A stretch of 64,000 bases of DNA from positions 1 to 64,000 of the forward strand of contig JYFJ02001298.1 in NCBI GenBank assembly GCA_000934665.2, read 5' to 3'. The notes below the pieces were generated by a model, which was given only the letters and a program-made list of their open reading frames with translations, was not told where the DNA came from and made no database searches. This document shows, in pieces, positions 1 to 64,000 of the stretch. The position numbers and the translations under genes are program-made. The DNA comes from Catajapyx aquilonaris (lineage: Eukaryota). Numbering within the stretch: the stretch's first letter is position 1; each line of letters starts with the position of its first letter.

Positions 1-329
1 GAGGGGGGGGTGGAAGGAGAGCTGGAAAAAAAAAAAAAGAACAGACGGAGAGTTCGTCGGCTTGAAAAGGTTCGGAAGGCGGCCACATGAGGCCAGGACT
101 GGCTGGAGGGATGCAGAGACATCTAGCGGGAGATTGGACGAACTGTTCCTCATCAGCATCTTTGCATCTGGAACTTGTTTTTGGATCTCATTAGCTATTA
201 ATATTAGGATTAGCAGCTGTGATTGGTTTGGCGAATAAGGCTCTATAACCAATAGGTCTGCATTTTAAGCTATAGTCTAGACCGGGTCTAGACCTTATTG
301 ATGGCTATAACTGGTTTAGTCAGGGTTTG

Positions 330-850
330 TTGCACTAACATGCTACTAGCATCTATAACTGGTTTGGTGCACCAACAGCCACTAACTAGTAGCAGCTATA
401 ACTGGTTTGGTGTACTAACAGCCACTAGCAGCTATAACTAGTTTGGTGTACTTTAACAGCTAGTAACAACTATTAGCAGCTATAACTGGTTTGGTGTACT
501 TAACAGCTACTAACAACTACTAGCAGCTATAACTAGTTTGGTGTACTAACAGCTACTAACAACTACTAGCAGCTATAACTGGTTTGGGGGTACTTAACAG
601 CTACTAAATACTACTAGCAGCTATAACTGGTTTCGGGTACTTAACAGCTACTAACAACTACTAGCAGCTATAACTGGTTTGGGGTACTTAACAGCTGCTA
701 ACAACTACTAGCAGCTATAACTGGTTTGGGGTACTAACAGCTGTAACTGGTTTGGCGCACTAACAGCTCAATGTTCAATGTACTAACAGCTATTAGCAGC
801 TATAGCTGGTTGGGTGTACTAACAGCTACTAGCAGCTATTAGTTTGTTAA
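330..850. repeat. Minisatellite with a variable unit of about 35-48 bp (core CTACTAGCAGCTATAACTGGTTTGGTGTACTTAACAG)
   Basis: About a dozen degenerate tandem copies of GCAGCTATAACTGGTTTGG..GTACT(T)AACAG can be read directly. Confidence 0.9.
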
Positions 851-1648
851 TGGCAGGTTGCAAATTGGGTGACTGAAAATAGGCGGATAATAAATGTAAC
901 TGTAGCAAGTACCACATGAACTTTAATGTCGATCGTTGGCTATAATAAATAATGTGACTTGCAATTGCACTGGACAATACCACAAGGTAAAATGGGGGCA
1001 TGTTTCATTGGGCCAACATGGCAAGAGAGGGTTACACGGTTATCGTTCCGAGAAGCTGCACGGAATGGTTACAAAAAAGTTGTTAACGGGTTTTAACAAA
1101 ATGGAGTTCTCACCCCTTACAGTTAACAGTAAATCACCATGTAAGTTCGGGAAGGGACAGGGCAACAATATACTGGGCAGGCGAAGTTACAGGGGTACAT
1201 TTAAGTATACAGAGACTTTGTTAAGTTATGCACCAACTTGTTGCCCTTGCTTCAATGGTCTAGTCTCGCCAAATTAGTATGATTGTTATTATCAAACTGA
1301 TCAAACTTGTTATTAGCCCGTCATGTAAGAATGACAATTACAATCAGCTCAGCAAGCATAATTCACTAGCAGTTCAGAATTAGCTGCATGAAAACGCCGC
1401 AGCTTATTACGTGACTTGTCCTGACCATCTTATTCGCTGAAGCATGGCGATAATCTTATGAACTTTCCGGTTGCTTCACCGTCGAGTTATGTCACCATGC
1501 GTCAGAAAATAAAATCCTGCAAAACCGTACCTTTCTGATGCTGCCATGTACCAATACTGAACACAGAAACAGATATTAAAAAATTGGAAGCGTGATGCCC
1601 CCGTACCATTTACCCACGTACATTTTTTTAAAAAACCCTGTGTGACAC

Positions 1649-3720
1649 TCATCTCAAGAGAAACTCCTTGTACTTGGACATCCCCTTGAGCTGCCTCCTC
1701 AGCTGCGAAACAAGATCTGCGGGCTGTAGCAGCACTGAAATGTCCCTCCCGACCGCACTCAGCCTATCCCTCACCTCTCCAGTCTTTGGAAACAAACATA
1801 GCGGCCTCCCATTGACCTCAGTTAAGGCCCACGGACAATGGGAGACTCCATCACAAGTCGGGGCCTGCGTGGGCAGCCCCGCCTCCGCAACAGGCCCACC
1901 AGGAACCACCTCCTTCACCACACTTGACTTCTCGCCATTGTTGCTTTCAAGCACTATTCCTAGTCCTCCACCAGATGAATGATCCCGCTTCAGCACCAGG
2001 ATTCGTCCGAACGGAACACGACGAACGACTAGCTCAACCCGAGCGGAATCATCCAAACGCAGGAGGCTTCGAGCTAGTGAGGCCGTGTGGACTGCCACAC
2101 CATCGACAGACGCCAGCTGGTCCCCTATGTGTAAGGCAGTGTACAGAACTGGATGCTGGCGCTGTTTCCATCCTGCAATCCTGAAAATAGTTGGGCACAT
2201 TAGGATCAAATAAGGATTGACGCAATAGACGAGCACAACATGCGACTCACCAGACAGTGTTGAGATAGTCAATCAGGGCGAGGGTCCCATTGCAGTCCTT
2301 TCGATGTAGTCTAAGTCTCACTCCTGCCGGATGCTGCATTTCACATCTGAGTCGGCTTGCCTGCATCTCTTTTAGCGAGAGTGGCGGAGGTGGCGGCGGC
2401 GGCGGCAGATTCTCTCCCTGTACTTCAATATCGTGATTTCCCTCAGGTGGCGACATGGGGGTTTCCTCCTGAGGGTAGAGTCGTTCGTAGGTCTGCTCTG
2501 AGTCGGTCAGTGTGTGAGAGAGGAGATCAAAATCGAACACATCTGGTGGGGGGTTGGAAGAGTTGTCCAGTGAAGGTGGTGGCGGCAGTGGAGAGTTGGG
2601 ATCGCGGCGAGTCGACACTCCTGATGGAGTAGTCGGTTGAGGAGCAGGCGGTGTCGGAGGAGGAAGGCGTCCGTACAAGTTGACTGCTGGAGACAGTATG
2701 CCCATGACTCGGAGGCGGCCGCGGATTACTTCGACCCATTCCTGCAAACAAGAAGAAGCTAGTTGCAAAAACAGATCTCCAAACGTCATGATTAGAAAAT
2801 GCCTCCTAATGTTAATGATATTTGTAACGTATGGAAATGTCAAGTAACCTGCGTCTCTTCCAAGGTTGCGTAGTCATCCATGGCAAGTGACAGAGTTGCA
2901 GGCTAATACATCACGCAGAATTCTCAAAAATGCGTAATTACCAAATCAGCATTCTTTAGGACAATGGGGACAATCAAAAACACTCTGCAACCTTATCATG
3001 CATTATCTTTACGAGAAAGGCTTCCACTAAGCAGCTTTTTGACTCAGCACTTGTCGGGTACTGTTTTGCTGTCATTTCATGGGTTTGAACATGTTGCTCT
3101 CATTAATATTTTAAGCGATAAATTCGTCTACAGATGCGATTCAACTAGGCCAGGCGACAGATCAGTAACTTTGGATTTTCTTACGGCAGGTAAGTTGCTC
3201 GTGTGACACTTAATTTTTTATATGCAGTATAAGGCACCACTGAATCTGGCCTCAAATTCTAACAAATGATTGTTTATATTTTGAAAAAAACTATTCCGCA
3301 TCGCACAGTTTGAATTGAAGGTACCAAGCTGATCCACACCTGCATCTCGGCTCTTGTGTCAGCCACCAAATGTATAACCTCCCTCTCAAGAGTGACTGCA
3401 AATCCGTGTCCTCCTTCAGGACCCGGATAAGGCAGAAGTCCTGGCGAAACATGCCTGCAGTTCTTAAGAGACAAGGGTCTTGCTGGACGGTGGCCAGAGG
3501 CTGCCCCTGGGTCGGCATACACTTCCAGGAAAGGGTTGGTGTCATCGTGAATACAAAACACCACCCACACACGCTCCGAGCACTTCTTGTTGCGTCCGGA
3601 TGATGTCGCCCGACGCAACCACGCACTCTTGTGGATCTCTCGTACTTGGAACCGGTTGTGCGGGTGCATCGGGATTGGTCCTGTTTCCATTCTGCCACAC
3701 CTATCACTTCCTGGAAACAT
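1649..3720 (-). CDS. Adaptor/scaffold protein: N-terminal PH domain, Pro-rich linker, C-terminal PDZ-like domains. Exons about 3720(or 3690)-3340, 2741-2251, 2180-1649
   Basis: The PH-like pattern IHKSAWLRR...RVWVVFC...FLEVY...LSLKNC...IHLVADTRAEMQ|EWVEVIR is joined across a GT-AG intron. PDZ-like segments are LHIGDQLASVDG and GLGIVLE...VKEVVPGGPVAEAGL. Splice phases are compatible. Confidence 0.75.
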
Positions 3721-4714
3721 TCAAAATCTAATTTTTTGGGGAGATAATCCGCACCCTGATAATTAGGCGTGCAGCATATTATATTTGTATGCAAATTTGC
3801 AATTTTATAGTATTCCACATCAGGTTACACCTTCAATTTTTAAGCTTACGGTTCCAATTATCTACGTACTATGCTAGTTACTAGTTGAAGCAACACATAA
3901 ACATCCGGTAGCTTTGTTGTTGTTGTTGTAATTAATTACTTTGCTGAAATGTAATGCCATTTTTTGAAATGCCCAATTTTTATTTCTGGCAACGCACCCC
4001 AACAGGCCTGCGGAGACGATGACGAGTTCCAGCGTGCCAGAGGGGATAGGGCGGCCCACAGCATCCAGGACAGGTTCACATCAGATCATGGCCCCACATC
4101 CTCTTCGGCCCACAGCCTTTTTGTCCTCTCTTCCCCTTTCACCTTCTCAAAAAAAAAATTATTCTATTTTCTGTTCAGTGCCATCAGTGGAGGACGCCAT
4201 TTTGAAAACAGGAAAGTTGAAGGGGGAAAAAAAAAAAGATGATACGTTCTAACTCTGCTCCCTCATGCGCATGCGGATCACTCAGCATTTTTTATTGGCC
4301 ATCAGTACTTAACTCTGGCTTCTTATTGGTTGGTGGCATGGTATATGAAGTCGGATTGCACATGTAAATTTCCGGATCGTATCCAATGAGGTGTTAGTTT
4401 CTCCACTGGTCGTCAGATGGCAGGTATTTCAAAAGCAGATGAGCATTTGTCGTGCACGCCATCAAGCGGGAAGATTAGAAAGTAGGAGTTCTGAAATGGA
4501 GGAAGTTGTTGTTGTTGTTTTTTTTAAAATAATGCTGCACGTACATTAAATCGGACCAAATTAATAAAATTACCTACAATTTATTTATTTTTTGGGGTTC
4601 GTACAGTACTGTCACTATGCCAAGGTACCTTATTCATGTAGGTTGAGCGCATGCGTAGTAACCCGAGAGCGGCAGTTCAAATCATTTTTGACTACTTATC
4701 CTTTAACTCATTGG

Positions 4715-4782
4715 AATTAGACTCCTCAGAACTCTATAGAACTCCTTAGAACTCCATAGAACTCCTTAGAACTCCTTAGAAT
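4715..4782. repeat. Short tandem repeat with a 10-bp unit (AGAACTCC[T/A]T), about 6 copies
   Basis: Directly visible in the sequence. Confidence 0.8.
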
Positions 4783-5133
4783 TGTTCTAAGACCGTGCTT
4801 GGAATACTGGAAATCGGTTGCTTCATCAACTGTGAAGGTAAACAGATAAGTGACAACAAAAACGTTGTCAGTGTCCAGCATGTTCAGTTAATTTAACTTA
4901 CGTTATGTCAATTACAGTTAGTACATGAAACCCTGTAAGTATAACACGATCCTGATTTTTTTAAAGTTCATGTATGTGTGAAAAAATGAAGCATAGACCA
5001 GCAAGTTGCTGTCAATGATGGAGAGAAAAAAAGTAATGTGGTTTATGTTACAATTCAGTAATGCAGATTACACAGTTTTAAATACGAATTTTGGATTTGA
5101 GGCCAACTGGTTTTTTTTAACGATTGGCTAATT

Positions 5134-6813
5134 CTACCAATCCATGTGAGGTGGGACTGCATTAATTCTGGGACTGTTTTCAGAGTAGAACTGGTTGAAC
5201 CACCGTCGGAATCGTCGGATGCTCTTTTCCTCCGCCACAATTAGAGGACGTGAGAGGAACTGCTTGGAGTTCCAGATCCTGATGTCTCTTTCCAGCATGA
5301 CAGACTCTGCCCAGAGGACAGTCTTGTACAGTGGAAGTAGAGGTCCGAAAGGCGCGTATATGTGATGCACCACACGCTGCAGAAGCGGCTCAACTGGAGT
5401 CACAGCCTGGAAAACAACCAAATTAATCAAAAAACAATAGTGGTCATGGTGGTGACATCGGTACCTGTATAATCCAGCATGTACCGAATGGCAGATGCAG
5501 GTTCATGAACACGAAGGACGGTCCCACTTGCATGATCTCGACGTCTACAAAGAAGAACTGGAAGCCAGCCACCTGGAAATGGTGTGTTATTTGGACGTAT
5601 GCCACATGCTTGTCCCTCTTGGTCATCAACTGTCCCTTCTCGTCGTCTTCTCCATCCAGTTGACCGTTGCTCTCTTCGTCGCCTGTGTGCCACTGACCTG
5701 TCCACACATGTTGACCCAACGAAAAAACGGCCGGCTCCGAATGTATCTGGTTGAAGTGACCAGTGTCCGCCCCATTTTCAGGCAGCTCCTGAATGTGGCA
5801 TCCGACCCAATGCTCAGTCCGTCCACTTTGCAACCATCGACCTGAGGTCACCTCTGGAGGAAATTGGGGAGCCCACTCTGACCCCGTGCCCTCAGCGTGG
5901 TACCAAACCAGGATCCAACCACCAGCCTCCATACTCTCCCATAGTCCAACCCTCGCCGTTTCAGCAGCTGGTAATCAAAATTGGTTTAAAAATTTTATTA
6001 CATTGACAACAATGTATACTATAACACGCAAAAAGATTGTCGCACTGTGTCCGCGACTTTTTGTTTACCCTCCTTGCCGCAAGGGGCGTTGCCAAATACC
6101 ATCACGTGCAGGCCAGCATGCTGGCAACGCCCCTTGCGGCAGGAAGGTAAACAAAAAGTCGCGGACACAGTGCGACAATCTTTTTGCGTGTTATAGTACC
6201 TTTGTTGGCATAAGGCACTTTGACGCATCGTCCGTCTTTCCCGCTGAATCGCCATCCGTGGAAAGGGCAGGTGATGCAATCTGATTCCTCCACTTTGCCT
6301 CCGACACCAATGTTGGCTCCCAGATGAGGGCAGTAGGCGTCCATCACACGTACTTCGCCTTCCCAATTGCGCCATACCACAAATTCTTGTCCTGAAAAAT
6401 CAGAAGACCATCGGATATGACCAAGTTTCATCAACACAGAATGATAGCGAGAAGCACATACCAATGGCCGATGAGGATTTGACCTGCCCAGGGGCGACCT
6501 GGTGAGATTCCAGAAGAGCAAACCATCCGTTTGGATAAGCTGGTGGTAAGTGTTGGTCCCTCAAAGGAGCCATCTTCTGCTTGATCTTGGCCCTGACCAG
6601 TTGCCTTTTGGACAGTCCCATTCGACTAGAGTCATCCTCTTTCACGTGATCCCAGCCCACTTGGGTCAAGGTTCGAGTCAGGTTCAAAGGTCGGTAGATC
6701 ACCCAAAGGAACCAGAGGCCAAGGGTTGCGACCATCAGAAGCAGGAGGAACCACTGCTGGATGCCAACCAGCGCCATCGCCACCAACCATACCCATGCCC
6801 ACCACCACCACAT
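5134..6813 (-). CDS. nvd: Neverland/DAF-36 Rieske oxygenase (cholesterol 7-desaturase). Exons 6813-6462, 6391-6200, 5967-5465, 5406-5134
   Basis: It has an N-terminal hydrophobic anchor, PPAYPNGWF, the Rieske motifs CPHLG and CPFHGW, the mononuclear iron motif ENGADTGHFNQIH, and C-terminal ERDIRIWNSK and FRRWFNQFYSENS. All introns are GT-AG with matching phases. Confidence 0.95.
6017..6198. mobile_element. MITE-like foldback element (arms of about 78 bp) flanked by TA, in nvd intron 2
   Basis: TA-CTATAACACGCAAAAAGATTGTCGCACTGTGTCCGCGAC... at 6017 is mirrored by its reverse complement ending ...GCGTGTTATAG-TA at 6198. TA on both sides fits a Tc1/mariner-type target-site duplication. Confidence 0.85.
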
Positions 6814-9715
6814 CGACAGAGGCAGCCGATTATCTGTCAATGTATCGTACAGTTTATATGCCACAAAACCAGCTTGCTTGCAAGTTTACTCCGGAAAAAT
6901 ATCATTTGGCTACTTGATTGCCCTCCTTCAAACTTTTAGGGGACGCAGAAATCAGGAGTGATCAATATAAAAAAAAAAAAGTTTTACGGTTACCGTCACT
7001 GATGTGATTACTTATGAAACTAGTACATGCACCGTAATGAGTTCAAGAAGACTGTACCCAGGGTAACCTTGACATTCAGACGTAGAAACATTGCACAATA
7101 TTAAGTGGAGGCGTTGTCTCTCATTTTCAAATCTTTGTATTACGCGTGTTCGCATTTACAATGTTGCGCAGGACATGTTGCTTAGTATATAATTATGTGA
7201 TCTCTATACGCAATTCAGAATTGACATCAGACTCTCGCTTTTATGACCATAGTCCCCACCTATATATTGATGCGTATTATTTTATGAGGCTAATGTGGAC
7301 TGCGCATTAAAGCGGCATCGCTCCAATCGTGTGTCATTGTTCTGTGTACCACATGTCAGCTGTCTGATTTCCTAATATCAACAAAATAGTCCAGGCAATG
7401 AAGGGGGTGTAGACGGAAATGACGGGACGGCAACAAAAAGCAATTAAGAGAAAAATGAGTGAATCCCTCTTCCTTCACCTCTCTTATATTATATATGGAA
7501 GTGCACGTAATTGTCTGAGGAAGATCGAATTTGATTAATAGCAGAAGTGTGACTGTAGCTACGGTAATAATCTCTAGAGGATAAAATAAGGCAGCCTGGC
7601 AGCGTGTGGAACTAAACGAGCTGACCTATGATCCCACACGACGTTTTCCGTGCTTTCCCACTTTAAAAAAATGCATTGTCTTCAGAAACTAACCTTACAA
7701 CAGTCTATTTTAGCATTTCTCACATATAACCATTCCCAAAAATTACATGCTCATACGAACGATTTCTTGCCAAATTATTAATATTGCACTGTTCTTCTGT
7801 GAACATTTTTGGGACATGAAAATATTATATAAATTTCACAACTTTCATAGGAAGGAAAAATTGCACCTGCATGTAATTGAGAGGTCAGGTTTTTTTTAAA
7901 TAAATTGACAGTGTTACGTGCACTTGTAGCACGTGGACCGGTTATTAATAGCTTTAAAATCGCGTGACGTAATTTATATGAAGGCTCCCGACGACAAGAT
8001 TTGACGACAAGGCTAATGGGGAATCACAGCAAGTGTTTTTCTCCTGCTCGACATCGCGGCGCAGTATATTGTCTCCAAAAGAGGTTCTGATTACACCTCA
8101 TGAGAAGAGAGGTCGGTGTATATCTAAAAAGTCCATCTGCAGCCACCAGCAACTCATGGAAAATTCATGGGATCTGCATCCGTTCCCTTGCGACATCAGG
8201 AAACTATCGACGTCCAAACCCCTCTCCCAAAAAAAAACTAGATGCACGTCATATATTTTCTTTACCATCAATTTAAGACACGACACACTTTTTTGCATAA
8301 ACTTTTTTGATTATTGGTATACTAAAAATGTGCAATTTTTTATTATTATAAAAATGACCATATCGTCTTTAGGGTACGATTTTGTTTACACGACAGGACG
8401 CCTACTACAGTTCGCCTTAACTATCCTTTCCGCATTGCTACGAGCCAGAATTATGTCACGTCAATTGGACCACCCAGCAATATTTTCGGTCGTCCTGTCA
8501 ATCCCCCCAGACGACTGACCATAACCTGCACAATAAAAGGGTCTAATTCACTCTCAATATTCGCATTGGTTTTTGCACAATTCGCACCAACTATACTGAC
8601 ACGCACGTTGATGAGTTAATGACAACAACTCATACATTTATTACACTAAAACTGCATCTCTGCAGGTAGTATTTTTCTGCTTCAAAAAGTGCCCAAATCT
8701 ACAACCGGTTGTAAAACTGATCGTATATGATAACTGATCGATTTTTGTAAGGGACCTTGGAGCACTTAATGCCACTCATGGCCAACACTACATCTCAATA
8801 TGGGCCAATGCAATAATTCGACAGTCGCCCTCCCAAAAAAGTGGCCTTGAATTTTGGCAATGCTCACCTTATTTTTAGTGAAGCGGGGGAGGGAAAAAAT
8901 GTCCCCAAGTTGTACCAGCAAAGGAGTTGAGCTGCTGCACACTCAAGACGCTGAGGACAAATGGAGCGCGGGAAGAAAAAGAGCGACGCTGTGGGGTCTC
9001 TCTCTCTCATATGGAAACAGACGGCACCTATCGGACCTATTTGATTTGCAGATACAACTTGAGCAACCAAAGGAAAACAAATGGAAAATTAATTCATGTG
9101 TCTCAACCCAGCATATATCGGCGGTGTCTTTGTTAAAAAGGAATCACTTAAAAGAGGCCAACAAAAAGGAGGAAAAACAAGACTTCCCCCCCCCCTCTTC
9201 AAGAAAAAGGACGAAAACGTCCCCAAAAGAAAAGGAATGTCCCGAGACAAATTTAGACCATATAGAAAAGGACCAATGTTGCAGCAATAAAAGAAGAATG
9301 GTCCCCCCCGCCGACCTTGAGAAGGCGACCTTCCGCAATTTGTGCCGAAAAAAGACCCCCTGTTTTGTGGGCCAAGAAAAGGGAAAATCTCTTTCCCTCA
9401 GGACATGATGTCTCCTTCCAGTCCGGCGCGTCTCAAGGGCGTCCAATCCAATATATTGTGACAGCTTAACTGCTTTCAACTAGCAGCTACTGGTTAAAAG
9501 AATGTCCAAATTTTTTCTCTCATAAAAATTGCGACAATCCCACTAATTAATTCAGGCTTCCTTAGCAAAGTTTATGAGTAAATAATATTTGTTGCATCAT
9601 TTTTACAGCTATTTTTTGAAATCGCTGCTTATATTAAGCAGCTGAAAAGACAACTATTTTGGCGCCCATCCGGCATATGTCTCTTCCTCAGTAGGAATTT
9701 GGAGACGGAAGAAGA

Positions 9716-12005
9716 ATGGTCTCGATTCTCTTGTTCGTCGTTTACGTCATACTGTGGGCCATCCTGCTCTGGTTGTGGTAAGATATTTACCTCATATTAA
9801 CGTTCTTGAGTACAATAATAAATAAAATTCATTACCGGTATAATTATTATTATAGGGGACTTGAGGGTTATTTCCTCGTGGAACTGGCCTGGAACCACGT
9901 GGTTCCAGGAACAGGTGTACGCACTTTTTTGGGGAGTGGTTACCTCCCAATTATTGGTATGATTTATTATGATTTTTTAAAGTATATTCTTGATAATATG
10001 CTATTATATGATTAGGATTATTGGGGGATGATAATTATTGGGGTAAATTCATATTCAAACCAAGTACATGCAATCACATGGTTTGCTTGCTCTTGCTCGC
10101 TTTTTATTACAAATAAAAAATTATTACAAAAAAAATTATTACAATTAAAAAGTCGGAAATAATAGCACGTACGCAGATGATTCACAGTAACTATTGGATA
10201 ACTACAACAGTTATAGTTGTCTGGGAGATATAATAGCATCGGTCATATTTATCTTGCCTCTGACAAAAATGTTTTGGAAAAACATCCCGTATAATTACCT
10301 GGAAACATTTTTGTCAGATATTATTATTATTCTCTATGCTGAGGTTACACCTCATTATCGTGCAGGCGTGCAGCAATAATTCACGTGTATGAACACAATA
10401 TTCTTTTTTGGGGTTATTGTCGATGTTGAAAAAGTTTCTTTTGATTGCATTAACAGGAACACCAGTAACCAAGCTAAGGATGAAAAGAAATATGCACCAA
10501 GTCCAGGGTGGGCCGTCCCTGTTCTGGGTCACCTTCCGCACCTACTTCGGCTTGGATCTCACCCAGTGTTGACCTTAGAGCATCTGACTCAGAAGCTTGG
10601 GCCCGCTGTCACTCTTCGGATGGGAAATGCGCACTGCCTGCTTCTTAGCTCCCAGCAAGGAATCCGAGAAGTCTTGCACCACCAGGCCTATAGATTCTTA
10701 GACAGACCTAGCTCCAAGAGACTGTCCACACTCTTCGCTAACGATGCTGACAACTGTAAGGACAATCATCAATATTCAAAATTTCCTTGATCATTCAAGA
10801 GTTCAATGTTATATGTAATTTCCACAGCCTTGGCCTTCTGCAAGTGGTCCGAAGTCCATGAGAGGCGACGCTGGATCACACGCCGCAGATGCAGCTCCAG
10901 CACTTACTTGATACTGGCGCTCGAAGCTGAGTCTGAGACGTTGATAGACCACTTGCAATCTCTTGCCACTCAGGGACCATTCGATCCAAAATGGGCTCTG
11001 CACAAGGCGTGTGCCGGAGTGTTCACTCGCTTCCTCTGCGCTTCTTCCTTCCAATGGACTGACCCTCATTTTGAAAAAATGGTGACCACCTTTGACTCCG
11101 TGTTCTACTCCATCAACCAGCTGCACCCAATCGATATTTTCCCATGGCTCTCCCCGTTATACTCGCAATACCTCCAAGACTTGTTGGACAAAGCAGCAGA
11201 GGTACGCAGTTTTATCCAGCACCACATAATCCAGCCTCGTCTGAAAGGTGCTCATATTGGAGACCTCACTGGAGCCTTGCTGGATGAAATGGAAGCTGGA
11301 TTTTTTACTCAAGAACAAACCCTTTTCACATTGGAAGATCTTCTAGGTCAGTGCATATTGAGTTCTTCATTAAGTTGCTTAAATTCCCCTACAATATTTT
11401 ATAATTTATCTAATGGATTGCCTCTTCCTATTCTAGGTGGACACTCTGCAGTTGGAAACCTTCTTCTGCGGTTGCTCGGTGAGGTAGCAATGCACTCGGA
11501 TGTTCAAGCCCGTATTCAAGCTGAACTGGACGCACTGTCTCCTCACAAACTCGTGCTTGCGAACCGCCATAAGTTGCCGTACCTCACTGCCGCCATTTGG
11601 GAGACATTACGTCGCACTGCATCACCGTTGGTACCACATGTAGCAACTGATGATGCAACCGTACTTGGCTACCACGTTGAGAAGGGAACTGTTGTTCTGC
11701 TGCACAACTGGGGACTGTGCCGGAGTCCTGAGCTTTGGTCCCACCCCGAGTCCTTCTACCCAGATCATTTTATCAAAGATGAGAAAGTGGTACGTCCAGA
11801 CCACTTCCTTCCATTCGGGGGTGGCCCACGGGCATGCCTGGGATCTCGCATCCTGCTCGATTCAGTCCTCTCCCTCTCCGCAGCCATCCTGCTTCACTTT
11901 AACATCCGAATAGAAAATCCAGACATGATAAATTGGCCTCTCGCATCTATTGCACTCCCTGCAACCACTTTCCCGTTTCACTTCACACCCCGATGTCACC
12001 CCTGA
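9716..12005 (+). CDS. spo: Cytochrome P450 of the CYP307 family (spook/spookier-type Halloween gene). Exons 9716-9777, 10457-10755, 10828-11346, 11437-12005
   Basis: The membrane-anchor exon MVSILLFVVYVILWAILLWLW splices in frame. CYP307-type signatures are DNSLAFCKWS and LEDLLGGHSAVGN (I-helix without Thr). It also has ETLR, VPHVAT and the heme motif FLPFGGGPRACLG. Confidence 0.92.
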
Positions 12006-12899
12006 AACTATAGGTGATATAAATGAGTCAACAATGATCCAGTCACAAACTGTATTTAATTTAAAATAAGTTTCCACTCTTTTTTTTTGTACCCTTACTA
12101 AAAAATAAAATTGTTGCACTAAATCAGCCTTTCCATTCAAAAAAATTTCCCCTCGGAGGGAGCGATGAAGAAAAAACTGCGGTGAATACACTCTCCAATA
12201 CTTCACATGGGAGAGAAAAAAAAATTCTCAGCCATATAATTGCATGTATAGACCCCAAAAAAAAGTACAATTCATTTCCTAAACACTACATGAACAGGTA
12301 ATGAAGCCAGTTGCTCCAAAATACATTTTTTATACAACATTTGTATGATTGTTTTTAAATTTATAAATTGATTAGCTATTGCAAAACCGGGTCCAATCTT
12401 ACTCCCCAATATTATGATAACGCATTCTTATAGACAGGGAGAGAGACACGAGACTACCACCACAAAGAGCTTACGATTGGGAGAGGATTCATTAAGAACA
12501 TGACATAAAATTATCCATATTATACGTGTAAAGAAAAATATACCCTGGTCATCGCATATTTTAGAAATACTGCACCAGATTCCAAAAGTTCCATCAAATT
12601 TGCGTACCATGTTGCCACATTCACATTCGTTATGTGGCGCAATTAATAAAAAGTTTCACACTGCAAATCACTGGCAGCGAGTCCCACACTATGCTAAAAC
12701 ACAATTATTTTTTTTAAACCACTAGAACTTGCAAGGTTAAAATATCTTGCCATTCCTGATGCCAAAATTGTACTAGTAAATTTCGAAAGGTTTTTTTTTT
12801 TTGGGGGGGTGGGAGTAAGGTAATGGTAGGGGGAATAAAAGGGGTAATTTGTTTTCATCGTTTCCTTGGAGTGAACCTGTTACGCCTCCTGCGATGATG

Positions 12900-15205
12900 T
12901 CATCCAACAGGCTGAGCCTCTTTCTGCAACCACTGGAGACCCTCAGTGTGACCCCTCTCCTGCAAGTATCGGCCCACCTTCTCCAAGCACAGGCTGTGGT
13001 AGGTGTTCAAGTAGTCCATCTGCAATAATCGTAACCGATTAGTCTCATGCAACATATCCCCCCAAAAAATACATGAAGTCGAGTAATTCAAAATGCTGCA
13101 TGAGGAAATGTACGCACCTCTTGCTTGGTAAGCATTTCGGGTACAATCATCTTAAGCTGGATGGGCACAAGGGTGACGTGGTCAAAGGTGAGAAATTCCC
13201 TGTCCTTGTGGTTAAACTCGGTGTTGGCCTTGACCACACGGAGGATATTCTCCAGACGGATGCCAAACTCCCCATCTTCATAGTAGCCAGGCTCGTCCGA
13301 GAGAAACATCCCCTCTAAGAGCCCCGGGTCGTCCGGATATACTCTCCAAGAAATCCCCATTGGTCCTTCATGCACATTCAAGTAGCATCCGATCCCATGG
13401 CCTGTTCCATGGAGATAGTCCAGCCCAGCATCCCACAGAGCTTGGCGAGCCAGTACATCCAGGCAATTTCCCTGCAAGGATAAGTGGCCTCTGGTAATAA
13501 CTGCAGATACATCTTTTGCAAATCCACTCACCTTGATCTTGGCCGGAAAGATGGCAGTGGCCAGAGCAATCTGGCCCTTAAGCACCCTCGTGAAGCACTC
13601 CCTCTGGAAGCGTGTTGGTGTGCCAAAGTGAACTGTTCTGGTCACATCAGTGGTTCCCTCTCTGTACTGTCCGCCTGAGTCTAGCAAGTAGATCTCTGAG
13701 GCTGTGATGGACCGGTCTGACTGTTCCGAGGGACAGTAGTGGACCACTGCTCCGTGGGGACCTGATGCTGAAATAGTCTCAAAGCTAGGGCCTATGTACT
13801 CCTCTTGTTCTCGACGAAACCGCTCAAGTCGACGAGATGCTGACAATTCTGTGACTGCGCCCCCACGTGCAACCTCCTTTTCCAACCATGCAAAGAAGCA
13901 GCACAGGGCAGCCGCATCCTTCACATGGGCACGCAACATACCACGGACCTCGGTTGGATTCTTAACTGCCTTAGCCAGAGCCACAGGCGTGACTTCTGAT
14001 AGACGTCTTTCAGTTGGAACAAGGTTATGAAGAGCATATGAGGCTTTGTTGCTTAGCCATATCCAGCCCTCTGGACACAGGTTTGCCAGCCGTGCCACAA
14101 AGCTTTGTATCTCTTCGTATGGATGTAGCGTCAGAGGCATGCTCTCTCCAGTCCCACCACATCCGCACCCTCCATCTCGGGTTGGACCCAACAGGTGGAG
14201 TCTGACTGTCGGCGTAAGCTTTGCTTCATCCACAAAGAGGTGGACAGAGTCCAATCTGAGGACCAGGTAGGAGAAAAATACGGGATTGTACGGGATGTCA
14301 GACCCACGCAGATTAATCAGCCAGGCAACTTCATCCAGCGCAGAGAGGACCAAGCAAGATGCTCCACGTTCACGCATGACCACACGCATTTCCTTTACCT
14401 TCTGCTGCCAGGATTTGCCTGAGGAGGAAAAATATTAATCAACTCTCCAAATCCTGCAACTAACATATAAAACATGCCGTAAAAACAATTCCTTGGTAGT
14501 AAGGACAGGGCAAAAATTCTTGGAATTGCACCAAGTTCAAAAATGATTGCAGTTTTAAAGGCTGACCTGTAAATTCAATATCAAGATGCTCAATCACCCC
14601 CAGCGGTGGGTTGGGTTTTTCATTGGCCCACACCAGGTCAACCAGGTTAATAGGTACTGGAACAAGTCGATGGCCTGCTGCGGAAAGTTGCTTCGCTAAT
14701 GGTTGCCAGGCATCGTGTGCCATCACCATGGGATCGACTCCAACTCTCGATCCTGCAGGGAGGGTCTTGGCTAGCCAGGCTCCCTCTGTTGGGGTGCTCG
14801 GAAGACCTAGTGAACAAATACCAGTTCTAAGTTTCTCACAAGTTCATCAGCTTGTCGTCATGAAGTAATATGTTCTGATGACATAAAACACTCACCCTGC
14901 TGCATAAGAGTCCAGTTTATATCCATCTCTTGCTGTGCCTGCAGAAAGTATCTCCCATCCGTCCACATGCATGCATGGTTCTCCGTAATCACAGCTGTCC
15001 CCGCGGATCCAGCAAACCCAGAGAGGAAGGCTCTCCTCTGGTCACACTCTGCAATGTACTCGCTCTGATGGGCATCACCAGATGGGATGATGTACGCCTG
15101 GACACCTTCTAAATCGCCCACACCTGTGCTGGAAGCTCCTCCACCCCGCATCAGGGATCGGAGCTTCCGCAGGAGGTGGGTTGTGTTCTTCGCACCCCCC
15201 GTCAT
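12900..15205 (-). CDS. XPNPEP1: Xaa-Pro aminopeptidase 1 (cytosolic aminopeptidase P, M24B). Exons 15205-14896, 14806-14567, 14418-13532, 13471-13118, 13019-12900
   Basis: Motifs include [49 protein letters not shown] and [16 protein letters not shown]. Splice sites are consistent. Confidence 0.95.
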
Positions 15206-16254
15206 AATTCACTCGGACTATCTGGAAAGAGAAGGTTAATTTGAGTAACAATTAAATGCAATGTTTTTGTCAAAATGTCTAACCCCTTGAATATTCCATG
15301 AACCAATTAATTGCAAACTTTTCAAACCCGATTAATTCGCCTACATCAGTACTCTCCTTTGGAAGGCTTGCCCCTCTCTGTGTAATAGTAGAGTTAGTTC
15401 CTACCACCCCGAGCATATATATATATTTTCGGCCACAATGGCACTTGCGTCAGTACACCTCAGCACTTCTATGTCAACAGACAGTGTTAGCAGTTCCTTA
15501 CTTTCTAATAGGTGATAATTGGGGGTGCATTTCTGTGACGAAGGCTGGGTTGCAACAATGAAAGAGTATGCAGATTTTTGCTCGGTATGCATTGCCGTCA
15601 ATCGCTAATTTTTTTGTTACCAACAACTATTGTACGGAAAACGAGAGAACGATCTGACGTCATCGTTTCTTCCATTGTTGCTTTTTTGTTGAGACTGTTT
15701 ACTCATATTGTTCTGCGAGGGTATTTCCATGGACACCTTGATGGCGTCAGATCGTTGTTTAGTTTTCCACGCTGTAGAGGACGTGGTCGGAATTCTACCT
15801 TTAGTGGGTGCAACCTGGCCGAATTGGTAATTAGTACGGCCACTCACTCTGCACAAACATTTCAAGATCAGAACACATTCCAAAGGTGTTTTTGATGTTG
15901 ACTCAACAATTAATCACAAGACCGTCTCCTGATAACAAAAGGTTAGACATGTGACTCATGTGAGCACCTGACTCGCAAAAGCAGACAAATATATTTTTAA
16001 AAGAAAATTAGATGAAGGTGGCAATGGATTATTCGGGACACTCTCTACATGATGCCTCATTTCTCTTTTCTAAAACATGTCAAATGCAGCTTGTATTGCA
16101 GGAAGAAAACATGACTTTTTTTTTTTTTCAAAACCTGACAAATCCAATGTGAAAACACGTAAATTTTTTTCCCAAAACCGGACAAATCCATGAGCTACTC
16201 GACAAGATTAGTCAACAAATCCTGCGTTGTAGCCCTGGAGGATTATTTGCTGGC

Positions 16255-16411
16255 ATTTCGTAAGACTTCTGCGTGGCCTGACCAGTCACCGGAAGATTCA
16301 TTGTAATGGTCATATGAGACGGCTAGGTACAATCTAGTCGTCGCTGGCTACCTCATGTCTGGGATTAAGCCGTGATGTATGTATGTATGTATGTATGTAT
16401 TTCGTAAGACT
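16255..16411 (+). mobile_element. 5'-truncated non-LTR retroelement (LINE/SINE 3' end) with a (TGTA)n tail and a 13-bp target-site duplication
   Basis: ATTTCGTAAGACT occurs at 16255-16267 and again at 16399-16411, flanking about 130 bp that ends in GATGTATGTATGTATGTATGT. Confidence 0.7.
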
Positions 16412-19295
16412 ACAAAATGATTGTAACTTGTTTTTGTAGAGTAAAAATATATTTGTGATCTTGACATGCATTGCAACTTGATTTATTACACAATGAAAAT
16501 ATTTTTGACATCACAGAATGTTTTAAGTTCCTTACAAAACCCGACAAATCCGCTCTCTTCGCAGAAAAATCGGGTAAAGTCGCTTTCAAGACGAGGTGTT
16601 TCCACATGGGTTACATTTCAAACAAAGCAAGCAACTGATGCAGCATCAAAAGTTGTAACATATGCCTTTGTGTTCATATACGATTACTCCGTTGACCTCC
16701 GTACTATATGTTGGACAACCATTGTACTGTACTCTACAATGCGTTTGTCCAAAACTATGGAAACTGTGATTCCCCCGTACTGCATGTCTGTCGTACCCAT
16801 ACCTTTTCCCTGCTGCTGCACCCCCCTTTATCTCACCCTAAGGAGTAAAGATGGAGGTAGATAAACACCGCCCTTCTTCTTCTTCTTGTTCTTTTTTTCC
16901 CCTTCCTAGTCCTTTTGTCCAACAAAATGTGAGTGTGTCGTCCTGTCACCAGCCGATACGTGCTCCTGTGTGTGCCGCACAACAAGCGGCGGCGGCGGCG
17001 GCGGGGGAAGGAAAAGAAAGGAACGGCCGGAGAATGACAGCCAAAAAAGAGCTCGGGGCAATCTCCTCTCGGGTCTTTCCGAAGCTCTCAACAACAACAC
17101 GCAGGCTCGGCCATTCGGAAGGCGGCCAGTGGTGCCAACCCCAAACACCCTCGGACCATCGGCAAAAAGGGGATGGCTCGCCTGGCAAATGGAACGCTAA
17201 TTACTTATCTAGTTATAATAAATTAACATGTTTGGAAATTGTGATTTGCTTATTGCATTAATTGGTGTGATGAGGAAAGGGTAGCCAATTCATTTTGGCG
17301 GGTTACTTGAATTGCTGCAGTAGTCTGCAGAAAATCAATTTTTTTTAAATACAGTATTATTATATAAAAAGTAGCGTGTATTATCTGGAAAAATAACTGC
17401 AAGAGCTTATTCCGATTACGCGTGGGATTCATATCATAGACTCTTATACTGTGGCCGTTGCAAAACTTCCGGATTGTGTGAGGTAAATTATTGGAAATTT
17501 TAGCAACATATCAATCATGGCCAATTGGTGCTTCCCACGTTCCCCCACTTCCTCGGAGCCTGTGAAACCATCTAGGTTAACATGGAATGTGCTAAAATTT
17601 AGCATAATTGTAACACTACATAACTGATTTGTAATAGTGTTGCCTTATGCCCCTATATATGGGAATGTGCGATTTTGACTATATCATATTGTTGCGCTTT
17701 ATTTTAGTTTCGTGGCCGTCAGCATCATAATGTTGTGGGAATATTCAACAAGGAAATAAATCGGTGAAAGAACTCTCAGCTTGGGGGGGTATTGTAAACA
17801 CTACAATTTTTGGTTATGCAATTCACGCACATGCAGCAGTGTACCTTCATACAGTATGTATAGTACGTGATTTTGAGAAGAGACCGTCACGCGAAAACAC
17901 AGGTGAGTACAGCAGTGAATTTACTATTGCCATGAATTTTCAATTGAGATTTAAACATATTGTGACATTATTATTATTATTGAAGTGAGTAGTGAGGCTA
18001 CGTCATTACTGATAAACTTTAGAGTGCAATTCAGACACATTATTTTTTTTAAATTAGTGTAGCCCCATATATGAGATGGGCCAACAAGTATACATACCGC
18101 CAAAATCAAGAGCCTATAAAAATGAATAATTTTGCTACACCATGCAACAGTTTTGTATACACAAGTACTGACCCAGGCGTCAATAAACAAAGCCCATTTC
18201 CAGATCGATGTATCGAATGAAGTAAGTGTATGAAGGAATGACGTAGTCTTTAAAAGTATACTCGAGTATACTTAATGTTATGCACCGAGACGTCCCTGTC
18301 AATCAAACCCCCAATGAGTAAACCTGCCTGGGAATCTCATCCCCGTCGACATAAGAAATCTAACCCACACTCAAGGGACTACACAAAAGAAAAGTCCATG
18401 GAAAAGAAGGGGATAAGGGAAAAAAAAGAAAGAGCCTGAGAGCCTACTCACGAAACCCTTCTGTAATACTATATCATTCGAGAAAACGTCATCCCTGAAA
18501 GCCTTCAGGAAAAACTTCAACATTCACTTCCCATTACACAACATGAGTAACCCGCACGGAATCAGTGATTAAGGCCGAAAAGAAAAGAACTCCGGCGGCT
18601 CAATACAGGGTGGTACACTGCCAATGATCGATTAAATTCTATTTACACAAGTAAGTAATCAGAGCAGCAATACTTTAAATTAGAAGCATTTACCACATTA
18701 AAAAAATGATGAAATAAACTGCGTAGCTGCCTGCATACTGTGGACTTGAGAAGTGAACCACCCTGTAAGCTCGAAATGTCACCAGATGAACCTATCGAAT
18801 ACCAATCAGATGTGGGAGATACATTACATAATGTTTCCATGGATCGTAACCTGAACAAACTTGACCCAGCTCATTAGCCTTGTCCTATGTTTACTTATGG
18901 GTAACACCGACCTTTCCATAAACTCTGAGGGTTGGAAGGGTGAGGGGGTGGTGGGGAGGCCATATATATATAAGTATATATAGGTTCGATTGGCGCCAAT
19001 AGAGCACGTGCGAGGACTCATCCTGCTATGAGGCAGCAGCTGAGTCAGGTCAAAGGGCGAGGCCGGTGACGCTCTTATAGTTATTGGTTATTTTGGCCGA
19101 CAAGAGTGGGGCTGCTGATGGATTGAATTGGTGCTGAGACGACCGAATAACAAGTTGGTGCTACACCGCCTCCCACCCAAAGAAAAGAAGAAGGAAAAAA
19201 AAAAACGGATCCAGCAGGAAAACTTCCACAAAAGACACGACAGCAGTGAGTGAGCTACCCCGAAAGGAGACGAAGGTCAAGGGGGGGAAAAAAAG

Positions 19296-22014
19296 ATGCA
19301 GGCGTTTCCAGTCCACGAACTGGTTTCCATGGGTGCTGCCTGGATTCTCGTGACTATCCTGCACGTGTATTACACGCGACTGTGGGCCAAGAAGTCGGCT
19401 CTGGACACTTCCAAAGGAGGATCGGGATGCTGGTGGTCCAGCTGCAGGGCTCTCCTCAACGTCACCACTGGCTTTGTCTCAGCCATATCTCTATTAGGTA
19501 AGGCAGTCCTTATTAATATTTTGCCTTCTGAACCTCGGGGCAGTTCAACACACACTGTATCCGTCCATCAGAATTAAAAGGCTAAAGGAAAAAAAAAAAA
19601 ACACCTGCAGTGCAATGAATTCACAGCACGGGGTGGGTCTCACAGCATGGTTAATTTGCAATCTGTCCATCTCCCTGCGAATAAGAACTTGGGGCATTAT
19701 TGCTCAAAGGCCACCTTCTTGATCCCTCAATAATGGATTACGTAACCAAATGCATGTTGATACTTTGTAGCTTTCATGTAGCCTACTTTTTATGTTTTAT
19801 GTTTTAAAACATGTCGACATAGTTCAGTACATCATGTAAAGTGTAACAGATAGTGATATGCAAATGATGCTGTTGATGACTCGTAATGATTAAATTTTCA
19901 TTGCCTATAGGGTTCCCTGGAGAGATTTTTTCTTACGGAACCATCTTAACCGAAGTGGCAGCAGCCGTTTGGGTTTTTGTACCTCTATCCGCTCTTCTGT
20001 TTTTCCCTACATTCTGCAGACTGGAGTTGACCACATTGTTTCAAGTGAGTTGACCAAAATTTTTAATAATTAAAACGTGAATGTGCCTGGTAGTCGCAGC
20101 AATTAAGCAGAAATGTAATTATGAATTTATAAAATTAATCAATATGTAATATCAAGATGAATGTCCGGAGCCATTTCGGACTGGCTGTTTAAAAGTGCAG
20201 CAAACCCAGCTTATTGGTATATGAATCGATTTCATCAGTACGTAGAGATGAGATTTGGGTCCAGATGGCTGCGTCGTGTTTCGGCCACCATCTATCTCCT
20301 GGAAGCACTTCTGCTTCAAGCTGTAGGCGTCTGTGGGGCATCTGTCGCCCTGTCCACTGCCTCCGGACAACCTTTCTACGTGGGAGTTCTGGTGGTCACC
20401 GCCTCTGCTCTATCCTACACAGCATTGGTAATACGATTTTTAAAAAATCAATAAGCTTGGGAAAGTTAACCTGCTTTGCTTTATTTTCCAGGGTGAAGCC
20501 AGACAAGGAGGCTGGTGGGTAGATGCTCTTCAAACGTCTTTGCTCCTTGCTTTTTTGCTGTCCTCAGGAGTACTTGGTGTTTTTGGCTCAGGTGGAATTC
20601 GACCAATCATGTTGCTGGCAGCGTCCCGAAATAGCATTAGATTTTTGGAGTAAGTGCGTGGCTCGTCACTGTCTGCGGAATATCTAATGAACTTATATCA
20701 AACTGCAGCCTTCGACTGAGCCCATTCGTAAGAAGGACCAGCCTCAACATTTTCCTGGGACAAGGCTTCATGTGGGCCAGCATATTTATTTGCCAGCCAC
20801 CCCATGTGATGCGGTACATGGCATTTCGCAAGCCATCCATTGCATTCTGGTCAGTATATACGAGTAATTAATTAATAGCAATTAATAGAGATTTTTTTTG
20901 TATATAGGAATCTGCTGGCAAGCTCTGTTCTGGTTGGAGGCGTGATTGCCATTTCGTGCACAATGGGACTGGTGCTGTTTGGTATCTTCGGGACATGTGA
21001 CCCTCTGACCCTTGGCCTGATTGAGCGAGCAGACCAGCTTCTGCTTTTGTTCACTCAGCTCAGGCTGGACTCTGCGGGTGTCTTCGGTGTTGTTGGGGTT
21101 GTGGTGGCGCTTTTGGTTCGAGGAGCATGCACCATCACCTCAGTTGGCTCTCATGGCCTCATGAAGGTCATTTTAGCCGACATACTCCTGCTGACCCCTT
21201 CCGAAATGACCAAGTGGACTAAGGTCCGGTTGCCTCTGACTGTACTGATAGCCACGGTCATCTGCTGCTTGACCTTCGTGGTGTCACCGATGGGCACATT
21301 TGTGGCCGAGCTTTTTGCCATCACAGGAACATTTGGAGGTCCACTTCTGGGCGTGTTTCTGCTGGCTCTTCTCTTCCCGTGTGCTAACACTAAGGGAACC
21401 ATGGTTGGCCTCCTCACAGGTTTCGCAGTCAATCTGTGGATAACTGGAGGTGCTTACGTGAGAGGGGTCAAATACACCAGGGTTCCTACCACCACCGAAA
21501 CGTGCGGGTCACTTCTGGCTGATACACGCTACGGAATTGAAAACATCACCGATGACTCAAACACCACTTTCATTACCGTGTCTCCTTTCCTAAGCCCCAG
21601 GCCCTACCTAATTCTTTCACCAGACCAAACTGAATACATAACGTAAGCACAATAATGGCTTGATCACAAATGTAAATGCAACTCACAAGCTGTATATTAC
21701 TTACAGGGACTTTCCAGACAAGATGTACACTCTGTCATACGCACTCTATGCTCTGGTGGGATGCCTGGTGGTTGTTGGAGTTGGATTGTTGCTCAGCTTG
21801 CTGACAGGTGAGTTTGACAACAATCCAATTGGACTGTTTTTTGGGGACATTTCTTGGTATCTTTGTAGGTCCTGATGTCCTTGGTCCGACTGAAGAATCC
21901 TGCCTGCATCCTTGGGTCCTTCAGTTGAGGCGAAAAATGAGTGGGTGCAAGTGGCCTCCTTGCCTGCGCTTCAGGCGGAGAGGACGCTTAAACATCACAA
22001 AGATTCCAGCTTAA
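19296..22014 (+). CDS. Divergent sodium:solute symporter (SLC5, SMCT/SMVT-like). Exons about 19296-19497, 19911-20044, 20239-20427, 20492-20649, 20709-20849, 20908-21642, 21707-21807, 21869-22014
   Basis: Family-type segments are SAISLLG|FPGEIFSYG, FQ|YVEMRFG, VDALQ, CDPL..GLI..ADQLL, GGPLLGVFLLALLFP.AN.KG and YTLSYALY. Many TM helices; all junctions GT-AG and in phase. Confidence 0.85.
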
Positions 22015-23271
22015 GACTCATCTCTCATCCCAACAGTATTACAAAGAAGTACCTTACTGGCACTGGTATTATGTTTTGAAATAAAAATAAAAGCATAATT
22101 TTATGTGCATGGAAAATGCCTTTTACCAAGGATGGGACGAATGACAAAATTTGCCCAAAACTCCTAATAACATTTGCCTTAAAAGTGAGCTTGTGACGTG
22201 TTACATGATTTCTTTGTTTCATGGTGTTAATTTATTTTTGACAGGTGTCCTAAACTTACCAAGTATTTATTTATTTATTTTCTTGTACCTTAAATAGCTT
22301 TTGAATTACAACATAAGTTATATACTTGATGATAATAATGACCGCATTGTTGATTTGTTTTTGCAAGACCTCTTACCATTTCATTGACTGGAGTGGAATT
22401 AGCTGGAATAAATTATTATGGAAATACAGTTTAAGATTGATCACAAAAATAATTTGCAGCAATCCGGCATATGTCAAATCACTACCAACCTAGTTGCCCA
22501 CTCGGAGAGAAAGGTTTTTCATAAACATTTTAACCGATTGTGTACATCAAATTGCATGCAGCAAACTAATGTTGCAGGCAGTATTGTGGATGGATGGACT
22601 GGAATTCAAATAGGATTTCCAATCTGTTTCTTCTTTCTTTATTTGGGCTCATTCCAAACAGAAATCCAATGGATATGTATAATGCAAGTACGGTACAACC
22701 AATAGCTATACACATGTTAACATTAGTTTCGGCTTTGAATCACATAGACGTTATTTACATTGACAGATTATGATGACAATTTCTTTAATTTTCTTGAATA
22801 CTTCAGTATTGTGCACCTGGAAATTACCGGATTTACAGTAGCACTTTTAATGCCCTAATAATATCTATGCAGAGTTAATCAAGTATTGTCGATTCATTAA
22901 TCTTCGAACGGTAACTCGGACAAATACATGCTTCACTACTAACTATAAGTGGTGCTTCAACTGTGATGTAAAGTATAATAATAATAAATCTGCTAGATGC
23001 CAAAGTAACAATATTTGAAGCTACCAGACATGAGGCAAGTGAGAGACACTTGCTGTAAGATTTCGAAGATAAAGTGAAAATAGTGTATATCACAGTAAGG
23101 CACTGATCGAGCCATGGACGAGTACTGGTGATGAGAACGTGTGTTGAGCTATTAATATATGTTGTACTGTATATTCTACCAGGGATTATCCACCGGTGCC
23201 AGGTGCACGTTGCGTTCGCTGTAAAAAAATAATCAGCCATTAATAATTATTGCAGCTATAAATAATGCGTA

Positions 23272-26200
23272 TTAAGTATAGTCGACTGACCGAACAAACT
23301 GCGTGCCGAAGTTGGTCTTTTCCAGGAAAGGATTGTTGGACGGCTGCATTAGCGCCCCTTTTCCTCCATCTCCGTTCATGTCGTTTTCCTTATTCTGCAT
23401 TCCTGGCTTCTTATCTCCCATACGGTACTTGTACAGGCAGTACTCCACGACCAGGGTGACGATCCCTATCCCGATCCCGAAGAAGATCATCATGAACACG
23501 CCTCCAATATTGGGCAGGCTGATACCATCGGACAGGTTGGGATCCCTGGGACACTTCTTCCTGTTCTTGTTCTTGGTCCACCACCACTTCTTCAGGTAGT
23601 CGAAGTGTTTGCTCTTATGCATCTGCACGATACTGAAACGCAGGAAGTAACCATTGGTCAGTAGAAAATGTGTATGTTCAGCAGGTATGTGTCTTTAAGT
23701 GTACTTACGCGTCTGAGAGGATTCCCTTCAAAGGCGAACCCTTCTGCACTGCCAGAGCATAAGGTCTCATCGAAAACCCACCTCCAACTCTCATCAGATC
23801 GCAATTGGTGAGAGTGGCATAGTCGATCACTGTTTCTTCGTCTACACACAAAAAAAAAATTATGTATGGGTCAGCTCAGCTAGATTCATACAAGTCAGCA
23901 ATAAACACATACCAAGCAGAGCAAATCCTTCGCCGTGCAGTGTCGAGTTTCGGATCTTCTCAATGGCAGTGTCGTAGTCTGGTTGCAGCTTGGTCTCCTT
24001 CATGGCCTGCCACATCTTTGTGTACCGATCGCTGATGGGGTAGTCCCAGACGGCCAGCTTGGACCGCTCTACTTCACCCAGGCTGTCGTTCAGGCTCATG
24101 TCCTTCCATATCCTGCACAAAGTAGTTTTGTCAACCAGATCTTCAAGTTATAAAAGGACCTGTACGTACTCATAGAAGCTGTTCTCGATGTCGGCCATCC
24201 TCTCGAAGTACTTGTGGCCGACTGTCTCCAGGATGGGAGAGTACTGAGTCTTGTACTGTCGGCTCAGGTCCTCCAGGTTCTCGATCGGATGTTCCAAACG
24301 GGACACTGTCAGAAAGGCGGCCAGGTTGGCTGTGTATGAGGCGATGATGATGAATCCGAAGAGCCACCAGGTTGCGGCCACCAGTCTTCCGGAGAGATTC
24401 TTTGGGGCTTCTCCTCCTCCTTGAGGGGTCAGAGAGGTCATGCAGAACCACAGGCACTCCTTCAGGTCGAAGATTCGCTTCTCGTCGTCATCGTGGAACT
24501 TGTCGATGTTGTTCTGGTAGCTGTATGGGCTCCATCGGTCGAACACCCAGAGAAGGACGCTGGTGAAGAAGTAGGCCCCAACAATGCAGAACCACACGTC
24601 CGTCTCCAGCACGGTCAAGAACTTGAAGAGTGTGGTGATCGGAGGGATCCTCTTCATCAGGATGGTGATCCCAACCAGGCCGTAGTAAGGCTCGGTGAAG
24701 TCGATGGCCTGTTCCCGCTCGGCCATGACGGACATGGCTCCCAAAGCAATGTCTGCCTCCAGGTCCAGAAGAGCCTTCACCATACCGGACCACTCCTTCG
24801 TCTCCTTGTTCTTGAAGCCGTAGTTGTCCACTTCCTTCGTGATCTCATAGTCGAAGCCAGGGACCAGCCGTTTGATCTGATCCATCATGTCGATGCAGTA
24901 TCCGGAGAAATCGCCTCTCCAGTTCTTCTGGACGAATGGAGGTTGCTGGAATGGGAAGGCATTGTATCAATAGATAGGTTGCCATATTCGGTCTCCCAAT
25001 ATGAAAGTCTTTCCGAATAAAAGTAGACCTCCCGATCTTACCACCACAACGACGACTTTGTACTTGGTTGTCTGCGTGTTGTGCATGTTTCCGATGCCTC
25101 CGGACAGAACGAGCTTCTCAGGTACGATCCAGGAGCCGATGTCCGAGGTCGACCCTGTACCTCCGGCGTAAGATAGAGACCTCAGTTTGATGGAGAATTC
25201 CATCCAGCTTTTTCCGTTCGTGTCCAACTTCAACTGGGAGATCAGAGGCGTCTCCGAACTCTACAGATAGAGACTAATTTTATTGCAATTCTGTTGTATC
25301 AGACCATGATCCACAACGAACCGTTTTGAGACTCCATCGCAGCTGCACATCAGGCTCGAACACGTGGGAGTCCTCCTTGTACTGCGCAATGGTGCTGTAG
25401 TTGCGAGCAGGCCACTTGTTCCTCTTCATCAGGTTGCTGAAATTATTATTTCAATTATTAATAGGCATTGTTGTGGTATCGAACAGACTTACTTGACAGT
25501 CCGCAGCGTTTGGACAGCTAGCTCGAAGTAGAATGCATATTCCACCTGAGGCGCCTCGCTCAATCCGAAATCTGCTGGGGTTTGACCCTTGACCACAGTG
25601 CTCATGTCAGGGAACAGCTGAATGATGGTGGCCCCATCGCAATCACAAACAGGGATGAACTCCTCAGTTCCGATGATGAACCACCGGTACATCCTTGGGT
25701 TGAACAGCTCCAACACCCTCGCCCGATCGAACACCTGCTCGATGGTTTCCTTCGTTCCAATCACAAATAGATTGCGATAGTTGTCCTTCTGGAAATCCCT
25801 CAGGTTCGTGTCCAGCTCATCCTTGGTCTCGGAGTTGTACTCGTATATCTTGAACCTGGCGTTGGTGTTGCGGAACAAATCCTTCTTGCGATGTCTCATT
25901 CCTAGAAATAAAGTACAAGGTGTTACATCGATCTATACTAACTGATGTATATGGTATACTAACGGATGGAGTTGTCGTACACAACTCCGACGTCAGTCAA
26001 GTTTGCTTCTCGAACAAGTGACCTCATGGCCTCAGGGATGTATTGCCCTGGTGGGCTGACCTGTACCAGATACTCTTCGGCCTTCAGACTAAGGTATCCC
26101 CATGCACTGAGCTCTCCGTACGAACCAGTCACGGTTGGAATGGCAAGTGTGTGGGTGATGCCTTTCGTCGCCTGCGACGCCAACCCGGTCATTGTCATGT

Positions 26201-26762
26201 CCAGCACAATATTAGGCTGGGCCTCTGCTTTGACCGCGCTGTCAATCTTCACGCACACTGTTTTGAGAAGTCTTATAAGCAACCATGCCATTAGTTGGTG
26301 CACAGTACTTGTTACACTTACGGTCTTCCACCATGGTTGAAGGCGACATGCTGACGTCTGCATACACCTTTTGCACCTCTCCTATCTCTCCTTCATCTGG
26401 GTGACTTTTGAAATACTCGACAGCAGCGTCGATGGCCTTCTCTGGGACTGGGGTGTCGCTTTCTCCCAGATACACTGTCAGAAATTATAGTTTCTTACAA
26501 AAAAATGCCAGGCACAACACCTGAGCATATAATAGGTCGCTTTCTTATAAATAATTGAGTGCTCCAGATGCGATAACATAAGGTCCGTTCTGCCATGTTT
26601 CAGCATCAAAAAATCAATTTTTCTAACTACGTAAAGTGCACGAAAGATGTCAATTTGATAAAAAAAGAGGTATTGCTTACGGATGTTGACGGCTCCATCT
26701 GACTTCCTGAGGATCAAAGTGGCCCCCAAGAGGCCCAGTAATAGAGCTGTGCAAGAGCCCAT
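23272..26762 (-). CDS. Divergent IR25a paralogue (ionotropic co-receptor with ATD). 10 exons: 26762-26681, 26474-26322, 26257-25964, 25901-25493, 25436-25322, 25260-25042, 24945-24170, 24112-23913, 23841-23709, 23632-23272
   Basis: It has a signal peptide and ATD. IR25a-type segments are WSPYSYQNN, WFCMTSLTPQGGGEAPKNLSGRLVAATWW, SYTANLAAFLT and the extra loop WKDMSLNDSL...LAVWDYPISD. Confidence 0.88.
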
Positions 26763-28970
26763 GATGGACTCGACAGCCCCTGCTGAGGGGCACTCAAATC
26801 TGAAAGATAAATGTGATCAAACATTTAACACCATTATCTTCTTAAAAAATGATCCACCTGTGATGCAAATAATGCAAGGTACGCCACCTGCTTTTAGAAA
26901 TAGGCCTCCCGACGCCTATTGCCCCCAGAAGCTATTATGGCGGTTCCGAGTAATCGACAGCAGGCCAAAGCAGTGGTGCTCTTAAACTCAGCGCCGACGC
27001 CATTGGGTACAGAATAATGGATGAGGACACCCAAGGACATATTGAGCGCCCACACTCCGTGTATACATACTCGCCGACGTCTAATTCTCACCACGAAGCC
27101 TGACAGAGGCCTGTGGCTAACATTATTCCCTGCTCTTGCACTTCAACCCACCAAATTCTATAATGTTTCGAATTTTGCATAATAGTTGTTGTTCGCATAG
27201 GGTGTTAGGGGTGCATGAGACTGATACAAGAAATTGCTTTGGTTCCTTTCCTAGTACTCTTACTAAGATTTAGGGATTTTTAAAATTTGGGTTCATTCAT
27301 GACTTATAGGTTATAGCACTATCTCCAGTTCCAAAGCTCTATGTATACATGTACTGACAAACAGATCATGATGCAAGCTGAGAATTAGCCTATTCTCTAA
27401 TAAGTATACATCATCTTCCTCCCAGTTCAAGAGTGATTCAACTACTTGTATACCACTGGATAAAGTTCTCTCTCAATACCTAAGATTGAATCTAAAGTAG
27501 TGTGTGAGGTGGCCAAAGGTAATAATTATTATAAAATATAAAATAGTATAATGTAAAATAATCTAAAATTCTTCCGGAGGAAAGCTATAGTAGTCGAAAC
27601 TGTTCACTGTTGGCAAATTCTCACCTAGGCCAGGCTACGTGCTGATTTTCCACTTGTCATGCATCAAAAATTATTGCATCTACTTTGCGAATCTTTCGGC
27701 AGAATAAGCCAGAGCGCCTACTTTCCTTGCAAAATATGACACGCTATGAGGATGATTATAATCAGTAATTATTATCTCACTTCTTGCTGTCACAAAACAT
27801 CTGAAAAATATTCTTATCTGTTTAATGTTGAGGATGGTAGGAATGCAATAATTCGCTTGTAGCAAAACCTTTTTGCTGGCCCATAGCATTCCACATAATT
27901 ATAGAGCAAAATTAGTCTGTAAGTTTGGTCATTGTTACGGTACAATATGACCTATAGGTCCCAATGTCAATTAGTAGTAATTAATTTCATTGCCATCGTT
28001 AGATTCGTCATCGCACTATGCCCAACAATGGCAGTTATTTTCATGGAGAATAAAGTGTCGTCGTGAACACTGAAGTAATGTTAGTTATGCTGATTTTGAA
28101 CTTACCTTCCCCACCGGCTGATGTGACTCGAAAGCAACCTGAGTGATGCAGAGAACACCTAAGAGGAACTGGTGTAAAATAATCGCCGATCACGTGCCCC
28201 TCTCTGAACCCAATAAGGTTTCTGCAAGTGGCCTTCTCCATCCGCCAATCGTCACACGTGCTACAATCGCAAGGGTCAATTTCTGGGAAGGGCCTCTTTG
28301 GCCAGGGTAGGTAGGTAGGTGGCAATGGGAGGCCAGCTGTAGGCCTACCTGAAATGGGCCTCATCCAACCATATGTTATAGGCCTGCTAAATAATTATCT
28401 GAAAAGGAAAATAATCATGCCGCAAAAGTCTCAAGGTCGATAGAATTTCACAATTAACTTTATTATACCGTCTTTTTTTAAAGTTTGAATGTACATAAAT
28501 GTCAATCCAGAATTCGCATGGGGGTTTTTATTTACATCAAGTTATCTCTTAAGCCACGTTGAGGTAACAAAAATAAACGGGAGCACCTTCATACTGTATT
28601 GCTAAAGAATGTCGGACGGTAGATTATCATCACTTAGCTCAATAAGGTGGGGTGTTTTTTTCTTCTTCATATATTTTTGTAAATAGTGGGGGTGAACATA
28701 AACGTTGAGTGAAACCATTTTCGATTAATCCTCCGGATATTCGGCATTCCTTTTTTGTACCAAATAAAAAACCTCACCATTTGATAAGTGCTGATATTAT
28801 TCTAGACACTATAAGGGACAAAATAAAATGGACGGACAATGGTGTCGAAACCAAACAATAATAATCCTCGGTGCGATTACCAAGGGTTGTCCACCGGAGC
28901 CAGGTTGACTCCTTGGCTGGGCCTGAATCAAAAGAAATGGAATGCGTTACAACATGCCAATTCAAAGGAA

Positions 28971-31900
28971 TTAATGGACAACCCACTTGTTGTATTGTGT
29001 GTTGAAGTTGGTCTTTTCCATCTGACCAAAAGCTGCAATGGCGTTGTCGTCGAATCCAGGAGTTGGTGCATCAGCTTCTCCTCCAATCTTGCCTCCAGCC
29101 AGCCTGTGCTTGTAGTACCAGTACTCGAAAGCCAAGGTGATGCAGGCCAATCCGATTCCGACGAAGATCACGATAAACACACCACCTGAAGTGGTCGATT
29201 ATACGTAAGAATCCAGTCCAAAAAAGTGTCTGAAGAACCTATAAGCAGGCTACTTACCAATATTCTGGATGCTGATACCGTCAGACTGTCCAGAGTCCTT
29301 GTCGCACTTGAGCTTCTTGGGGTTCTGATTCCACCATCTTTCCTTCAGCGTCTCGAGTTTCCTCTGATTCAGAAGCTTCAGGATGCTACGAACCAATAGA
29401 AAATGAAGCTTAAACATAGTGGGGAAAAATAATAATCAATTACATGCTTTGTGCAAAGTACGATGGTGCTGTTACATGCGATTACACTAGCAGGAACTCT
29501 ACGATTTATTTAATTGTCCTGCACTTACGCCCCATCCAGCTGGCTCCTGAGTGGAGAACCTTTCTGAACCCCAAGGGCGTACGACTTCTGTGCGACTTCG
29601 TCTCCAATCATCTGCACATCACATTCGGTCATCTCTGCATACCGGATTTCGGATGCATCGCCTGTGCGCAATTTCATACATGCACAGTGCACTCACTGGT
29701 ATCAATTACGACAAAGTTTTTCAGTGTGTTTGTGGACATTCACATTTTTTTTTTGATTTTCATGCTTGTGGAATCAGGTGTATCATAGTGTGGAAAATTG
29801 AATGTTTCATGCGTTTTTGCTGTGTTTGTGCGGCTGAAGAACAATGAAACTCACGCCTCTGAGAATTGATCTTTGAGAGGAGATCCCTTCTGAACGCCAA
29901 CAGCAAAAGGCTTTCGAGAAAACTCCTCTCCGACCTGGACCAGGTCACATGAAGTCATGACTGTGTACTTGATCTCAGTTGCCTCGCCTGGAACCCAACG
30001 CCCAGAGTGTTATTGTCATGACAAACAAACAAAAAAGAGTGGTCGTACTGTCAGTTATGAGTGATGAACATAATAATTATGTAAACTTTAAAAAAAAATC
30101 CACTTGAAACAGGCCCAGCACCATATGATTTTTAATAAACTTAATTGGTCAATTCCTTTGATATGAGTAAAACCAACACTCAAATTATTCAGGCAACTAA
30201 AATTTTTAAATATTTAATTAAAATAGTGAGTGATATTTCAAGTGTAGAAGTACCCATTCAAAAATAATTAAGGCAGTAAAATAGCATCTGAAATAATGTT
30301 CAAATCTGGCATAAATATAAAGTCATGAAACTTCATCCAATCAATACAGTACAAGTATATCCAAAGTAAACGTTTTGTGTTGCAACGAGTCTAATAAAAT
30401 TGCTCCGATATCGATTGAACAATCAATAAAGTAGTCAAAAATATATGCCGTCAGCACTCTGATGATTGTCCACGTCGTATATCTCTGGAACAAACGCTTA
30501 TGGATTTAACTCATTGCATCCAGGTCTGTTAAAAGAAATTAATGGGGAGTGATTTTTTTTTAAAAAAAAGCTTCTCTCTCACCTAAGAAGGCAAACCCTT
30601 CTGAGGATGACTTTGACTTTCGGACACGGACAAGGGCATCTGAAAATGTCTCCGGCAGCTTTGTCTCCTTCATGGCCTGCCACATCTTGGTGAACTTGTC
30701 ACTCACTGGGTAGTCCCAGACAGCCAGCTTGGCTCTCTGGAGCTCATCCAAGCTGTCGTTCAGGCTCATGTCCTTCCAAATCCTGTCAAATAAACAGAGT
30801 TGTTGACCTTTGCGTCAAATTATTACCTCTCAACCAAACTTACTCGTAGAACTTGTGCTCGATGTAGGCCATTCTCTCAAAGTATGTTGAGCTGGAGGTT
30901 CCGTTCATTGGAGCATACTGGATCTTGTACTGCTTGGACAGATCGTCCAGTGACTCGATGGGGGCGTCCAATCGGGACACTGTCAAGAAGGCGGCCAAGT
31001 TAGCTGTGTATGAAGCGATGATGATGAATCCAAAGAGCCACCAGGTAGCGGCCACCAGTCTTCCTGACACGTTCTTCGGGGCTTCTCCTCCTCCTTGAGG
31101 GGTCAGAGAGGTCATGCAGAACCACAAGGATTCCTTCAGGGTGAACTCTCGCTTCTCATCGTCATCCTTGTACTTCTCCTTATTGTTCTGGTAGCTGTAT
31201 GGGCTAAACCGGTCGAATATCCACAGCAGCAGGCTGAAAAGAATCATTGTTAAGGCATTGTTGGGCAATATTCTGAAATGATGTTTATATGTATAATGTG
31301 CTTACCTTGTGAAAAAGTAGGCAGCCAAGATGCAGAGCCACACATCAGTCTCGAGCACAGTCAAGAACTTGAAGAGTGATGTTGGAACAGATGGTTTCTT
31401 CATCAGGATGCTAATTCCGACCAAATCGTAGTAAGGCACTGTGAAGTCGATCACATTCTCTCTCTCAGCCATCACAGATAGGGCTCCCAGGGCAATGTCA
31501 GCTCTCTGCGATCATTACAATACCAATTAACCAAAAGCTACCAATTTAGCTAATGAAAGTATTAGTGACTTCCAACAAACCTTGTCCACAAGCTCTCGAA
31601 TCATGCCGTTCCATTGCTTGTTGTCGTCCATGGCTCCATATCGTTTGTCGTCAACTTCGCGGATCTCGTAGTCGAAAGGAATGATCTTCCTGATTTCCTC
31701 CAGCAACTGAATGCAGTATCCTTCGTAGCACTTTTCTCCAACACAATCCTCAATCTTCTCCACAAATGGTGGTTGCTGAGAAAAAAGCGAGATCACAAAA
31801 TGAAAAACTATTGCAAGTTTGTTCCCAAACGCCTTTTTTATTTCCAGCCTTTATACACATGGAAGCTTGGGACATTTTATGTACACAGTTTGGAATTTAT

Positions 31901-34900
31901 ATATTATTACAAAATATTGAGCTTTATTTTTTTTGGCATTTAGTTAATGAGCAAAAGAGTTAAGGCCCCAGCAACAACTGGCTGGACAAATTAGTGGTAA
32001 ATACGGAACTTACCACGACAGTGACCACGCGGTAGACAATGTCGGCGACATGATCTGTCAGGTCCCTTCCGGCGTCGAACTGGAGCTCGCCCATGGGCCA
32101 ACCGCCCTTCCATGTCCCGACCTTGTTCTTGGTTGCGGTCTGTCCGTTCACGATGTGGTACTTGTCAAGTTGCATTTGAAAGTTCATCCAGCTCAAACCG
32201 TTTGTCTCGATCGTCAAGGGTCCGTAAGTTGGTGTCAACGAGTCCTGCGATACACACAATACAAAGTTGGAATATCACTACAATATTCTAATCCTTCCCA
32301 TTAACTTAGCCTAATTGATAGTTGGGAGATCCAGGAGAACCCGCTCGAAAAATGCAAAAAATTAACGGTTCATTTCATAAATGTATGATAAGTTTCCTAC
32401 AAATGTTTACTAAAATCTCCTTCATTTGCCTTTGTTGAGTTCAGCATGGTTAAACCTGAGACTTTCATCCGGCTAAATGCTTTTTAGTTGAAGGTTTCTT
32501 TCAGAGTTTCAGTGAGATTCTTGCAAAACCTCACCTACTGTGTGGTTAGTCTGATTATAATGTTAAAACTTATTCACAGTTACAAAATGTACGCCATTTC
32601 AGTGTGTTCAGCTAAGCGGTGGTTGTGCAAGAGTTTCATGGAAATCATTACCCTGTCAAATGCTTTAAATGTTCTTTTGATACGAGTAAAATGGTCGTTG
32701 ATAAAAATTTAAATAGCAAAGTCTTGTGCGTCACATTTGATTGCAGACAGGACCTCATACCACGAGTCCAACCGAGAAATTGTCATCGATTTGGAACCCT
32801 TGGAGGGTTCGCCCCCTTGAATTATAGACAGTCCGGCAAAATAGGTCTGGGCCGCGGAGGAATGGACCTTTTTCTCTTTTGTAACACGTACCGCTTTCAA
32901 AGCCGACTTGAACAGGACTTGAGGCTTCAGTGGAGGGTCATCCTTGTTGTACACCTCGCAGGTAATTGCCTCGCGGGTCGGAATCCACGTGCCCTTCTCC
33001 ACCATTTCTCTGAAAAAGTAAAACAGGAAGATGCACATACTTACAAGGTTCCTCTCTCAAAATGAATAAAACAGCATATCAAGCCAACAAAGGGGAACAC
33101 ATCATGACGATAAATTGATACGAATCTGCATATGTAGACCGCATACAATGTACACAATAGTATATACTATTGTGTACATTATGATTCTGAGGCATGTCAT
33201 ATATTATGTAATACTATATCCGGCTATACTGTGTACTGCGCTTATGCCCGGTATTGGCAAGTCAAGTTATTGCTGACATCTTAGGCCAAATTAAATAGCT
33301 AGGTGTCAAATATATTGAACATAACGTGCTGTGTGTCTCCAATGTGTCAGAGTGGACATACAATATTTTTTTTGTTCCTGTCATTCAAATTCATGCTAAT
33401 TATTATATCAGTGGATGAACCAAAATGTCATTTTGTCTCCTTTTTACATCGGTGTATAGTTTTTCTCTCATGTAATTGTCAACTTTTTTGGCAAGGTCTT
33501 TTTGGCATTGTTTCAGAACATGTATAGAGAGACTAACCCGACGGTCTTGATGCTGCGGACAGCCAAGTCGAAGTAGAAGGCGGCGTCAATGGCTGGCTTG
33601 TCCTTGAGGCCGTAGGTGTCAGACAGCTGAGTCAGCATGGATCCTTCCTGCTCCGGGACTGGAAACAGGTGAACCACACTCGAATTGGAGCATTCCTTGC
33701 AGGCAATATCACCACGTTCCTGCCAAACAATAAAGGATCCAAAAAAATAATTAGAGTGTGTTTCACATCATGATGTGAAGAGGTCTTACCTTGCTGATGG
33801 TGTACCAGGCGTACTTTCGGTTGAACAGTCCCTTCCTGTGAGCAGCATTCAGAACTTTCACGATGCTATTGGGCTTGGCGATGACGAAGAAGTTGAAGAT
33901 GTCCACGTGGACCAGCCTGTCCAACTGCTTCTCCACATCCGCATCAGTAGGGTCGATCACATGGATGATGTGTCTGGTTGGCATGTTCTGCAGCAGCGAC
34001 TTGTACTTGTGGTCCATCTCTGTACACATATAAACAGACGGTACAGTAGACTGCAACAGTCATACCTGCAATATGTGACAAACCGAATGAATCGTCGAAA
34101 AGGACTGCAGCACTGGTGATGTTCTGCTGTCCCACAATGGCTCTGATGGCCTGAATGACAATGTCACCAGGAGGCATGATCTGTATCAGGTACTCGAGTT
34201 CATCTGTGCTCAGGTCCATCCACTCGCGAAGGTCGTACTCTTCGCCATAGGACGCGCTGATGGTAGGTATGGTCAGCGCCCTGGAGATGGCCTTGACCAC
34301 CTCAGAAGGCAATCCGGACAAGGTCGTGTCCATGATGATATGAGGAGGGTTCTCACTCTTCAAGGCGGCGTCCAGCTGGTTGCAAACTGTCCAACAAATC
34401 GGAAGAATCAGACAACAATGCTTGCGGACAACGTCGTTCAGGACTTACCATTTTCGACCATGTTTTCTGCGCCTGTACCGTTGACGTTGACGAAGTTGAT
34501 CTCGCCTACTTGTCCGACTGTAGGGTTTCGTTCGAAGTATCGTCGGGCGGCTCTAAGTGCTTTCTCGGCCATTGCATTGCGTTGTTCATTCACAAAGACT
34601 GTAAAAGTACACGTACCGAATATAGTAAGCAGCGCGTAAGGAGCTTTGGCTGGAAACAAAAGTTCGCGAACAAAGTAAACACTTGTTTACACAAGTCCAG
34701 TATTGGATAAATGCATTAATATTGCGGATTATTCCCGCACTTGCAATGACACGTAATGCTTACCGTGTGCACAGTCGCATTAGACCACGTGATTGACACT
34801 ACATGTTGCGACAATCCCAAAGAGCTATTTGGACAATCCTAAAGAGTCAATAATTATTTTTCTGACAGCCACTTTTACATCCCCATTTTGTGGCCAACTA

Positions 34901-35301
34901 ATGATTTTAATAAGTCCATAAATGTTATTACACACAAGAAAAATATCGACGCGACGAAACTAAAAAATATTCCACGCACAAGTCTGTTTGTTCTGCTTTC
35001 TTGTTTTCAGTCGCTTTGCAAATATCCGCAATTGAGGCTACGTGACGTGTTTTAATAATTTAAATACTAAAAATGAAGTCAGCAACAACTAGTGTAAACA
35101 TAATCTAATTATTTGACGACACTAGCTATGCCAGCAAGTTAGATGTTTTTACATTATTCTGCAGCCAAGTCTCGTTACTTCAATTTATTTATTAAAAAAA
35201 TCAGTGTACTTACAGACGTTGACAGGTGCTGCTTGTAGCGATGGTCTTGGAGCCACAGCCAGCACCATGAGCACACAGCATAATGGCGCCAAAGCGCCCA
35301 T
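28971..35301 (-). CDS. Ir25a: Ionotropic receptor co-receptor IR25a. Exons 35301-35214, 34598-34449, 34386-34084, 34019-33790, 33719-33538, 33009-32892, 32244-32014, 31775-31581, 31505-31306, 31233-30844, 30782-30583, [29987-29855 OR 29661-29529], 29385-29258, 29185-28971
   Basis: Motifs include MDHKYKSLLQNMPTRH, MAERENVIDFTVPYYDLVGISILM, KDDDEKREF, WKDMSLNDSL..LAVWDYPVSDKFTKMWQAM, GEEFSRKP, ILKLLNQRKLETLKERWW and GISIQNIGGVFIVIF. All junctions are GT-AG and phase-consistent. The exact C-terminus is uncertain. Confidence 0.95.
29529..29661 (-). CDS. Ir25a: IR25a alternative exon 12B (133 bp): GDASEIRYAEMTECDVQMIGDEVAQKSYALGVQKGSPLRSQLDGA
   Basis: Acceptor gcacag, donor GC|gtaagt, same length and phases as 12A, no stop codons, 23/45 residues identical to 12A by hand alignment. 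Confidence 0.85.
29855..29987 (-). CDS. Ir25a: IR25a alternative exon 12A (133 bp): GEATEIKYTVMTSCDLVQVGEEFSRKPFAVGVQKGSPLKDQFSEA
   Basis: Acceptor ttccag, donor GC|gtgag, phase 1 in and phase 2 out, no stop codons. Confidence 0.9.
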
Positions 35302-36517
35302 TATTTAAAAACGGATGTTAAAACAAGCTCAACTATGGAAAAGAATAATTTCCAACCAAGTCCTCATGCCAACATATCCCCGACTGGACTTGTTGTGAAT
35401 TTCCCAAAAAAAAGGCAGCGTGTAATAGCCCGAGACTGAATGATTGGGCCAATTCGACAGCCAATGGCAGCCTCAGTCGCGGTTCCAACCGACCTATCAC
35501 AGTCCACCACGACCGTAGTTTGATCTGGTTCGAAGAACTTGCCCCGCTTGTAATATTGTCTATTGTGAAACCCGCAAAATTCAGCATCAACTTGTTGTAA
35601 AAATTAATTCAATTTTTAATCGAAATTATGTAATTAGCCTTATCGGATGATGTGACACTAATTTTGAGAAGCAAAAAAATCAATCTGCAATTTTATATCC
35701 AAATAATGTCCCAATGTGTCTGTCACTAGCTCTAATCTATATGCTAAAAATTAATTGATATGAATTGGGGGCATGAACTACGCCCGTTGTATTGTGACCC
35801 TGATTCAGTAGGGGCAGTTGGAGGTCAGCCTGGATCGATACCCTTACCCGACTTGAATAATGCAGTCTTTCCATATACTCCAGCTCGCATAATCCATCTC
35901 CTTCATATTTGACGAGCATCGACCTCTCTCTCTCTCTCTTTCCCCTACCCTCAATTGCTTGCCCCTTCGCTTCGCCTCCCAAAGCTACACGTCCCATCCA
36001 TTTTGTCCTAGTTAACACAGGTACGCCAGCACATAGTCAACACCAAGTCCATCTAACGTACAAAGGTCGAAACCACCACCACAAAATCTCACCCTCAATA
36101 TTATTGTTGCCAACATTTAGCACTGGGTCGCTGCGAACTTTTATTAACAATTCAGGCAACCTTTTCCTGCTGTGTCCTTGCAAAAGTCAATGTCGAGCTA
36201 CCACTTGTGAGATAACAGAAACCTTGTAAGGACAAGCAGTTGTTGAATTCTTCATTTGCCATCACTGAAAGCAGTCCTTATCAGCAGCTACCCCATTTTG
36301 AGTTATATAGCCCTATCGGTATTTTGCAATCAAACGAATCATTTTTCTGACTTCGATATAGAGTGTGTTGGCCTGCTAAGCATTACGTGTGTTTCAAGCC
36401 AAGAGTGTGGGCAGTAAAACCTTTCAACAGTTGGAACCTGACAAAACTCAAAACCTGCGGACAAGTATTTTCGAATCGATTTGAAAAACATACACAATGT
36501 GTCCATTTTTCCAGACT

Positions 36518-39500
36518 TTATTCAAGGAAAGGATAAGGAGCTTTTTTGCGAAATGATAAGGCTACAATGCGACGTGCAGCTTTTTCCCTTCGCTTCCGCC
36601 AAACTTCCATTCCATACATGAGGGCAGCCAAGCACAATCCTGAAAAACAGTGTTAGAGCGACATGCTGTGACAATTTATGTCCATTACAATAATAATCTC
36701 GAATAAACCACATGAAGGTCACCTAGAAGTAGGAGACAAAAAGTTCCGGCCAGATCCTCCAGCCCCACAGATTTGGCTCCGGAGGTGTTGGCTCTTTTGC
36801 TCCTGGCAGCTGCTTCGACATAGCAAGTTCTCTTCGCAGGCCAAGTCTCGCTCTTCCATTTGGCTACTAAACCACTGCGAACAAGCTGGATCAATCTATT
36901 ATTTAAAAATAAATAACAATTACAGAGGCACCGACGATGAAAGTGCATTTCAACGACACTGGTATGCTATCGGTCATGTCCAGCAGTGGCATAAAAATCA
37001 ACTCACACCTATCTTGTGCAAAATCTCCAAAATGTTACTGTCTATATTGATGGAATACATTATTAAGAGCGTATATGTTTACATAATATTATTTAGAAAA
37101 CTTTTCCACAAAATTTTGGCAACCGAAGCTCTCTTAACTCGGCTACAAAAATGTAAATAATTAAGGGGATTTATGACAAAAGTTGTCTTCACTTTACGAA
37201 AAACGTTTCAGCTCATGGAAACTTGAATTTGTTTTCATATCATATCATTTTGATAGTCAAGTACTCTGCGGAAAAAGTATTCAGAGGGGGCCCTCTGAGT
37301 ATGTTATCGACGACGTTTCTCTACCTTGCAAATATTCTTATCAATACCGACATGTCTTCTAGTTAGGCTACATATTATTTCTTTCATTCATAATGCACTC
37401 TCTGCGTGGGTTCAAGGCTTCTTCCAACCCATTCTGCCCATTGTACCCCTTCGAAGCCCTCAACTCAACCTCAACTACTATATCGACTTGTTCTTTCTAT
37501 AGTTGCTCTATAGTCTTAAAATCCAGTATACATTTCACTTACTCTGAGTTAAATCTGGAAAGATGAGGACTGTCCTTGGGAACAGCCAACGCCACTTGCT
37601 CCTCCAGAAAATCGTACGGACCTTCGAAAACAAGATCCATTAAAATACATGATCAGTTCTGATCGTCGACAATGCGTATACTACATACCAGCTAACCGGA
37701 CGTTACATAAGACAGAATCTGCTAGGAATCCCCGAAAGCGCTCCCTTGAATCCATAACGACCATCTTCTCGTCTCTGATCATCTCCAGGGTCTTGAGCAT
37801 GTCTTCCTCTCCGTGGTCCAGCACCACAGCTTCCTGGATGGAGGTCGGGTACATCTCGAGTCCCGACCTGTTCACAAATGGCGAGGACCTCAACAGGCCC
37901 AGTGGCGGATAAGTGTACGAGATGCTGAAGACGGACTGCTGAGTTCCTGGCATGGACAGAAGGTGTTTCATCAGACCAGAGTCAAGGCTGGCTGGTTTCC
38001 TCTGGCTCAGCAAAGCAACCAGTGACCCTGAATACAGGGTCGTGGTCACCAATGTGGTTGCCCACCAGGCACCGGCTACGCATCGGGCTGCACCTCCTGG
38101 TGAACGAACCGTGGCTCCTCCTGAAAAAAGTGTGTCGGATATAAACAACAAAATATTCTTCTGGAAGAACATAATACAGTACCTTGTTGCAAGGCAGCTC
38201 CCATGACATACCAGCAGCAAAGAAAAAAGCTCGAAAGAGATGGATCTCCTGGTTTTATGGCTGGTATCACTCTCATTGAGAACAGGTACAGAATAGGTCC
38301 CACGAGAGCTACTGCTGCTAGTATGGCAAGCCATGCCTGGCCAAATAAAATGAGATGATCATTTGGAGCTGATTGGAACAGAATATCCTTACCAGAGTGG
38401 AGTAAGGCTGCAGGAAGAGCAGAAGGCGTCCCAAGTGTCCAGGTGCCTTGACCAAAAAGGCGTATCTCCTGGAGGCGAACACTGTGGTGAAATCTAGGAT
38501 GGTGCTGGAATTGTCGTTGTACACTGGAAAAGCAACTGCAGCAAGAGACACCTCGTTTCTCTGCAGTTGACCCAAAACTCCGGTCCAGACACCATCAGAG
38601 TCCTCATAGCCCCAGAGGCTACCATCTTCAGGTACCATCACTTCATAGCTAAAATGTTTATGACGCATTGTGAGTAGCCGTTATCCTAACAGTTCAGAGC
38701 TAACCATGCGACTCGCATGTTCGCAGCTCAGTCTGCCTTACAGGATAAAGATAAATTCCGTCTTTCAGAAGTAAAAGAAAAATACTGTCAGACACTTACC
38801 TGAAATTCATTCTAACAGATAGTTCATCCAAGATGCGGAAGACTAACCCAGATGAGTAGATGACACGACCGAATTCGTCCACTTCTACAATCTGCCAAGG
38901 AGGAAACTACAGCAGAATGTTAGATAATAATTAGAATGTCAGCAATATTCTTACATGAAAAGATCCGACTTTGAGTACCCGACCCCTCATTCCCCCTTGA
39001 ACATTTGGAAAAGTCTGGTCTCGCATCCTCGTTCCGGTCATGGGTGACCACCATCCGGCTACCAGAAGGTCAGGGTTCCCTCCTTCGATGGTCCTGAATG
39101 TCCAGCGGTCACAGGTGACCTCGATTGACTCCAGGGCATCCTTAGTGGCTGTGATGATGTCCGCACTGTGCTGGGCCCAGGAAGGACGCACCTGGTCCCA
39201 TTCATCCTCAGGGAATTCATTCCAGAGGTTCAGCTCCTCGTTCACAGTCTTCTCCAGGCCTTTGGTCACTGCTTCAATTAGTGTCCTGGAATGTGACTTG
39301 ACCTGTTCCTCCAACTTCGATTGGGTCGAACAAACCCTATCTGCCGACCCATCTCTTTCGGGATCCTTCTGCAGAAAGCAAACGTTATCGCCGTCATGGA
39401 GAAGTTGAACCAGGCGACTTTCAGCGTCTGGGTCGTCTCCCAGGACTATGAACCACTGGTAAGAAGGTCCTAAGAATCCGTGTAGCCTTGCCTGCAACAA

Positions 39501-40590
39501 TATTAAGAGGAAAAGTACAATGACTTTTCTACTGCTGATGAAGAAAAAACCCGTGCATTTTCTACAAGCTTTTTCTCAAAACTGTGCACTCAAATCTGAC
39601 ATCTGTCATTTATTGTCATTATTGAAAATGCTGACCGCTAAGAGGAAGTTTGCTGTGGTCTCATCTCTCAGCACAGTCATGAACCGTAGTCCTTCGGGCC
39701 TCCGTGTGAAAGAGGACAGGGTGTCTCGTAAGTAGTTGTCATACTGAGACTTGTAGCGACCTGGCACCCGGAATAAAGAGATGGCCGTTCCAGAATCGTC
39801 GTCCCTGACAGGTTGAGTGACAGCGCTGATTAGTTGATGAATCTCTTCAGTGCCTATATATAAACAGATTAATGATCAAGTAATTGTGAGAATAAAATTT
39901 AGTAAAAGTCTCACCGACGGAATCATCTACAAAGAGGCAAACGTCTTTCCAGTGAAGGGCACCATCTTGCCTCATGTCCAAAATTATTTGATTCAGGTAA
40001 GCCTGAGACGGAATAGCGGCAATGGACATGGACATGGATGACCTCAACCGAAGACATCCAGGTTCTAAAGTAAAAACATTATCATAAGCTGCACTCTGTA
40101 TTATTGCTCTATATCCAGTACCTGTGATTAGGGCAGCCTGATAAGCATCTCCTTCCTGCATAGTCTCCTGAAGTCTCCAGGTCATGTCACAGCCTCCAAC
40201 ACTCATGACCCCGCCGATATCTGAATTTTACAGTTAATTTTAAAGTATGTTCAACTTATATTAAAGCATTATTACCTCCAGGTAAATGCATGGCTTCATT
40301 GCTGGCTACAAATTCAATGCTGAGGTTTCCATGAACTAGAAAATCTGCCTGGGCCGATATTTTGGCTTCAGTTATGATAAATCTGAGTCCCTGCTGCTGT
40401 GAGTCGTTCCCTTCCAAAACGACGCCTGCAATATTTATTTACACCTCATGAACCCTGCACAAGTCAATTGAATAAAAATACACGTACCCAACACAGAATC
40501 CTGAAATTCGAAGTCTCCTTGCTCAGAGTCATCCTGAGCAATGCTGCAACCAAAGGCACACAACAGGAAAAACCGAAAGATCCTTTGCAT
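36518..40590 (-). CDS. Ir93a: IR93a-like ionotropic receptor. Exons about 40590-40488, 40425-40275, 40220-40122, 40064-39915, 39853-39636, 39491-38955, 38906-38800, 38648-38393, 38336-38183, 38120-37689, 37621-37543, 36895-36723, 36639-36518
   Basis: It has a signal peptide and long N-terminal domain (CDMTW...EPGCLRL). Further segments are FPNVQGGMRGRVL..FHFPPWQIV, GLVFRILDELS..MNF, GRLLLFLQPY, WYVMGAALQQGG, TLYSGSLVALL, SGLVAKWK..WPAKRTC and VGLEDLAGTFCLL. It is clearly an IR; the IR93a assignment comes from motif recall. Confidence 0.78.
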
Positions 40591-41696
40591 GCTGGCTTAA
40601 ACCAGCCAGACATTTTGCTGATTTTGTTCCGTGCCTTGCAAACAATCGCGAATCACTGAACCACTTCTGGGCAAGTAATCTGACAAAATAAATTGGATTC
40701 CCATACCTTCAAAAGATGTCGTGTTCTTTCTCAACAAGAAAAATTCCCACAACTTCGGATTCACTTCATTTTAAAATTGCATTATGCCATTACCATACGA
40801 CGGGGAGATTCACCTCAGTGCACTTTATTTGAGCTGTATCGCAAATCCAATTGTACAAAATCCATATTAGTACCACACTGGAAGTATGATTACATCATTA
40901 CAATATTACAATTATTGTTTATTGAATTAGTGTAATGTGTTATTAACATCTGTTTATGCTTTATGAGATTTCAAGCAGAGGACGAGTACATCATTATTCA
41001 GTGGCATTATTTATTCTTCACATTGCCTTACAACACTAAATGAAACCTTTTGATCTCAGTGCATGGCAAAACGAAGCTGATTAATAATTCAGCGTGAAGG
41101 CTATGACCTTTACGACTAACACTTCTTCAACAACATGCAGTAATGTGTGAGGGTGTAATGTGAATAGGTGTGTCCAGTTTTTTTCAGATATGATTAACTG
41201 AGCACATGCGTCGTTTTATGGCAAAGAGTGTGACCTTTATACGCACCGTGCCATAATGAAAGCTGAAAACAATTGAATCAGTGGCAAATACTATTACTCT
41301 TGTCAAATCAAATATTTACCATATTCCATCAGTAGGCTATAGCCTACCTTTATTTACACGGCTCTAATTCCATGAATGTTTTAATACTATGCCTGAATCC
41401 TATATGAGCCGGTAACGAAATAAAAAATGCACACATCCGGAGTGGAAAGGCAAGCTGAATTTTGCCAGCGGATATCACAAGCATTGCTGCGATACAGTTA
41501 TCATACAGTATGAATCAGGAAATGAAGCTGCGGTGGGTAGAGGTTGTGCAGTACAGATGGCGACAGAAGCCCCGTTTCCCTTGAAGAAAAAGCCAGGCCA
41601 AGGAAAACATGTACATGTGGCAACCAATGAGCACATTTTCTCGCTTGCATACTGCACGGTAGAGTGACTGACTCTCTGACAGTCTGCACTGCAAAC

Positions 41697-43061
41697 ATGG
41701 AGCCCAAGTTGGTTCTCTTATTTTTGGTTGTTCTGGCTGCCACATCGGCCCAGAAGTGCAACCTGACAGACATAGCGGAGGACTCTTGCTCTCTGACCCC
41801 ACTGGAGGTCACTGCTCATGGTGGCACCCTGTTCATAGACGGAAACAACTGCAACGAACTGGCAGACAAGACGATATTTGCCAACCAGCCCAGGGTCACT
41901 TTCCCGCAAGCCCAAAAGGTCAGGTCTATTTATCTATACGATATTTTTAAAGTACATCCTGCGAGGTAATTTTCCCGATACATCAGCTGTTCAGTGTATG
42001 GTAACATGTGCTGTCTGTACGGATGTGTTTTGTGTTTATGGGTGAATGAGTTGGGATATTCCAGGAAACAATTCCTTGCATGCCGGTAGTTTATCGCATA
42101 ATTGCATGCATAGCTTGCCTATATAGCTGGGGAGCCTGCATATGAATACACGGAAGGAATCCTAAGAATGTGCATGCGGAAATAGGGGTCTTTTTATAGC
42201 ATATACGGTATACGATACAACGACTAATAATACCGCAGTATAGTCTTGTCATTTGCAGTAAAACGAAATGAACAATCTGCCACTCTTTCGGCTAGGTTGT
42301 GTAGATATTTTACGCATCTAAAAATGAAATGCTCAGCAAAAACTTTCAAATGGAAAGCATGTTGTAGCCACTACTACAATATGCTAAAGGCATCCATCTA
42401 GTTGTGCATATATTTTGGTAAAAAGCGTTGTTATGACATGTAGGCCGTAGATTCAAAGTGGGCGGCTTTGCTTGTGTATGTAGGCGTAGCTGAGGTCTAG
42501 AGGTCGGGAGGTTGTTGCTAATATTAATAACGTCAGATAATTAATATTTTGTTTACATTTATGTTGCAGGATAGCTTATATTCTCTGGCCATGCTGGATC
42601 CCGACGCTCCTTTACACGACACCGGTGAATACTGGCTGCACTGGCTCCAAGTCAATATCCCGGTTTGTCCCATTCATTTGACGCATATCCGATGGTCGAT
42701 GTCATGTCAAAATCTTGAACATTTTCTTTTGCTTACTTCCAGGGAGACGACCTTCTCGGAGATGGTATTCTGAACGGTAGAGTGGTGATGGGTAAGTGAA
42801 CGTTACTGTACAGTATATCATATAGGTGCTCATTTTGAACTCTTTTTTTCCTTTTCTTTTGTAGCATACAAAGGCCCTGGACCGCCACGTGGAACCGGAC
42901 AGCATCGCTACCAGTTCTACGTGTGGAGTCAGGAGAGCCCCAGCAGCCTCTCGCAGGAGACCCTTGGACCAAACAGGGCCAAATTCAAGGCGCAGGATTT
43001 GGTCAAGAAGAAAGGCTGGTGTGGGCCTGAGGCTGGCATCCAGTTCAAATCCGAATACTAA
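41697..43061 (+). CDS. Secreted phosphatidylethanolamine-binding protein (PEBP family), copy 1. Exons 41697-41918, 42570-42662, 42743-42791, 42865-43061
   Basis: Signal peptide MEPKLVLLFLVVLAATSA and the PEBP motifs YSLAMLDPDAP, YWLHWLQVNIPG, YKGPGPPRGTGQHRYQF. Confidence 0.9.
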
Positions 43062-43922
43062 GATCTGTTGTGACGGTTCAGCAAACAAGAAAAGTCCATT
43101 ATACAGCCCACCATATTATTTTGCCGCGTCCGGTTTCACAGTATTGTCATGTATTCCTGTGGTTGTACAAACTAAAATGACAGTTTCCTGCATTGAATAC
43201 GTAGGTCTTTTTTTGTGTGTGTGTGTCCCAGGTTATATATCTCAGGTCAAAATGATGGGAATAGAACGCTATTCATTTTACTTTCTAAACGTCCTGATTA
43301 GTCATTCCCGAAATAGAGTAATGTACTCTTCCTGTACGCTTCCATAATCCATAATCTAAATATCCCCTCTTTCCTTTCCTCTTTGAGTACGCCCTTCATT
43401 ACTGGTTATTAAACGCCTACACGGCATTAGTCTGTCTCATACACCGCTTTGGATGGTAAAGCTGACGATATATAGAGTATTATTTTGCAAACGGCCTGAT
43501 GCGCAGAATGAACACGGCTGCATTTGAAAATTTCGAGACATGAGATTGCATGATTCGTTATATGGGAGCCCTTTTCAAAACATTTCTCTAGACGACTGTA
43601 ATTGCTTAAGGATTTCATGGCCGTCAGAAAGAATGCGCCAAGGACTGTGACAACCAATCACTAATTCAGTTTCGAGAAAAATTTGACACTGATCGTTTTG
43701 CAAATTATAGACTTTAATTTTTCTGCAATGATTTGCTATCATAAATTATGCTGTTTTAAAACTCTTCCTGGTTGAGTACATACGCATCTACTCTCAGCTT
43801 TCATACTCGTAAAGCGTGCGAGAGAGTAATAATCGTGTATAGGCCCTACCATAATAATTGCTTATGTCTCATGTTTTGATGTACTGTATCTAATCTTTAA
43901 TTCGCTCACATTTTCCAACCCT

Positions 43923-43968
43923 GCAAGGTCGGGGTATGGGGAACTTGTTCCCCATGTCCCGACCTTGC
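43923..43968. repeat. Near-perfect 46-bp inverted repeat (hairpin)
   Basis: GCAAGGTCGGGGTATGGGGAAC-TT-GTTCCCCATGTCCCGACCTTGC. The two mismatches would be G:U pairs in plus-strand RNA. Confidence 0.8.
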
Positions 43969-45194
43969 TATTCCATTCTGATCGTTCCTATTGGAGTCAC
44001 CAGAGGGACCTAGACTCAACAGAATGTTTCCAACTACAACCTCTAAAAGTGTGTTCTAACGCGAATGTAGATGGCGGTGCACACCACATTTTGTCATCAA
44101 GTTGCTGACAAACCATTACGTAAAACAACATCTCACGTAATGGTAGTAAAACTCATGATTATTGCAAAGACACACTGACATTCATAAAAATAAAACACGT
44201 CCAGAATGTTTCCGAGTTATCAAACATTGGCAAGAATATTGTACACTCCTGTGTCGCACTCAGCATATTTTATAGACTATGCATCGTGTGAAATTGGAAA
44301 CTTCAATCGGTTATGTGAGACTATTAAACTTTAATAGTCTCACATAACCGATTGAATCACTTGCAAGCCTGTCAACATGATTACGAGATGCTCCTCAGGG
44401 GTATCCCAGCATGAATAATTTTGTAATGAACATATTAATTTAAGTGGAAATTTCCCCCCAGTGATATTAAAGTAAATGTGAGGCACTTTCTCCCATCGCT
44501 TCTGGAATTGCAACCATTCGAGCTTCAATTTTTATCATTTTGCCATTTATGTATGTGAGTTTGGCATTGACTTAACGCAAAAAATAGTACAATATAGTTG
44601 CGTAGCATTTAATTTGTTACCAGCGGATGTAGCGCAATTTGCGTTAACATTAATTATTCAATGACAGTTGCGTGCAATGACTTTATTTGAATTCCACCAT
44701 GAACAATATGCTGCATATGACACTATTTATATGAACTCAAATTAGCAGTTCCAGGTGAGAAATAATTATTTAACATTAGTGCTGACTTGTCAAATAAAAG
44801 TTGCTATATTTCATATAGGTATTGTACCAACTGCCGTTTGTTAATATCAAATTATCAATATTTCCCCCACATTACGAAAGAAAAAGTTGTCACACGTTCC
44901 AGAGCAATGTAATAGCTCATTGATTCCAACATTGGAAACGCAATACTTAACAACAAAAAAACATATCCGAAATCATAACATTGCGATACGTTTATACGGT
45001 ATGGATAAGCTCAGGAAGCGGTAGGTAGAGTTGATGCGAAATAGATGGCGATAGAGGCCCCGTTTCCTGTGAAGCAAAATCCGCAGGCTCAGGATAACAC
45101 ATCCTTAAATGTGGCAACCATCGGATAACAACAACACCATATATTCCCGCGTGTCCTGTGCACGGTCCATCAGTGGACAGTCTGCACTGCGAAA

Positions 45195-46879
45195 ATGGAG
45201 TTCAAACTGTCTCTCTTTCTGGTGGTGATGGCTCTGGGTGCGACATCGGCTCAGATGTGCAGCCTGAAAGACATGGCAGAGGATGCATGCACTCTGACCC
45301 CACTGGAGGTCACTGCCCAGGGTGGCAACCTGGTCATAGACGGAAACAACTGCAACGAACTGGCAGACAAGACGATATTTGCCAAGCAGCCCATGGTCAA
45401 TTTCCCGCAAGCCCAAAAGGTCAGATCTATTTATCTGTACGATTTTGTTAATGTCCTGTGTAGCCTATACATATCACTCACATGTGCATTTATTATACAG
45501 TACGATGGGTGTCTGTAAATGTGTTTGCATTTCGTGGGTGAATAAGTTAGGAGATTTACGGAAACATATGTACACCCTTCATTCATTGCAGTGATAGTAT
45601 ATAACACATGATTGCATTTACAACTGGGGAATGTAATTAGCAAGCACACCATAGCATGTACACTGAACAATGCCGTAGTTAGTCTATTAGCACTTTTTGC
45701 AATTTGTAAAACAAAAAGCAGGCAAATAAAGATTTTAATTGCCGCCGCATTAATTTTCCGAAGCAGCGGTTTATATATTTTAACCTGGCATTTATGGCAA
45801 ATACGTTCAGTGGAAAGGTCATATTAACATAATTGTAAAAGTGGCAGGTATATATCCACCTAGTTCTGCACATGCTTTATTAGTAAAAGGAATTTGAAAA
45901 TGTCAGAGGCTAGACTGACGTGTAGGCCTATGGTGTAGGCATTATTCAGAAGGGTGGTGGTCGCTCTGTTTTTATGTGGAGGAGGAGTTCGTTGAGGTCG
46001 AGAGGCCATAACTCTGAATAGAAAAAAGACCTTAAAAAAGGGACAAGCACCTGGACTCTAAATACCATTGTTCAAATCCTCCAGGACCATCAGTAAACTG
46101 ATTAAAATATTGGTTTCGGTTATTTTTGTATGCAAAAACACGTTTGTGGGATTCTAAATCGGGAGGTTCCTAAAAAGACTGGCGGAATTAGAAATCAGTG
46201 ACGTCAGAGTGGTCGGCCTTTGCGTCAACAAAAAGGACAGTTGTCTTTTGTGTCACATGGGGCACTATACAAAAATAAATATATCTATTTGTACGAGTAT
46301 TTCTGTTTCAGGATCGTTTGTATTCCCTGGCCATGCTGGATCCGGACGCTCCTGACAATGGACCGGATGAATATCATCTGCACTGGCTCATCGTCAATGT
46401 TCCGGTTCGTCCTAATTAATTTTACACAAAATATATTGCAAATTCATGGCAGCCCATACTGTACATATGCAACTTTTAAAGTGCTGCTCATGTGTGGGCA
46501 CCGTCTTACACAAATCCATAGAAAAAGACGCTCTTTGACATTTTCTTTCTCCCCCATACAGGGCAACGACTTTCTCGAAGACGGCAACCTGAGCGGAACA
46601 ATAGTGATGCGTAAGTGTATCTATAATAAAATTCTGTGCACTCAACTTCCAAACTTTCTGACCTTCCTTTTTTTGATTCAAGCTTACGCAAGTCCCATGC
46701 CGCCACGTGGATCCGGCCAACATCACTACCAAATCTACCTGTGGAGTCAGGAGAGTCCTAGCAGCCTCTCTCAGATGACTTTTGGACCAAACCGCTCCAA
46801 ATTCAATGCCCAAATGATGGTTCAGAACGAAGGCTGGTGCGGACCTGAAGCCGGCATCCAGTTCAGAATCCAATATTGA
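45195..46879 (+). CDS. Secreted PEBP family protein, copy 2 (tandem duplicate). Exons 45195-45419, 46312-46404, 46562-46610, 46683-46879
   Basis: Signal peptide, LDPDAP, HLHWLIVNVPG and YASPMPPRGSGQHHYQI. It has the same 4-exon structure as copy 1. Confidence 0.9.
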
Positions 46880-49800
46880 GGCAAAATTTTTGAGAATGAG
46901 AAACATACTATTTTCCGCTTCAAAGATTCCTGCTTATGTTCCTTCAAAAGTATTATTCTCCGGATCTCTCTTTTGGTTGTGTTCAGCTGATTTTTTTTTT
47001 TTGGAGATATTCCGCTCCCTGAACTAGCATAATGTACTCTTCCATTACCGCTTATTAAAACGCCTGTTTGAATGGCATACTGCTAATAATAATAAAATAT
47101 TTCAATTGCGCATTTTTACGCACTTTATCTGTTACTCAACAGGTTGTACTTTCCCTATATATGTGAAGACCACGCATGTTTCGGAAGCCGCCAAGGGATG
47201 TCGGAATGGTGCGTTCCTCCTGTTGCCTCCTTTCCTTCCTTGCGAGTGAAATGGGTCCGACCAAAACCCCATGTACCCACCCACCCCCCCTTCAGGTGGG
47301 CGGCATAATCTTCCCCCTCCACACAGTCCCCCCTCCCCCAACCCAAATCAATACTTTGTTTCTATCCAGCAGAGTGCGTGCAGTGCGGTGGAAATAGCAT
47401 CGCCATGGTGACGACGATTATATCTACAAAAGAGAGAGAGAGAAAAATGAGGGGTCTAGTGTCATACACTGTCTGCTAATAAATATATATAAAAAGAAAA
47501 AGTGACGTCGATTTTAGCGTGTGCGCTTTTTTTTATAAAAAAATTGTTTCCGGAAGAAGGGGGGGTGACGTAGCTTAGTCCAATAATCCCGGTTATCAGC
47601 TAATTTGATCTCTAGTCCCCTTGGTCTTATGGCGTACGAAAAAAGGGGTGTCCTCACGTCACGTGTCAGATCAAATATAATTCGTGCCCATGAGCCCTCC
47701 TTCTGGGGGGTCTAAAATTAAGCTGGACGGGAATAGACGATATCGACTTGGTGGAGGTAGAAAATGGAGTCAATAAATGATATAATCAGAGAATACCTGG
47801 CTTATTGGAGAGAGATGGTTGAATATATATAGGGTTGTGTGTCGACCTTCCACAAGGTCACGCACGGGGTCCCACATGCTCACGGCATTTTAATTGACTA
47901 GCTGCGGATTCACGTGGTGTTTGTGGCCTGCGCCTTCTTGTAATTATTCCCATTCAAGGTGGAGTCAAAATATTCCGCTACTGGTTTTTATTAGTTAATA
48001 TCCGTGTAGGATATCCTGGTTTACTGGCAACCTGAATGTCTCGTTTGAGTTTGTGGTTGCGACATCGGCAGGATAAAACTTCCCACGCTTCAATCTTGTC
48101 TGGGCATCCGGTATTGAGAAGGAAACTTCAGAGTGCCAAACTCGGTGTTTAACTAGTTTAGGACTTCAAAAATGCAATAATTGCAAATGAAAGTGGGCGA
48201 GCGATTCTTTTGACTGTTATTATCGCTAAGAATGAACTGGTTCAGAGCAGACTCTGAACTCTGAAATAGTGGAATGCAATATGAATACTTGAATGCAATT
48301 ATAACCATTTGGTCAAACTAGGTTGGTGGTGATGTCAGTTTTCTGACAGAGAAATTACAGTCTCCACCAAATTGTGCTGCAAATGCAACCCATTCTTGGA
48401 CACTGTAACTTGAATGTCACGTAACCGAGCCACAGTTTAAACCACAGGTTCCAACAAGGCCAACCAAAATCGTCTTTGGCTGTGCAAAAAAACGAAGCAA
48501 CGAGAGAACGAAAATAAAAGCGTACACTATACCGCACTTGCTCAAGTCCACAATCCAACAGTAGAAAATGAAACGTAGTTATAGTTATTTTAAGCCACAT
48601 AATTACAGTTTAATGAAAAAGAAACCCCTTGGATACAAATCAGGCTCATCTTTACTTGTTGCTTCTGTCAAGTTTCTCTGAAAATTACATAATTTCGTTC
48701 TCCTCCTTCTCCTTCTGAACGATTGGCTCGAGAAAGGCAGCCATTACAGATGTTTCATAATATTTCAGACAAACATGATAGAAAGAGAAAGTTCCCGGAT
48801 TTCTGAGGAATCTCTTTAAGATGAGGTATCATTTAGTTGCCGCATAGTCAGTGACTATTGCTTGGTGGATCATTGAACTTGAAAATAAAACGTTCTTCCT
48901 TCAAAATTTTTTTCCCTGAACATTTATAGGGGATTGTTCATCCCGAATTTCGACCTTTGCACTTTTTGTCCCCGAATCGCATCCCACAATGGCTTTGATT
49001 TAATTTCCTCCCCCGAAGCCCCCAATACCCAAAGGGTCTCCCGAATAAAAGATCTAATTGACGGCGGATTTCACGCCAACTGCCGATGATGATGACTGTT
49101 GCGGGGGCGAATGAACCTGTGTTGCGGCATCCCCCCCCCCCCNGGGTCAACTCTGGGTCAAAGGTAAAGCTCGGTGCGTGCGATGTGCGTGTGTGGGAGT
49201 GCTTTCCAGGGGAAATAGACTCTTCCCATACCTAGCTCCCTCCCCCACCACTAGTACTTCCCTCTTCAACCCCCTCCCACGCGCCGGTTGAAGGTCAGAG
49301 GTCGATGAAGCCAGCTCTAGACCTCCCCTTCGTGGAGGTCAAGGCCTCTCAACCCCCCACCTGTTGCAGGGCAGTATCACGTCTCAGCAGCAGACAAGGC
49401 AACAATATTGGTCTCCAAGGAAGTGGGCTCTTTGGTGACTGCTGACGCTCCCGACGGTGATGACGTCGAGTCAACTGTCGCCATGGGCACACATACGCTT
49501 GACGGTACACCCCCCCCCCCTCCGTCCCCAACTTACAAGGTGGGAAGGGGAAACAGACCTAAAAATAACACAGGACGATAAAAATCCGGAGCTGCGAATG
49601 ATCCGCGCTTGCATTTTTATGTGACGACAAAAGACAACAAAAATATTTATAGAAAGCGTCTGCTTGCGTCATATGGTCTTCTGGACGCGAAATTGTCGTG
49701 AAACCGAGGTTAGATCCATTTCGGACGCAAGTTGACCACGAGGGAAGCTAATTCTGGACACCGCAATCGTATATAAGGGGGCGGGGGAGGGGGCCCCCCG

Positions 49801-50289
49801 GTTCTATTTCGGACTACCACTGACCATCGACTGCTAATTTTGAACCACGTAATGCTTCACCCTCGTGACGAACACACTCGGACCCTATAGGTTTTATGAA
49901 GCCCGCCAACCAGTTTGACGCCACGTTTCGTGTCGGTATAATGTAAGGAGCTTTAACACATCAGGCACCCCCCAACTCTATATACTCGCCTCATTCGAAA
50001 CGATTTGAAAGGTCGTGTCAGTACAAAGGGTAACTCTGTGAACACAGGTAATAATATTACATTGTTGATTTCCAGGATACCAATATTGTCAACCAACAAT
50101 ATAACATTATTACATATTTATGTGTCCAGACTTTAGAATCACCCTGTAGTTTTGGGACGATCGCAAATGTTTTTCTTTTAATATTTTATTTTATTGATTT
50201 ATTTATTGATACACAACCCGTAACTGTATACAGGTGGTCTAAACCCATTATCATTTAGTCACTGCTCCATGCCGGCTAAAAGATCAGTC

Positions 50290-50445
50290 CATAGTTTCGA
50301 TGGGTTCTCTCCGTATTCGCGTGGGTTTTCTCGGGGGCTCTCCCGTTTCCTCCCACCATCACAGCACCTACAAATTATTAAAGGCGGCCAATGAACAGAT
50401 GATCCCCTAAAAGGCCTATAAGAAGACCTATATCCCGGAGTATCC

Positions 50446-50447
<2 letters not shown>
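50290..50447 (+). mobile_element. SINE fragment with a V-domain-like core
   Basis: GTTCTCTCCGTATTCGCGTGGGTTTTCTCGGGGGCTCTCCCGTTTCCTCCCAC resembles the V-SINE central domain as I recall it. It is followed by a (TTA)n tail. Confidence 0.55.

Positions 50448-50532
<85 letters not shown>
50448..50532. repeat. (TAT)n microsatellite, about 28 units
   Basis: Directly visible in the sequence. Confidence 0.97.
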
Positions 50533-50533
<1 letters not shown>

Positions 50534-53500
50534 CCTGCGACCTTTGTAATATAATCCGAATTCGACCAAAATGCCGGGTGTCGAACTCGTGACCCCCGGG
50601 CTGCACACGTGGGACGAACCAAGGCTCTTTTTACCTAACCTTTCTCCTCATTAGTTAAGACCCTAGCTGGCACATGTCCCGTTATAATTACCCCTCCGGC
50701 TAAATCTGACCGCAAGCAGCAAAGTGACATCACATATAATCTCCTCATTTGTTAAAAACGGCGTCATTATAGCACCTGAGGGTGCCATGTCTGGAGGCAT
50801 CAAAAGAGACAATAAGGTGTCCGGTGCGGGGGTGTGTCTGTGGACAGCTTCCTCAGCATCACCCACTCCCTTTCATATATAATATTGGGGCTGGCGATGG
50901 GGGGGTCAGTGTTCGAATCCGGAACCCGATCCTTTGGCGAAAGTGCCTGTCTATAATAGGGGATGCAGCATCAGCACAGGAGTATTGCGGTGTGCGTGTG
51001 GATTGGTGTTGGAGGAGCAGCAGGCAGCAGCCACAGCAGGTAACAGGGTGTGGGTGGTAAAAGGCGGGGGTGTGTGGGTCGGAAAAGAGCGATAGGGGAA
51101 GGGAGCAGTGGATATGATGTGGATGGGGGCAGGGAGGGAGGGAACGACGCCCACCCGGACAGGTGAGCATGGGTAAAAGGAGCGGGGCAGTGGCGCCGGG
51201 ACGGAGACGCCAGAGCGCCGGGGACTCCGGGCCATGTGCCTTTCGCTGGCTCTCAAAGTGAGTGCGTGTGTGTCACAGTGACTTTTCTTACATCTTCCCG
51301 GTGAGTGATCTGCACAGTATATATTACACACACACACACATGGATAGAGAGTGCACGTTGCAACCCAACCATACCCTTCATAATGTCACGTGGCTCAGGC
51401 GATCGAACCTGAACTTGACCTGCAGTAAGCTCTCGTGGATTTTTCTGCCGCCATCGATTTTTTATTGGCACGCACTTTTTGTGTGTGTTAAAATTAAAGG
51501 CGTGTACAGTATATTACTGTAATGCGAATTGCGTGATTTTAGGATTGTTTGAATCCTCCGTGTCACACACATCAGTAGCATTCAGCCAGACACCTAATAT
51601 TACGCCACATTGCAATATTCACTTTCACTTTTTTTCCACGTTGGAAAATTGGGCAAATTTGGAAGGTGTCCTTCTTCATTACTCGTATAAACTCATAGAA
51701 AATATGCAGCTATTTATGTCATATTACAATGTTTTAAATGGTCCGTCACGCTGGGACCTGGACCTATAGAATGTGTTTCATTTCTGAGATGTGTTTGTCC
51801 TATGCTTTTGATCATCTTCAGTGTGTCTCTTGCCCTTTGGCAGTTATGTTATACTGTATATATGCTGTGGATGGTGGGTGGGTGGGCGTGGGAGGCGAGT
51901 TCAGTTTTGTTGGGTGGTGTCTTTTGCTGGATTTGTGAAATGTCAGCTTTTCTGCATGCTGCTTAGTAAGGTAATTCTTACGATGGCCTCTTCGATGCCA
52001 TTATCTTGTTGGAATTTGCCGGTTGCTGATTTTATCCTGTGTTCACTTACGATAAGGAGGAGACGTCACTCAAGTGCCACCCGCCCACTAACAGTTGAGG
52101 TGAGAAAAACAGGTTCGGTTATTGCCAAATGCCAATAAGCTGCCCCTATCGGTTGAATAACAAGTAACATCAGTCATGGATTAGGCATATTATGTGAATT
52201 TTTATCTGCGTCTTCCGGCGGTGAGTAACATAACTGTTTGTCAGTATATCAAGATATAGGTGAAGTAATGGGGGTAATGGCCCCTGTTGCGTACAATTTA
52301 CACATATACTATTATTTGAGAACGAATCGCCATCGTGCATGTACACAGACTAGGTCGAATTGAAGTGATAGCTTTGGGTGTCCATCCGGGTATGCATAAG
52401 TCTTTATCGCTTCGAGGTGCAGAGTGAGGGTGGACATAATCCAGAGGATCAAAGTCGGAAGTGGTGGGTTGAAAAAGCAAGAAGACAGCACACTGCTTAT
52501 AATTCTCAATATGTACAAGAAGAAATGGCATTAGGACTTAACGACACTAATTACCTAAAATTGATAAAAACTCCAACTAATAATTAGTAATTTACTCAAC
52601 ATGGTTTTTTTTCGCAATAGCAGAGACAGTTGCACGTTTTATCTGTACAAATGGATTCCCATTTACCTTATCAACATTGGCCTCCATTGGGCGGGCAAAG
52701 GCGATCAACTGACAGAATGGCCGGTTGATTGACAATACATTGTGGCATGAGAAACGTAAATTTACACTACTTATGCATGCTTCACGACATTTTGGCTGCA
52801 TCCAAAGTCCACAAGACAATATCTGGAAAAATGTTACCGTAATATCCCACTCAACTCCAATAAAAGCGTAAGGGACAAGTACTACCGCAGTGAGTGTGAG
52901 TGAAAAGGACAATTATTTCGCACCATAACCATTACTAATGTACGGGTACTCTAACAATCTGCATATGTTGGAAGCCATCAAACGACGCTTTCTTCGGCAG
53001 GGTTCCAACGCCACTGTGTATAGCAATGATTTTAGTGCGCATTTTATGTCAAGTGAATAAATGTGTCAACGCCATCGTCGCAGCTGCATTCAGTCCTACA
53101 TATTTTTGTGGCTGGATTTAGCCCACGCTCCAACCGAGTTTTAAATTCACCAAAAATCGCAACTCCGCCGCATCTGGGCCAGCCTTCAGTTGATTTCAGT
53201 CAGGCAGACAAGGCTGGAAGCAAACCATTGTCAGTCACCTTCAAAGAGTACATTGTGCAGCATGGTTTCTCTAAGTAGGAAATACTTCATAAGTCATATC
53301 TAGCCGGAAGTGCAGAAAGAATATAATTGCTATCAAAGGGGCAAGCTACATCACATCAGCCCAGATGGGGACGACTAGAAGTCCGGGTGGTGTGGTGGGG
53401 TTTATGCTATACGAAAAAAATATTTGATATAATAAAAATAAAAAAACGAGGTGGGAATGAGGCTAACGAGTGGCTCGCGCATGCCAACGCCCAGCTCGTC

Positions 53501-53732
53501 TTCTTCCCGCCCAGCTTAGTGCAGCAGCTTTAGCTCCACTGGCATTTGCGCCCATTAAGAGAAGGCAGCCGCGCGCCACACTTATTGCCATATCCTGCTT
53601 TGTCCCCATTGACAGCCGGGGTAAGGGAGGGGGGGATAAAGAGGGGAGGGGGGGGGGCAACATCCCCAAGGATTCCATCAGACTAATCTGCTACTCTTCT
53701 TGGCCTCTCTTGGCTTTCCTTTGCATGTGTAG

Positions 53733-54283
53733 CAATGGTGGAAATTAATAGAGAAGCACAAGTATCGCCGCCTAGCGGAGCTTTTCCTCTATACATGAAG
53801 CAGCTGTAGAGGAAACGCTCCGCTAGGAGAAGTGCAAGTATCGCCACCTAGAGAGGAGCTTTTTCTCTACATCGCTCTAAGCTGCTTCATGACGAGGAAA
53901 AGCTCCTCCAAGCGTCGATACATGTGCTTCTCCTAGCGAAGATTTTCCTCTATGAAGCAGCTTCATGTAGAGCGATGTAGAGAAAAAGCTCCGCTAGGAG
54001 AAGCACAAGTATCGCCGCCTAGCGGAGCTTTTCCTTTACATGAAGCAGCTGTAGAGGAAAATCTTCGCTCTACATGAAGCGGAAACGCTCGTTTCTCCTA
54101 TAGTGGAGCTTTTCCTCTGAAGCAGCTGTAGAGTAGTAGACTGTATAGGAGAAGCTCCGTCAGGAGAAGCACAATATCGTCACCTGGCGGAGCTTTTCCT
54201 CTACATGAAGCAGCTTCATCTATAGAGAGGAAAAGCTCCACAAGGCGGCGATACTTGTGCTTATCCATTAATTTCTATCACTG
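53733..54283. mobile_element. MITE/foldback-like element with TIRs of about 41 bp and internal modular subrepeats
   Basis: The left end CAATGGTGGAAATTAATAGAGAAGCACAAGTATCGCCGCCT matches the reverse complement of the right end, CAGTGATAGAAATTAATGGATAAGCACAAGTATCGCCGCCT. The interior is built of GGAGCTTTTCCTCT..ATGAAGCAGC modules in both orientations. Confidence 0.8.
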
Positions 54284-57200
54284 TACCAGCAACCTCCGAA
54301 CAGGGTCAGATTTTTTTGCAACAATTTCATGAGAACTGGTTATTGATAGTGCACCCTATACAGGCAAGATAGATTTATATAGGCAATGATATGGTCACTA
54401 AAGTGAGAAAGATTGGCATTTTGGTGGTTCCAGTGCTCGGTTATTTGTTTGTTGTTATTTTGCTGGCTAAAATGGGGTTTTACGATACTCTTCCCCGCAG
54501 CGGTTATCGGAGCCACCAAAATGCCGACAGACAACATCCTCGATAGAGCGATGCGGACGACACTTCACCGCCGAGCTGTTCCGAGGGATGCGCCACCTCA
54601 AGAATAAACCCAACAGTGAGTCCTCTCTGTTACGTGTGTTTCAAAACAGTCGTAAATAGGTGTTTATCCGTCAATATGCGCATTAGTCCGACATGTCATG
54701 AACCTCACGGAATCACAAATCAAAAGTGCAGTTTCATTTTATGCGCTTTATCAATATGGCACATGCTGCTCTAAAAGTTTGGTTCTCACGGATTTGTTTT
54801 CCACCGCCTTTTATAAAAGGTGTTTTCCACCAGAAGGTGACTACCGGCGGAACAGGGAAAGACTTGAGACATGATATCTTCACTACGCCAGAAACCATTA
54901 GACCTCTTTTGCTTGATATTGCGTCGAAGTTTAGGATCCATCACATTTGTGCGAAAATGTTGCAGACAAAATACCACGACGCTATTATACTGTACAACCA
55001 AAGGAGTTCCGAGTTTGGTGTTAGGACGTGATAGAAACAAAGAAACTCGCATTATATACAGTATATATAATATGTATCTGAAACTTGAGAAGTCTGTGAT
55101 CAAAAACAGCAACTTGATTGGAAAAAAACTGGTCGTAAAATGAGCAAAAACCGGAACTTTCACTGGTACAATCCTGAAACTTTTTACGCCCATATGTTGC
55201 AACATACGCAAAAGTGCAATAATATTAATACCCAATGACATTCAAATGCATAATAATTGCACTGATGGGGCCATCAGTGGACTTTGCTGTTGTTGTTTAC
55301 TTTGTCACCTTACTGACATATTATACAGTACTGAATATATGTAGCCTATTGTCATTGCATTGTTTTTCTCTCTTAAAATTTTCGCCAGACATATTTGAGA
55401 GTACGCAAGATTCGCACGTGTCGGACCTCGCCTTCTTTGTTTTCTAACTGTCGCCAAAAATATCGCATGCTGTGTGCTGGCCAATGTCCTGCTGCTCTTA
55501 GCCGGTAAATACAGTCAAAGGCACCGACACGAAAAAATCTGGCAGTCATCGCCCAGTGTTGCACTGTTAAAAAACATTTTCCGCTGCCACAAGAAATTGG
55601 CGTGGATGCTGCAAAACTCGTAAGTGGGTGGACTGGGAAATAAAACATTTAAAGGGCATGGAAAGAAAAAAAAACGAGAGAGACAAACTCAACACAGCAA
55701 CACATACACGGCAGTCCAAAATGGGCAGAGGCCAGTTAAGTCCTCCGCCCACTTTTGCCTTACGGGGCAATGTGACGTCGCAAGAAGGCAGCAGGTAGGG
55801 CGCCCACCTGAGCTTATTTACATCCCCCCCCCTCTTCCTCTCAACCTCCCCTACCATTTTACCCCACCCTTTTTACCTTACCCCACCCCCGAAACACAGC
55901 AACAGGTTTTCTCGCTTCCAAATCTGGGGGGGTTAGAGATTGTGACGTCACACGCCAACTTCTTCCATGTGGCCGAGTGTTTGCAATTCATGCACAGAAA
56001 AAAAAAGAAACAACAAGTGTGGCATCCGCCATGTAAAAGAGTAGTAAGGGAAATGACGTCATGTGGCGTCTGCTAAATAGATTTATGCTGTCTGCATTGA
56101 TTCGGGTGTCCCTGGGCCCTGTTACTATGAAGTGTCTTCTACCTCCCTGATGTTTATATAGGCGCGTACGAGTCCCAAAACATAGAGGATGACATCATGA
56201 AATTGATTGCGAATTTATCGTCCTCGTCCGCCTGTACTTTGCACATAAAAAAAATGGGTGCAAGTGGTTGTGGAGTGAGACCAACAGTAGGGGGGGGAGA
56301 GAGTTTGAATGGAGGAGGATTGGAGTGGTTAATGAAAAGAGCAGTGGCAATTGGGCGCACGTGCCCCTCGAGATGAGGAAGTGGGCCGAGCAATTGGGAG
56401 CCCCCCCCCCCTCCCCAACATGATGCCACCCCTCAGTATCATATATCTTTTTTTTAAACACACAAATGACCCCTTGGCGCCGAGGTCAAGGCGGCGCGCG
56501 CAGCCTCCCAATTCTGGTGTCTCAGCTTTCCCCTTCAACATTTTTTCGGTTCCGCGGCCGGATCTTCTGTCGTTTCCAGAGCAACCCGTTTCCCCTTTGT
56601 CTTTCTAACTCTGTTGACCAATGGACCCCTCCAATTAGTTCCTTCAGGTCGAGGTGGCAATGAGAGTTTAGCCAATCAATGTGTTATTTTCTGGTACTGA
56701 ACCATTGGAGCTTAGGATTTGACGCATGATTGGCGATATCTAATACACCCATCGTTCTTCTAAATCGTCACTATTTCTCTGCAATGTACCACGTAGTACT
56801 ATTCTTCACGCAGAGATGGCGCACTCTTTCCCTGCACACTCCTGCCACTAGGACAAACATCCGACGGAGAGGATAAGCGGATGCAGGCCAGCACAATTAA
56901 ACGTCGCCAGTTGAGAAACATTATTTTGATTGCACATGACTAATCCTCATGGCCGCATATAATCGATTCATGTCACGGGTCAGTCATATTTCATTGATCA
57001 ACCCGCACTTGCGGCTGCCATTGGGACGTGTGTGAAGGCCTTTAATTGCATCCGGCTATACAAAACATGTGGGTGAGATACTCAATGAGGCAATGAATGA
57101 ACATCCCCCGAATGAATGAAAATTTTCCTTCAGTTTCAACAAATTGCGTTTTATATAGTACAAACTGCATCTTATCATCGTATAAGGGCAAACCTGATGC

Positions 57201-57891
57201 CGAAAAAAAAATGCTTAACACACCTGTGACGCAATTTGCATCACTGTTGCCAATTATGAGATTGGGTTGTATGGACGTGGGTGGAAAGTAAGGTGGGTGG
57301 GTTGGGTGGGGGACAGTTACTGGGGGGTGGGGGTGAGCGGACTTGGAATGGTTTGGAAAAAAAAAAAGGTTCTGGCTGCTCCTCCCAAAAGGTAAGAAAC
57401 CGGTTTGGCCAGCCGCAGAGAGAAAGATGGATAGAGCCGGACATTTTCATGGGCGAGCCTCTCTTTTGCATCCGCAAGGAGCCACACGATAAATGGCGAG
57501 AGAGATAGTAAGGAGCTGGAAAAAAATATATGTAATATATTAAAGCGCGGTAACGACGCTTAGCGCCGGCGCCAGTAGACGCGCGCCATCACCTCTCCCG
57601 CCAAGCCTTTTTTTTTTTGACTCACTGTTTCCGGAGAGATGCGCTTCTTCCGGAAGCCCCTTCCCTGTTGGATCGACGGGCCAGAGTAGTGAGATAACAA
57701 CATATCTATCTCCACACTTTGCCCCGACGGAAGTAACGCTACGTCACACTATCTATCTGCCTTATCGCAGCCCTTTAGTGTTTGTTTTGCTAATATTCGC
57801 TGTTTGCCAACATACTGTTTTCCTCCATCAATTTTTATGCAATTTTGCCTGTAACCATTGAGTCGAGCTTGACTATAAAACAGTTACAATT

Positions 57892-58332
57892 CCGTCTAAT
57901 GTGGTGAGATTGTGCCAGGTGGGGTGAGATTGTGCCAGGTGGGGTGAGATTGTGCCAGGTGGGGTGAGATTGTGCCAGCGCAATTTTTTTGGACAACACT
58001 AGCGAATTTAGGCATGCTTCACTAGATCGAGGGATAGTCAAGGTTGGTAATGAGTAAAATTCGCTGTAGGGCACACTGTTGTCCCCCTAAAAACGCACTG
58101 GCACAATCTCACCCCAATTGACTGTACATTAACTAGTTAGCAAGCTCAACTTAATAGTTGTTAGTGCATAAAATGCACTGGCATAATCTCACCCCAACTG
58201 GCACAATCTCACCCCAATATATTGTCGGTATACACTAACTGTTTTATAGCTATTTATAACTAGTTATGAAGCTCAACTTAATAGTTATTAGTCCAAACAA
58301 ATGCATTGGCACAATCTCACCACGTTTGACGG
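57892..58332. mobile_element. MITE-like element with TIRs of about 26 bp and a repeated GGGGTGAGATTGTGCCAG motif
   Basis: The left end CCGTCTAATGTGGTGAGATTGTGCCA matches the reverse complement of the right end, CCGTCAAACGTGGTGAGATTGTGCCA. There are four tandem 20-bp units on the left and four inverted copies further right. Confidence 0.75.
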
Positions 58333-59079
58333 CTCTTGTTGTTTACATCTAATATTTAACGTGTAGGTATACACGCTATGAAGCAGGCATCCAATTTGCA
58401 CATCAGTTAACCACCAATAAAAGCGGCCGCCTCTGATATTACTTTACGGCTCAATTACCCCCCGAGTGCACACCTAATAGCAGCTAATAGTTAATACATC
58501 TGTGCTTTTTATATATATAAGTCCGGGCATCCCCCCCCCCCCCCCATCAAAAGAACTAGAAAGTTTTCCATGCCCCGAGGGATCCAAACGGGGGCAGATC
58601 CGCTTCGGGAAGGACACAGGATTGCCAACAGTCCGCGCAGCACAGCATCCACGTGGAAAAAGGGGTCTGGTCTGCTGGGGAAGAGGGCATTAATTCCGGA
58701 AAAGAAGTCGAGAACTTCTGTGTCCTAGGCCAAGGTCCGCCCCCGCAAAAATACAGGCGAAAAAAGGGGACAGCACGGTGGGGGCGTCCTTGGCTGATTC
58801 CAGCGCGTTCCCGACATAACTCTGAGCTCAACACATGCTCTGCCATTACATAATAGCCAGCCCTTTTTCAGTATAGTCCCCCCCCCCCTCCCCATCCCCT
58901 TGCACGTATGCAAACCTGTAGACATCCCCCACCATCCCCATCCCCCCCTTTCCAAACCCACCCACCTTCTCTTCACGTTCCCGAACTCCTCCGACAGGCT
59001 TCTATTTCGCGGGCGTGACTCAGGTTGAGGTCGCGCCAGTTCCAAGTATAGGTGGCAGGGGTGGGGTGTAGTTGAAGTT

Positions 59080-59080
<1 letters not shown>

Positions 59081-59119
<39 letters not shown>
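59081..59119. repeat. (AG)n microsatellite
   Basis: Directly visible in the sequence. Confidence 0.95.
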
Positions 59120-59121
<2 letters not shown>

Positions 59122-59220
59122 ATAACACACGCGAGGCACGCACTCACACGAGGCAGAGTTTCGCCGGGTGTGCACTTGAGAGGGAGGGATCCTCCATGGA
59201 CTCCAGCCTCCGATTAGGAC

Positions 59221-59450
59221 ACTATCAGGAGGTAGGATCCAGCCATAGATTCACATCAAGTGTAAAATAATAACCTATAATGCGAAATATTCACAAGTGT
59301 AGAAAAAAATAATATAATGAAAAATTCGCGATATTTTATTTATAATGGTAACTATCAGTAGGGTCCATCCAGGTTCATATCAGTGTAAATAATAACCTAA
59401 CATGCGAATTTTTCCGCGAGTGTAGAAAAAAATGAATTCGCGATTATTCG
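59221..59450. repeat. Diverged direct duplication of about 100-120 bp
   Basis: ACTATCAG...GTGTAAA(A)TAATAACCTA...ATGCGAA...GTGTAGAAAAAAAT...AATTCGCGAT occurs at about 59221 and about 59351. Confidence 0.7.
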
Positions 59451-60479
59451 TCCATAGTCTATGTTCGCCTCCAAAAAAAAGGAGCTGTTAACAATAATTT
59501 GTGGCGTAGTTCTGTGCCTAAATTATATTGGGTTAGACCTAAAAATTGTGCCTTGTATTTTTACTATGCTGACTAATTTTACGCCAAATTACAAGATAAT
59601 AGTGTGTTATTACACTGAAACTATTGTTAATAGCGGAAAATGTATTCGCGCACTCTATCGTTATCTGCAGTGCAAATCGCATTGAACTATATTACTGAAG
59701 CAAAAAAAAAAACAATCTTATAAGAATGATACGAACTTCCGTTGTATCCTGTAGCTCTATTGCAGGCAAGTTTCGATATACTGTATATTGTTATTACACA
59801 ATATTTATCATAATCAGATGCAAACGTGCGAATTCAACCCTTATGTGCAAAATATCTGCAGATCAGCCTTAAAATCAGGCTCGGTCAATTCGCAAAATCT
59901 GTACGATTTATTGCACCCATTCCGGTGTCCAGTGTCAATTCGCAATTAACCACATGCGATTTACAGCTCACCTTTTTGGCGAAAAGAATTTGCACTCATG
60001 TAACAAAGTGGGCCGGGTGCACACAATCAAAGTTACTAGATCAATTGTTATCATCGCCCACAACAATTCCGATAACAATATTTCCTTCCGGCGCCGATTA
60101 TGTCGCATCTTATCTATATACGATGTCTCATCACGATATACATTTGTTCAAAAAATAAATAAAAAAATGAAGGGTCCATTTGGGGGGGGGGGGGGGGNGT
60201 GGTGCACAATCGTCCAACTTTTTATATCAATATGTTGAGCTACATATGCACATTAAAATCATTGATGTTCTGTTACACTTGGCCGTTTTTGATGTCAGAC
60301 TATTAAGATTTGGGAATTGTTTTTTTTTTTGCAGGGGACATTTTGTGTCACCCTGTACCGAAACCAAAACACTGTATGTTTACCCCTCCCCAAACCTTGT
60401 TTTGCGGGGGAGTAATGGGGTGGAGACCTGAAGAAGAAAAAAAAGAAAAGAAAACGGGGCGGAGGGAACCACGAGTGTC

Positions 60480-60912
60480 CACCCCTGCCGTGACGTCACT
60501 AGCACCGCGTCACGGATCCGTCGGCAAACTTCGGGCTCCGGCGATCTCCTTTTATGGTCCGGCCCGCCTTCCTCGAGCCCCGAAGCATGCATGGGGTGGG
60601 ACAAGGGTCCGGTTTTGAAGCATAGGGGCGGCCCGTGGGGGTACGACCGGGTGGACACTACACTGACCTGATCGACCTTTGACCCGTAACCTGCCTCCCC
60701 CGCGTCGCGTGCGTTTGGAACGAGCGGGAACGCGAATCTCCGCCCAGATGTGACGTCACAGTGACGTCTTCAGAGACGGTGCGGCCGGGGCCGACCGGCG
60801 GGAGGGGCTCGCTGTGCGCGGATTGGCCCGCTGCAGTCCCCCCTCCTAAAAAGGGCGCCGACGCTCCATTCATAAAAGTAGCGAGGGCGGAAGAAGCGCG
60901 TCATTCAGTCGC
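60480..60912 (+). promoter_or_regulatory. Putative promoter with 2 CArG boxes, 2 full CRE sites, a TATA-like box and an initiator
   Basis: TGACGTCA at 60491 and 60751; CCTTTTATGG at 60548; CCTAAAAAGG at 60845; CATAAAA at 60871; TCATTCAGTC at 60901, about 30 bp downstream of the TATA-like box. Confidence 0.7.
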
Positions 60913-61224
60913 GAACTGCAGGTCCTGTTGGAGGTTCACGGGCGTCCTGCACATTCGCACGTGTGTGTCGTGTGTCATATTAGCATAACAAATAAGGGGT
61001 GGTTCGTAAACCCCCGACAACCACCAAATCCCGCCAAGTATGTGCACGTGCTGGTGTTGCTGTTAACATGTGATGATAACACGTGCTGTTTTGTGACAGG
61101 TCGCACGGGAGGTCGGGGCGCCGTGGCCGAGCTGGGCCGCTCCGCCGACGCCCCTTCCAAGAGCCGGAGCAGCAGCCGTAGTCCCCCTGAGACGCCGACG
61201 ACGCTGCCGACGCCGCGCCCGACC

Positions 61225-64000
61225 ATGATTACGGAAGGGCTGGAAACGCAGCATGCAGCAGCCACGCACAACTTCAACCTGCTGAGCTTCGAGACGTACA
61301 AGGCGCCTACGGGCGTGGCCAGCGTCTCCGTTCGGCCCACGCTCGTCGTCGCCAGCGGTCCCCCTTGTTCACCGTCGCCGACAGCCGACGCCAACGGTGT
61401 CAGCGACGCCCTCAACACGCCCGTCACCGCAGCTTCCTCCGAGCTGCCCGCCTTCTTCGGCCCGACGCCCGTCGTCGAGCCTCCTCCCATCTCAGGTCAG
61501 AGACACATTTTTTTTCTTTTTCAAATTTTCCCGCCCCCATGTCATGTGACTATTGACTGATGACGTCACTGGCGCGTGCCGGCGGCTATTTTCGAACTTG
61601 GTTCTAAATCCGACGAAATTTCACGTGATCACGCAACACCCCCGGTTCATTTTTTTTATGTATAGCCGTAAATAATACACACACACACACATGCCAAAAA
61701 AATTGAAATCGAGGTCAGGCACTATAGCACAATAATCTGACAGGTTCCGGAAGCGTTGGGATTATCATGGGGAGGCAGCAGACGAGAGGGTGACGTCATC
61801 CTGGAAGTTTATGATAGGGGTTTGTTGCTGGCTGTAGTTACAGCATCCATCATAAGAATCAGCTGGAAAAACATGCAATGCTTTTTTTTTCATTCATAAA
61901 ACTATCTGGCGGTTTAACATTAACCGCACAAACCCATCCGGCTCCCCGGAAAAAAAGGATGACACTATAGATAACACGTAATCATATGTCGTAATGCATA
62001 TAAATGCGGATTGTTCACTCCAGCAGGTTGCTGTGAGGGTTAATAATTTGGTTGGGGGGGAAAAAAATACGATGCAGCAGCAAGTCATGAATGGAGAGGA
62101 CTTTACAGTAGTCTGAAAATGGCAGGGATGTTAGTATATAGTAGAGAGTGAAGCGGGTGGGTGGGTAGGAAAAGGGGTGTGTGATGCATGGGGTGGGGTG
62201 TGCGATCAATAGAAAGGGTTTTGTGAATGGAGTCCGCAGAGTGGGTGGGTGGGAGGGGAGAAATTTTGCAGCCTGGCTCTTGCTGCTGGGGGGATGAATG
62301 AAGTTGAGGTAAAGGTCACGAGCGTGACCTTGACCCCAATCCGGCGCCGCAGGGGATGGGGATAGGTGGAAGGTCATACAGTGTTTTTATATACAGTGTA
62401 CTAGTAACATGTCCCGAATGAGATGTTATACACTATGGGGTGTAATGTATGGATGACGTCATCGTTTCTTCCGAGCCAGCGCACTTCTTTTACTGGGAAA
62501 TTCCTCTTTGAAATGGCGGATTGTCGTTGTGATTCATTCATTCATTACCCAATAGCCCAGGGATCAAGTCTGGTTGAAGATGTTGGGCAGGATGTGAATA
62601 ACAATTGCTTTTCCTGTGCTAGCCGATAACCGCAGACATATTAGATAACCCTGCTCATTTTTCGCATATACACAAGTGATTCAGTGACCTCCTCAAAGTC
62701 GTAATGCAGTGTTTATGAACGTTATCTCTACATATAAAAACAGAAAGTTTGTGTTTATATGCCCGGGCTACCTAACTTACGTTCGGACTACTGAAAATAA
62801 TGAAACTTCCATACGTGCCCCCCTGATTGAGAGAAAAGTTGAAAAACGGCGAACTTTTTAAGTGTAAATATCAAATAAATAAACCAATTATTGTTAAGTC
62901 AATCAGGCTGCCAGATGGAAGTATATTTTTTTCAGGTACCGTACAAGCTATAGTTACGTATACATGGCGGTACATCTACCAATGATTTACCCCATGTTTT
63001 CAATTAGAATGCAATGAACTGGAGCAGTGGACCACTCTGTGACTCTGCTAAATGTTCATTTTATCGGTGTGTTCATAACTGTGGCGTCCGTTTGAGCGAT
63101 ACAGTTGGACATTGCAAATTACTCCGGACATTCATTTTATCAGCGCATAGCCCCCTTTTCAACTCTGGCAAAACCTAATCGATATGGACCTTGAAATTTG
63201 CGGCCAACTCGGGGACAAGCGCACAGTACTATTGAAGCAGATAGGATGAAACGAAAATGCCTTTAATGATATAGTGTGTGACAATGTCTCTCTTTTTTTG
63301 ATTTGATTGGTACAGATACTCTAGAGCTGACTCTTGAGGAGGCATCTGGAGCTGAAGAGGAGGGGGAGGAAGAAGACGGGTGTCAGCGAGGCATGTTCCC
63401 AGCTGGCGACCCCCACCAGCAGCACCATCAGCACCACCACCAGCAGCATCCCAGAGGAGGAGACGACGGAGGTGCGTCCGGATCAGGAGTGGAGGAAGAC
63501 CAGTCCTCCACTCCGACCATCGCCTACAAGGCCACCTTCACCACCACGACAGCGGCATCCCCAGTCGGAGCAGTCAATGCCTGGCTCTTCCCAACGACCT
63601 CATCCTCCTCACCCTTGGGTCCGGACAAACCTGCGTCACCAACCTCTTCGCAGTCCTTCTTCACACCTCTGCTCACACTACTGCACCAGCAGCAACAACA
63701 ACAGCAGCAGCAACACCCTGCCTCAAGCCCTGTCCAGTATGAAGAAAGACAGCAGACCACACCGCAGCCATCATCTTCCCATCATGTTCCATCTCCAGGT
63801 ATAGCCATCGACATTGACCTTTACCAATGTTTGTCCCCAAAAAATCGAATCCGACTCTATTTCTAGCCAAGTACATACATATACGATAGTATGATTATTG
63901 TCTATAAATAATATCGGACAATCATATCATGTTACATAAGCAACGCCACGTTTTCCTTTATAGACCAACAACAACAACAGCAGCAGCAGGAGCAGATGGT
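61225..64000 (+). CDS. 5' part of a probable EGR/stripe-family zinc-finger transcription factor. Coding exons 61225-61495, 63316-63798, 63964 to beyond the window
   Basis: The GT-AG junctions are phase-compatible and the sequence is Q/H/S/P-rich. The segments MITEGLET and LNTPVT..SELPAFFGP..VVEPPPISG resemble, from memory, arthropod EGR/stripe N-termini. The zinc fingers are not in the window, so the identity is tentative. Confidence 0.6.

Follow-up and report, generated by a model that had tools for sequence, protein, structure and literature searches.

Two versions of a ligand-binding-domain exon in an arthropod IR25a gene, of which a full-length receptor takes exactly one

The gene for the IR co-receptor IR25a that lies in the window analysed here (the whole stretch of DNA, 64 kb long) contains two alternatives, 12A and 12B, of one coding exon in the S2 part of the ligand-binding domain, and the full receptor of 930 amino acids is encoded solely by transcripts that carry exactly one of them. 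Exclusivity is enforced at the protein level by the reading frame itself. Judging from the sequence, 12A and 12B are probably an old and conserved pair of mutually exclusive exons, in which 12B would be the minor or cell-type-restricted alternative. The same segment of IR25a occurs in two versions in other arthropods, from decapods and barnacles to a contig whose IR25a exons are closest to those of a springtail.

The IR25a gene and its exon pair

The gene is read from the minus strand (Table 1). Its model was built by protein guidance from P0002, a protein of 928 aa; since the 2958-nt Logan contig encoding P0002 does so without interruption, this contig is inferred to be a transcript. The window model and P0002 are identical at 869 of 930 aligned positions, and most introns of the gene measure 61-75 nt. 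The assignment to IR25a, already made in the preliminary description of this DNA, is upheld by the best database matches and by tree placement among pancrustacean IR25a. In two database searches the top named matches were IR25a of malacostracans and insects, the best 120 matches of each search were IR25a or unnamed, and P0002 was the one match whose full-length identity exceeded about 60%. In a tree with mites as the outgroup, from which IR8a and kainate outgroups were left out, P0002 forms a separate lineage among barnacles, copepod-like sequences, insects, and malacostracans. P0002 carries PF01094, PF10613, PF00060, and PF00497 (precomputed assignments), and the window model is collinear with it over 930 aa; the full iGluR-like architecture is present, with an amino-terminal domain, a two-lobed ligand-binding domain, and a pore region. 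P0002 aligns to GluK2 over residues 351-699 and 744-874, and its residues 700-743 fall between these stretches, where GluK2 has about 15 residues, which fits an insertion. An extra loop in the ligand-binding domain is typical of IR co-receptors. By these comparisons the window gene is a complete IR25a of 15 exons, from a poorly sampled pancrustacean-like lineage. It is 58% identical to Penaeus IR25a, and a tandem paralogue is 46% identical. The stretch of this paralogue contains stops, and short introns are read through in its translation.

Exons 12A and 12B are each preceded by AG and followed by GT (donors GTGAGT and GTAAGT, respectively), and each is entered in phase 1 and left in phase 2. 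They are identical at 23 of 45 residues, split codons counted, and at 81 of 133 bases, and in both the coding frame is the only one free of stops. Their common length of 133 nt is not divisible by 3, so that the frame of an mRNA containing both exons, or lacking both, runs into a premature stop: joining the two leads to a stop at codon 821, 13 codons into 12B, and skipping the two leads to one at codon 765. From 12A to exon 13 the stretch is 469 nt and contains 12B. The exon coordinates, splice sites, phases, residue identity, and 193-nt spacing first described for the pair were all reproduced on the window, and the accompanying argument that inclusion of both or neither breaks the frame holds, with the stops just given.

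That 12B might be an open frame arising by chance within an intron could be argued from its absence in known proteins and from nothing else. This reading is refuted: with the P0002 protein as query, tblastn against the 64-kb window matches 12B at E = 4.3e-10, the length and phases of 12B are exactly those of 12A, and identity between the exons at codon positions 1, 2, and 3 is 30, 34, and 19 of 45, a pattern typical of coding sequence.

Table 1. Features of the IR25a gene in the window and of the corresponding region in contig L003 (positions are those of the respective sequence)
Feature	Position	Strand	Description
IR25a coding region	28877..35301	-	15 coding exons, 930 aa with either exon 12
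Exon 11	30583..30782	-	200 nt; ends ...EGFAFL plus one base of a Gly codon; donor GTGAGA
Intron exon 11/12A	29988..30582	-	595 nt
Exon 12A	29855..29987	-	133 nt, read 29987-29855; 5' alternative; form in the related transcript P0002
Intron 12A/12B	29662..29854	-	193 nt
Exon 12B	29529..29661	-	133 nt, read 29661-29529; 3' alternative; open frame
Intron 12B/exon 13	29386..29528	-	143 nt
Exon 13	29258..29385	-	128 nt; starts with the last base of an Ala codon, then ILKLLNQRKLETLKERWW
L003 exon 11	ends at 746		
L003 type 2-like exon	921-1053		133 nt; AG/GT sites; phases as type 1 exon
L003 type 1 exon	1539-1671		133 nt; AG/GT sites; phases as type 2-like exon
L003 exon 13	starts at 2015		

Position in the ligand-binding domain and the state of 12B

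Exon 12 aligns gap-free to residues 737-781 of GluK2 (numbering of entry 8f0o), and its cysteine pairs with the conserved S2 cysteine of that receptor. The 45-residue stretch runs in S2 from an acidic residue, past the S2 cysteine, to where the last helical part begins; statements on secondary structure here are based on the GluK2 alignment. The acidic S2 position that the preliminary description had placed in this exon is its second residue, E in 12A and D in 12B, which pairs with GluK2 E738. We take E738 to be the acidic residue that contacts the amino group of the agonist. Across species, E or D at this column does not cleanly separate the two exon types described below. The two isoforms would differ in this pocket residue, in the segment after the cysteine, in the strand leading back to lobe 1, and in the first turn of the next helix, and such differences could affect domain closure or subunit packing. 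Effects of the isoforms on gating or on the choice of partner are a matter of conjecture.

Between 12A and 12B, the proportion of synonymous differences (pS) is 0.797, that is, saturated, and that of nonsynonymous differences (pN) is 0.288. Synonymous saturation along with such a pN implies that both copies have long been retained under constraint at the protein level. Productive use of 12B today is judged rather likely; the reading set against it, regarded as doubtful, is that 12B is a relic of a once working pair of which only 12A is now used, 12B being skipped or unproductive and drifting.

The conservation profile speaks for a relic. Of 22 near-invariant columns, 12A keeps 21 and 12B keeps 13. 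Where homologues read EFSRKP, 12B reads EVAQKS; the FSRKP motif does not vary among the 100 distinct homologous segments compared, and four of the changes in 12B lie within it. At 7 columns, these four included, 12B has residues found in none of the 100 segments, and its branch is the longest in the exon tree. Moreover, the changes fall on 9 of 22 near-invariant columns and on 12 of 23 variable ones, so that they do not avoid conserved columns, as would be expected under relaxed constraint. Against this stands the nature of the replacements: of the nine that hit near-invariant columns (T>S, V>I, F>V, S>A, R>Q, P>S, A>G, K>R, and D>S), most are mild, and 12B retains the Cys, Tyr, Lys, and GSPL positions. 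The changes had initially been called mostly conservative, but with 9 of 22 near-invariant columns altered 12B is much more diverged than that wording implied.

The splicing signals point in both directions. The frame of 12B is open and its donor is a consensus one, with a score of 7.8 against 3.7 for 12A; its acceptor is no worse than that of 12A (1.9 and 1.6, respectively), splice-site scores elsewhere in the gene ranging from -3.0 to 12.2. The polypyrimidine tract of 12B, on the other hand, is the weakest in the gene, with 7 pyrimidines in 17 positions against 8-15 at the other acceptors, and is compatible with an exon falling out of use.

Database searches add to the case for a relic. A word-indexed search of a collection of 5.8 billion for 12B in proteins of 77-2000 aa returned 2 candidates, none at E <= 1. 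HMMER against 1.84 billion representatives returned 94 matches at E <= 0.001, none of them identical to 12B at more than 27 of 45 residues, and a metagenome scan with a 55-aa frame around 12B returned 402 pattern matches, none of which was confirmed. Given that identity in the HMMER scan reaches at most 27 of 45, no orthologue of 12B is known. The related transcript P0002 carries 12A, and its 90% cluster consists of a single member. Nevertheless, with synonymous sites saturated, the 51% protein identity between 12B and 12A would not have survived prolonged neutral drift; since this identity has been kept, any loss of 12B function would have to be recent.

On the preferred reading of 12A and 12B as a working pair, transcripts with both exons or with neither would be removed by nonsense-mediated decay, 12A would give the main isoform, and 12B would give a minor or cell-type-restricted one. 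The altered hinge motif of 12B and the adjoining surface may change the movement of the co-receptor domain or its packing with partner subunits. The choice between the two exons is presumably regulated, given that both have weak acceptors.

Intronic RNA pairing was considered as a means of steering this choice and does not go beyond shuffled controls. Inverted repeats in the window are only short or of low complexity; in the best, 27 nt long, 29707-29733 matches 30021-30047 at 74%, and pairing of the two arms would loop out 12A. The duplex energies observed between the three introns are reached by 40/60, 41/60, and 8/60 mononucleotide shuffles.

Two exon types in other arthropods

Among the IR25a proteins fetched, the exon-12 segment occurs in two versions. 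The canonical one, type 1, follows the pattern GDATDIRY...CDLQ.VGEEFSRKPYA.AVQQGSPLKDQFN.A, and type 2 typically follows G[DE]AT[EQN]...TSCD...VG[DE]EFSRKP[FY]A.AV[TQ]KGSPLKDQ[LM]S[GE]A. Six equal-length isoform pairs in RefSeq, from Penaeus chinensis, P. japonicus, P. vannamei, Panulirus ornatus, Macrobrachium nipponense, and the barnacle Pollicipes pollicipes, differ at 13-18 positions, all of them within the exon-12 segment. Models of both types are also found in Scylla paramamosain and Petrolisthes cinctipes, and both forms are present in at least nine crustacean species. These pairs resemble that of the window in gene, in the 45-residue segment concerned, in their equal lengths, and in the combination of one canonical with one non-canonical version. 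They differ in being automatic models and in that both of their versions keep FSRKP, whereas the window pair differs at 22 positions and has lost FSRKP in the 3' exon.

The type 2 peptide is identical between Penaeus and Panulirus, which indicates strong constraint. Each type is also represented by cDNA-derived proteins: type 2 by the GenBank IR25a of Amphibalanus improvisus (QCO69762.1), and type 1 by the lobster proteins of Panulirus argus (AGJ51188) and Homarus (Q95VU2). QCO69762.1 is probably the sequence from the antennule transcriptome of PMC6497305. The sole RefSeq IR25a model of the stomatopod Oratosquilla is type 2. In insects, all 16 isoforms from five species have the same type 1 segment, and type 2 was found in no insect among 179 segments, which come from annotated proteins rather than from insect genomes.

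The genomic arrangement of the pair was seen in two further cases. A metagenome scan with the frame around 12A led to contig L003, whose IR25a exons are closest to those of the springtail Allacma fusca (72%, against at most 64%; nine comparators). L003 carries a type 2-like exon followed by a type 1 exon (Table 1), and the length, phases, and position of this pair match those in the window exactly. In the barnacle ab initio model P0087, a truncated type 2 exon runs straight into a type 1 exon. Type 2 lies 5' of type 1 in both. By these protein models and exon arrangements, the architecture of the pair is common to malacostracans, barnacles, a hexapod-like genome, and the lineage of the window.

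Which window exon corresponds to which type is less straightforward. 12A lies 5', the place of the non-canonical type in L003 and P0087, and the best guess from position is that 12A would be type 2 and 12B type 1. In 12A, the residues at columns 2 (E), 13 (S), and 42-43 (SE) fit this assignment, as do those at columns 2 (D) and 17-18 (QM) in 12B; columns 34 (K), 41 (L), and 43 (G) of 12B speak against it. In the exon tree, the type 1 clade (support 94/96, 23 rows) excludes both 12A and 12B, and 12B stands on a branch of 0.95 beside the Macrobrachium type 2 exon. The AU test rejects none of four groupings, 45 columns giving neither it nor the tree the power to do so: p is 0.48 with 12B placed inside type 1, 0.42 with 12A placed there, 0.41 with all type 2 exons joined by both window exons, and 0.117 with 12A and 12B forming a clade. 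The preliminary description had noted that 12A keeps the canonical GEEFSRKP. 12A is nonetheless more than a plain copy of the canonical exon: it falls outside the canonical clade of the tree, with the AU value of 0.42 for a position inside it.

The tree leaves room for another origin, in which 12A and 12B arose by a separate tandem duplication in the window lineage and their likeness to the pairs of other species is convergence. Both exons differ from most homologues in having Gly at column 31 and Lys at column 34 (GVQKG), neither is inside the canonical clade, and the clade of the two survives the AU test. That clade, however, is the worst of the four groupings, costing 7.1 log-likelihood units, and convergence would have to account for the exact agreement with L003 in length, phases, and position, as well as for residues that follow the pattern of other species, namely, those at column 2, where the 5' exon has E and the 3' exon has D, and the QM that 12B has at columns 17-18. 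The saturated synonymous sites, too, mean that the duplication is old. A separate duplication is therefore unlikely. If the pair is instead shared by descent, 12B, the positional match of the canonical exon, would have diverged strongly, and the 5' exon would have become the conserved form in the window lineage. A fuller scenario can be put forward only tentatively: the pair may predate the pancrustacean split, crustaceans and springtail-like hexapods may make two forms of the co-receptor, insects, to which all functional work has been confined, may have lost one of the exons, and the roles may have been swapped in the window lineage, with 12B remodelled, by a new hinge motif, for a distinct job.

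Exon swapping in related receptors and channels, and precedents for IR25a

The closest parallel is the flip/flop alternative of AMPA receptors (GluA1-4), which likewise consists of mutually exclusive homologous exons in the S2 ligand-binding domain of a member of the same receptor superfamily and yields two forms per gene. The flip/flop cassette is 38 residues long, comes after the R/G editing site, and spans the last two helices of the ligand-binding domain. In contrast, the IR25a exon comprises 45 residues, corresponds to GluK2 737-781, and lies mostly upstream, overlapping only the first few flip/flop residues. The flip/flop cassette presumably begins a few residues before the end of the exon-12 stretch, and with this start the earlier wording that exon 12 lies just upstream of flip/flop is fair. 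By this comparison the IR25a exon would work in the manner of flip/flop with a different cassette, the two duplications not being homologous. If so, IR25a would join AMPA flip/flop as a second, independent instance of an iGluR-type receptor whose clamshell domain is retuned by the exchange of exons.

Mutually exclusive exon pairs are also known in arthropod channel genes, such as Rdl, para, and those of nicotinic receptor subunits. As in IR25a, these are equally sized homologous exons in tandem, and the choice between them exchanges a functional part of the channel; they differ in belonging to other gene families. In several arthropod channel genes, intronic RNA pairing steers the choice of exon; no such pairing stood out around the IR25a pair.

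Among IR co-receptors, IR25a has the widest expression and the strongest conservation, and models of smell, taste, temperature, and humidity sensing, which are derived from insects, treat it as one invariant subunit. If crustaceans, barnacles, and springtail-like hexapods regularly make two versions differing in the ligand-binding domain, the identity of the co-receptor becomes a variable in their chemosensory codes, the 'one IR25a' of transcriptome surveys is a merger of two proteins, and antibodies and probes may detect one form only. Insects, which have apparently lost the second version, would serve as a natural contrast.

The pair was at first not known to have been described. It is not new to sequence databases, since RefSeq already models both forms in several crustaceans; as for print, full-text searches of a library from which about 1.7 million PubMed Central articles and most subscription journals are absent found no description of an IR25a pair. 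Words starting with 'splic' are absent from the two large surveys of decapod chemoreceptors, and passages of PMC6497305, PMC7067487, PMC6150509, PMC10390513, and PMC11939437 do not mention IR25a splicing. The pair is thus annotated in databases and apparently has never been described in print. The single precedent in the literature searched is a supplementary note on IR25a of Eurytemora affinis, which records 'an alternative for exon 29' (Robertson 2017, PMC5714493, File S1). This alternative, which may concern the exon-12 segment, is split into three exons and is two residues longer.

Order and conservation of the type 2 exon in crustaceans

In the ab initio model of Amphibalanus amphitrite (P0087), a truncated type 2 (non-canonical) exon is joined to a type 1 (canonical) exon at about residues 700-790, a fusion that is a mis-model and incidentally shows the exon order of the barnacle genome. 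Across Panulirus ornatus and three Penaeus species (P0005, P0007, P0137 and P0141), every residue of the type 2 exon peptide is identical; the type 1 exons of these species vary at a few positions.

The main IR25a gene and its neighbors

The main IR25a gene is very compact, with 9 of its 14 introns spanning 61-75 nt and the larger ones 238-647 nt, among which are both introns flanking the alternative exons. About 2.4 kb downstream lies a tandem, full-length IR25a-like gene with tiny introns, which shares 46% identity with Penaeus IR25a, compared with 58% for the main gene. Its exon-12 equivalent is single, and space for a second copy is absent. Upstream of IR25a, tblastn with P0002, the 928-aa IR25a protein of a related Logan contig, gave weak iGluR-like hits that match its pore region (E 0.015), and this stretch may represent another receptor gene or a fragment of one.

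Positions of IR25a-related features
Feature	Sequence	Positions	Strand	Remark
Main IR25a gene	window	28877-35301	-
IR25a-like gene	window	23179-26472	-	full-length, tandem
Its exon-12 equivalent	window	23854-23708	-	single
iGluR-like matches	window	37978-38351	-
IR25a-like stretch	L001	1248-1661		39% to P0002

Metagenome contigs

L002 and L003 are the same metagenome contig (1-5672), on which the 3' half of IR25a is present twice as a mirror image, at 1-2321 on one strand and 5672-3184 on the other. Both loci have the same sequence, and the duplication is probably an assembly palindrome. In the IR25a-like stretch of L001, a second contig of the same metagenome, the exon 11 and exon 12 equivalents run uninterrupted, without an intron.

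What the first reader, a model, noticed from the sequence alone, without database searches (positions are those of the whole stretch)
29386..29854. Five Rbfox-type (T)GCATG elements in the two introns downstream of the alternative IR25a exons
Seen in sequence: on the transcribed (minus) strand GCATG occurs at plus-strand positions 29808-12, 29761-65, 29679-84, 29475-79 and 29443-47. The 29679-84 copy is a full TGCATG about 20 nt upstream of the 12B acceptor, within a pyrimidine-poor tract. That is 5 hits in 336 intronic nt, against roughly 0.3 expected for a random 5-mer. I found none in the 595-nt intron upstream of 12A. Established knowledge: Rbfox/A2bp1 proteins bind (U)GCAUG and tend to enhance upstream exons and repress downstream ones. 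Inference: Rbfox levels set the 12A/12B choice in a cell-type-specific way. This independently supports the exon pair being functional.
Basis: partly seen in the sequence, partly recalled or inferred. Interest (0 to 1): 0.72.

Follow-up and report, generated by a model that had tools for sequence, protein, structure and literature searches.

The report
Rbfox-type motif cluster beside IR25a twin exons
Five copies of the short RNA word that Rbfox splicing proteins recognise sit in the two small introns next to a pair of either-or exons of a crustacean-like smell and taste co-receptor gene, which makes Rbfox a reasonable but unproven candidate for choosing between the two exon versions.

Summary
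Five GCATG lie on the transcribed (minus) strand at the stated places. All five are intronic and none lies on the antisense strand there. Only one is the full TGCATG.

They fall in 336 nt against 0.38 expected (P about 5e-5). The gene's other 13 introns hold 2 in 3163 nt (Fisher P 1.4e-4). The signal is less clean than it looks:
- A cluster this dense somewhere in the 64-kb window has a 6-9% chance.
- The pentamer TCGTA is almost as enriched.
- Four metagenome loci with the same tandem exon pair show no enrichment (2 in 2291 nt).

The exon pair itself is well supported. Both exons are 133 nt with the same phase and AG/GT borders. RefSeq isoform pairs in six decapod species differ in exactly this exon.

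Spliced contigs of one run join exon 12A to exon 13. I found no RNA or protein evidence for 12B.

Verdict: a plausible Rbfox-type intronic regulatory cluster, a new member of a known kind. Binding, direction of effect and conservation in close relatives remain untested.

The parts
29808..29812 (-). GCATG copy 1 (context CGCATGAAA), +43..+47 of the intron after exon 12A
29761..29765 (-). GCATG copy 2 (context AGCATGAAA), +90..+94 of the intron after exon 12A
29679..29684 (-). TGCATG, the only full hexamer (context TGCATGTAT), -23..-18 from the first base of exon 12B
29475..29479 (-). GCATG copy 4 (context CGCATGTAA), +50..+54 of the intron after exon 12B
29443..29447 (-). GCATG copy 5 (context AGCATGTAA), +82..+86 of the intron after exon 12B. 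Its last G starts the 9-mer GTAATTGAT, which also occurs in the other intron.
29855..29987 (-). Exon 12A, 133 nt, acceptor AG and donor GTGAGT. Used in spliced contigs of run X5 and in Logan protein P0002.
29662..29854 (-). Intron between 12A and 12B, 193 nt, with three GCATG
29529..29661 (-). Exon 12B, 133 nt, same phase as 12A, acceptor AG and donor GTAAGT. It is 51% identical to 12A in protein (23 of 45). No RNA or protein record found.
29386..29528 (-). Intron between 12B and exon 13, 143 nt, with two GCATG
29258..29385 (-). Exon 13 (begins ILKLLNQRKLETLKERWW), joined directly to 12A in X5 contigs (joint 29385 to 29855)
29988..30582 (-). Intron upstream of 12A, 595 nt, no GCATG

Best explanation
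The five sense-strand GCAUG copies are an Rbfox-type intronic splicing-regulatory cluster. They lie inside the 469-nt interval that is removed as a single intron when exon 12A of this IR25a gene is used.

Proposed working:
- The two exons are each 133 nt, which is not a multiple of three. Using both or neither breaks the reading frame, so only one-exon mRNAs are productive.
- Where Rbfox is present, the copies at +43 and +90 downstream of 12A promote use of the 12A donor.
- The UGCAUG at -23..-18 of the 12B acceptor sits in its pyrimidine-poor 3' splice-site region and hinders recognition of 12B.
- The two copies downstream of 12B either help the 12A-to-13 joining, as the UGCAUG in unc-32 intron 7b does for exon 7a, or support 12B in cells where it is chosen.
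- Net prediction: Rbfox favours 12A, and low Rbfox permits 12B.

Shown here: the motif positions and local enrichment, the structure of the exon pair, its conservation elsewhere, and the 12A-to-13 joint in spliced contigs.

Inferred: Rbfox binding, the direction of the effect, and that 12B is used at all.
For: - 5 GCATG in 336 intronic nt against 0.38 expected (P = 5e-5).
- About 24-fold denser than the gene's other 13 introns, which hold 2 in 3163 nt (Fisher P = 1.4e-4).
- All five are on the sense strand, with none antisense in these two introns and none in exon 12B.
- Excluding the A-run, GCATG is the most frequent and the most enriched pentamer of these introns.
- Three of five extend to GCATGT, as in the Rbfox heptamer UGCAUGU (heptamer recalled; sequence).
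- The positions fit the known position-dependent action. PMC3585155 (passages) reports a UGCAUG in the upstream intron repressing egl-15 5B, and a UGCAUG in intron 7b needed for unc-32 exon 7a. PMC12772994 (passages) reports TGCATG sites and an Rbfox2 knockdown effect on SCN9A 5a/5b.
- The exon pair is a genuine, old alternative pair. Both exons are 133 nt with AG/GT borders. Third codon positions carry most differences between 12B and the canonical-type copies (12, 8 and 27 differences at positions 1, 2 and 3).
- RefSeq isoform pairs in 6 decapod species differ in exactly this 45-residue exon.
- Four distinct metagenome loci carry tandem 133+133-nt copies.
- Spliced contigs of run X5 join 29385 to 29855, that is exon 12A to exon 13.
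- No Rfam family and no tandem repeat explains the sequence.
Against: - Only 1 of 5 copies has the 5' U of the full hexamer.
- A cluster this dense somewhere in the window is expected in 6% of windows on one strand and 9% on either strand.
- TCGTA is almost as enriched: 4 against 0.21.
- The copies share 8-mers (GCATGAAA twice, GCATGTAA twice), so there may be fewer than five independent events, or a different extended motif.
- In the 4 metagenome loci with the same tandem exon pair, the two corresponding introns hold 2 GCATG in 2291 nt, which is the background rate.
- Single-copy loci hold 3 in 4545 nt downstream of the exon. The cluster is therefore not a deep conserved feature. Close relatives could not be examined.
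- No protein in the 5.8-billion-sequence collection shares words with 12B.
- 12B sits on a long branch (0.83 against a median of 0.041). In the 12-row alignment A1, T3, F22, S23, R24 and P26 are kept in at least 90% of rows, and 12B differs from exon 12A at each of them.
- A thermodynamic fold predicts 3 of 5 copies mostly paired (unpaired probability 0.04). This is weak evidence.
Confidence: 0.45

Rival explanations
1. Chance cluster. The five GCATG are a statistical accident in A/T-rich introns with some internal word repetition, and they have no role in splicing.
For: - The window-wide scan probability is 0.06-0.09.
- The window as a whole is not enriched.
- TCGTA, which I know as no splicing motif, is similarly enriched.
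- Four of five copies lack the 5' U.
- There is no enrichment in 4 loci with the homologous exon pair, nor in the single-copy loci.
- Repeated 8-mers and other short direct repeats in these introns hint at local word duplication.
Against: - The location was fixed beforehand by the exon pair, and at that location P is 5e-5 to 6e-4.
- The strand split is 5 to 0.
- Density is 24-fold that of the other introns of the same gene.
- Apart from the 8-mers, the flanks of the copies do not align. Similarity between the two introns is marginal (about 3% of shuffles score as high) and lies elsewhere.
Confidence: 0.3
2. Exon 12B is a decaying or very rarely used relic in this lineage. The GCAUG copies, if functional, act only as a downstream intronic enhancer that secures inclusion of 12A in neurons. 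They are not a switch between two isoforms.
For: - Only the 12A form is seen: X5 spliced contigs and P0002, 98% identical over the exon-12A segment.
- No protein shares words with 12B.
- 12B has a long branch and differs from exon 12A at five positions kept in at least 90% of the alignment rows.
- Its acceptor is pyrimidine-poor and overlapped by TGCATG.
Against: - 12B keeps an open frame, the exact 133-nt length, AG and GTAAGT borders, and a third-position-biased substitution pattern.
- The pair is kept in decapods and in 4 metagenome loci.
- Contigs drop rare variants, so absence from one run says little.
Confidence: 0.15
3. The repeated word is read by something other than Rbfox. Candidates are another RNA-binding protein that recognises an extended GCAUGWA(A) motif, pairing between the self-complementary GCAUGU copies, or a DNA-level intronic enhancer.
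For: - All five copies continue as GCATG[A/T]A, and four of five as GCATG[A/T]AA.
- Three copies are predicted to be base-paired.
- GCAUGU can pair with itself using G-U ends (my reading of the sequence).
Against: - I recall no known factor for such an extended motif.
- Complementarity between the introns is not above shuffles.
- The strict sense-strand orientation favours an RNA-level reading.
- (U)GCAUG is the textbook Rbfox site (PMC3585155).
Confidence: 0.1

Closest known systems
[quoted passage not shown]
   Same: A two-member mutually exclusive exon cluster with (U)GCAUG in the flanking introns. A site upstream of an exon represses it (egl-15 5B). A site in the intron after the second exon promotes the first exon (unc-32 7a).
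   Different: Those cases rest on one defined UGCAUG each, proven by reporter mutation and mutants. Here there are five copies, four of them core-only, and nothing has been tested. A co-factor such as UNC-75 or SUP-12 has not been identified here.
Vertebrate SCN sodium-channel exons 5a/5b with TGCATG/Rbfox2 sites (PMC12772994, abstract and passages read)
   Same: A duplicated mutually exclusive exon pair in a neuronal ion-channel gene, with several TGCATG in the intron downstream of the second exon. The authors also argue from the improbability of repeated hexamers.
   Different: In SCN the motifs are conserved between paralogs and across vertebrates, work with a conserved RNA bridge, and respond to Rbfox2 knockdown. 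Here I found no conservation and no intron pairing above chance.
Decapod IR25a RefSeq isoform pairs (for example Penaeus chinensis X1/X2, Panulirus ornatus X1/X2, Scylla paramamosain X1/X5, Macrobrachium nipponense X1/X2)
   Same: The same gene, the same 45-residue exon swapped, and identical flanks. Exon 12A groups with the decapod alternative form with modest support.
   Different: These are automatic annotations. Their introns could not be read here, so it is unknown whether they carry GCATG clusters.
AMPA-receptor flip/flop exons (recalled, not from a call)
   Same: An either-or exon pair in the S2 part of the ligand-binding domain of a glutamate-receptor-family subunit, shortly before the last membrane segment.
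   Different: By my own alignment to recalled sequences, the IR25a pair lies one exon upstream of the flip/flop-equivalent segment. It arose independently.

Membership tests
Rbfox-regulated alternative exon | (U)GCAUG on the pre-mRNA sense strand in an intron close to the regulated exon | tested here: met
   Five copies lie at +43, +90 and -23..-18 in the 12A-12B intron and at +50 and +82 in the 12B-13 intron.
Rbfox-regulated alternative exon | Full high-affinity hexamer UGCAUG | tested here: inconclusive
   1 of 5 copies is TGCATG. The others are CGCATG or AGCATG.
Rbfox-regulated alternative exon | Motif conserved in orthologous introns | tested here: not met
   Four distant loci with the same tandem exon pair hold 2 GCATG in 2291 nt of the corresponding introns. 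Close relatives and decapods could not be read, so the test is incomplete.
Rbfox-regulated alternative exon | An Rbfox protein is encoded and expressed in the same cells | not testable with these tools
   No genome is held. An earlier unchecked scan note (e1-7683083) reports an RBFOX gene elsewhere in this genome.
Rbfox-regulated alternative exon | Splicing changes on motif mutation or Rbfox loss; direct binding | not testable with these tools
   This needs a minigene, RNAi or CLIP.
Mutually exclusive exon pair from tandem exon duplication | Adjacent exons of equal length and phase, homologous, each with its own splice sites | tested here: met
   Both are 133 nt with AG and GT borders. They are 51% identical in protein (23 of 45) and 61% in DNA (81 of 133).
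Mutually exclusive exon pair from tandem exon duplication | Using both or neither is unproductive | tested here: met
   133 is not a multiple of three. That such mRNAs are then degraded is inferred.
Mutually exclusive exon pair from tandem exon duplication | Both forms present in RNA | tested here: inconclusive
   Only the 12A-13 joint is seen in X5 contigs. No protein shares words with 12B. Contigs can miss rare forms.
Mutually exclusive exon pair from tandem exon duplication | Pair kept in other species | tested here: met
   Isoform pairs in 6 decapod species and 4 metagenome loci with tandem 133-nt copies.
IR25a (ionotropic receptor co-receptor) | Best similarity to named IR25a proteins over the pore and ligand-binding exons | tested here: met
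   The 153-residue exon is 91-92% identical to the penaeid, brachyuran and spiny-lobster IR25a records and 89-92% across all decapod rows listed. P0002 aligns along 15 exons.
Docking/selector RNA-structure control of mutually exclusive exons (Dscam, 14-3-3 type) | Intron-intron complementarity beyond chance | tested here: not met
   The best duplex and the best ungapped pairing among the three introns fall within shuffled controls (fractions 0.07 to 0.78).

The most novel reading that the evidence does not exclude
IR25a, the universal co-receptor of arthropod ionotropic chemoreceptors, carries an ancient pancrustacean either-or exon in its ligand-binding S2 lobe that insects have lost. In this lineage the choice is set by Rbfox dose through a five-site intronic module. 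Different sensory neurons would then build co-receptors with different pocket or gating properties, an independent analogue of the flip/flop switch of AMPA receptors.
Probability: 0.2. Interest if true: 0.7.

Novelty: new member of a known kind. Interest (0 to 1): 0.4.

Why it matters
IR25a is the most conserved and most broadly used co-receptor for smell, taste, temperature and humidity sensing in arthropods. It is usually treated as a single invariant subunit.

A regulated either-or exon in its ligand-binding lobe would mean two co-receptor versions. A recognisable Rbfox-type control module would give a direct experimental handle through motif mutation or Rbfox knockdown.

The three literature searches I ran found no paper describing alternative IR25a exons, although RefSeq already annotates the isoforms in decapods. 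The Rbfox element itself would be one more case of a well-known mechanism.

Tried and rejected
- **Whole genome.** None is held, so genome-wide intron enrichment and a search for the Rbfox gene were not possible.
- **Duplicated introns as the source of the copies.** The best local alignment of the two introns is a 14-nt block, TTTTCC(A/C)CACTATG. About 3% of shuffles score as high, and the block does not include the motifs. Rejected as the main cause.
- **RNA pairing between introns (docking/selector or looping out 12A).** The repeat finder listed a 27-nt, 74% complementary pair (30021-30047 with 29707-29733). Duplex energy and ungapped pairing scores do not exceed shuffles. One search timed out and was rerun as with plain shuffles.
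- **Known RNA families and tandem repeats in 29200-30700.** None found.
- **Sequencing runs.** No RNA holder was listed. Run X5, of unstated kind, behaves as RNA because its contigs are spliced. It has no cover of 12B.
- **Protein search with 12B, longer proteins only.** 2 candidates shared words with the query; none scored.
- **Earlier scan notes.** Nothing near this place or like this sequence.
- **PMC3303723 (motifs in insect mutually exclusive exons).** No mention of GCAUG or Fox.
- **PMC6497305 and PMC7067487 (crustacean IR25a).** The passages found say nothing on alternative IR25a exons.
- **Pfam scan of neighbouring gene pieces.** It failed on stop codons and was not repeated.

Full report
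**1. The observation**

On the minus strand, GCATG occurs at 29808-12, 29761-65, 29679-83, 29475-79 and 29443-47. The third copy is TGCATG (29679-84). The other four are preceded by C or A.

I fixed the exon borders from the sequence, from a spliced alignment to the closest full-length homolog, and from spliced contigs:

| Feature | Coordinates | Length |
|---|---|---|
| Exon 12A | 29987-29855 | 133 nt |
| Intron 12A-12B | 29854-29662 | 193 nt |
| Exon 12B | 29661-29529 | 133 nt |
| Intron 12B-13 | 29528-29386 | 143 nt |
| Exon 13 | from 29385 | |

All five copies are intronic. No antisense copy (CATGC on the transcribed strand) lies in either intron. The 595-nt intron upstream of 12A holds no GCATG.

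The TGCATG sits at -23 to -18 from the first base of 12B. That acceptor context is printed, and I count about 7 pyrimidines in its last 18 positions.

**2. Is it more than chance?**

At the window's minus-strand rate (75 per 64 kb), 0.38 copies are expected in the 328 possible positions. The Poisson P for 5 or more is 5e-5. The introns' base composition gives 0.18. A first-order Markov model of the introns gives 0.65, with P = 6e-4.

The other 13 introns of the same gene hold 2 copies in 3163 nt. That is a 24-fold difference, with Fisher P = 1.4e-4. Leaving out the A-run, GCATG is the most frequent and the most enriched pentamer in the two introns.

Several results weaken this:
- The window as a whole is not enriched: 141 on both strands against 153 +/- 14 in shuffles.
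- A 370-nt span with 5 or more copies somewhere in a window of this size arises in 6% of simulations on one strand and in 9% on either strand.
- TCGTA, which I know as no splicing motif, reaches 4 against 0.21 expected.
- The copies fall into two 8-mers, GCATGAAA twice in the first intron and GCATGTAA twice in the second, plus GCATGTAT. The events may not be independent.

The two introns are not alignable copies of each other. The best block is 14 nt, about 3% of shuffles score as high, and it excludes the motifs.

My reading is that the enrichment is real at a place fixed beforehand by the exon pair. Its strength is moderate, not overwhelming.

**3. What the gene and the exon pair are**

The 153-residue pore exon is 91-92% identical to the penaeid, brachyuran and spiny-lobster IR25a records, and 89-92% across all decapod rows listed. 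It is 98% identical to an unnamed Logan transcript product, P0002. P0002 aligns along 15 exons between 35301 and about 28880 on the minus strand.

Exons 12A and 12B share length, phase, AG acceptors and strong donors (GTGAGT and GTAAGT). They are 51% identical in protein (23 of 45) and 61% in DNA. Because 133 is not a multiple of three, including both or neither shifts the frame.

The pair is not peculiar to this genome:
- In six decapod species, RefSeq isoform pairs differ in exactly this 45-residue segment and have identical flanks. The species are Penaeus chinensis, P. japonicus, P. vannamei, Panulirus ornatus, Scylla paramamosain and Macrobrachium nipponense.
- A scan of metagenome contigs returned 46 loci. 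Four distinct loci (L014, which equals L015; L016; L018; L021) carry two tandem 133-nt copies with AG/GT borders between the neighbouring exons.

A tree of the 45 columns has few columns and modest support. It puts 12A with the decapod alternative form and the first copy of the metagenome loci (90/73). It puts 12B, on a long branch (0.83 against a median of 0.041), among the canonical second copies.

12B differs from canonical-type copies mostly at third codon positions (12, 8 and 27 differences at positions 1, 2 and 3). It has therefore been a coding exon for most of its history. In the 12-row alignment A1, positions T3, F22, S23, R24 and P26 are kept in at least 90% of rows, and 12B differs from exon 12A at each of them.

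**4. RNA evidence**

No run on record as RNA holds the stretch. Run X5, of unstated kind, gives contigs with GT..AG-type joints on the minus strand. One of these joints is 29385 to 29855, which is exon 13 joined to 12A and skipping 12B. X5 has no cover of 12B.

P0002 also carries the 12A form. No protein in the large collection shares words with 12B.

Contigs and this word-based search can miss rare forms. Use of 12B is therefore open, not excluded.

**5. Conservation of the motifs**

- In the four loci with the tandem pair, the intron between the copies and the intron after the second copy together hold 2 GCATG in 2291 nt.
- One of the two is a TGCATG 36-41 nt before the second copy's acceptor in L018.
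- Single-copy loci hold 3 in 4545 nt downstream of the exon and 4 in 3558 nt upstream.

These are background rates. The cluster is therefore not an old feature of the IR25a exon pair. It may be specific to this lineage, or it may be an accident. Introns of decapods and of close relatives could not be read with the tools at hand.

**6. Rival mechanisms examined**

- Intron-intron pairing of the Dscam or 14-3-3 type: the longest complementary pair links a U/G-rich run just upstream of 12A with C/A-rich repeats in the 12A-12B intron. Neither duplex energies nor ungapped pairing scores exceed shuffled controls.
- No Rfam family and no tandem repeat lies in the region.
- A partition-function fold predicts two copies accessible and three mostly paired. 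This is weak evidence either way. GCAUGU is self-complementary, which may explain the predicted pairing.

**7. How it most likely works**

I commit, at 45%, to an Rbfox-type intronic module.
- The sites at +43 and +90 enhance the 12A donor.
- The UGCAUG just before the 12B acceptor hinders 12B.
- The two sites after 12B either assist the 12A-to-13 joining or support 12B where it is chosen.
- Frame incompatibility removes double or null products.

This matches established position-dependent Rbfox action and the worked examples of unc-32 7a/7b and egl-15 5A/5B (PMC3585155, abstract and passages) and SCN 5a/5b (PMC12772994, abstract and passages).

The exon-pair layout alone does not fix the direction. 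My prediction that Rbfox favours 12A rests on the position of the -23..-18 site and on 12A being the form seen in RNA.

Two unchecked earlier notes on other pieces of this genome report an RBFOX gene and TGCATG-rich introns in a dumpy-like gene. I could not test them.

**8. Comparison and novelty**

Rbfox motifs flanking mutually exclusive exons are a known kind. This would be a new member in a gene where no such control is described. Three literature searches found no paper on alternative IR25a exons.

The motif cluster adds little independent support for the exon pair. The decapod isoforms and the metagenome loci support the pair far better.

Interest is moderate. The mechanism is ordinary if true. 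The more notable point, which lies outside this finding, is the old either-or exon in the ligand-binding lobe of a co-receptor usually treated as invariant.

Noticed in passing
window 23179-26472 (minus strand): A second glutamate-receptor-family gene lies directly downstream of IR25a. It is about 45% identical to P0002 over residues 182-763 in one long tblastn stretch, so it appears to have few introns. It was not identified further because the Pfam call failed on stop codons.
   Followed up: partly
window 37681-39575 (minus strand): Open frames with ionotropic-receptor-like sequence lie upstream of IR25a (for example FPPWQIVEVDEFGRVIYSSGLVFRILDELSVRMNF and a pore-like stretch). This suggests a third IR or iGluR gene in the window.
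   Followed up: no
window 30655-30785 and 30967-31107: DNA runs X1, X3 and X4 and the spliced run X5 each hold another contig that is only about 84-91% identical to these two IR25a exons (21 and 13 differences). The organism therefore has an expressed close paralog of IR25a elsewhere.
   Followed up: no
window 30017-30047; 29814-29830 and 29707-29734: A U/G-rich run (TTTTTTGTTTGTTTGT) lies 30-50 nt before the 12A acceptor. It is complementary to two C/A-rich direct repeats in the 12A-12B intron. It resembles the UUGUUGUGUUGU element bound by the CELF protein UNC-75 in unc-32 (PMC3585155). The pairing is not above chance.
   Followed up: partly
window 29701-29709 and 29435-29443: The 9-mer GTAATTGAT occurs once in each of the two introns. 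By my own reading, its TTGAT fits a yUnAy branch-point pattern. In the second intron it starts at the last G of a GCATG.
   Followed up: no
L014/L015, L016, L018, L021 (metagenome loci); decapod proteins P0007, P0005, P0138, P0147: The IR25a exon pair (a first copy of GEAT...KGSPLKE.FS type and a second copy of canonical GDAT...QLNDA type) is present in unrelated metagenome contigs and as RefSeq isoforms in decapods. Every insect-labelled row among the IR25a proteins scanned shows a single exon form. This points to an old pancrustacean alternative exon that insects lost.
   Followed up: partly
L014 and L015 (one contig, Ga0194135_10000286): The contig carries the same IR25a exons in both orientations, head to head. 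This is probably a palindromic assembly artefact.
   Followed up: no
window 29529-29661: Exon 12B reads DEVAQKS where 12A and the ten typed arthropod segments in alignment A1 read [ED]EFSRKP. A1 flags F22, S23, R24 and P26 as kept in at least 90% of rows. By my recalled alignment to GluA2 and GluK2, this segment lies next to the ligand pocket.
   Followed up: no
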